This document shows positions 1-64,000 of a stretch of 64,000 bases of DNA, one piece after another; the stretch's first letter is position 1, and each line of letters begins with the position of its first letter. The position numbers and the translations under genes were made by a program. Where the stretch lies: positions 14,076,001-14,140,000 of the forward strand of contig NW_024704742.1 of assembly GCF_018977255.1 (NCBI RefSeq), written 5' to 3'. This stretch comes from Callorhinchus milii. Its lineage: Eukaryota. The notes beneath the pieces are model-generated. The model saw only the letters and a program-made list of their open reading frames with translations, made no database searches and was not told the origin of the DNA.

Positions 1-13479: not shown

Positions 13480-13990
13480 GCTCTCATGCTTGTGGCCTTC
13501 TCTGACCTCCACAATATCACTTGCCTTGTCACTCTCTCTGCTGAGAACCTCATTCATGCCTTGATCGGTACAGATTTGACAATTCAAATGCCCTGCTTGC
13601 TTGACTCCCTATTTCCTGCGCTACACAAGCTACAGACCATCCAGAACTATGTAGCATATGTCTTCTCCCACACCAAGCTTCTCAAACCCAATACCCTTAA
13701 TCTCGCTTGGTCCCACTGGCTCCCTGTCCACCAGTGGATCAAATTCAAGATCATTGTTCTTACTTTTAAATCCCCCAACAGTCTCATCCCAACCTACATC
13801 TACAGATTCTTGCATATCTATTGCAGGACTCTCCCTCCACTCAGCTAACACCAGCCTGCTTCATGTTTCCTGCTCAATCAAGGCATATCTCAAAATGTGC
13901 TTCTTTGACTGCACTTTCGTCCAGTATAGTCAAACACTTTGAGATGGCCTCTGAACATGAAATGCGCTTTATAAATGTAAATTAAATTGT
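13480..13990 (+). mobile_element. Old L2 3' fragment
   Basis: ORF 13414-13848 contains AENLIHAL, LHKLQTIQN and HWLPVHQWIKFKII. Confidence 0.8.
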
Positions 13991-15864
13991 AATTGTGGGA
14001 TCAGCTCCTTGTAAATGTCATTTTAAAACCTCTCCCAATGTGCTCTCCAATATTTTTTAAAAGACTATCTTCAAGTGGAGGCCAACTGGTGTTAATAAAC
14101 AGGTTACCTCATGAACTGCTTTGCAAGAACATATTTCCCTCTCAATTTTTACTGGAGTTTTCATGGAGATGTACAGTGAAATTCATAGTATGAACTTACC
14201 ATAGGTACTGTTCTGACCCATTCAGACTCATAAATTAAATGAAAGAAGTAACAGGAACTGAATCTTCAGATTATAACACCATTAGGCAAAATTAATATGA
14301 CCCTTCCATCGAAACCGACCATAGGCCCATTACAATACTCCCATACTTCACTGAAAATCTCTCCTTATGACAGACTTGCTTCTTCAAAAGGAAACAGTTG
14401 TAAATTGCCCTAGCAAAAAAACAGTGACTAACTGGACAACTTTCTTGGTACTTACTGTGGCTGCTCTTAACCTAGTAAACATTTTGCTGTATATAACTGC
14501 TCACAAAACCCTTCACAGCACAATGAATATCATATGCCCTGAGTTTCTCTTCTGAAATGTTAACATAATTTCTATTGTATAAGGCTTCCAGCTTGTAAAA
14601 GATGCTTCATTTAATGAATATTTCAAGAATGCTTTCAGCACAAGAACAATTGACTGGGAAACAGTCATATCAAAGTGCTGGTGTGAAGTCAATGCTTTTG
14701 TTTCAGGCATTATTCAAAACCTTGGTGCTGCACTGTGAGCACTGTGCTCTCAAGCTTGCTTTTTCTTCTACAAAGCAGGTATTGCTGTCACAAGATCTCC
14801 CGCTACAAAAGACAAGTCTTAAAACCACACAAGATGTTGATTGTGGTGAAGCATTTCTGTGGCTTTGTTTCCTTGTACATCAATCCCAGGGCTCTCTTAA
14901 CCTATTCTGAGGTAACCAAGTTTATGCTTTTTGTACAAAAGCAGTCATGTGCCAGGCGTAGGTAACAGTGGTAGGAAATGAGGGAGCTGGTTTTATGCTT
15001 GCTCCTGCCTACTATCAATCCTCCCTCCCACACCCGGGTACAAGGTGTGTACACATGTCCTCCCACTCATATTCACTCCTCCATACTCTATGCAGTGCCC
15101 ATATAAAACTTTATGGTTTCATATTTTGTTTTGAACTTTCACATTTTTCAGTGACATCCGAAGATTTTTTATGACATGTCAGATCACTGGATGTGAATAT
15201 TAAAAAAAGTATTGTTGTGAAATATGCTGTGTTCTAAATGGCAATACGAGAGAGGAGAGATCAGCACAATACACAAACTTAGAAGTGAAGTGTTGTAATG
15301 CAATATTCTGTTTCTAAGACTGTCTCATCAATGCCAAGCTAAAATGTTCCAAGATGGATTCTCGTAATGGTAACTTGTCATGTGGTTAATGGGCCTGTTG
15401 TGTAAACTGTTTAAATGTTCCTGTACAGAGGGAATAACAGATGCCCTTAATTATGGAATTAACGACCAATGAAAAGGATTGTAAAATCTCCTGCAATCTC
15501 TGTCATTCCTGGCTAATTATACGATCATCTGTAATTCCCTTTGTACACAAGATTTGTCCAACTTGCATAATAATATTATGAAAATTCATAGAAATCCACT
15601 AACATCAATAACTAATAATAGAAATTCTTCTGCGAAGGGAAGGTTGTTGAGCCACTCTGTGTGTGCTGATCTAAAGCAAATTAAGTAAAAGGACATGTTT
15701 CTGCAATCAATGACAGGTTTATGGTGAGTTATTAAATTGATGAAAACATTATCAAACAATTGCATTCAAAATCCCAGAACTATTAAACAGCTGTCAGCCT
15801 ATTTCATTTGAAAGCCCCTCTCGGCTTTGAGTCATAAGATTGTGGGTTTAATTATATTACATAA

Positions 15865-16710
15865 AATAATAATCCTTGAATTTGGCATATTACCTTATCA
15901 CGTCAGAAGGCCATTTTAAACTGCTCATTGTATTTACTGTGAAGTGGAGTGACTGTATTTGTAGGCAAATGTGGCAGCATAATTGTGTACAGCAATGTTT
16001 CACAAATAGCCATGAAATGAGTGATCAATTTTATTTGAGGGATTGCTGGCCAGAACACCAAGAGAAACTCCCCTCTCTTTTTGAATGAAGCACTTTGAGA
16101 CATCTCAATGACATAATATTATATCAAATGCAAGGATTATTATTTTATTATTATTGTAGTTCAGGTTGGCACTCCAATGGGGTGCTCTGCATTGTTGGAT
16201 ATACCATCCTTTGAATGAGATGTTAAACCACAGTTCCATTGGTCTGTTAAAGTTCATACAGCACTATTCAAAAAGAGAAATGAGTTTCTCTTGGTGTTCT
16301 GGTCATCAACCACCCCCAGCCTCCAAATAAAACTGGTCGTTCACTTCATGGCTGGTTGTGGGACATTGCTGTATACATATTGGTTGCTAGGTTCACCTAA
16401 CAAATGCAGTCGCTGCATTTTACAGCATTGGTGCCCAACCCACGGCCCACTGGCCTTAAATGGCTCGCAGGGCTGTTAAGATGCAGCCTCCTGAACATTT
16501 GCACTAGTAAAGGCAAATCTGTGTTCCATCAATCAACATGCTTCCATTTATGGCATAAATCAAGAAATATTCAATCAAGAATTTTTTTTTTTGTTGGCCG
16601 ACCAAAAAGGTTGGCTACCATTGCTTTACAGTAATTCCTGTGAAGCACTTTGAGATAGCTAGATGAAGTAATTAAGCGCTATATCAAATACAAGGATTAT
16701 TATTATTATA
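15865..16710. mobile_element. SINE cluster: family B/Deu fragment (-) 15865-16090 and family B (+) 16160-16710
   Basis: Deu cores and L2-like tails on both strands; the + copy hosts the MITE at 16426-16623. Confidence 0.75.
16426..16623. mobile_element. Non-autonomous hAT (Charlie-like) MITE, 198 bp
   Basis: TIRs cattggtgcccaacc / ggttggctaccattg (12/15 match); 8-bp TSD ttttacag (16418-16425) / ctttacag (16624-16631); interrupts a SINE. Confidence 0.8.
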
Positions 16711-17934
16711 AATATAATATGAAAGCTGCTGAATCGTAACAAAGCAAGATTATGAGAAAGTTACTGAAGAATAACTCTAACAAATGAACTTTGAGACTTA
16801 GAAGTATAGGGTCACACTCAAAGGTGTTAATTTCCCATTTTCTACTTTAGTCATTTCCACATTATAAGGAGCAATGTATTGAGGATGGATTTGAATCACC
16901 TCAATACTGATACACACAGTGTAGCTATGGTGATCAAATGTAGTTGTACTGCTTTCTCTTTGAACTTGTTCATTTACAGAATATTGTCCAGAATTTTAAG
17001 AGAAGCTAACCACTCAACAAAGATTTCGCATTTGTTCCAGATCAGCCTTGAATCAGAGGATGTCAAGATCAAACTGAATTCAAATGATCAATGCCACTAG
17101 AAATGGCTTAAGGCTCCTAAAAAATGGAAGCTTAATAGATCTGAAGCAACAAGTAATTCTCTCATTAGTTTTCTGCCAGCTTTCTTGAGAGATAAACCTT
17201 TGAGTTTGAAGAAACACTCATGTTTTGATGACCAAAGTGGTTGTATTATTAAACTGTAAATCTACTTGTCACCAGATTTAATGTAGCTCAAATTTCTATT
17301 AATGTTTGCTTTTGAATTTTTCTTGAGAAAATCCACTTAATTCTTTGCAAAGTTCCTAAAAATATGCGTCTGCCAGGTGCTGCACTATTAGTTAGAGTAC
17401 GGTTGTACAACTTTAAATTGAACAGTCATGTTAAAGAATACTTGTAGTTTTCAGATAAGCATGATGTTATTTGCATTTGAATGGATATTTGTTGAACTTT
17501 TTTCACTTCCTTCAAATATTTTCAGTGCTTAGCAACATTTCTATAAATGATTTATTACATGTGCTTTGCATTGTGCTTGATGATCCTGAACTCAGGCATA
17601 TTCCTGAACTAATGGAACAGCCAATTCCACAGTTTTACACAATTTAGATTTTTCTGATCTGTCATACAGATTTAATATTTATTGTTTCTTTTTTGGGGGT
17701 GGGGGCGGTTATTGCAATGATTTTCTCTCTTCTCCCGAACTGTTCCAAATGAGCAAATTCAATCAATGACTGAACTCTAGGGTTTGACACTGAATTAAAC
17801 ACCAAAATGCAGGTTGACCTTAGTAGAAAAAGTCATTGGGGGCTGGCATTCTTTCTACTATGCATGGTTTTAACTGGTAAAACTCAAGGAGTACCTCACT
17901 GCACACTCTGGGGTGCCTAAACCTTGGCTCTTGC

Positions 17935-18185
17935 AAATCCCTGACTGTCCAGTGCCTTGGGACATCATCCCAACATGAAAGGCGCTATACTAATGTAATT
18001 TGTTGTTGTTGTCGCCAATGTTTTCTAGGCTAGGGTAAGCATCAACAACAACAACTTAGATTTATATAGTAGCCTTGCGCAGGGTAGCGTCCCAGAGCGC
18101 TTGACAGTGACGGAGCATGACGCCGAGCCAGGAGAAGGTGACCGTAGGCACGGTCGAAGAGGAAGGTCTTCAGGCGTGATTTGTA
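17935..18185. mobile_element. Two convergent L2 3'-terminal fragments (+ 17935-18012, - 18043-18185)
   Basis: ccagtgccttgggacatcatcccaacatgaaaggcgct..(ttg)n, then (aac)n ttagatttatatag. Confidence 0.7.
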
Positions 18186-20159
18186 TTTGTATTTATTAAG
18201 ACAATAAATGGTACAGTTTTAATGGGGGTGCAGGAGCAGAGAGACCTGGGGCTTCACATAACCTGGAGCTTTAGTATGGGTGAATATGTGGTTAAGAGAA
18301 GGAATGATATACTGCTTTATTGTGAATATTTTTAACATCCTGAAGTGCTCCCAACTTGCAAGCTGCTATATAAATGTAAATTATATTGTATTGTAACTTT
18401 ACAAATAACTCCACTCTGGTTTTCGACAGAGAAGAAAGTAAAGTCTCATGGGATTGTTTGCCTCATTCAGTGTAAAGAAAAATCAACATGCTTCCTTTTT
18501 TTTCTACACATGCTCTTTAAGTGCAGGTTAAATCACTTTCTCGCTACTCTTGATAAGTCATCACATTGACTTTTTGTTTTAGCCTCCACTATGAGCTTCA
18601 CAAGGCAAGAATTTGGACTGTTTCAACGATAAACTTGTGCTTAAATGAACCCACTGCAACAACAAATTGTATTTATATAGCACCCTTCACCCCAAGATAG
18701 CATCTCGGAGCATTGCACAATGACGGGGTTGGACACTGAGCGAGGTTGGAGAGGGAGGTCGGGGGGAGGGGGGAGGGAGGATGAGTTGAACATATGCATA
18801 GCTAAGTTGTTGCTCTTGCTTTCTTTTCTCTGCTTCCTCTTCTGTGTCCTGCTCCCACAACCCACTGGTTATTATTTCTATGGAAAGACAATTGATAGAC
18901 TCGAGTGACTGAATGAACTCAAGACACAAACTGAGCACAGCTGACTTTAATTGCTCACCTGACTAGGAGTTGAATATCGACGGTGGTCAATATTCTTATA
19001 GCCAACAATACACTGACAAAGGAAATCTCTGAAATACCTACGTTTATTATCTAGGATAGGTTAACATATGATTTATTCTGTTCAAGTAATGAAATCTCTG
19101 CTTAGATATCACAGCCCCATAAAAATTGACAAGAAGGAGATTTGTATTGCACATTTTTTTGCAGTTATCTTAAATAATTTCACAAGTGGATGACCATGTG
19201 AACAAAATCCTTTTTTTTAAACAAATCATATTTTTCTTATTTAATTGTTGTCCTCCAGTTCACCTTGGTTAGATCTGAAGTCTTTAGGAGATCCAGACAG
19301 AGAAGAGTTAAAAGCAGCTGCTTATGGTGTAATATGCTATGTTTGGAGTCAAATGTAATTGCCAGTGAAGTCCTCTTCTAAATCAGCCATAATTTTCTAA
19401 AGGATTGCTGATCATGCGTTTTGTTCAGCGGTGTAAACTGATTTGTCAGCATTCAGCTCCGGAGAGTGATAAAGCATCTGGCTGGTAAAGGAATACCTCA
19501 GAAACAGTCAAGGCATTTGCAATTGCTGTGTGAACTCTCAAAGGTCCATTGTGCTGTTCAGTGTGTGCAATGTGAAAATATTAGATTTGGTTTTTGTTGG
19601 AGATCAATAATGTGAACTACTCGTAAACAAGTGTAAAAATTCCAATGCTTCTTAGCAGATTTAGAGCTGTTATCAAACGTGTTAACAAATTTCTAGTCAA
19701 GTACTAAAGATGGATCTGACACTACCTCAATCCTCAATGTTAGCCCGGTGGACCAGGCTGAAGCTGGTCCGAACCTTTTCATGTCGTCATTGTTGCTGTC
19801 GATGTGAAGTGACTCATTGTAGTGCGGTTTCATGGGATAATGATAAAGACCCATTCTGATATACCAAGTAGTTTCCCTGCAAAGTGATGTATCATAACAA
19901 GAATGGGCCATTTTGCTAAACATTGTGCTAAAGTCGGGATTAGGGAGGAGGCTTCATCGCAGTTCTTGGTAAAGCAATACAATACAAAATCACATTTGTA
20001 TTGCGCATTTCACATCGGGAGGATGTACCAAGGCGCTGGACACTCAGAATTTTTTGATCAACTGGTAATTGACATATTGTTTGAACATTTATGCTTATAC
20101 ATCAATTCCGTTAAGAGACATCACAATTTTCACCTCTATAATTCTTGATAAACTGAATC

Positions 20160-21160
20160 CTTGACCTGGTCTCCTGCCATTTTAACTCACACTCCCATTC
20201 ACAGTCTGACGTCTCCATCCATGGTCTCCTACACTGTTCCAATGATCCACAGCCAAAGCTTGAGGAACAGCATCTTATCTATCTGCTAGGGACCCTACTG
20301 CCCTCTGGCCTCAATATCGATTTCAGCCACTTCAGACCAAAACAGCTCACCTTAGCCCCTCCCCCTCTTTCTGTTACCAGAAGAGTTATCTTCTGTTATC
20401 ATTACAACAACAACAACTTGGATTTATATAGTGCCCTCCACGTCGAACGACCTCTCGGAGTGCTTCACAGTAACGGATCCCGGGGCCGAGCCAGGGGGAG
20501 GGGGAGGAAGGTGACCAAAGGCGCAGTCGAAAAGAAAGGTCTTCAGCAGAGACCTGAAAATAGGAAGAGGGGGAGCGAGAATGAAGGGAGTGAGGAAGGG
20601 AGTTCCAGAGCCTCGGGACATAGTGGCTGAAGGCACGGCCACCGAGGGTGGAGCGGAGAACTCGGAGGACAAGGAGGAGGCCAGACCCGGAGGAACGAAG
20701 GCAACGGGCACTGTTGTGAGGAGATAGGAGGTCAGAGAGGTGGGTGCAGAGGAGTGGAGGGATTTGAAGACAAGGGTGATTATTTATCTCTTTATCTTTA
20801 TCTCTCTCTGGTGTGTTGCCTGTTCTGCACTATTAACATCTCTTCTCCCCAGTTTTGTTTCAACCCAGTCCCCACCACTTTTGTTTTACATCACTATCAC
20901 CTCTTTAACCCATCAGCTAACACATTCTCTCCTTTGTTTTCTTTTTTTGTCTTCTGTGTCTTCCTTGTCCTGCCTCCCCCTCTCAACTTGTCCTTAAAAA
21001 CCTCTCCCTCCCAACATGCCCCAGTTCTGATGAAGGGTCGTGGACCCAAAATGTTGACTCACTTTCCTTTCTCCATAGATGCTGCCTGACCTGCTGAGTT
21101 TTCCCAGCTCTCTCTTTTTTGTTTGATTTCCAGCATCTGTAGTATTTTGTGTTTTGTTCT
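20160..21160 (+). mobile_element. Penelope-like element relic: GIY-YIG endonuclease C-terminus plus 3' pLTR region, interrupted by L2
   Basis: 20166-20336 translates LVSCHFNSHSHSQSDVSIHGLLHCSNDPQPKLEEQHLIYLLGTLLPSGLNIDFSHFR (PLE-type HFN..H / EQ.LI..LGTL.P.GLN motif). 21020-21160 has ctgatgaagggtc...agatgctgcctgacctgctgag. Confidence 0.85.
20404..20780 (-). mobile_element. L2 3' fragment nested in the Penelope relic
   Basis: (aac)n ttggatttatatagtgccctccacgtcg; ORF 20424-20711 contains FRSLLKTFLFD. Confidence 0.8.
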
Positions 21161-21382
21161 ATTCAGATGAGGTCCAGTTATCTCCTTCATCAATCTTACT
21201 GTGGCTCAGGGATACTGCTGAATTTGAGTGCTGCAGGTAAAATAACATTGCAATTTGTTTATGCCATGTACGTCTGTGGTCTGTCATTTGGGAACCTGTG
21301 TTATAACCTATCAATCATTTAGCTTAACATTATGGTTTATTTCATTGGTCACTATATTGAGACACTATACTGTTTTCCTCAC

Positions 21383-21920
21383 ACAATACAAATTTATATA
21401 ACGCCTTTCATGTCAGAGGTCTTCCCAAAACGCTGTACTGTCCAGGCTTTGCACCCAAGTTGGTGTGCGCCGAGGGAATAGAGTGCAGAGGGGATGAGGG
21501 CTGAAAGCACAGTCAAAGATGAAGGTCTTGAGGCAGGGGAAGGTGGGGTGGGGGTTGTAAAATAGGCTGGTGCTGCTGAGTGGAGGGAGATTTTTGAGAA
21601 GGTCACAGAGGTAGGTGGGGCAAGACTACGGAGGGATTTTAAGATTAGAATGATGATCTTGAACTCGATCCACTGAGGGAGCCAATGGAACTGGGTGAGG
21701 ATGGGGTGAGTTGATAGGCTCACAGAGCCTAGTGCGGGAAAGGACACGAGCTGCAGAGTTCTGGCTGATCTGCAGCTTGTGAAGAGAAGAAGGTAGGTAG
21801 TCCAACAAACAGAGAATTGGCATAATCTATCTTGGACATGATTACTGCATGGATAAGAGTCTTGGCAGCCCAAGGGGAGAAGTGGTGGTGGAGATGGGCA
21901 ATGTTACGGAAGTAGGACAA
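21383..21920 (-). mobile_element. Old L2 3' fragment
   Basis: Minus ORFs contain [38 protein letters not shown] and HWLPQWIEFKI. Confidence 0.85.
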
Positions 21921-22717
21921 AGCTCATGCGCTTTCTTTGCACACTCTGACCTGTTGCTTGTACCACCCTCACCTCTTATGCTGCCTTTGGCCATTGCTGC
22001 GCTCTTCCTATTCACTGTTGCTGAGCCTCTGTCCTTTACTGATTTTGATTGATTCGGCCTACACCCTACACCGCTCACTTCCATTGCAAATTGTTAGCCC
22101 AGATACACTTGCTCAAAACTCTCTTCCTACACACCCATGTCCTCCTTCCTACATACCTTCCTGCTTATCCCTTGGCCCTATCCCTTCCCTCTTCATATTA
22201 TCCCTCCCTCTTTCCTTACTTTCTGGGTGTGTGACTTGCCCCAGGCCTTTTCTCGTTAAGTCTGTCCATTTATCTTTATTTTAACTGCTGCTTCTTCTGG
22301 AAGCATTTTCTCACGTGGCCCTAGTAGCCCATCTCATTTGCAGTCAACTTAGGGAGGGAGACTCTCTGAGCTTTCAGCCTGATCTGACAGCCTACCAGCA
22401 ATCAGATCAGCCAATCTGCCCACTTCAACCACAAAGAGCACAGCAGCTGGACATGTTCACAAATGTAATCATTGACAGGTACCTGAGCTCCAAGAAATTG
22501 CAGACAAGAAACTCTATGCTTATTGTCACCGCTGCGTCTGTGAGATCTGGAGAAAAGGTTTTTGAGGCTTGTCATTTGAGATGGCATCTAAATTCATGAG
22601 ATCCAACAGGTCTGTAGAACTTCGGAGGGGTGCTTCTTTAATGGCTGGTCAATTCACAGACCTTGGCTGGTGAGTTCAGCTTATTTTTTGCTGATCTGTG
22701 AATTTAATGAGCTACAC

Positions 22718-23065
22718 AATAATAATAGTAACAGTAATTATCCTTGCATTTGATATAGCATCTTATCATATTATTGACATGTCTCAAAGAGCTAATTATC
22801 ATTTTTCATAAAGTGTAATAAGCATGCATTTCCAGACAATCACAGCAGCCAAATTGCACACAACAATACCCTACAAACAGCCATGAAGTGAATGATCAAT
22901 TTTATCTGGGGGATTGTTGGCCATGACACCGGGAAAAACTTCCTTCTCTTTTTGAATAGTGCCATTGGGTCTATAATGTCCACCTGAATAGGCACAGCCC
23001 TGGAATGTCAGCTTGGACTATGCTTAAGTGGGTCTTAAACCCACAACATTCTGACTCAGAGGAGT
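22718..23065 (-). mobile_element. SINE family B
   Basis: (aat)n ccttgcatttgatatagc ... ctacaaacagccatgaagtgaatg ... ttctgactcagagg. Confidence 0.8.
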
Positions 23066-23294
23066 GACAACCAAAAAAGCCAATTATAAATCCTCATCAG
23101 CAATGTAAACGTTCCAACCTTTGGAAAGTTACCCCTAAACAGACTGTGACATCTCTAAATCTGTTTTCTCACGATGTGGTTAAATTAACCTTTTACACCA
23201 AGCAAGCAGATAAGAACAGAGGAAAACAAGAAAAGGAGCAGGCAAATCAGACCATTTGTCATCACCCAGTTTAGTAGATCTTGGCAGATCTTTC

Positions 23295-23620
23295 CATCCC
23301 TTTAGATGAGATGCCAAACTAATGTCCTGTCTATCAGGCCAGGTGGATGCTAAAGATCCCATGGCACACTACTATGGTCTTGGCCATTGGGAGAAGCTCC
23401 CATCCATTTTTGAATAGTGCAACAATCCACCAAATAAAATTGGTCACTCACTCCATTGCTCTTTGTGGGACATTGCTGTGCAAAAACTGGCTGCTGTGTT
23501 TCGCCCACAAAAAACACGGTCAAACCATTTACAGCATATCCTGTGAAGCACTTTGAGATGTCTCAACGACTTGATATGGCACTATATCAAGTACAAAGAT
23601 TACTTTTTTATTATTATTGT
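23295..23620 (+). mobile_element. SINE family B, 5'-truncated
   Basis: tttagatgagatg ... aaagatcccatggcac ... tttgtgggacattgctgtgc, then tail. Confidence 0.75.
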
Positions 23621-24034
23621 ATGAATTTAATGGATGCATTAAGAAACATTGCAAATTTCTGTGGTTAAAGATGATCTTTGACTATGCTTTGGCCACCTCC
23701 TGAGAGAGAGTGTGCACTCCATACTAGATGAACAGAGTTTAATGCATGTGTCTCAGTCATTTGGTTTGGAGTTGTTAAGCATAGTGATGGGGTTTCTACA
23801 TTCATCGGATATCTGGCTGACTGGGCAAAAATATTCAACATCTTGATGGATTGTACCTCAGAAGTGCTGAAGCATGGCATCACTGTAATCACCATCATGT
23901 GCCATCACAGGTATCAGTGCCTTGTGGACTGATATAGCTATTGCCACGTAAACACCATTAGTGAAACAAACTTAGACACTATAGCCTACCTTTCATTATG
24001 TTGTTCACTTTGTAGAATTTGCTTAATCTATTCA

Positions 24035-24228
24035 GTAACTATTTGAAAAGAGAAAAGATTTCCTCCCGGTGTCCTGGCCAGCAATCCCCCAATTAAATTC
24101 GTTCATCCACTTGATGGCCATTCGTATGACATTTTTAAATGCAAATTGTATGCTGTGAAGCTCTTCGAAACATTTTCTTGATGTGAAAGGCACTATATCA
24201 AACGTAAGAAATATTTTTTATTATTATA
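24035..24228 (+). mobile_element. SINE family B 3' fragment
   Basis: ctatttgaaaagagaaaagatttcctcccggtgtcctggcc ... gtgaaaggcactatatcaaa. Confidence 0.65.
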
Positions 24229-25548
24229 TTCTGAGCAGTTGAGGTTGCATACGACTGTGATCAATATTAATATTTTTTTCCTGACTCTCATCTGATTGCT
24301 TTGGACCTTTTTATTGAACCAAGTCTGCAAATAACATAATCCAACTATGATGATTTACAAAGTATGACAGGGCGAGGGAGCTGATTTAACAGCACTAGAA
24401 ATGCAGTCATTAGCTGAGATTGCTTCAGCAATCTTTTCATTTCAATTGCGTTTGAATTATTTTATAATATTGTAATGGCTGTAATGAGCCAGGCAGGTAC
24501 AGACTCACAAACACACAGTTCAACAAACACAGGCTTAAGTTTGGTAATGGGTGCGGGAAACCTTAACAAAAACACACACAAAGAAGGCACCTCCAACTTA
24601 AACAATATTCTGCCACCCACATCCTCATCTGCATGCCTTCACCACAGTCCTCACTGCCAGGCTCCAATGACTCCCTATCTCCCCATATATCAAATTCATA
24701 TATCTCCCCATACATCTATTTTTCACAAGTTCTTTTGTTTTTTGATGTTAGCTCAACACCTGCAGTACTGGACTCCGATACATTGCCATTTAATGGTGTA
24801 TAACTTTTTTGATTAATTGAAGGCACTGAATTTGAGACGCATTCTTTGAGGTAATGTTTGCTTCATATACATGTCAGTACATAGTTGTATGCCTTTCTAA
24901 AAAAAAACTCCAAACAGCCTCCTCATTGCATTTAGCTCTTCCTGTTGGTATAGGACTGTTGGTTCCATCTTGTTTAAAAAATTATGGATGACAAGTACTA
25001 TAACAGAACCACATTGTTCTTCATCAGATTACCTCAAACAGAACAACAAGGGCTGAGCCATTTCCAGGTTTGATGTTGGAGGTCACTTCTTCTTCCCAGT
25101 AGCAACATTAGGAAGCTGCTGTTTACACAATACAATTACTGGGTCGAGAGGGACGAACAGGAGGCTTTTTCCTTGGTGTAAATGAACCTTCTTGATTTTC
25201 CTCCTTGAAGTTTAGTACAAAGAGCTTGTTATATATGACATCTGTGGGAGAGAAGCGAGAAGACAAAAAATAATTAGTGACGTCCTGATCCCACACAATG
25301 GGACTTCAGGGACATTTGTAGATCTACAGCTATATCCCTTTAGGCTTACTGCTCTCTAACATGGCAACAGAATGCTGATGAAAGGGTTTAAATGGAGGGC
25401 ATGGTGTGGGGAGGGGAATTAATGCAAACTTTGCTAATGCAAGTACAAAGTATTGACATTGTATTTACGATGATTTTGCAGTGAAAAGATCTATCTACAA
25501 TGTAGCTTATCAACTGGATAAGTTACAGTACTTGGTTTGCTGAAGCCA

Positions 25549-25876
25549 ATAATAATAATAATAATAATCCTTGCATTTGATATAGCGCTTTTCATGTCTT
25601 CTAGACATCTCAAAGCGCTTCACAGAATATACTGTAAAGTGAATTGACTGTATATTTGTGGGCGAACCACAGCAGCCAATTGCACACAGCAGTGTCCCAC
25701 AATTAGTTGTGGATTGAAGTGACCAATTTATTATTTTTATTCTTGAGGGATTATTATTAGGCGCATGGAGTAAGGAAATTGCCCAAGGTTTTGCCCTGTT
25801 GGGAATCAAACCCAGGTATCTTGCTTGAGAGGTGAATGCTCTAACCACTGAGCCACAAATAACCACTGTACTCCAC
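25549..25876 (-). mobile_element. SINE family A, short variant
   Basis: Colinear with 6836-7165. Confidence 0.88.
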
Positions 25877-26748
25877 AAATAAGCTAAGCAATTCTAAAAT
25901 AGGCACAAAAAAAGAGATCTTTTCTCTATCCCAAAAGACAGTGGATGCACCTCTGATAATTCAACACTCACTTGACATTTCACTGGACTGTCAGTCTTGA
26001 CTATTAATCTCAAGATCCAATATTGGACTTTGAGCTCACAACCTTCTAATCCAGAAATGAGGGAGGAGCAATTCCAACTGACATCCTAAAATACTAGAAA
26101 ATCAGCACTATTTAAACATTCCATTAGAGCATAATCTTAACCAAAGCAGTTGTTTTCTTTAAAATAGACAAGACACATTAAATGACTAAGAGCCTGAACA
26201 ACAAAGTCAATAACCAAAATCATTGTCACATCTTAGGGATATCGATCAGATCCACTAGCATATCAAAGACTATCACATTTCATTTGGTTGTCTGTCTGGT
26301 GAAGGAACAATATTATTGTAGCTTGTATATGTATTACATTTAATTAGCTTAAATACTTTTCAAGTTCTGAAGCAGAAATTCAACACACTTTAAATAGAGA
26401 AATGTAAGCCTGGAATAAAGAACTGGTCAATCCAAAACACTTGTCCAATTCAAGCTCATGTCATTAGATAATGAACCACTGTGGAGTGTTGGATCAGTTT
26501 CACCTTAATAGTTCTGTTCAAGTGGATGCTCACCTCAGAAATTGTTTAGTCTCTTTTGAAGGTATTGCCTGCGATAGAGGCTTAACGCTGTTGAACCCAA
26601 CAATGGGGTATAACATGTGCTTTATGCTCGATCCTGCTAATTTTCCAGTTTTATAATGAGACTGTTAGCTAAAGAGTTGTTTAACTAGAGAGCTCGTCGG
26701 ACCCCAGAGAGCTAAACTTTCAAACATAAGTTCTTTTTTTGGTGTGTA

Positions 26749-27068
26749 TAATAATAATATAATCAAACTTGCGTCTTTGCGACGTCTCAAGGCACTTCAC
26801 AGAACATACTGTAAAGTGAATTGACTTATATTTTGTGAACGCGGCGGCCAATTGCACACAAACAGTTGTAGATTGAAGTGACCAATTTCTTTTTAAAGAA
26901 TTATTACCACTGGAAAAGCGATCCGGCAATCAACTAACAACCAGGTTCATACTTATTACTAGGTAAACAGAAGTGTGGGGAGTAGGGAAACTTGCCCAAC
27001 ATTTCGCCCTGTCGGGGATCAAACCCAAATGAGTTAACTGCTTTAACCACTGAGCTATAGGACTCCAC
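26749..27068 (-). mobile_element. SINE family A, long variant
   Basis: Same head and tail as family A, plus the extra segment ..acttattactaggtaaacagaag.. Confidence 0.85.
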
Positions 27069-27759
27069 TGAGGACACATGTGGACACCCATCATCATGCT
27101 TAAGAGTATCCAAACCAAACTGAGAACTCCATGCATCCCACCTACACAAACTCCGAACATAATTTTTTCACCTGTGAGTTATGGTCCCAATTTAAGTTTT
27201 TAAAAATCTATCGATTAAAATGAATCAAGATGTTTTCATCACAAATGGCACACCCCTTGCTGATTGAAGTTAATAAATCAAAATGTGCTTCAGAGGTATC
27301 TTCGATAAGTTAAGGGCCACAAGTAGTGAGTCAGTGTATCTGACTGATCATTGAACTTTTGCTCTTGCAAATTCTGAATATAATGATCACAGAGGTCGAG
27401 AAGAGTGGATGTGAAATGGATAAGATGTATTGTTCTACATTAGTTGAAATAACAAAGATTTTTATAAAAGGACCAAGGTCTAAGGTAATTGACTTTGGTT
27501 CTGGCACATCACAGAAGTTGCCTACGTCTGCATTTGCAACTCATCATTTGGCATTGGAAGGACATGGACCCCACCCCTGTCAGTCCAGAGAAGATTCATG
27601 CCAGTCAATGTACAGTCAGTATATTCTGTGAAGCACTTGGAGATGTCTCAATGACGTGATCAGGCGCTATATCAAATGCAAGGATTATTATTATTATTGT
27701 ACAACCTGAACTTCTCAAATGTGGCTTCCTGCCATAGATTTCTAAATCTACAGACTGTA

Positions 27760-28030
27760 GTTATTGATTAGAGCACTTGTCTCGCAAGCGAGAGGACTCA
27801 GGTCGATTCCTGGGCAGGGCGAACCTGAGGCAAGAAGCGAAGAGCACAAGGGACAAACATGAGGCTGGAGCCAGCTGAGTGGAGGCAGCGGGTAGTGAAG
27901 TGAGAGGCAAGCAGGTCGGAGAGGTAGGGAGGTGTGAGGGCATGAAGGGATTTGAAAATGAGGGAGAGGATCTTGAAATCGATCCGTTCAGTAATTGGGA
28001 GCTAGTGGAGCCTGGCAAGGACTGGTGCGA
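27760..28030. mobile_element. Isolated family A head (+, 27760-27826) fused to an antisense L2 fragment
   Basis: tagagcacttgtctcgcaagcgagaggactcaggtcgattcctgggcagggcgaacct, then L2 minus-strand sequence (gaggatcttgaaatcgatcc). Confidence 0.65.
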
Positions 28031-28353
28031 TTCCTTCCCATCAGTTCTTTAAAAGAGAATTGGAGATACAGAAATTGGCTGAAATGTTCGCCTACAAGTA
28101 GTCACTACACTTAACAATAATTACTGCTATATTTTGTGATGTTTTGATATAATATGCTACTATTATATTTGGGACGTCCTCCCGATGTAAAAGGTGCTAT
28201 ACAAATGTAGTTTGTTGTTGTTAATTTGTTGTATTATACCTGTATCTAAATTCCAAATGTCTAGTCTGCAAGTTACTTTGTATCAAACTGAGACAATATT
28301 AATTTTCAGTTTACTGGTGTTTGCATATTATTGTTGACTTTAAGCCACAATTT

Positions 28354-28663
28354 GTGGAGTCCTGTAGCTCAGTGGTTAGAGCACTCGCCTTGCAAGCGAG
28401 ACACCTGGGTTCAATTAGCAGGGTGAAAACTTGGGCAAGTTTCCTTACTCCACACGCCTAATAATAATCCCTCCAAAACCAAAAACAATAATAAATTGGT
28501 CATTTTCAATCCATGACTGTTTGTGGGACATTGCTGTGCGCACTTGGCTGCCGCGTTTCGCCCATAAATATACGTTCAATTCACTTTACAACATATTCTG
28601 TGAAGCGCTTTGAGACATTGAGAAGACGTGAAAAGTGCTATATCAAATGCAAGGATTATTATT
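28354..28663 (+). mobile_element. SINE family A, short variant, full length
   Basis: gtggagtcctgtagctcagtggttagagcactcgccttgcaagcgagacacctgggttcaatt ... aaatgcaaggattattatt. Confidence 0.92.
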
Positions 28664-28719
28664 AAGGCAATATACACCTAAGGTTTTTCCTATGTTGAAT
28701 GTATCTGCCAAGTCAGCTT

Positions 28720-28980
28720 TCCTCCTTGGGGAAGGTCGGTTGGACCTGAGCTGGCTCCAAGGTGATGTGTTTGGCAATGGGGTGTTGGAATTGAGCCATC
28801 CCTCTGTGGCAGTCTTAGTAGTTTGGTTCCTGAGCCAGACAGTTCTATGGTACTCCAGGACACTGCTGATGACATATCATTCAGCCTAGCTCATCAGCAG
28901 ATTTTGAAGGGGTAGGCTAATCACTGGGAGCAGAGAGTGTTCCTACTCGGCAACTGTCAAACCTGCAAGCCAAGTTCTAA
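28720..28980 (+). repeat. Unclassified old interspersed repeat (family D), copy 1
   Basis: Reverse-complement similarity to 29583-29712 and 55762-56010. Confidence 0.7.
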
Positions 28981-29582
28981 AGGGGAGAGTTTCCCTCACT
29001 GGATAAGCTGTGCGAAGCTTGCCAGATAGTGCTTGCAATGATAAGCTATACAGTTTTAGCTGATTAAACTCCCGATGCACACTCTGGGTTCTAAAGTCTT
29101 GGATCTTGCCAACCTGAGCCTAATCATGGTGTGTCCCTCCAGATAGAGTCTGTATTTCATTCCATTCCAGGGAAATTTGCATGTTTAGGTGACATGTCTA
29201 TGTGGATCATTCTTTCTGATTGACTACTCTTAAGCATGGTGATGGTTTTCTGCATGTGGCAGCCACTCGGTTCATTAAACAAAATTGTCAGCTTCAATTG
29301 GTCAGTAAACTGAGACTTCACATTATCAACTTCATGAACACTGTGGACTAGCCAAGTAGGTAAATGAGGATGATCCCCAGTATGAGAAAGATGAGCTATG
29401 AAAAATTATTAGATAAGCTGCGGCTCACAAATTTGCCTTTGCCTTAGATATGGGGGCACATTAGATCTGAGTTAAAATGGGACGAACCACAATCTTTGCT
29501 CATAGTTCAGTGACAGTATTTAGTTGTGCCATTCCTGTCTGGGAAGATTCTTGCTGATTATCCAATTAGGTCCACCTACCCG

Positions 29583-29712
29583 TTAAGACTTTGGCGTGCA
29601 GGTTAACAGGAAGAGTGGGAATAATCACTGCTCACAGTGACTGGTTTCCCCCTCCCAAGTGATGCTGATAAGCCAGACTAGCTAGCATGTCATCAGCAGT
29701 GCCCTGAAGTCA
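29583..29712 (-). repeat. Family D copy 2 (inverted relative to copy 1)
   Basis: atgtcatcagcagtg (29687-29701) is the exact reverse complement of 28861-28875; the flanks align with gaps. Confidence 0.7.
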
Positions 29713-30404
29713 TTCATCTGGTATGATGTTAAATGGAAAATTCATAAACAGTTTGTATATTGCATGTATCTATTTTAGGGGAAGGCACTCAGTTCTCTGC
29801 AGCATTTCCTCTGCACCACACAGATGGAAAATAATGGGAAACAGGCTTGTGATTTGTTAAGTCAGACCCTTTTGTGATCTGTAGGCTCATTCTGTATGCA
29901 GTAGGGCTTCTGTACTTTTGTGAACTAAATTACTGACCTCTACAAATACTGAATGGCGGTGCGAAAGAAAGAGCAAGATTCAAACATCTGACAAATCCAA
30001 ATAATGTAAGCAACAAAGTGAATTTCCTATAATAATAAATAACATGGCTGATCTTTCCCATGTGAATACTGTATAATGAAAACAGTATTTGTAAACTTTC
30101 AAATTGTTCAGGCGCTGTACATTTCAGGCTGGATGTTTTCCTGGAATGCTTTATTGCTTTTGTTTGATAAGCAATGGGACATTTTCAAGACCAAGTCATT
30201 TGGAGTCTTTAATACACATTTCATGAGTCATTACTAAACCTAGGCAGATTACACAAACTCTGGTTTGCATTTATCACCACTGATCTTGCTAGAATTCTGC
30301 GCTTGTTTACTATAATCTCAATAGATGCAGTCTCTCTTTATCAGTTTAACAACACTGATACATTTAGTGGGAAGTCACCCAGACGTATAATATAACAATA
30401 CCTA

Positions 30405-30828
30405 TTAATCCTTATATTTGATACAGTGCCTTTCACATCAAGGAGGATGTCTCAAAGCAATTCACAGGATTTACTGTAATTTTAGTGACTGAGTATTTGT
30501 AGGTGAATGCAACAGCCAATTTGCACATAGCAATGCTCTACAAACAGCCATGAAATGAGGGATCAATTTCATCTGGGAGATTGGTGGCAAGACTCAGGAG
30601 AAACTCCCTTATCTTTTCAAATACTTCCATAGGATCTTTTACGTCCACCTGAACAGACACACAGAACTACGGTTTAATGTTCGAATGATGGCACATCTGA
30701 GAATCCAGCACACCGCCAGCCATGTACTGGAGTAACAGCTAAGACTGTGTGCTCAAAGCCCCAATGAGGGTCTTGAACCCATTCTGATTAAGAGGTGAGA
30801 GTGCTACCAACTGAGCTAGGCTGACACC
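30405..30828 (-). mobile_element. SINE family B
   Basis: Tail, Deu core and head (agaggtgagagtgctaccaactgagctaggctgac). Confidence 0.8.
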
Positions 30829-31619
30829 TGAAATTGTAGGCATTAAGTAAGAACAGTTTTACTTTGGGGAAGAGATTCCACTTGGACTAGAGTTGTTCTA
30901 TTTACATAGCATTTCAGAGCAGTATTAATTTTGAAGTCAGTTTTAGTTTCCATTAAGTTCTTTTACGGACTACAAAAATCCAGCATCAAAGTTGAGAAAG
31001 AATTCAACAAATTGTCAATTCTTCACATTCTAAAATGTTAAGAAAATGGAGTAGAATTTAGACCCAGGTGGATTTTACCCATCATATTGAGCTCTAGATT
31101 ATTTTTGTGTTTGATATTGCTTTCCCAAGGTTGATCTATCTAGGATGGCCAATTCTCATTCTCTCCTAAGCTAAGAAAATAACTTTTAGTGAACTGCCCA
31201 GAGTTAAAGTTTCAAAATTTTATTTTTATTTGAAGTTATGTTTTATTTCTATTTTATAATAATATTTGCAATAATAATCATATTAGAGTAATGAAGTGGA
31301 TTAAGGTTGATATTAAAGTAATAAAATTATCCACGCGTGAAAGTTGATGTCTCAGAGTGCATCTTATGAAGAGATAAAAATGTTTAAATAATTGAAAAGA
31401 TAACCCAAGAACAATAGTTTGGGATACACCAAAACAGTAGAATAAGGTTTAGAGTTGTAGAGTGAATTTCAGGATAGGCACCAATAAACTTTTTTAACCA
31501 GAGAGTAATTAATGACTGGAACAGATTACCAGGAATAGTGCTTGAGGCCAGGACACTGGTCACTGGAGTTTCTGGCCATCAATGCCCCAAATAGAATTGG
31601 TCATTCACTCCATGGGTCG

Positions 31620-32192
31620 GACATTGAATCTGTGTGCAAATTGGCTGCCATGTTTGCCCACAAAATACATAGTTACACTACAGTGCATTGTGTGAAGAGT
31701 TTGATATTTTTTCAGATAGTCTAAGATGTGATGGACACTGACAGATAAAGATGCCCACAATTATTATTGTATCATTAGTGCTATTCAGTTTTATTTAACT
31801 GCATGTTAGTGATATCCTACAATCCCTGTGTATTATAAGTTGTTGGTACTGTTCCGTGGGTGTGTGGGGAATATTGCTGTGTGCAAATTGGCTGCCACGC
31901 TCCCTCACAAAATATATAGTTGTACTACAGCATATTGTGTGAAACGCTTTGATGCATCTCAACAGCATAATAAGGCGTTATGACAAATGCAAGGATTATT
32001 ATTATAATAATACATTATTATTACATTTATAGTTTACACATTAACACATTTTTTCAGACAGTGTATGTTATGATGGATACTGACAGATAAAAATGCTAAC
32101 TTTTTTTATTGTATCATGTCACTTGAACAGTGGTGATATTCAGTTTTATTTAACTGCACAATACAGTGATATCCTACAATCGCTGCGTATTA
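31620..32192 (+). repeat. Old local direct duplication (Deu SINE piece plus ~130 bp flank, two copies)
   Basis: 31707-31835 resembles 32048-32192 (ctgacagataaa, tattcagttttatttaactgca, agtgatatcctacaatc). Confidence 0.75.
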
Positions 32193-32689
32193 AAAACCTT
32201 TGGTATTACTCTATTGCTTCACAGTTTTTGGACTAGATTTTGTATCTGAATCTTTAATAAAGCTTCTTACTCCTATTGATATACATCCCCTCTCCCGCAC
32301 GCACATTACTGTGTCTGCACTTCAATGTCATTTTTTGGTGTTACCGCTTTACAGTGACTTCAGCATCCAGTGGAGCAAGGCTAAACACTGCTCTTATGGA
32401 TCTGAATGAATAAACCTTATCATTGCTGAGAACGTAACACAGTACATTGTTGTGTCCAAGAGAAAAGCATCACAAATCCCACCAAATCCAAACTGATTGT
32501 GATCAGAGATTCTGGGGAAATTAGGTCATAAATAGAAAACATGAAGGCAAAGGAGGTGAAAGGTTTCCCTCTCTGCTTTCTGTTCAGTGTTCTGAATAAG
32601 ATGATTTTCAATTAGTCTCATCCCAGTTCTAAGTCAGTATTAAGTACCAAAGTTATCACTGGCTGTAACTCAAAAATACGAATCATGTA

Positions 32690-33080
32690 TCAGGCTTGGC
32701 TGAGTTGGTAGAACTCTTGACTCTGAATCAGAGTTTGTGGGTTCATGCCTCACAATGGGACTTTGATCTCACTTGCCAGGGTGAATTATACTCTAGTACA
32801 ATGCTGGTGGAGCGCTACATTCTTGAAGATGCCGTCCACTGGATGGGACATTAAATTGAGATACCGTCTGCCTGTTTTTGGTGGATGGTAACAATCCCAT
32901 GACCCTATTCAAAATAAAAAAAGAAGTTTCTCCTGGTGCGCTGTCCAGCAATCCCCCAGATAAATTAGTCAGTCATTTCATGACTATTTTGGGGACCTTG
33001 CTGTAGGCAAATTGATTGCTGTGTTCACTTACAAATGCATAATCAATTCACATTACAGCAATTACCTGTGAGGTGCTGTA
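32690..33080 (+). mobile_element. SINE family B
   Basis: caggcttggctgagttggtagaactcttgactctgaatcaga, then Deu core. Confidence 0.75.
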
Positions 33081-33477
33081 GGGTGTTCAGGTGCCTTGAG
33101 CCAATCTCATTAAATGTACTTCGTGATTGGGTCATTGAACTCAGAAATGCAGGAAGCTGACAACTGCTCTCCCAAGTGTATCCAATTGTTGCTCGGATAC
33201 CACTTGATGTTTGTGGGTTATGTGCAAGAAACTGGCTGGTCGGTGCTGGAAGTGTACTGAATTTTCAGTATACCACAGGTCCACAATGTGTGTGCACTAT
33301 ATGATAACTTGAGCTATCAAATCCAACTATTATTTACTGGGTAATCTTTGTGATACAGACGCAGGGTTATATAATGTAGATATTGTAAGCTTGCTTACAA
33401 AATAGACAGTCCGACACATTGCAATAAACTTCAGTGAGGCACTCTAAGATGTTCTCTTAACATTAAAGGTGCTATAT

Positions 33478-35570
33478 TTACCGCTCCACTCTACCCTCGG
33501 CCAAGTCGTCCTTCTACTCCAGGATAATCCTGGAGGCGAAGAACAACCCCAGGCTACTGTTTTCCACCACAACCCGACTCCTCCGTCCCCCCGCCACCCC
33601 GCGCAGGTCATCTCCTCCAACCTTCACTGCGAGGAGATGCTGGATTTCCTTGAATCCAAGATCAAGGGAATTCGCTCCGCGGTCACTTCCCCTCCAACAT
33701 CCACCAACCCCCCAACGCCCTCACTCCCACATTCCGACTGCTACCTATCCTCCCGTACTCACTTTTGTACCCGTTTCCCCACCCTCTGTCACCAAACTCA
33801 TCCTATCCCTAAAACCAACCACCTGCTCCCTTGACCCCATCCCCACTCCACTCCTTATCTCCCAGCTCCACTTTCTTGCCCCACATATCACCGACATCAT
33901 CAACCTGTCCCTCTCCTCTGGCTCTGTCCCCATTCCCTTTAAAAACTGCCACCATCACGCCCACCCTGAAAAAACCCTCCCTTGATGCGTCGCAGCTATC
34001 AAGCTACCGGCCCATCTCCAACCTCCCCTTTCTCTCCAAGGTCCTGGAAAGAGTTGTCGCCTCCCAACTGCGCTCTTTCCTTTCCACCCATTCACTTTTC
34101 GAACCCCTTCAGTCAGGTTTCCGTGCTGCCCATAGCACAGAAACTGCCCTGGTCAAGGTCACCAATGATATCCTGACCATCTGTGACCAGGGCTCCCTCT
34201 GCCTCCTCGTCCTCCTCGACCTATCGGCAGCATTCGATACGGTCGACCACACTATCCTACTCCACCGCTTGTCCTCCCACCTCAACCTTCAAGGCACTGT
34301 CCTTGAGTGGTTTAGGTCGTACCTTTCTCACCGTCTTCACTTTGTCTCGACGAATGGCTTCTCCTCCACCCCCCGTACTGTCTCATGTGGTGTCCCTCAG
34401 GGCTCTGTCCTCGGTCCCCTCCTCTTCACCCTCTATATGCTCCCCCTTGGTGACATCATCCGCAGACATGGAGTTAACTTCCACATGTATGCGGATGACA
34501 CCCAACTCTACCTTTCCTCCTCTACTCTCAACTCCACGACCACCGATGTCCTGACAGCCTGCCTGTCCGACATCGAGTCCTGGACGAGAGACAACTTTCT
34601 TCAGCTCAACGTGCGAAAAACCGAGGCCCTCCTGATTGGCTCACGTCAGCGCCTCCGCACCTCAGGCGCCGACACCATCAGCATCCAAGGCTGCACTCTC
34701 CACCTCTCAAAGCCAGTCAGGAACCTCGGCGTTTTGTTCGACCCTGAGCTGTCCTTTCTCCCTCACATCCGCACCACAACTGGCACCGCCTTCCATCACC
34801 TCCGGAACATCGCCAGACTACGGCATTACCTCACCCCTCACGCTGCTGAAACCCTGGTTCACGCCTTTGTCACCTCAAGGCTGGACTATGGGAACTCTCT
34901 CCTCGCCGGCCTTCCCGGCACCTCCCTCCACAAGCTGCAGGTCATTCAGAACTCTGCAGCTCGTGTACTGTCCCGCACCAGGCTTCGCGACCACATCACT
35001 CCCACCCTCGCTCGCCTCCACTGGCTCCCCATCCCCCAGAGGATTGATTTCAAGATCCTCATCCTCACCTACAAGGCCATTCACGGCCTTGCTCCCTCCT
35101 ACCTCTCCAACCTACTATCCCCCTACCTACCTGCCCGTACCCTCCGTTCCTCCGGCTCTGGTCTGCTCCACGTCCCCCGCCCCAATCGCCCTACCATCGG
35201 TGGTCGGGCCTTCAGCCTCTCAGCCCCGAGGCTCTGGAACTCCATCCCCCAGTGCCTTCGCCGCCTCCTCCCTTTCCTCCTTCAAGGCCGGTCTCAAAAC
35301 CTTTCTCTTTGACCGAGCCTTCAGCTCCCCTCTCGACTCTCTTCCCCCTCCTCGCTCCCTCCCTTCCCTCCCCTCACCATTTCCCCCCTCTTCGCTCCCT
35401 CCCTTCCCTCCCCTCACCCTGACCATTTCCCCCCTCCTCGCTCCCTCCCTTCCCTCCCCTCACCCTGACCTTTTCCCCCTGCTCGGGTCATGACCCAACT
35501 GTGCAGCGCCTTGGGAAGTCCTCCTGACGTGAAAGGCGCTTTCTAAATGGAATCTTGTTGTTGTTGTTGT
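33478..35570 (+). mobile_element. L2-clade LINE, 5'-truncated (~2.1 kb), young; RT domain open over 33945-35312
   Basis: [56 protein letters not shown]; upstream linker (LDPIPT) frameshifted; (ttg)n tail; tatat TSD at 33473-33477 / 35571-35575 inside a SINE tail. Confidence 0.97.
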
Positions 35571-35744
35571 TATATCAAATACAAGGATTATTATTTTATC
35601 ATGAAATGGAAATGCCCCGTGTGATGCACAAGGGGATACTCCTCTGATGTTGATGTGAGGTCAGATTCAGACAGCTTGCATTTATATAATGCCTTCGATG
35701 AAACAGAATGTCTCAAAGCACTTATTTCACAACATTGAACAAAT

Positions 35745-36116
35745 CAATAATAATAATTCTTGCATTTGATATAGTGCCTTATCATATCTTCGAGACATCT
35801 GAAAGTGCTTCGCAAAATATACTGTTAAGTGAATTCACTATATTTTGTGGGCAAAACACACCAGCTAATTGTGCACAGCAGTGTCCCACAAACAGTCGTG
35901 GATTGAAGTGACCAATTTATTATTTTTGTTGAAGGAATTATTACCCCCAGAAAAGCAATCCGCCAATCGATTAACAGCTGGGTTCTTACTTCCTGCTAGG
36001 TAAACAGGGGCATGTGGAGTAAAGAAACTTGCTCAACATTTGGCCCTACCGGGAATCGAACCCAGGTCTCTCATTTGCGATGCGAATGCTCTAACCACTG
36101 AGCTTCAGGACCCCAC
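35745..36116 (-). mobile_element. SINE family A, long variant
   Basis: Head gtggggtcctgaagctcagtggttagagcattcgcatcgcaaatgagagacctgggttcgattcc (minus strand), extra CORE-like segment, Deu core, tail. Confidence 0.88.
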
Positions 36117-36897
36117 ATCAAGTCGTCCCCTTGCAGAAAACATGAAGCATTTACTTAATGCTGACTATTCAATTTATTTAATCTTTTGAGGATTGGTTCT
36201 GTAAAGCTTCCCTTGGATTCTTGAAAGATAATTGAACAAAACTAGAAATGATCTGTGTAATTTTGTAACTTGTTTGATTCATTTTCTTTCAGCAGTTCAT
36301 GAACCATCATGTTCCATGAATTGTTTGACTGCATCTTTCTGATCTTGTACTTGAATCATTTGGGCTTGTTGCCAAGCAGATGTTTATACAGTGTTTTTTA
36401 AAAAAAGAATTGAGACCGAAATAAATGATTTTACAGACTCTTTGGACTTTGGAGATTATTGGGATTCACAGTTAGCTGTGTTACGAACCCTGCAAATATC
36501 TTCCAAGATTCCCAATGCGGGAGTCATAATTCATTCAATCCGGTTTTAATCTGGAAAATTGATTGGAAGATTCAATGAATGCTCAATAAACACATCCAAA
36601 TCCTTTTCGTTTTACCCAATGGACACTTTCTACTGAGCAAATACTTTTCACGTTTTGTATTCCAATGTGCTTTATTGGGTAACACTCACCTTGCAAGTCT
36701 GATTTTTGCACTGTCTGGGAAGATCTTGTTCTGCGCACATGCAAAGTTGTGTGTAGCACACAGCTGCTATCAAAGCTGCTCAGAGTAACTAGATCGCTTT
36801 CATTAAAAACCCTCCGCACCCAGCTCAGAACAGATTCTTTTTTGCCAGTAACTTTGTACCATGTCTACTTCTGCTATGAAGTCCAATGTGGAGAAAC

Positions 36898-37720
36898 AGA
36901 CAACAACTTGCATCTTTATGGCGCCCTTCACGCGGGGTAGCATCCCAAAGTGCTTGACAGTGGCGGAGTCTGATAATGAATCAGGGGGAGAGGGAGGGGG
37001 AGGTAACTGTAAGCACGATCAAAAAGAATGGTCTTTAGGCAGGATTTGAGGGTGTGTGTGGAGGCAAAGGGATTGAGGGAAAGAGTTCCAGAGCAGAGTT
37101 TCGAGGCATAGTGGCTTTATCTGGGTGATGGTGGGGGAGATGGGGGTTAAAGGAGTGTGTCGGGATGGGTGATAGGAGTCATGGTCAGAGAAGAGGGTGG
37201 TGAAGGAGCCATGGGGTGAGGGTAGTAGCCAAAATGGGGATTGGGAGGGAGGAGGAGGCAGCCAGGCGGATGCTATCTATCTTAGAAATAAAGAAGTGAA
37301 AATGCTTGTGTCACAGTTGCCGGTGAAACATGAGGCCGGTTTTGTGCCTTCTGCGCTCGAGCAACTGGGTTTGGGATTTGAGAGAGTGGAGATGATCACT
37401 GTACTAGGGGGAGCGGGTAAGTGTGGAGGCAGACCTGGTTTTCAGGGGGGACAGGGAAATTGAAAGTTGAGGAGAGGTGATTATTTAGCAACTTAACGGC
37501 TGCATCAGGATCACTGGGGGTGGAAGGCCAGAGAGAGAGAAGATCCGAGGGTGAGAGGGTATTTGTGAGGGACTCGGGGGTGGGAATGGGGAAGCTTTTT
37601 CCATGGACAGAAAAAGATGGTCTTGAAATAGGGGAGGATGATATGAGAGGAGAGGAAGTGGTCTGAGGTGGCCTTGTGTGTGATGGTCAGATCAAACATG
37701 TCAAGGCTATGGGTGATGCT
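36898..37720 (-). mobile_element. Old, internally deleted L2 (3' tail plus possible endonuclease C-terminal remnant)
   Basis: (aac)n ttgcatctttatggcgccc tail; minus strand HSLD..LTIT..TSDHF near 37650-37715 resembles the end of an APE domain. Confidence 0.6.
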
Positions 37721-38154
37721 TTAAAACTGTAATAATACTACACTGTTCAGCACATTACATGGGTACTCTTTCTTTAGACACCAGTAAATGAATGATATTT
37801 AATTATTGAATGATCAATATTTTCTTCCTGGAAAAGTGTATCTTGTTTTATTTGGTGGGAGAAGAGTCAGAGGAGTTGCTTATCATTTTCAGTGTGGTAT
37901 TTTTCATCACCATTCATATCCTCGGATCATTGGATTGCAAATAAAAAGACATTCTCGAAACCAGCGGCCATTAAATTAAACAGATGGAAGTCGTAAACAT
38001 AATGAAGGAAAAAAGAATGACGTCCCCGCCAATATGTTTAGATGATATGAGGCACAAATAAACAAAAGGCATTTCATGCTGAGCGATGACCTGTGATCCT
38101 GTTTATAAAATACATGAACATCTGCAGAATCTTAAATGTTTGTACAAAAATCTT

Positions 38155-38540
38155 GGAGCTGTTGGCTCAGTGGCTTTGGATGCAACAATTTCCATTTGGA
38201 GGGTGGGAGTTCACCCACAGCGGTTGTGTAATTCATGTTTAATTTGCAGATGACATGGGCAAGTTACCTTAATTCACATGCCTCTGTCTACCTAGCAGTA
38301 AGTAGGAACCCAATTGTTAGTCGGACAGATGGCTTTTCCAGGGGTAATATTGCCTTAAAAAAAAGAATTTGGTCACTCAGTCCACCACTGTTTCTGAGAC
38401 ACTGCTGTGCACAATTGGCTGCCACGATTCGCCCACAAAATATACAGTCACTACACTTTACAGTATATTCTGTGAAGCATTTTAAAACATCTCGAAGACG
38501 TGATAAGGCGCTATATCAAATGCAAGAATTATTATTATTA
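38155..38540 (+). mobile_element. SINE family A-related, long variant, diverged head
   Basis: tgggcaagttaccttaattcacatgcctctgtctacctagcagtaagtaggaaccc, then Deu core and tail. Confidence 0.8.
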
Positions 38541-39432
38541 TGACACCAAACTGGAGGGGACAGGGAGTAATTAATGAAGAGGATTGCAAAAAGATGCAGG
38601 CAGACATAAATAGTCTTGTAGATTGGGCAAATTGGTGGCAGATTAAATTTTCTGTAAAGAAAATGTGTCAAGTTATTCACATTGGAAGGAAGAATAAAGA
38701 AGTGACTAATCCATGGATGGTATATACTTAAAAGGCGTAGAAAAACAAAGTAATCTTGAGGATTCAGATTCACAAGATTCTAGAAATAGCAGCACAAATA
38801 GACGAGACTATAAAACATGCAAACGGAGCACTTATCTTTATATCCAGAAGAACAAAAATAGGAAAGTAATGTTAAATTATATAAAACCTTGGTTAAAAAA
38901 TGCTGTGTGCAGTGCTGGTTATCATACTACGTACAGGAAGGAAACATTGGAAAGAGAGAGCAGTGGAAATTTACAAGGATATTCCTACGGATGAATGGAT
39001 AGAGTATCAAGAAAGATTCAACAGCTTTTTTCTCTTCATTTGAGACTTTGAGAGTAGACCAGTTAGAGGTGTTTAAGGCTGAAATAATTTGATATGGTGG
39101 ACATCAATAGGCTGTTTCCACTTGTTGGTGAGTCCAAACGAGCGGGCATCAACATAAAACTGCCAGAGGCAGATCTCAAAGGTAGTTTAGGAGGAACTTC
39201 TTTACGCAGAGGGTGGTGAAAGGGTGGAACTCACTGCCTGAAGCAAAAAGAATCAATATATTGAAGAGGAAATAATGCACTTGTGAGGGAAATACAACAA
39301 CAACAACTTGCACTTATATAGTGCCCTCCACGAAGAGAATAGGATGTGTGGAGGCTCATGTGGAGTGTAAACACTGGATGGACTAGTTAGGCTGAATGGA
39401 CAGTTCCTATTCATATCGTTCTGAGCAATTCT
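38541..39432 (+). mobile_element. Old CR1 LINE 3' fragment
   Basis: EEDCKKMQADINSLVDWANWWQIKF..CQVIHIG (CR1 RT C-terminus), aggaacttctttacgcagagggtggtg, and 3' UTR ggactagttaggctgaatgg. Confidence 0.85.
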
Positions 39433-41309
39433 ATTTAAGGACTCTAAGGTGCCATCCGGCTTGAACTATATAAAGTTATTGTTATTCTATGTGAATAGAG
39501 GGAATTACACGTACCCTTTGTTACATAAATAACATTCAGAATCAGAATTGTCTGGAAGCCTTTTGATTGCTTGTTAATTACATAATTAAGGGTATCTCCA
39601 ATTCCTTCTGTACAAATGCTTTTACATATTGTCAGCACATTAAAGGCTCCAATGTCACATTGAAACAAAAGTTTCCAAAACATTCTGTCTTAAAAAAAAT
39701 GCCCCTTTAAGTGGCAATGCAACTGAAAGAAATGATCCTTTTTCTGTCCATATTTCAGTTATCCCTTTACATAGTATAAGTGTACATAAGTAGAATTTCA
39801 GCAAAATCACAAACCTATGTCAGTCAGGCCCTACAAAGACAAGTATTGTCAATGCAACTGAAAATGTTTAATAGTAAATGAACAGTAAAGTGCATTTTAC
39901 TGCTTTCTTCAAAATAAATGCATCACGTGAAATCTATCAACAATTGCTGTTTACCTGACCTAAATCCTTTTTTTATCTATTTTTATGTTCAATCCTTGTT
40001 GTCAGAATTTTTTTTAAAATCATCCATATTTTTATGGTGACTAAAACTATCACTGAAAGTGTTTAAATCCCTGGGGGGCTGGGGTTGAGCAGTGACCTCT
40101 TTTTGTTAGAAGACAGATCATGGATCAATGTTTCTGTGCTTTGCATTCCGAATTCGTAATAATCACTTCCTAAAACCAAAAGTGGACTTTAGCCTGAAAA
40201 AGCCTCCCTCTTTCTTTTATTAAGAGCTCTGGGATGCTACCCTATGTGAGGGGTGCTATATAAATGCAAGTTGTTGCTGTTGTTGTTATTACCTGGTTAA
40301 TGCTAATTTGTGGCCACTTCTGGCCCCTTTTAGAGTTTGCATTGAGACTGTAGAGGCAGCCTGTGTAAATTTTTAACATTTATCAGAAAGAGGAGACATC
40401 CAGTCTGGGCTCAGTTTGCTGTTATTAGCAATTATCTTGTGATCGACAACACTTTGCAAACTCTCCTCTTTCTATCTTAGCCACTGACAATGCCATATTA
40501 TTGAAGTTTTCAGACTGAAGGCAGTCAAGGGTTAAAAGCAAGTATACTTCGGCTATAATGTTCATCAAGCAGCTATAGCATTTCAGATCTGTTTAAAGAT
40601 AATTAAGATGGCTTGTTACAATGTTTTCATAATATGTACCAGCATTGAAAACCACAGCGGTTTATTGTTTGGGTGTTAAAGCGTGCTATCACTTTATGAC
40701 ACAAATAAAGGATTGAGGTTTGAATCTCATTCACTTGACAAAATGAGTTAAAAATGGTCAAAGTACATTTTCACTATGAGTGTGTTCCTGTGATGCCCAC
40801 ACGGAGGGGTCCCAACTCAATGTGCTCCTGTTTTATCGGTTCTTCAGTTCTCTAGCAGTGAAAGAACAATGTAATTTACAAATGATGCATTCAGCAGACA
40901 CTGACTGCAGTTCCTTTGCTATAGCTTGTTTATATTAAGAAAATAAACCACTTAAACCATAAAACCTAGCAATAAGGAAGCAGTTTGCTGATGACTGAAG
41001 ATAAAGCTCATTGCAACTAAACAAGTGGGCTATTGCACAATATTGTATCAACAATAACAAAATGTTCTTGAACTTAAGGGGTAGAACCATACCTTTTAAG
41101 ATGGGCTGGCAGCTGAGAGAAAACAGAATGAAAAATAAGCTACAGAATCAGAAGGTTCATTTTTAAAACCATTAACTAATTCCGTAACCCTATTTATTTT
41201 AACTTTGCGATTGATTTGAGTTTTATTTGTGAAGCTTACCCATTAAATTTTTTTAAACGTCAGTGGTTTGAATCATGCATCCAGTCAGCAGTACCACTGA
41301 ATGTTAATA

Positions 41310-41675
41310 AAGAGGAACTATGAAGAACCATTAAACAAGCTAACGCTCGTCAGCCTTAAAAGGAAACCTCTCGCAGGGGACATTATAGAGGTATATAAAT
41401 GGAATTGAAAAAGTAAACTCTGAAGAATACTTTCAGATACACGAAGACAGCAGAACAAGACTGTACAGGTTCAAGGTTGTGAAGGGAATTTCAGGACAGA
41501 CACCAGAATTTTTTTTACACAAAGGGTAATTAATTAGTGGAATCAAAAAGGGTTGTTGAGGTTAGGATATTAGACGCATTTTAGAAACAGCTTGTGCTCT
41601 GATGGGAGGACAATAGGAGGAGGATGTCATCAAATGAGCAGAGTTTTTTTTCATCTAAATCTCTCTTGTGATCTT
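41310..41675 (+). mobile_element. Old CR1 3' fragment
   Basis: aactatgaagaaccattaaacaagcta ... aggggacattatagaggtatataaa ... ttttttacacaaagggtaattaa. Confidence 0.7.
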
Positions 41676-42386
41676 CTGACCTATTCCCTCTTGACCAATG
41701 CTTTGTCGCTCTCATTTTCCAAGTCCTGATCGTTACAAAAAGCATGATATTCAGGCAGACACCTGACAGTGCCTTTAAGACTGGGCTATTAATAGGTGGA
41801 AAACTAGGTTGATAACAGCAGCACAGGTTTGCTACTGGGAAAAGCTCAGAACCAAGCTATCAAACACAATAAAATACTGACACTCATTTTGTTCTCATTT
41901 CAAAATTGTTAGTTCCATGTATGACAAGAAAGTGCATTTAGGTGAATTACTTTGAAATTCTCCTAGTGATGCTAATTTGTTTAGACTAGAACTCTGAAAA
42001 TAAAGCCGAATCAAGGGTAACTAGTGTGCAGTCTGATGGGAGTAGTGCTGCATAAGCTGTCTCTGTTTAAAGTTATTCTAAGGTTACATTTTTAGCTATG
42101 AATATGGGTTGAATGACAGTAGAGAGAGTAAAGATATTGGTTTGGTAGGCTCAAATGTCTCTGGGAATAAGAAAAGTGAAGAAAGAATCCCGCCGAGGGT
42201 TTTGATTGATGTGGTATGTACTCTCCTTTTCATTATTTCAATTTTTACATTAGTTGTCTCTGTGCAGAGAGAAATATTCAAGTTGTTCCGTAGAGAAGAG
42301 AAAAATGACCACTGCCATACAGAGAGTTCTTTCACAAAATTAGTTTCTCGCTCTATAACTACTATTGTGAAAGAACTTGAGCAGCT

Positions 42387-42510
42387 GTCAGACATATCAC
42401 CAAATGATGGGTACACATTAATCCAATGGGAATACCAGCACCAGTCGGACATATCACCATACGAAGGATAACACATCAATCCAACTGGAATACCAGCTCC
42501 AGTCAGACAT
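42387..42510 (+). repeat. Tandem repeat, 57-58 bp unit, ~2.2 copies
   Basis: gtc(a/g)gacatatcacca...aatccaa..ggaataccagc.cca starts at 42387, 42444 and 42502. Confidence 0.85.
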
Positions 42511-44030
42511 TTGCTTTCAAAATATAGTGACTATACTCCACACTTCCTGTGAAGTGCTTTGAGATGTTTTGATAATGTGATATTGCACTGTATCAAATGC
42601 AAGGATTATTCATCATTATTATAATAAATTGTTGTTCTTAAGCCTCCATCCACAAAATCCTCAATCTTGAATACCTTGTGAATGAATGCTCAGTGACAAC
42701 ACTGAAGAAAATGTTTACATTGACAAATCTGGTCTATCTTTCTTTCAGTCAGTCAGATATAAAGTTTTAAATGAAGCACAACACTCCTAAAATTTGTTGT
42801 ACTTTCAAGAAGGGGTACTAGTTTTTAAAAGCTTAAATATTAAAGCAAGGTCACCCTACCCGAGAGACAGTGTACATGAAGCCTACAGCAAAATACCACT
42901 CCCCAACAAAAAATCACACAAAAAAGCAATATGAAAAGCACCGAGCGCTTAGAACAGAAAAATCAATTCAGTGTCCTCTAAAAACTTGCCCTCAAAATGA
43001 TATCAAGTAAATAACCTTAAAAAACATATTGGAAAATATTCTTTCTAAGATTGCTTTTGTTGTCAGTGCACATGAAATTACCAAGGGAAGCACTTTTTGA
43101 AACTCACACTTTTAAGTACGCAGTCAGCATTCAAGATCTTTGAAAAAATCATTTAGGTTAAGGTTGGTCAGTTAGGTTAAGGTTAATGTAAAGGTTATGT
43201 AGAAGATTGATCTTTTTCCAGCATTTGATTGATTTAAATGAATTTATTGCAGATCAATTCTGGAACCTGAAGCTCTGTGACCAATTTAATTTGAATCAGG
43301 TCCTATCAGTGCTACGTTGAACCAATTTCAATTGATTTTACTAATGGTGCAGGATGATCCTCATCTTCCTTTCGTGTTACTTCTGTCTATGTGGTTTCTG
43401 ATTCAATAACGTTTTTTTCCAAGATCCTGTTTATGTTTTGCCAGTTTGGAACTGGTAAAGATAAAAGAGGGTTTATACAGCATTCACCTTTCCCGGCAGC
43501 TGCGCTTCATAGACCATTGCCTTGAGGCCCATGAAACAAGATATGGTTTAACTCTTTTAGTTTAAAGGGAGTGAGGTTAAGGTAAATGGAATAAGGTATG
43601 GCATGTATAGCTCTGTTGATAAAAATGGCTTTGAGGAAGTTAGTAATTTTGATTTTCCTATCCATTAGCGATCTTGGGTTTTGACAGTACTGGAACAGCA
43701 AATTAGCGATAACACAGCTTAATTACCTTTCTAAGCTCTGGGTATGAAGCGCTTTGGTAAATGGCCCAATTTGGGAAGATCATGCACTTGCTAAGGTCGA
43801 TACAGTACAAATGCTTTGATCTGTGGTTTTTATTCCTGGGCTATGCCAATGGATGGCTGCAACTCTTTCCACAAGTTCCAGACACATAGCTTGGTTATCA
43901 TTTAATGGTCGCATGCAACCATCCCCATAAAATGGCAAGAAACACAGCTTGAAACTCGCTGCAGCACAGCAAGGATCACAGCAGCACACCAAGCCACTCA
44001 AGCTTGTCACCAGGGCAGACCACAAGTGTT

Positions 44031-44210
44031 GAACAAAACACAAAATATTGCAAATGCTAGAATCTGAAACAAAAACAGAAAGAGCTGGGAAAACTCAGCA
44101 GGTCAGGCAGCATCTATGGAGAATGTTCTGATGAAGTGTCGACTCACTTTTCTTTCTCCATAGATGCTGCCTGACCTGCTGAATTTTCCCAGCTCCCTCT
44201 GTTTTTGATT
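44031..44210. mobile_element. Penelope pLTR-derived fold-back insertion with 15-bp TSD
   Basis: Arms ~44063-44123 and ~44154-44214 are reverse complements; cagaccacaagtgtt occurs at 44016-44030 and 44211-44225; sequence matches 21020-21160. Confidence 0.88.
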
Positions 44211-44444
44211 CAGACCACAAGTGTTCACAGGTGGTTAGATCATGAAACTATCAACAGTTGAGTGTGATGCTGCCCACCAATACAGTCAGTTGTATTCCAG
44301 TTCATGGTTTACAGTTGATGTAGGCAGCTAAGGATTAATGTAGAAAGGTGTTTGGCGAGGATCTTACAGTGTGCAATGTACAATCCTTGGTGTTTTATAA
44401 ATAATTGTAAGGTCTTCAATATCAGCTCCAAAACTCCAAAGCTA

Positions 44445-45298
44445 ATAATAATCCTTGCATTTGATAAAGCACTTTATCATATCAAAATGTCTCAAACTGA
44501 TTTACAGAATTTTTCTGTAGAGTGTAGTGATTGTGTTTGCAGGCAAATACAACAGCAATTCAATTTGCACACAGCAATGCCCCATAAACAGCAATGAAGT
44601 GAATGACCATTTTTATTCACTCTGGGGACTGTTAACCAGGACATTAGGAGAAAGTCACTTCTTTTTTCACAAATCGTGCCATGGCATCTTTAACATTCAC
44701 TGAATGGGCAGACAGGATCTCAGTTTAACATGTCATCTGAAGTAGGGCACCTTCAACAGTGCAACACACCCACAGCACTGCATTAGAATGTCAGCCTCGG
44801 CTATGAGTTCAAAGTCTACACTGGGTCTTGAATTCCCAACCGTTCTGTTTCAGAGGTGAGTGCTGTATACTGAGTCAGCTCAACTCTCACCTCTGAATCA
44901 GAAGGTTTGGGTTGAAGCTCCACATGGGACTTGGAACTCAAGTAGTCCAAGATAACACTCCAATGAAATGCTGGGGGAGCACTGCATTGTTGGAGGTGCT
45001 GTCCTTCAGATGAGATGTTAAAGCAAGGTCCCATCTGTACATGTTCAAGTAGATATTAAATATCCCATGTCATTATTTGAAACGAGAAAGGAGTTTCTCC
45101 TGGTATTGCCAACAATCCCAAAATAAAATTGGTCATTCACTTCATAGCTGTTATGGAACGTCGCTGTGTGCAATTTAGCTATACATTCACCTACAGCTTG
45201 CACTGTCACAACACTTTATAGTAGAATCCTGTGAGGCACTTTGAAACATCCTACTGATGTGAAAAGGGTTGTAGCAAATGCAAAGATTATTATTTTAG
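44445..45298. mobile_element. Two family B SINEs head-to-head (- 44445-44875, + 44870-45298)
   Basis: ..ttcagaggtgagtgctgtatactgagtcagctcaactctcacctctgaatcagaagg..; a complete Deu core and tail on each side. Confidence 0.85.
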
Positions 45299-46851
45299 TA
45301 GTAGCATCAATGATTAGGAGTCGAGAATCATATTTCCAATTGCTGGTTTTCGACTGTTGCTTCATATAATATTGATTATGTTAAACCAGTATTTCATGAA
45401 GGCTACACTCAAACGTCATGATTGGAAACAACAATGAGAGCCCAAAAATCTTCTGCCCCAAGTATTGTGCCAAAGTCAAGGGATGACTTGACAAGGGGTG
45501 ACTTATCAAATCAGTTGATAAATATTGCCAAAAATTCAAAAGTTTCTTAACAGATTCAGTGTAATTCACTATGAATCTCTTCTGAACATTCACATTCTTC
45601 AACTCATCTTTTACTCCTAAACTTGAGTAGATTAATTAAAGCTGTGAAATGTGCATTATTAGAAAAAGTACAATCAATTATAAGTACCAGAAAAACAGAT
45701 TGTGAAATAATTTTAAATAGTTAAAATAAAAGGGATTAAGAGAAGTGAAGCACAAACACTAACGCAAACTAGTTGGGCTGTTGCCTGTTTCTGTGCTGCA
45801 GCATTCGATGTATAACTATTCAATTCTGTGTAATTCTTTGTAGTTAATATCATTAAAGGTTTTCTTCTGTGTGGGATTTATTTTAGAACATGGTCATAGT
45901 TCAGTGCACTATTGGAGAATGCTTAAATAGAACAGCCTGGAGGAAAATTTAGCAAAGAAGCAAAATGTTTGAATAGCATCTTATTCTATTCTATTTTAGC
46001 TTTGATGTATCGTGTGATTGATTGCTGCTTTAATACTGCCTAATGGATAATGACTGCAAGAATCCAAAGTCTGCATGAGACTACAGCCAAATGCTTGTCA
46101 CCCCATTTTGTGAGAAGGCTCAGTAACAATAATACCTTCTACATGCGGGGAAATCTCAGTCTAGTTTTGAAGCCAAATCAACATCAGTTTAGAAAATGTT
46201 GGCAAACTACGAATAAAAACTCCACTAGTTTTCTTGAGGGTGGAGGTTCCATAATGCTGAAAACCATGTACATCTGTAAAATCATTTTCTGTACAGAGTA
46301 GACGAATCTCAATGTATGATGAACCCACCCAAATGGCTGCAGCCTAACTACTTGTGATATGTATTTGTCCATTCTATATCTACTTATATGGTAAAGTCCA
46401 ACCCCTATGGCTGGTAGATTTATGCCACCAAAATGTAATATGTGTTTTGCTAGGTTATCGTCACTGTGCACACTGAGCGATCCCCTTTAAGTGTAGAAAG
46501 CTTTTTTCCATACATGCACAGTGAGTCCACACACAATATACTTCCTGCAACATTTTGCATCACATAAACCACTAGAGCCTGGAATCAGTCCATGTTTCAG
46601 AGCAAATGCATGACCCTTGTATGTAGTGAGAATTTACCGATCAGTGGTAAGTGAGGTGTTTTTTTAATCTACTTCACTTAGGAGGTAATTGTATCCCATG
46701 CTGTGAATAGTCAGAAGCATGTACACTTCAATATCTCATTATTCTTCATGTATAAACCCAGGCACATTATTTGCCCGGGAAGATGCAGTGGAAGATGAGG
46801 TTAATCCTGTCTGCACCCTCATGTGATTCGGTGCCCCACACCCAACGTGTA

Positions 46852-47365
46852 TCAGCCTGGCACAATGGTAGCACTCATGCCTCTGAGTCAGAAGGTTGTG
46901 GGTTCAAGCCCCTGGTTAGGACTTGGAATCATCTAGTCTAAGCTGACACTCCAATACAGTGCTGGGGGGTGTTTCATTGTCAGAGTTGCCATTCTTCGGA
47001 TGAGATGTTAAACTGAGGTCCCGTCTGCTTGTTGAGGTGTACGTTAAAAGATCCCATGGCACTATTTGAAAAGAGAAGGGAGTTTCTGAGATAACACGGA
47101 GAAGTCAGGTGACAGGCAACAGTCCTATTTACTAATCGCAGAGGGAAGCAGAAGTGTGGGTAGGAGAAAATCAGAGAGATAAGGAGTTGCTAATGTGGAA
47201 GCATTTATAGGTGAGACTGAGGATCAGGACCGTGAAATTGATCCACTGCCAGGGAGGGAGTTGGTGGAGTTTGGTGAGGATTAGGCTGGACTAGAATGGA
47301 GTTTGATTTGGGTGAGGGTGCGAGTGACAGAATTTTGGATAAATTGGAGCTTATGAATGGTGGAA
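46852..47365. mobile_element. Family B SINE 5' half (+, 46852-47088) followed by an old L2 fragment (-)
   Basis: cagcctggcacaatggtagcactcatgcctctgagtcagaaggttgtgggttcaag; then aggatcaggaccgtgaaattgatccactg. Confidence 0.75.
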
Positions 47366-48802
47366 CATAGTATGAGCCAGGGATCGAATCTCAGATTTTC
47401 CGGTCTGTGTCCTAATTTCACAATAGATGACGCACTAGGTTACTGAAGGAGCTCTAAATTACATTTATAAAGGCAAAGGATACAGTTTGAAAGAGAAGGT
47501 TGAGTAGCTTTCATAACCATCATCTAATCCCTGAGAAGAAATTAAAGTCCTATTTGCCATTACGTTGAGGTTCATGAGGGTAATCACATCTGGCTGGCAG
47601 TGGTTTTCATGCCACACCAATGATCACTCTTGATCATTGATATAGGATGAGATCCTTCCTGAAGGGTTAATGATTCAGATAGAATAGTAGGTTTGCTGAG
47701 TAATAATCATAACCCAGTTACAAGAAAACAATAGTCAGTACATATTATATGAAGATAAGATATATAAGGCTGATCATGCAATATTAGTTAGAGAATCTCA
47801 TCACAAGTGACTGAGTAATTGGCACACATTTGGTGGAACCTGTAACTAAAATTTTTCAAGCCCAATTTAACATATAATGTAACTAGTTATTCAGCATTTT
47901 ATTCAGCACAATTTTCTCAGTAATAGTTTATATGATCTGCAAGTTAATACATATATCATCCAAAACTACAATTACAAAATTTAGACATAACATACACCAA
48001 GAATTGATTTTTGTTTTGCTGCTAATTTCATATTTTTGTCTGTTCCAGTATTTATTTTGCTGTGCGATGCAGATCCTTTGACTATTGGCTTGTAATGTTA
48101 GACTTTCAGTCATCTTTGCCATTGTCTCCTCAGTACCACCAGAAGAAGTCTGTCATTGTCCACACCCTCTTGACTTCTGTTACTTTTACTAACTTGCCTG
48201 TTTCTTTCTCAACTTTTTTTAAAATCCAATTTTTCCTTTTAAAATCACCATCAAAATTTTAATTCAAGATGAATTACCAAGTTAAACAGACAGGTTGGAA
48301 CACAGAGCAAAAAGGGTCTTAACAGCAGGTCATTGGTGCCAGTGAAAGTGCAGAATTTACGAATGACTTGTGCTCTTCAAAGCAGATGCACCTGGTTTTC
48401 ACTACTCTTTCGTGATAAACAAAATCATTTTGTGTTTGGTCATAAAATTAAGACTGTTAAAGAATACTATTTTGTAGCTTAGCCCTTAGAGATAGTTCGA
48501 TGAAGGGATGAAGATTGATAATGCCAAACGTAGAAGACTGATGCCGCAATTAAAAACAGTGATTTACATTTATATAGTACCTATCAAGCCTGGAGGATGT
48601 CTCAAAGCTGACGGGGATCTGCGGGATGGGGTGGGGGAGCTGAGGGAGTTAACGTTCCTATATCAGAATAGAGAGCAGGCAAATAGGGATGTAGGGTAAT
48701 GTTAACCAGTTGAAGTGAACAGGCTTTGTAGTAATAAAGTGACGGTGGAGGTGGGAGTAATATGGTATGTGATAGCAACCTTTTTTCCCTTCTATCTGTA
48801 AA

Positions 48803-49082
48803 AATAATAATCCTCATATTTGATCGAGCGCCTTTCACATTGAGAGGACATCTTGATCCCCATCACAAGATTCACTGTAAGGTGCAGTGACTGTCTATTT
48901 TGTAGGTGAATGTGGCAGCTAATTTACGCACAACAACCGTAAAGTAAAAGTTCAGTTTTGCGTGGGAGATTGTTGGACGAGACACCGGGAGAAACTCCCT
49001 TCTCTTTCTGAATGGGGATGTTTAATGTCCACCTGAGCACACAGGTTGGACCTCAGTTTAACGTCTCATCCAAAGGATGGTA
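48803..49082 (-). mobile_element. SINE family B 3' part
   Basis: aataataatcctcatatttgatcgagcgcctttcac ... gtttaacgtctcatccaaagg. Confidence 0.75.
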
Positions 49083-51099
49083 CCAAAATAGTTATAGAAT
49101 GTGATACATTGGATATTTTGAAAAAAAAGACAAATTACCATGACCATTTCTTCTTAAGTGGACATCATGTTTAGTTTCTTTAGAACACATATAAGAATGG
49201 TCCATTTTCTCATTAAATATATATATATATAGTGGTGCCTTTCTGGTCAGGGAGAATCTAAAATCATATTCTCTGCATAGAGATAGACTGTGTGATCCAC
49301 AAAGTTTGAATCTCTTGTGGAAACTGGGCTCGAATCTAGGTTGGACTCATGCACTTATCCACTTCACACACTTACAACATACAACGTCAAGCTTCTTACT
49401 AAGAACAATGCGAACAAAATCTTTAAAAGCCAAATGAAAGTAAATATATAATAGGGAAATTCATATTTCAGTAATTGTTTTGTTCAGGGTATTATCTAGG
49501 GCAGTTAAATAAGGATCACTCCATCGCTCACCTCTCAAGGTCTTTCTCAAGACCAATTTCTTTGACCGCCCTTTCGATCATCTTTCCCCTCCCCACTCTC
49601 TTCAGCTCCAACCCCCAGCTCAGGCATTTTATAAATGTAAATTCATATTGTCAGTAGTATTTGTTAGCGTATGAAAATGGACAATACAAGAATAAATATT
49701 TTTCCAACCCACCAAATGCAAATTTTGTAAGCTTAAGCTTCAAACATGATCCTTTTCCTTACATTAATACCAAAGCCAACTGCAAGCATAAATCCTTTGC
49801 TTTGAAACGTGCTCCCTGACAATTTTCAGGGGAGTGTGGGCTGTGGCAGCATTACCTCTTCAAATTATCCCTGCAGTTCACAGCAATTGGAAGCACCATA
49901 ATTAAACTCCATTAGATTTATTACAGGGGACATTAAAAAGGACAAAGTTGAAAGAACACATGAAACATTTCTTTAATAATATTTTTCTTTCTGAAAAATA
50001 TATCATCCTACACTTGTCATATGGTAGCACTGGGGAGTGAAACTATTTCTTGTGCTTCGCAAGGTTAATTGTATTTTGAACTCATGGGGGCCATTTAATC
50101 TTCAGGGAGAAACTTGGTATTTACTCCATCGTTTACATTATTCTTAACGTCTCATTTCAGTAATGCTGTGACAGCAGCAAAATCTCCTATCCCAGACTCT
50201 CACACTCATTAAAACATTTCATGTAAGCCAATTCCTCTGTAAATCAATAGATATATGACAAATTATTTTTACAAACATGGATAATTTCTCCAGTAAGGCC
50301 TCAATTTTCACACAATGCTTTGATGCACAATAAATACAGTCTATGAGGAATGTCCAAAATGATTGTTTTTGCTATTTTGGGGGAGCTGAAATTTATTTCG
50401 CAGAATATAAGTTTTTCTTTATAATTTGAAATTTACACTTTAATCACTGTATTTTACATGTGTTAAAATCTGGTAGATGTGTGTCCTATAAGAAGCACCT
50501 CAATCCAATTCTAAAATTTTATTGGTAAAATGAGGTATGTGATGTGATAATTATTTAAAGAACAGAAAATGTGATTGTTTTGTGTGAAAACAAAACACAC
50601 AGAACTGAATCGTTTCTCGTGAACGGTTTCTCCCTCCTATATTCAGCTGGAAGACTTTTTGGGTGTTGGGCGGAGGTAGCTAAAACATTTATTCCTTGCC
50701 TTTCACCTTTCCATTTTTTTCAATTGTAATCTTAAATTTAAGATAATATTATGTGTTAAATCAGGATTGAATCACTGCGCCCACAGCTGAGAATAAATGT
50801 AAACCCCAATCGAGCAGACTGATAATTATCGTTTCCCCTTAGTATAGTGTGACGAAAACAGGTTTATGTAACTAGCAGAGTGAGCATTATAATTGTCTAA
50901 GGGAATTCCCTGGATGACAGAAGAGGAAAAATAGCCCCCAGTTCTGGCTCTTCAACAAAGATAAAATTGTTGTTCTTTTGAATTACTGCATACTCCACCA
51001 GTGGTCTGCGTGGAAAAGGCAATACTGACTCACAAAGACGAATAGAAGCAGATTCATTGAAATTATTGGTGTGTTCAGGGCAACATTGAGGTGCTATAC

Positions 51100-51390
51100 T
51101 TGACCTCAGCACCCTTATGCAGAGGAGGGGAAATCAGACAGAATTCCCTTTGCCTGATCACTGTCCTGAAATCCCTGCTGGAAGGTAGGCAGGTATGGAC
51201 ATTTGGTGAAGGCAGGAATGGGCTAGAAGTGGTGCCCATCTAGTGAAATAGCCTGCTAACTATCCCCTGTTCAGGTTCACATGGATCATAACCACTTTGG
51301 TGAGATACTGTCGAGTTACTGAGGCTTGTGGAATTGTAACTCTAGCGAAACAAAAATAAAGAAGTCATGCTCACATTCAGAGGAGGAGAA
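51100..51390 (+). repeat. Unclassified old repeat (family C, probably a SINE)
   Basis: Similar to 59655-59890 (cctgatc.ct.t.., tggaca.t.ggtgaag, ccact..ggtgag.tac). Confidence 0.55.
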
Positions 51391-52907
51391 AGTGTACTGA
51401 AAGAGAAATATTAGCGAGAGAGAATAATCAGTTAATATATCAATATTGTTTATTCAACTTCCCATTGATTTTGTTAAATATGGGGTGAAAACCATGAGCT
51501 GTGAGATCACATCGTTAAATTGCAGTCAAAGTCAGTCAATGATTATCAAGTTTAATCCCCTCACCCCGACTTCAGCACAGTGGTTGAGTCTGAAGCGAGC
51601 CTGAACCAACTATGGGAGTTAATTACCCCAGATTGTGCCATTTAAGTGCCGGTCGGGAGTGATCTTCACTCATTGTTGATAATGATCACATCCCAAGCCT
51701 CACATTTTACTCCATCTGTCTTTTTAACCAACTTAGCTTTAGTTTTTCTATAACATCCATTTTATCTAGATGCTTCTACCAGAGGGAAGGTATCCAGCTT
51801 GTTCAGTATTTATCATTGTTCATTAATGAGACAAAAGGAGGGAGGGAACTTTGCAAGATATGATGTGTTAATTCATCACCGGTGATAATTAACGTATCTT
51901 GGACTTGCCACCTACCCATGGGTATGACCTATCACTGTACATATACCGTAAGAAATGATTGCAGATTATTTATAAACATAAGCTATTCTTTAAAATCTTA
52001 CAAATCCTCTGCATTTTGATAATGAAAGCCATCAGTTTTATAAATCACAGTAGGTTCATATTTAACCATACGGAGTTGGACATTTGTGACTACTGTTTCT
52101 CTCACAAAGGGGATGCATTAAATCCTACTTCAAACATATCTCATAGTGACACTTTCATTGTCCAAGGACTATGCAATAACCTCAGTTGTCTTATTTTAGT
52201 TGTGTCCATCCCTTAATAGTTATTTTAATTGATGTTTTAATCATTGTGCATTTGTCAGTCAGTGCTGTGCTTAATTATCTGTGCAGTAATTATGCCAAAA
52301 TGTAGGTTTAATGATAAGATATTCATTTAGCAATCCCCAATGAACGGTATTAATATTACCGTCGACAGAATAACATTGCATCCAATCTGTGGAAAAATCA
52401 AATGGCTTTAAGGTTGCCAAAACTGTTCTCAGTTTATCTAACCCTTCATTTTGCTGCTATTTTGTCTTGTGGATTTTTCTGCTATTATTTTTCTACCCAA
52501 CAGAGAGTTTTTATACATTATATAGTAAACATTCATTGCCAATCCATTGATTGCTCAAATCCTCAGTACTGTACTTCTTTCCCTGTGGCTACCTCCCTAA
52601 TACTTTCTCCCCAATATTCCATCCTGGTCAGACTACAACTCTGTCTCTGTAAAATGCTTTGCGATAATTTCTCATGTGAAAGGCATAATTTAAGTACAAT
52701 TTTGTTCTTATCCTATTGTTCGTTTGCTGCTAAATCCCTTATGTTTGAGCATTATTCAAAAGCCTCCAAGTACTCTTCTAAGCAACCATTCTCTGCATGA
52801 GAGTCTGGACAGTGGCCTTGACAGGCCATTTGCTTCAAGACAACATCACAAGATTACAAGATCATAAATTTGATTTGTATGAAAAAGGTTCTTTGTGTTA
52901 TTTATAA

Positions 52908-53352
52908 TGATAATAATAATAATTCTTGTATTTGATATACCGCCTTATCATGTCAGAGGGCTGTCTCAAAGAGCTTCACAGGAAATTACTGTGAAATGGA
53001 GTGACTGTCTACTTGGTAGGCAAATGCAACAGCACAATTACGCACAACAATGTCCCACAAACAGCCATGAAATGAATGACCAATTTTATTTGGGAGAATT
53101 GTTAGCCAGGATACAGCGAGAAACGCCCTTTTCTTTTCAAGTAGAGCCATGGGATCATTAACGTCCACCTGAACAGGCAGAAGGGACCTCGGTTTTACAT
53201 CTCATTTGAAGGACGGCTCCTCTGACAATGCAAAACACCCCCAGCACCTCATTAGTGTGTCAGCTTAGACGATATGAGTTCAAGTCCCAACGTGGGGTTT
53301 AAACCCATAACCTTCTGACTCAGAGGTGAGAGTGCTACCACTGAACCCGGCT
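52908..53352 (-). mobile_element. SINE family B, full length, nested in an antisense CR1 3' end (~52845-53560)
   Basis: Head ccttctgactcagaggtgagagtgctaccactga; CR1-like accctctgagtaaataaatatttcctgatgtc follows. Confidence 0.85.
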
Positions 53353-53734
53353 ATTTGATCTAATCTTTTCAGAATACTCCCCCTACTGTCTTACCATCAT
53401 AGCATCAATCTGTTTCTTAAATTAGTCCATTGTGTTGGACTCAACGATCGTTCCTGGTAACTTGTCCCAATCAATCATAACCCTCTGAGTAAATAAATAT
53501 TTCCTGATGTCTGTCCTGAAACTGCTTCCTGATCCTTTGATCAAGCTCCCTTTGTAAGATCTTTGCTGCCTATTCTGATTCCACAATTCCTTTAACGAGT
53601 TGTTATATCATAGCCAAGCCTTATTTTACACTAGCTTCACCCAATGTCTACATTATTGTTCATTCAATAAGAGATCACTGGATAATGTCCAGGAGATGGA
53701 ACCCCAGCTACTCTGTCTTATTCAGGGAACATGA

Positions 53735-54000
53735 AAAACAATCTTAGAATTAGAACTATATTGATTACAATTAAACCAAAATAAATGTCTTTCACACAAA
53801 GTAGTGTGGGAATGTGCAGTGAACTGCCACAGAAAACCATAAATACAAAATTGATTAAGATGCTTAAGAGACAGTTAAATAAATCCTTGAGAAGAAAGGG
53901 ATGTAGGGAAAGAACACAGAAATGAGATTAAAATATAAAGAGCTGCTATAATTCAATTAAATGACAGAGCAAGTTACACAGACTGAATACTCCTGTTCCT
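53735..54000 (+). mobile_element. Old CR1 3' fragment
   Basis: tctttcacacaaagtagtgtgggaatgtgcagtgaactgccacagaaa. Confidence 0.6.
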
Positions 54001-54139
54001 AATTATAGTGTTAATTAACATACTGTAATATGCAACCTTGATGCTGGAAGTTATTTTTCAAAAAAGTTAGAAATTTTCTTTTAAACAATATTTTGTTTGT
54101 AAATGACATGCAAGAAGGTGAACAGATGAGGGTACAAGC

Positions 54140-54400
54140 AAAATAACATCTTACATTTATAAAGCGCCTCTCACCATTGGCAAGATGTCGCAAAGTGCTT
54201 CACTAGCTGATTGTGAATCCGAGTTGGGTTGGGGGCTAAAATGAGTGAAAGTGCGATCGAAAAGTTAGGTCGTTTTTGAAGACATGAATGGATGGGGTGA
54301 GGCAGAAGGACTCCAAGAATTCAGAGAGTGAGGGCAAAATAGTTGAAAGCTAATGGTGGGGGGCGGGGGAGGAATCGGGTGGGAGACATGTAGCAGTGGA
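54140..54400 (-). mobile_element. Old L2 3' fragment
   Basis: cttacatttataaagcgcctctcacc ... gcaaagtgcttcac. Confidence 0.6.
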
Positions 54401-55761
54401 ACAGTTTGGTGTTAATATTACTTTTCTTGCCATGTTATTATTTGGTTATTTTGTGATTCAAGTTAATAATGGAAAGATATAAGGACTGTTCTGAGCAAGA
54501 GGTTCACAAGACCACAAGATTGGTTCAGATGAAGAAGGCTCTTTAGTCCATTTGATCTAATTCATCCAGAATACCCACCCTACTGACTTCCCATCCTGGC
54601 CTCAACTATTCTTCCTGGTAACCTATTTCAGTCGTTATTTATCTTCTGGGTAAAGAAATACTTCCTGGTGTCTGTTCTGAAATTACCCTTTGCAGTTTTA
54701 CAATTTTTTTATAATATAGTTTATAATTTATTTTATAATATAATATATAAAGAATATCCTGTGAAGCGCTTTGAAATGTCTTGACTATGTGATAAGGCGC
54801 TATATCAAATGCAAGCATTAGTATTATTAATTGCAACCCAAATTCCTCTTATTCTACCATCTTGGTGCATCTAAGCAACAATTTGCATTTATATAGTACC
54901 ATGCACACAGAGTAGCGTACCAGAGCACTTAATCTAAAAGTATTGTCCAGTTGTCGTTTATATTTTCAATCCTAAATTAAATGGTGTACACCTCTCTTTA
55001 GAGGTGTACTTTAGTCCCTTCTTAGATGTCTCCTTTCTGGACTGATTAATCCTTAGCAAAAGCGCTAGAGCTCATGTTCAAAAGGATATAATGGAAAGAT
55101 ATAAAGACTGCAGAGAAATGCAGAGAAATCTAAAGAGGGACATAAAGTGGCTGTGAATGGGAATGGGAAATTTCTGAAAATGACTGTGATTTTTGAAATA
55201 ATGTGTATGTAGTGCTGTAAGTCAGTAAGAATCAGCATTTTGTATTTGCCTCACTCATTAATGTGCTCTTGAAAGAAATGTTCACTTCATTGTGTTAGTT
55301 CATTACACTCGGGCCATGACCCTGCATATTTTAATTAATAGCCTATCTCTGTTATGCATAAAAAATCAAGAATCATTTAAAGGATGATGACAACCACATG
55401 TGGATTTACACCTACTCCCTTTACATTAGTTCTACATCAAGCTGTAATTAGATGGATGCATGTTGCTTATTAGCCCACAATATACACTACTGCCGCTTGG
55501 AAGCCAGGCTCCAACCATGGTGAACATTGTGAAATGTGATTTTAATCAACATAGAAAAATAATAAAGAACCTTGTATTTTCCTTATGTATTCTAATTTAC
55601 CTTGCTGTAGATAATGGGGAAAAGAACTTATTTTGCTTCTTGTTTCAGCACAGCCATTCCCAAATGAAGCACCACTGATATAATTGGTAAATGTCATTGG
55701 TACTTAATCTTAAATATAACCTAAGTGGTGAATGGTAGAAATATCACTCAACCTATTTGGG

Positions 55762-56010
55762 GTTTGGTTTGCAGGGTTAACAGGAGTTGAGTGGTAAGAA
55801 TCCATGTTCCCAGTGACTGGTCTACCCCTCCAGGTCCTATCAATGAGCCAAACTGGCTGGTCTGTCAGCAAGTGTATTAGAGTACTATAGACCCGCCTGA
55901 CTCAGGAACTGGACTGAAACTGCCACAAGCGATAGATCAATTTGAGTATTCCATTGCAAAGCATGTTACCTTGGAGCCAGCTCATCCCAATGACACATGG
56001 TTTACCTTCC
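55762..56010 (-). repeat. Family D copy 3
   Basis: accttggagccagctca is the reverse complement of tgagctggctccaaggt at ~28748-28764; alignment continues to tttgcagggttaacagg. Confidence 0.7.
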
Positions 56011-56269
56011 CCACTCCCAGGGGAATAATCACTCGAGGTTCATTGGACATCCAACAAGTGCAAGTCTGAGCTCCCACTGGGGATAACAGGTCCTAGAAAC
56101 TTCCTGTGAGTCACTTGGTAGGATTGTTACTCAGTTTGAGTAGCATGAGAGCATTACCACCATTCTCCTGCCCACAGCTTGGATAAGCATCCATATCCAC
56201 TGAGTGAGAGTTCCACCAGTTTGAGATACGGAGATCAACAGCAGCTGCATATCTCTTTGCACACTATTT

Positions 56270-56770
56270 AAAGTAGACGCTGAGTCCAAGATATATGAAC
56301 ATGTTCACCAACCCAGACTCCAGGTAATACCTTCCAGAACTATGGTCCCAAACCTCAAAGATTTCTCATCATTTATTCAACAGATGTCTGCCTTCAGCGT
56401 GGCGGAAGGACAGTTTATGATACGTCAGCTGCCTTGATGTTCTAGAGGTTGAAGTCCAAATGTCACATATCAGGCTCAGTTATAAATATATACATTATTG
56501 AACCCAGATCTTCATGGGGAGGGGAGGGTGGAGGGGCTTTGACAAATAGACCTGCCAGCTGTGATGCTGACCCTGTCCTCAGGGTACTCAGGGCCAGATG
56601 AGTGTAGGCTAAGGAACTCTTTCCCTGAACCATTTTTTACCACAAATCTGTCTCTGTTTAGTCATGGACTTTGCAAATGATTCAAAGTAAACCCCTTGCT
56701 GCATGCCCAGGAGCTCGGTACATGAAGGAGTACTGTTAGAATACATGTTTTATATACAAGCTTATCTGCA
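56270..56770 (-). mobile_element. Possible very old RTE-like LINE remnant
   Basis: Minus-strand peptides KLVYKTCILTVLLHVPSSW and VNMFIYLG resemble RTE motifs (K..VY.A.VL..LLYG.E.W and F.YLG), but they occur in non-canonical order. Confidence 0.3.
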
Positions 56771-57467
56771 TTGGGACCTTGCTGTCTTTGACCAGAGTGC
56801 TGTTTGCCCCTGACCCAAAAGATAGTTTCCACGCAAATGTGTCCACCAGAACACCATGTAGCAATTTGAGTCAACAATCGGGACAGATATCCCTTATGTC
56901 TTACAATTGGTACAGTATCTTCCAGATAGCCCCTCTTGTTGTGCAGATCCATAATGCCACACTTAGGAGCACCCACAATTAGGTGCCACTGAGTGCCTTA
57001 GAGTTGAAGAAGGTGGGTCCAGTACACGTGATCTCCAAGTGAGGCCATGAAAAGTGCAATATCTGCAAACAAAATGCCACAATTCTATCAGCAATGCTCC
57101 TGAATCGCAAAATGTATTCTTAATAAGATATTTGGAGCAAAAAATGTTCATGCTGCTAGATATAGCCAAATCAATGATGTGCTGGTTTAATCTGAACCTC
57201 TGTCATTGTCAAAGTGGGTATGCTTCGCAGCAAAAGAAATTTCACCCTCTTTGAAATCAAGTTGCTCTGTCCACTTAAAAGTTGATGCAGCTAAGATCAA
57301 ACCATACATGTGTGCACAAACAGTGTTATTTCATTGATTTATATATCTGTTTGGGGTAGTTGGTAGCATTCTCACAGCTGGAGAACGAAGTGGGCAATGT
57401 TGTCATGAAGGTGATATGCTAAACTGAGCTCTTATTCTTGTTGTCTGGGTGGACGTAAAATGTTCCT

Positions 57468-57945
57468 TATAATAATAATAATAATCCTTGCATTTGTTAT
57501 AGTGCTTTTCATGTCGGGAGAACGTCCCAAAGCGCTTCACAGAATATACTGTAAAGTGAATTGCCTGTATATTTGTGGGCGAACGCGGCAGCCAGTTGCT
57601 CACAGCGGTGTCCCACAAACAGTCATAATAATAATAATAATCCTTGCATTTGATATAGTGCTTTTCACGTCGGGAGGACGTCCCAAAGCGCTTCACAGAA
57701 CACACTGTAAAGTGAATTGACTGTATATTTGTGGGCGAACGCGGCAGCCAATTGCGCACAGCAGTGTCCCACAAACAGTCATGGATTGAAAATGACCAAT
57801 TTATTGTTGTTTTTGTTTTTTTGAGGGATTATTGTTAGGCGTGTGGAGTAAGGAAACTTGCCCAAGGTTTCGCCCTCTGCCTGGAATTGAACTCAGGTCT
57901 CTCGCTTGCAAAGCGAGTGCTCTAACCACTGAGCTACAGGACTCC
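57468..57945 (-). mobile_element. SINE family A, young, with a tandemly duplicated 3' ~156 bp
   Basis: (aat)n ccttgcattt...cccacaaacagtc occurs twice (57469-57624, 57625-57780); single head at 57945. Confidence 0.93.
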
Positions 57946-58539
57946 TTCTTTCTATCTGGAAGAAAAGTAGGAAGTCTTGGCCAATGGTCCTTCCTCATCT
58001 AAATGAATCAAAACACAGATTAATTAGTCACTCTTTCCATTGCTATTTGTAGATTATTGTTGATGCAGATTAGCTGCCACTGTTGCCTACATAACAGCAG
58101 TCAACTTCAGAGTGTGAAGATGTTTCAATGTGATATGATGCTATATCAAATGCAAGTGTTATTTATTTTGTGTACATTGCACTGATCTTCCAGTGAGGGT
58201 GAGGTCTAGGGTTTTAGCTCCTGCACGTGGCTGGAGATACTATAACAAATAAATTTATTTTTCTGATCCTATTTGCCTGATGGTGATCCAATAGGAGAAT
58301 CAGGTTTCATCTAAGAAAGACAATTTTTTCTCTTAATTCCTTTGAAAATTCAAGGATTAACCACAAATTAGCTTTCTGGATTGAAATTTATTTTAGGAAT
58401 GGAAAACAGGAGGTGATGATGAATGAACAAATCCACTTCAGGAGGAAGTGACTTTTTGAGCTCCACAAGCATTTATTCCTGGTCCCCTGCTGTTTGCACT
58501 GTTCAGAAACAACATGAGAAGAATTCTGGTAATGCTACC

Positions 58540-58995
58540 ATGCTTCTTGATAACAGAAATATGTGTGTCATTCTGGTCCAGTAGGAGTTGTTGCTACCTC
58601 CTGCTTTTGTCACCCATCTCGATTTCTCCTATGCCCTCCTTTGCAGGCTCTGCAGCTCCACCAACTAATTCAAAAGTCCACCTCCTGTATACTTAATTGG
58701 GCCAAACTCTGCACCCTTATCACCGCAGTCCTAGCCAGGCTCCACTTGACCCCTCCGCTATACCAACGGCAGACGTGTATTCAGCCACTATGCCTCGAAC
58801 CTCTGTAACGCTCTGTGTCACCCTTGCTCCCTCTTTACCCGCTTTCAGATCACACTTGAAGATTTTCTTCTTTGACCATGCCAGTGGTCACCTCCCCTTT
58901 CTTCCTGATTCAGTCGTCAAAACTACACTAATGGTAAGTGCTCTGAGATGCTACCTCAAGTGAAGAGTGCTATATAAATGTAAGTTGTTGTTGTA
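58540..58995 (+). mobile_element. Old L2 3' fragment
   Basis: LQLHQLIQK..ITAVLARLH, AFRSHLKIFFFDHA, tail gctatataaatgtaagttgttgttg. Confidence 0.75.
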
Positions 58996-59394
58996 TTCAA
59001 TGTCCTATGTATAATATGCAGAATCTCATTTGCCTGCTTATTGGCTTTTCTTCTTGCACTCACATGCTTAAAGTGTGCATCTGCACCATTAAATTTATTT
59101 GTTTCTCCAAATCATTGAGAAGTTTACCATTTAGGATATCAACATTGTCATCATCATAATGATGATGATAATAATAATTACATTTGATGTAATGCCTGTC
59201 CACATCAAGATGATGTCTCAAAACACTTCATTGGATTTTACTGTAAAGTGAGATACCCTATTTTATGATTCAAGGTGTTTATTTTTAGACCTGGAAGTGA
59301 CAATTTGATGTTGCAGATCGGTAAACCAACTAAATAAAGGCAGTTTCCTGTATTATTGTTTACTGATTATCCCCTCCAACAACAACACATCAGA

Positions 59395-59865
59395 AAGAGC
59401 TCTGCAGAGGAATTGAAAATGTGGTGGTAGAATGGCCTCAGGGAGCAGTGGAGTGCCAGAGCCGTGTCTGTTAACACCGGTGATAATAGGTAATCATTTT
59501 GTGGCGTTCAATAACAAGTTCCTTGTGATGGTTAAAGATTATCGAACAGCACAAACTACCCAATAGGTCTTAAAGCTAAGTTCAGGTGGAATTTCACATC
59601 GCTACACATTACAGGTTTGAATCTAGACTCAGTTGGATGATATTAGCCAGGAGAGCAGTTGCCCTCAGGCAGGAAAGTGGAAACCACAGCCAAGATACCT
59701 AATCCTGATCCCTATCTAGTGTAGTGACCCAAGTTAGAAAGTATGTGTGTGGACACTGGGTGAAGATTTTATTCAATTCAATTGTAATGCACTCCCCGTT
59801 GTCAAGAAACCTGTGGGTGCTCTATCTTGGCTCACACAGAGCCACTGGGTGAGTTACCAGAGGAT
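59395..59865 (+). repeat. Long inverted repeat, left arm (471 bp)
   Basis: Reverse complement of 60359-60829 with 7 substitutions by manual count and no indels. Confidence 0.97.
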
Positions 59866-60104
59866 GAGTGATGCCTGTAGTATTCTACCCCATGAAATGG
59901 TTATCTCCAACTCATTCAAAACCTTATTTTTTTTCTATACTAAGCTCTACACACCTATTAAAACCAGGCAAAATTGTCTCTAAATACCCCTCTAGATAAA
60001 CATCAAGATTGTTCTGAACTTCAAATCTCTCAATTGTCTTCTTACCGGCTTCCTACCTACTCAATTTGCTCCAGTCTATTCCTTCGCTCCCTCTATCCCA
60101 TCCT

Positions 60105-60250
60105 TGGCTGTTTGTGGGACATTGCTGTACATAAGTAGGCTAGTGTGTTGACTCAGAAGTATACAATTACTAAATCCTTTGAGATGCTTTGGAACCTCCT
60201 ACCAACGTGAAAGGCAGAACACTAAATGCAAGGATTATTATTATTATTAC
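60105..60250 (+). mobile_element. Deu SINE 3' fragment nested in an old L2 3' fragment (~60020-60960)
   Basis: ggctgtttgtgggacattgctgt ... aaatgcaaggattattattatt; L2-like ttatggaactctcttcc follows. Confidence 0.75.
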
Positions 60251-60358
60251 CGTTGGGTGGTTCAGCCTTTAGGCATTGTGCCTCCACTTTATGGAACTCT
60301 CTTCCTAAATTTCTTCACCTTGCACCTTTCCTTGGTAAAACCTTCACCTTAAAGGATT

Positions 60359-60829
60359 ATCCTCTGGTAACTCACCCAGTGGCTCTGTGTGAGCCAAGAT
60401 AGAGCACCCACAGGTTTCTTGACAACGGGGAGTGCATTACAATTGAATTGAATAAAGTCTTCACCCAGTGTCCACACACATACTTTCTAACTTGGGTCAC
60501 TACACTAGATAGGAATCAGGATTAGGTATCTTGGCTGTGGTTTCCACTTTCGTGCCTGAGGGCAACTGCTCTCCTGGCTAATATCATCCAACTGAGTCTA
60601 GATTCAAACCTGTAATGTGTAGCGATGTGAAATTCCACCTGATCTTAGCTTTAAGACCTATTGGGTAGTTTGTGCTGTTCGATAATCTTTAACCATCACA
60701 AGGAACTTGTTATTGAATGCCACAAAATGATTACCTATTATCACCGGTGTTAACAGACACGGCTCTGGCACTCCACTGTTCCCTGAGGCCATTCTACCAC
60801 CACATTTTCAATTCCTTTGCAGAGCTCTT
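60359..60829 (-). repeat. Long inverted repeat, right arm (471 bp)
   Basis: Reverse complement of 59395-59865. Confidence 0.97.
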
Positions 60830-61334
60830 CACCAAGGTGAAGAAGTTGTCTCTTCTTTCCCCCCTGCTTGGTGATTCCCCATTATGTGACCGAGAAGCAT
60901 TTCCAGACAATATGAAAACCATCCTTAATCATTGTACAAATGCAAGTTATTGTTGATGTTGTCCCCTTCGAAAGAGAAGAGTACAATGGCAGCAAAGTGT
61001 AAGAGGGTACTCAAACAAGTTTTTTACTCCTATATAATGTTCAGTACTGGTAAAGTTGCGTTTGGAATACTGTTTAAATTTTTGAGCATGCTGCTTTCAA
61101 AAAGGCTTTGATGTTAGGGTTCAAAGGCAAGCAACAATGATCATTCCTGGACTTCAGACTCTTAAATAATGCAGAGAGACAAATAGAATCAAAGTTGATT
61201 TCTTTGCACACAGGTAGATTGTTTTTGAGACGTTATCCATTTCCTTTTACATGATGAAATGTGTGAATGTTTATGTAGACGTATTATTTAACAAACTACA
61301 ATTGCAGCACAAAAGGTAAAAAGCATCAAGTCAG

Positions 61335-61919
61335 ACAACAACAACAACAACAAGATTCCATTTATAAAGTGCCTTTCACGTCAGGAGGACGTCCCAAGGC
61401 GCTGCACAGTTGGGTCATGACCTGAGCAGGGGGGAAATGGTCAGGGTGAAGGGAGGGAGCGAGGAGGGGGGAAATGGTCAGGGTGAGGGGAGGGAAGGGA
61501 GGGAGCAAGGAGGGGGGAAATGGTCAGGGTGAGGGGAGGGAAGGGAGGGAGCGAGGAGGGGGAAATGGTCAGGGTGAGGGGAGGGAAGGGAGGGATCGAG
61601 GAGGGGGAAGAGAGTCGAGAGGGGAGCTGAAGGCTCGGTCAAAGAGAAAGGTTTTGAGACCGGCCTTGAAGGAAGAGAGGGAGGAAGCGGCGAAGGCACT
61701 GGGGGATAGAGTTCCAGAGCCTCGGGGCTGAGAGGCTGAAGGCCCGACCACCGATGGTAGGGCGATTGGGGCGGGGGACGTGGAGCAGACCAAAGCCGGA
61801 GGAACAGAGGGTATGGGCAGGTAGTAAGGGGGATAGTAGGTCAGAGAGGTAGGAGGGAGCAAGGCCGTGGATGGCCTTATAGGTGAGGATGAGGATCTTG
61901 AAATCAATCCTCTGAGGAT
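61335..61919 (-). mobile_element. Young L2 3' fragment, same subfamily as 33478-35570
   Basis: (aac)n aagattccatt tail, expanded G-rich 3' UTR repeat, TSD tcagacaa at 61331-61338 / 61921-61928. Confidence 0.95.
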
Positions 61920-62123
61920 TTCAGACAATAAATTAAGAGATTTTTTTTCCCTTTCAAAATAGTTGATAATGGAATTGCCTCCCAATTAAAACAGATGATG
62001 CTCTGTTCATCAACTCCTTTAAACATGGAACTAGATTAATATCTGGTTATGGAGAGATACATGGTAAAAAGTGTATAGCATGATGAGTCTAGACAGAGAT
62101 GATGAAATACTCCATGGAATACA

Positions 62124-63090
62124 GCAACAACAACAACAAATTATATTTGTATAACACCTTTCACGTCGGGAGGACGTCCCAAGGCACAGGAAAATCAGTG
62201 TTTCAGGCCCGAGCCGGGGGTCAAGATTGGGGAAGATAGAGGGCAGGGGGGAAGGAGAATGATCAAAGACAGTCGAGGAGGAGGGTCGTGAGATGGATCT
62301 TGAAGGAGGCAAGGGAGGGGGCGAGGTGCAGGGATGGAGTTCCAGAGGTTGGGGGCAGAGTGGCTGAAGGCCCGTTCGCCATTGGTGGGGCGGGTGAGAT
62401 GAGGGACGTGAAGCAGGCCGGAGCCCGCTGAGCAGTGGGAGCAGGCTGGTAGGGTGTTAGGAGGTCAGAGAGGGAGGGGGGGAGTAAGGCCATGAAGGGC
62501 TTTGAAGGTGAGGACCAGGATCTTGAACTGTATCCTTTGTGTGATGGGTAGCCAGTGGAGTCAGGCGAGGATGGGGGTGATAGGGTTACGGAGCCTGGTG
62601 TGGGAGAGGATACGGGCTCCAGAGTTCTGGATGATCTGCAGCCTGTGGAGAGGAGTTGGGGAGGCCGACAAGCAGGGAGTTTTTATAGTCAAGCCTGGAT
62701 GTTATGAATGAGTGTAGGAGGGTCTCGCCAGCCTGCGGTGTGAGCCAGTGGCGGAGCCGTGTGATGTTGCGCTAGTGGGGGAAGGCAGAGCAGGTGATGC
62801 CATGGATGTGGGGTAGAAAGGATAGTTGAGGACCCCAAGGTTCCGGAATGGCTCAGTGAGGTGGATTGCGCATCCTTGTGGATGGTGATGCTGTCAGCGC
62901 CTGAGTTGTGGAGGTGCTGATGGGAGCTAATCAGGATGGCCTCGGTTTTGTTGATGTTCAACTGTAGAAAGTTAGCTCTCATCCAGGACTTGACATCTAG
63001 CAGACATTCTGTCAGGACAGCAGTGGTCCTGGAGTCGAGGGTGGAGGCAGAGAGATAGAGTTTGGGGTCATCTGCATAAATGTGGAAGGA
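62124..63090 (-). mobile_element. Older L2 3' fragment
   Basis: ORF 62689-63111 contains FHIYADDPKLY..WMRANFLQLNINKTEA; (aac)n tail at 62124-62139. Confidence 0.9.
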
Positions 63091-64000
63091 AATACAATAA
63101 TTCCTGTGCAACGAGGCTGAAAGTGTAATCTGGATAAAGCAATTGGTCAGGATTGAATAATAATAATTTGAGTATGGAATGATATCCTGGAGCTTTTATT
63201 TGATTATCGTAGAAGGAAAGGATAAATAATTCGCAGAACACTGTCTACTTGGAAGTTTTACCTTTTTTGGCCAGATTCCATAACAGCAGCACTAATTGTA
63301 CGCAGCATGTTGGAAGTCATAGCCTCAGTGGCTTAATATCATTCACACTCTCTTCACAAGATCACCAGGGAAATTTGGATGAAGAAGTCTCTTGCAGCAT
63401 ACTAATCCTACCACGTCATTTAGAAAGGAAAGTCCCAACACTGGGGAGGCAGTGTGCCCTTTAGAAACCTAAGGGAAGATGTGAGACGACAGTTTTATTC
63501 CAGTAAGAAGCTGTTATTTTCCAACTTTATTGAATGTATTGATTGTGAGAAACAGTTTCACATCTACGTTTTTATTAGGCATGAGCACAAAATATCACTT
63601 CTGCAGGTTCCCTTTGAATGAACTCAACTAATGTTTATCAGGCTTTTAAACCAGATGTCGTCCTTCAAACCTTTTCTGTTCTCCACAAAAACCCCTCAAA
63701 CACTCTAACTAATGCATTACAAGAAGCTAACTAATCGACATTAGAAATCGCAACATTTCAACTAATCAATCAAATACAGGATGGACGAGTCAACATCTAA
63801 AGTACCTGAGAGGCATCCCAAACCGTGTTCAATTTACAAAGCATTTATGAGGCTAAAAAGGCAACTATGGGTTGATTTAGTGCATTCTTGCTCCGCAGTA
63901 AAGTACAAAATACATGTTAGGCTCCAACTGGCAGCTGTGTCATTTATTAAGCATTTATAAGTTAGGTTGCTCCAGTTATGCTGCCTATCTGTGGCGTTTG

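Follow-up and report, generated by a model that had tools for sequence, protein, structure and literature searches.

How did two nearly identical copies of one stretch of DNA come to lie in opposite orientation half a kilobase apart, and what becomes of RNA that contains both? These questions are raised by a locus in a 64-kb window (the whole stretch of DNA analysed; positions are counted from its first letter), and the answers given below draw on the window itself and on contigs from other sequencing runs.

An inverted duplication of single-copy DNA

An earlier reading, made from the sequence alone, had described two arms as reverse complements with seven substitutions, no indels and a 493-bp spacer. 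A recount gave the same figures, with 464 of the 471 positions identical between the arms, and the self-comparison proposed in that reading, done by BLAST, recovered the arm pair. The parts of the repeat are as follows:

59395 to 59865, + strand: left arm, single-copy DNA that has no further homologue within the window; forms the 5' strand of the predicted RNA stem
59866 to 60358, + strand: spacer of 493 bp, the predicted hairpin loop
60359 to 60829, - strand: right arm, an inverted copy of the left arm within an L2 element; 3' strand of the predicted RNA stem

The seven differences, at 59407/60817, 59445/60779, 59506/60718, 59581/60643, 59672/60552, 59710/60514 and 59767/60457, comprise five transitions and two transversions. 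Identity is even right up to both ends of the arms, and the edges are sharp, with no decayed extension. This pair is the longest of the 301 inverted pairs in the window, and among the 299 pairs found by self-BLAST it alone reaches 95% identity or more over 80 bp or more. No other local inverted copy of unique DNA was found within the 64-kb window. An inverted pair at 28852-29029 and 29535-29710 (70% identity, 505 bp apart) has a third copy at 55764-55984, which points to an old family of repeats and not to local copying.

An older L2 element split by the right arm

L2-type LINE copies and tRNA-headed SINE copies make up about a third of the window; these two names are taken from general features of the families and from the sequence-only reading, not from a repeat library. 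In an Rfam scan of the window the matches were to tRNA-like SINE heads only, besides two chance-level ones near the arms. Younger L2 copies are found at 33813-35575, 2597-4124 and 61327-61917. The first of these contains a 499-codon frame (33813-35312) that is 91% identical to 2597-4034 and, judged by its motifs, is presumably reverse-transcriptase-like. The L2 copy at 61573-61917 is inverted relative to 35034-35378 (96% identity), and at 57469-57782 the 3' part of a SINE (156 bp) is duplicated head-to-tail with 94% of positions matched.

The arms are associated with an older, 5'-truncated L2, which was traced with an L2 profile built from the window:

59905 to 60097, + strand: 5' part of the old L2 (end of the ORF2 region), matching the profile from model position 973 onward
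60098 to 60249, + strand: 3' piece of a SINE-type high-copy repeat nested in the L2, with a depth of 10^4 to 10^5 in the DNA-like runs described below
60250 to 60358, + strand: L2 3' region as far as the insertion point (profile match 60255-60334, E 4e-10)
60830 to 60962, + strand: rest of the L2 3' tail with its terminal repeat (profile match 60860-60962, E 1.5e-4)

The match of 59905-60097 to the window's own L2 ORF was weak by tblastn (E 0.21). The two tail matches (60255-60334 and 60860-60962) flank the right arm in model order. When the right arm was deleted in silico they merged into a single match of 43.3 bits, and when the nested SINE piece (60098-60249) was deleted as well, the whole of 59905-60962 became a single collinear L2 match (51.4 bits, E 2e-18). 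Deleting the left arm instead gained the L2 match nothing. With the longer L2 profile that gave 51.4 bits and the two halves searched apart, the left half scored 43.7 bits and the right half gave no match. Pairwise alignment across the join succeeded for four of 13 L2 tails, each time better than the best of 200 shuffles. As a control, 300 random window stretches were tried: 13 of them likewise lengthened the left half of the L2, ten with a score of at least 43 bits. This control is not clean because repeat tails are common in the window.

The direction of copying can be read from this arrangement. The L2 is collinear once the right arm is removed, which supports the right arm as the insert and copy and the left arm as the original template. 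The sequence-only reading had held that the right arm splits an old L2 3' end and is a local, opposite-strand copy of the left arm, and both points are supported. By profile match, the spacer is mostly the L2 5' part. The same reading had the left arm running on past 59865 into an old repeat family, which it called family C. No such continuation was found with nhmmer, with three window-built profiles or by tile alignment against shuffles; these scans were of modest sensitivity, the tile scan having missed the L2 part at 59905 too. The first recognisable repeat beyond the left arm is that L2 5' part, from about 59905. At the outer end of the left arm, 59368-59407 overlaps the arm and matches that part of the L2 model to which 59905 also aligns (E 0.044), probably by chance.

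Presence and copy number in other samples

Twenty-four runs of one species matched the window by word search. Four contained 81-84% of the words, and a further run, X5, contained 28%. None of the 24 is on record as RNA, and the small word shares of the other runs guessed, like X5, to be RNA are uninformative on expression. Contigs of four of the 24 (X1, X3, X4 and X5) were aligned to 59866-61320, which covers the spacer, the right arm and its flank. The kind of X1, X3 and X4 is unrecorded, and they behave as genomic DNA (referred to here as DNA-like); X5 is presumed, as a guess, to be RNA.

The junction at 60829/60830 was bridged in all three DNA-like runs (X1 record 8, X3 record 16 and X4 record 23, with 0, 2 and 0 differences), and the one at 60358/60359 was present without differences in X1 record 6 and X3 record 15, each with 30 arm letters (the tool minimum was 31). 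The sequence-only reading had named exactly these two junctions as the place to look for an artefact. In addition, X4 record 17 links 458 arm letters to the spacer, which confirms the left inner junction. Arm contigs were collapsed and carried left-arm letters at 60779 (X1), 60457 (X3) and 60514 (X4); 60643 is the probable site of a T>A in X1, and the contigs of both X1 and X4 break off at 60816/60817. No left-arm letters were seen at 60552 and 60718 in the aligned contigs of these runs.

Arm bins were mostly 13-30 deep, whereas the single-copy flank was 7-17 deep and the SINE piece 10^4-10^5; one arm bin (60601-60649) was deeper, at 45-110. Since the depth of the arm is far below that of the SINE piece, the arm is not a high-copy family at 85% identity or above. 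The ratio of arm to flank depth in X1 was 1.53. Both arms on both chromosomes would give 1.57, and on one chromosome 1.07-1.28, a comparison that is rough because depth does not equal copy number.

A chimera made by fold-back or amplification has to be considered, as chimeras are known to take the form of short-spaced inverted repeats, no single contig spans the whole stretch, and the aligned region excludes the left outer junction. Junction contigs in independent runs, together with the lack of a high-copy family, argue against both an assembly artefact and a MITE. Arm depth above single copy, the presence of both alleles at arm differences and the editing pattern described below, which requires both arms, leave an artefact with a negligible chance of being the explanation.

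The empty L2 allele that the sequence-only reading had suggested seeking in other individuals did not appear in the three DNA-like runs: no such joint was among the 15 of 100 joints listed, all 15 of which came from the SINE pile-up. Contigs also lose rare variants, which limits this view, and the junction contigs were unbroken in X1 and X3. Outside the arm, a C>T at 61146 in X3 alone is an ordinary variant.

Junctions of the right arm

The two ends of the right arm differ in structure. At the outer end, the sequence and the alignments contain the shared letters that had been noticed at the distal junction from the start:

60825 to 60829, + strand: ctctt, 5 nt that fit both the arm end and the L2 host, the microhomology of the return junction

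At the inner junction (60358/60359) microhomology is absent. The inner join may be blunt, since the ggatt on its host side aligns to the L2 model. In 572 trial joins, the top 15 scored 46-51 bits and the arm-edge joins 42-43, and the loss of host bases was not pinned down in this way; judged by eye, with the join at 60358/60825, a few bases at most would have been lost. A fold-back (agga-tta-tcct, a 4-bp stem with a 3-nt loop) at 60352-60363 straddles the inner junction and may be a snap-back trace or chance.

The origin of the arms as two insertions or as the termini of a low-copy transposon of MITE or foldback type was weighed against these observations. Foldback elements typically have long terminal inverted repeats, one arm bin (60601-60649) is the deepest, and the 7-mer cttcacc occurs on both sides of the right arm, once 10 nt before it and once across its end. 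Because this 7-mer is offset from the insert and each copy has a counterpart in the L2 alignment, it is not read as a target-site duplication; a short re-copy upon return may be its source. A target-site duplication flush with the ends is absent: the right arm has the offset 7-mer only, and the outer ends of the pair diverge immediately. Nor was an arm family found in the window, or an arm-length pile-up in the three DNA-like runs at 85% identity or above, a threshold below which older copies could lie. In addition, the spacer is filled by the 5' part of the very L2 that the right arm interrupts, an arrangement impossible for a two-ended element. The sequence-only reading had already set aside a TIR transposon, and in the light of these data such an element is highly improbable.

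Age of the duplication

The divergence between the arms amounts to 0.74% per arm (95% interval 0.30-1.5%). In the text of a study of the epaulette shark the measured rate is given as 7e-10 per base per generation (PMC10587355). With this rate, which comes from another species, the duplication may be about 10^7 generations old, with a wide range. The duplication had earlier been called recent. On this estimate the word holds only against the host L2, and no empty allele was seen among the joints listed.

The duplication could also be much older than the difference of 1.5% suggests, if gene conversion or flipping kept the arms alike. Inverted neighbouring copies can convert one another, and such an age would agree with the lack of an empty allele among the joints listed in the three DNA-like runs. 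Against this stand the even identity to both ends, the sharp edges without a decayed extension, and the presence across samples of both arm alleles, at three sites directly and at two more inferred, from which it follows that the arm differences are stable. Conversion as the cause of the similarity is thus considered unlikely.

A-to-G differences confined to the arm in one run

If transcribed, the stem had been expected in the sequence-only reading to be an ADAR substrate, and a search for A-to-G clusters had been suggested. Such clusters were found in X5, the presumed RNA run. It differed from the window at 69 places, comprising 45 A>G, 23 T>C and 1 G>T; 68 of the 69 are thus A>G or T>C, and the G>T kind also occurs once in each DNA-like run. 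Positions are listed for 40 of the 72 rows of the difference table, 38 of them concerning X5:

60374 to 60779, + strand: span of the A>G and T>C places listed for X5, all 38 of them inside the arm

Two of these 38 are arm marker sites, and at the other 36 the edit-like letter is absent from the three DNA-like runs. The six listed X5 arm contigs had 8-29 differences each (per 123 to 218 letters), or 96 over 852 arm letters. Outside the arm there were none in 497 letters, made up of a spacer contig (record 24, 59878-60234, 357 letters) and a flank contig (61181-61320, 140 letters). The contrast between arm and outside gave a Fisher p of 1e-20, for sites that are not independent. Within 60372-60489, 21 of 34 A were changed and none of 30 T. 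A G preceded 3 of the 36 listed edit-like sites, compared with 22% of arm adenosines (p 0.028, one-sided; not significant for record 25 alone, p 0.42), and a preference for a 3' G was not seen at these sites (7 of 36). The evidence from X5 consists of unstranded contigs at a depth of 2-7 from one sample, and the comparison DNA is from other samples.

In the predicted fold of the RNA the stem runs from end to end, interrupted by three mismatches and including four G-U pairs. There was no sign of selection on pairing: G-U on the + strand is kept at four of the seven arm differences, which is within chance for five transitions. The confinement of the changes to this predicted stem points to ADAR-type hyper-editing of a hairpin, with ADAR as the probable enzyme.

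The A>G letters might instead be genomic, from a diverged or once-edited, reverse-transcribed copy elsewhere or from individual variation, especially as the RNA nature of X5 is a guess. Record 25, the most changed contig, had 29 differences in 218 letters and still passed the 85% alignment threshold, yet such letters are absent from the three DNA-like runs. Furthermore, at least seven overlapping X5 contigs had differing patterns. A genomic source for these letters retains only a very slight chance, and they are treated below as edits.

Strand and transcript

Record 25 has A>G changes, extends 18 letters into the spacer and at 60514 bears the right-arm letter; it is therefore assigned to the right arm of + strand RNA. 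The X5 contigs with T>C changes bear left-arm letters at 60514 and 60779, and are therefore read as the left arm of the same strand, aligned onto the right arm. These assignments indicate that the edited RNA is probably mostly + strand. X5 record 30 bridges the outer junction and includes the right-arm flank, yet carries a T>C at 60707. Origin from the + strand alone would not account for this letter, which could reflect a mosaic contig, a certain amount of antisense RNA or simply a variant.

The edited duplex might then have formed between overlapping sense and antisense transcripts rather than within a hairpin, as both A>G and T>C are present and record 30 pairs a T>C with right-arm flank. 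Such transcripts fit poorly with the absence of differences in the X5 contigs that cover 357 letters of spacer and 140 letters of 3' flank, with the arm letters of the T>C contigs (60514 and 60779) and of record 25 (60514), and with the extension of record 25 into the spacer. A duplex between two transcripts is accordingly judged very unlikely, and a hairpin is preferred. In X5, edited contigs from both arms occur together with unedited spacer, and a molecule spanning them is absent among the aligned contigs.

No host gene was found: a Pfam scan of 150 of the 195 non-repeat frames gave 11 weak matches, none at the curated cut-off. A 129-codon open frame at 42082-42468 (+) starts at AG, encodes a membrane-helix-like hydrophobic stretch and has a 58-bp tandem repeat at its end. 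No relative of it was found in Pfam, the Atlas, the PDB (one match, E 0.29) or among longer proteins, and it may be a lineage-specific last exon or chance. A palindromic element of about 150-180 bp at 44031-44210 has a fold z-score of -16 and a 90% partial copy 23 kb off, at 21049-21159; it is a MITE-like hairpin and another likely editing substrate.

Proposed origin and fate of the repeat

It is quite likely that one copying accident formed this repeat and that the transcribed arms then fold into an ADAR-edited hairpin. DNA synthesis would have been passing through the old L2 when, near 60358, the 3' end quit its template, copied 471 bases off the opposite strand 0.5 kb upstream, from 59865 back to 59395, and returned to the L2 by means of the 5-nt microhomology with few or no host bases lost, giving the order 3-2-1-4 of the four-point model. 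The copy would then have spread through the species and accrued the seven differences. The locus would be transcribed at a low level, mainly or wholly from the + strand, as intronic or read-through RNA; the arms would pair into a 471-bp stem, and ADAR would convert roughly half of all adenosines in those molecules that are edited most, leaving a weaker duplex. Nothing points to a selected function, and the hairpin probably has none.

The polymerase responsible may have been working outside a normal fork. A double-strand break in the L2 could have been patched by repair synthesis of the polymerase theta, microhomology-mediated BIR or SDSA type. The return-junction microhomology and the 4-bp fold-back on the inner junction are compatible with such repair, as is the length of the copy, since 471 bp far exceeds the short template switches catalogued in the text of PMC7954356. 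According to the text of PMC7025897, tumours contain local two-jump structures in which a nearby segment is duplicated in inverted orientation. There is no clear deletion or filler that would mark a break, although the exact host loss is not pinned down. Break repair taken by itself is a serious contender, somewhat short of an even chance. The four-point model is mechanism-neutral as presented in PMC5453318, and break repair therefore differs from fork switching only in the enzyme. Copying by one or other of these routes remains likely as a whole, with the chances about equally divided between the two within it.

Significance of the locus

By itself the locus reveals no new mechanism or function. 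It indicates that a single copying error can yield a heavily edited ADAR substrate in a genome of the cartilaginous-fish type. Most known long, near-perfect dsRNAs stem from pairs of mobile elements, and reads from them are hard to place. The arms described here are single-copy, have seven marker differences and have a readable origin, so that editing, strand, export and small-RNA yield are measurable for each arm.

Long near-perfect endogenous dsRNAs are described in the text of PMC7006430 as rare and selected against, and are thought to include critical ADAR1 targets, many of them outside canonical transcripts. A broader reading, which we put forward tentatively and regard as doubtful, is that one-off local inverted duplications of single-copy DNA are a steady, transposon-independent source of long, near-perfect dsRNA in a slowly mutating genome, lasting millions of generations because mutation erodes them so slowly, and defused by ADAR rather than decayed or purged. 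If this were true, the present locus would be the first case traced from copying error to edited duplex.

Comparison with known systems

Events of the order 3-2-1-4 belong to the four-point template-switch model of Loytynoja and Goldman (2017, PMC5453318), and in the text of Walker et al. (2021, PMC7954356) great-ape events have 2->3 lengths with a median of 12 and a maximum of 128. The present duplication resembles these events, as described in the two papers, in that the reverse complement of nearby upstream sequence was inserted and synthesis came back near its point of exit, leaving an inverted repeat with an upright spacer. It is unlike the great-ape events of PMC7954356 in its length, 471 bp compared with at most 128, a difference to which the limits of their method may contribute, and in that its ancestral state was rebuilt from L2 homology rather than from a sister genome. 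The local 2-jumps of tumours (2020, PMC7025897) are similar, going by that paper's account, in that two inverted junctions join a nearby duplicated segment into one chromosome, and they differ from the present case, which is germline, sub-kilobase, almost without loss and common to the samples.

No paper tying a template-switch-type duplication of single-copy DNA to hyper-editing in a cartilaginous fish was found in the mostly open-access literature, within which the supplements of PMC5625713 and PMC7006430 may bear on the question; the word 'shark' is absent from the main text of PMC7006430. Dense A>G clusters in long dsRNA were described by Porath et al. (2017, PMC5625713), whose text reports that a 5' G is depleted in every species and that the 3' preference varies. 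Their table already includes elephant shark brain, with 200,171 hyper-editing sites, 81% of them in repeats, and most edited duplexes are attributed to pairs of mobile elements or to palindromic elements. In the present case A>G or T>C changes make up more than 5% of the sequence with other kinds rare, as in the reads selected in the text of PMC5625713, on contigs rather than reads. Unlike the duplexes of that paper, this one arose as a one-off copy of single-copy DNA.

Long, nearly perfect inverted duplications were defined by Barak (2020, PMC7006430) by cut-offs of more than 300 bp and more than 96% identity, and with 471 bp and 98.5% the present repeat exceeds both. It is also like the cases in the text of PMC7006430 in its low cover, the most edited contig here being about 87% identical to the genome. 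Unlike those cases, its arms have no recognisable repeat family, no host transcript was found for it, and the origin of the duplex is readable from the split L2. The locus clearly unites two known processes, a template-switch-type duplication of the 3-2-1-4 order and a long, near-perfect edited duplex.
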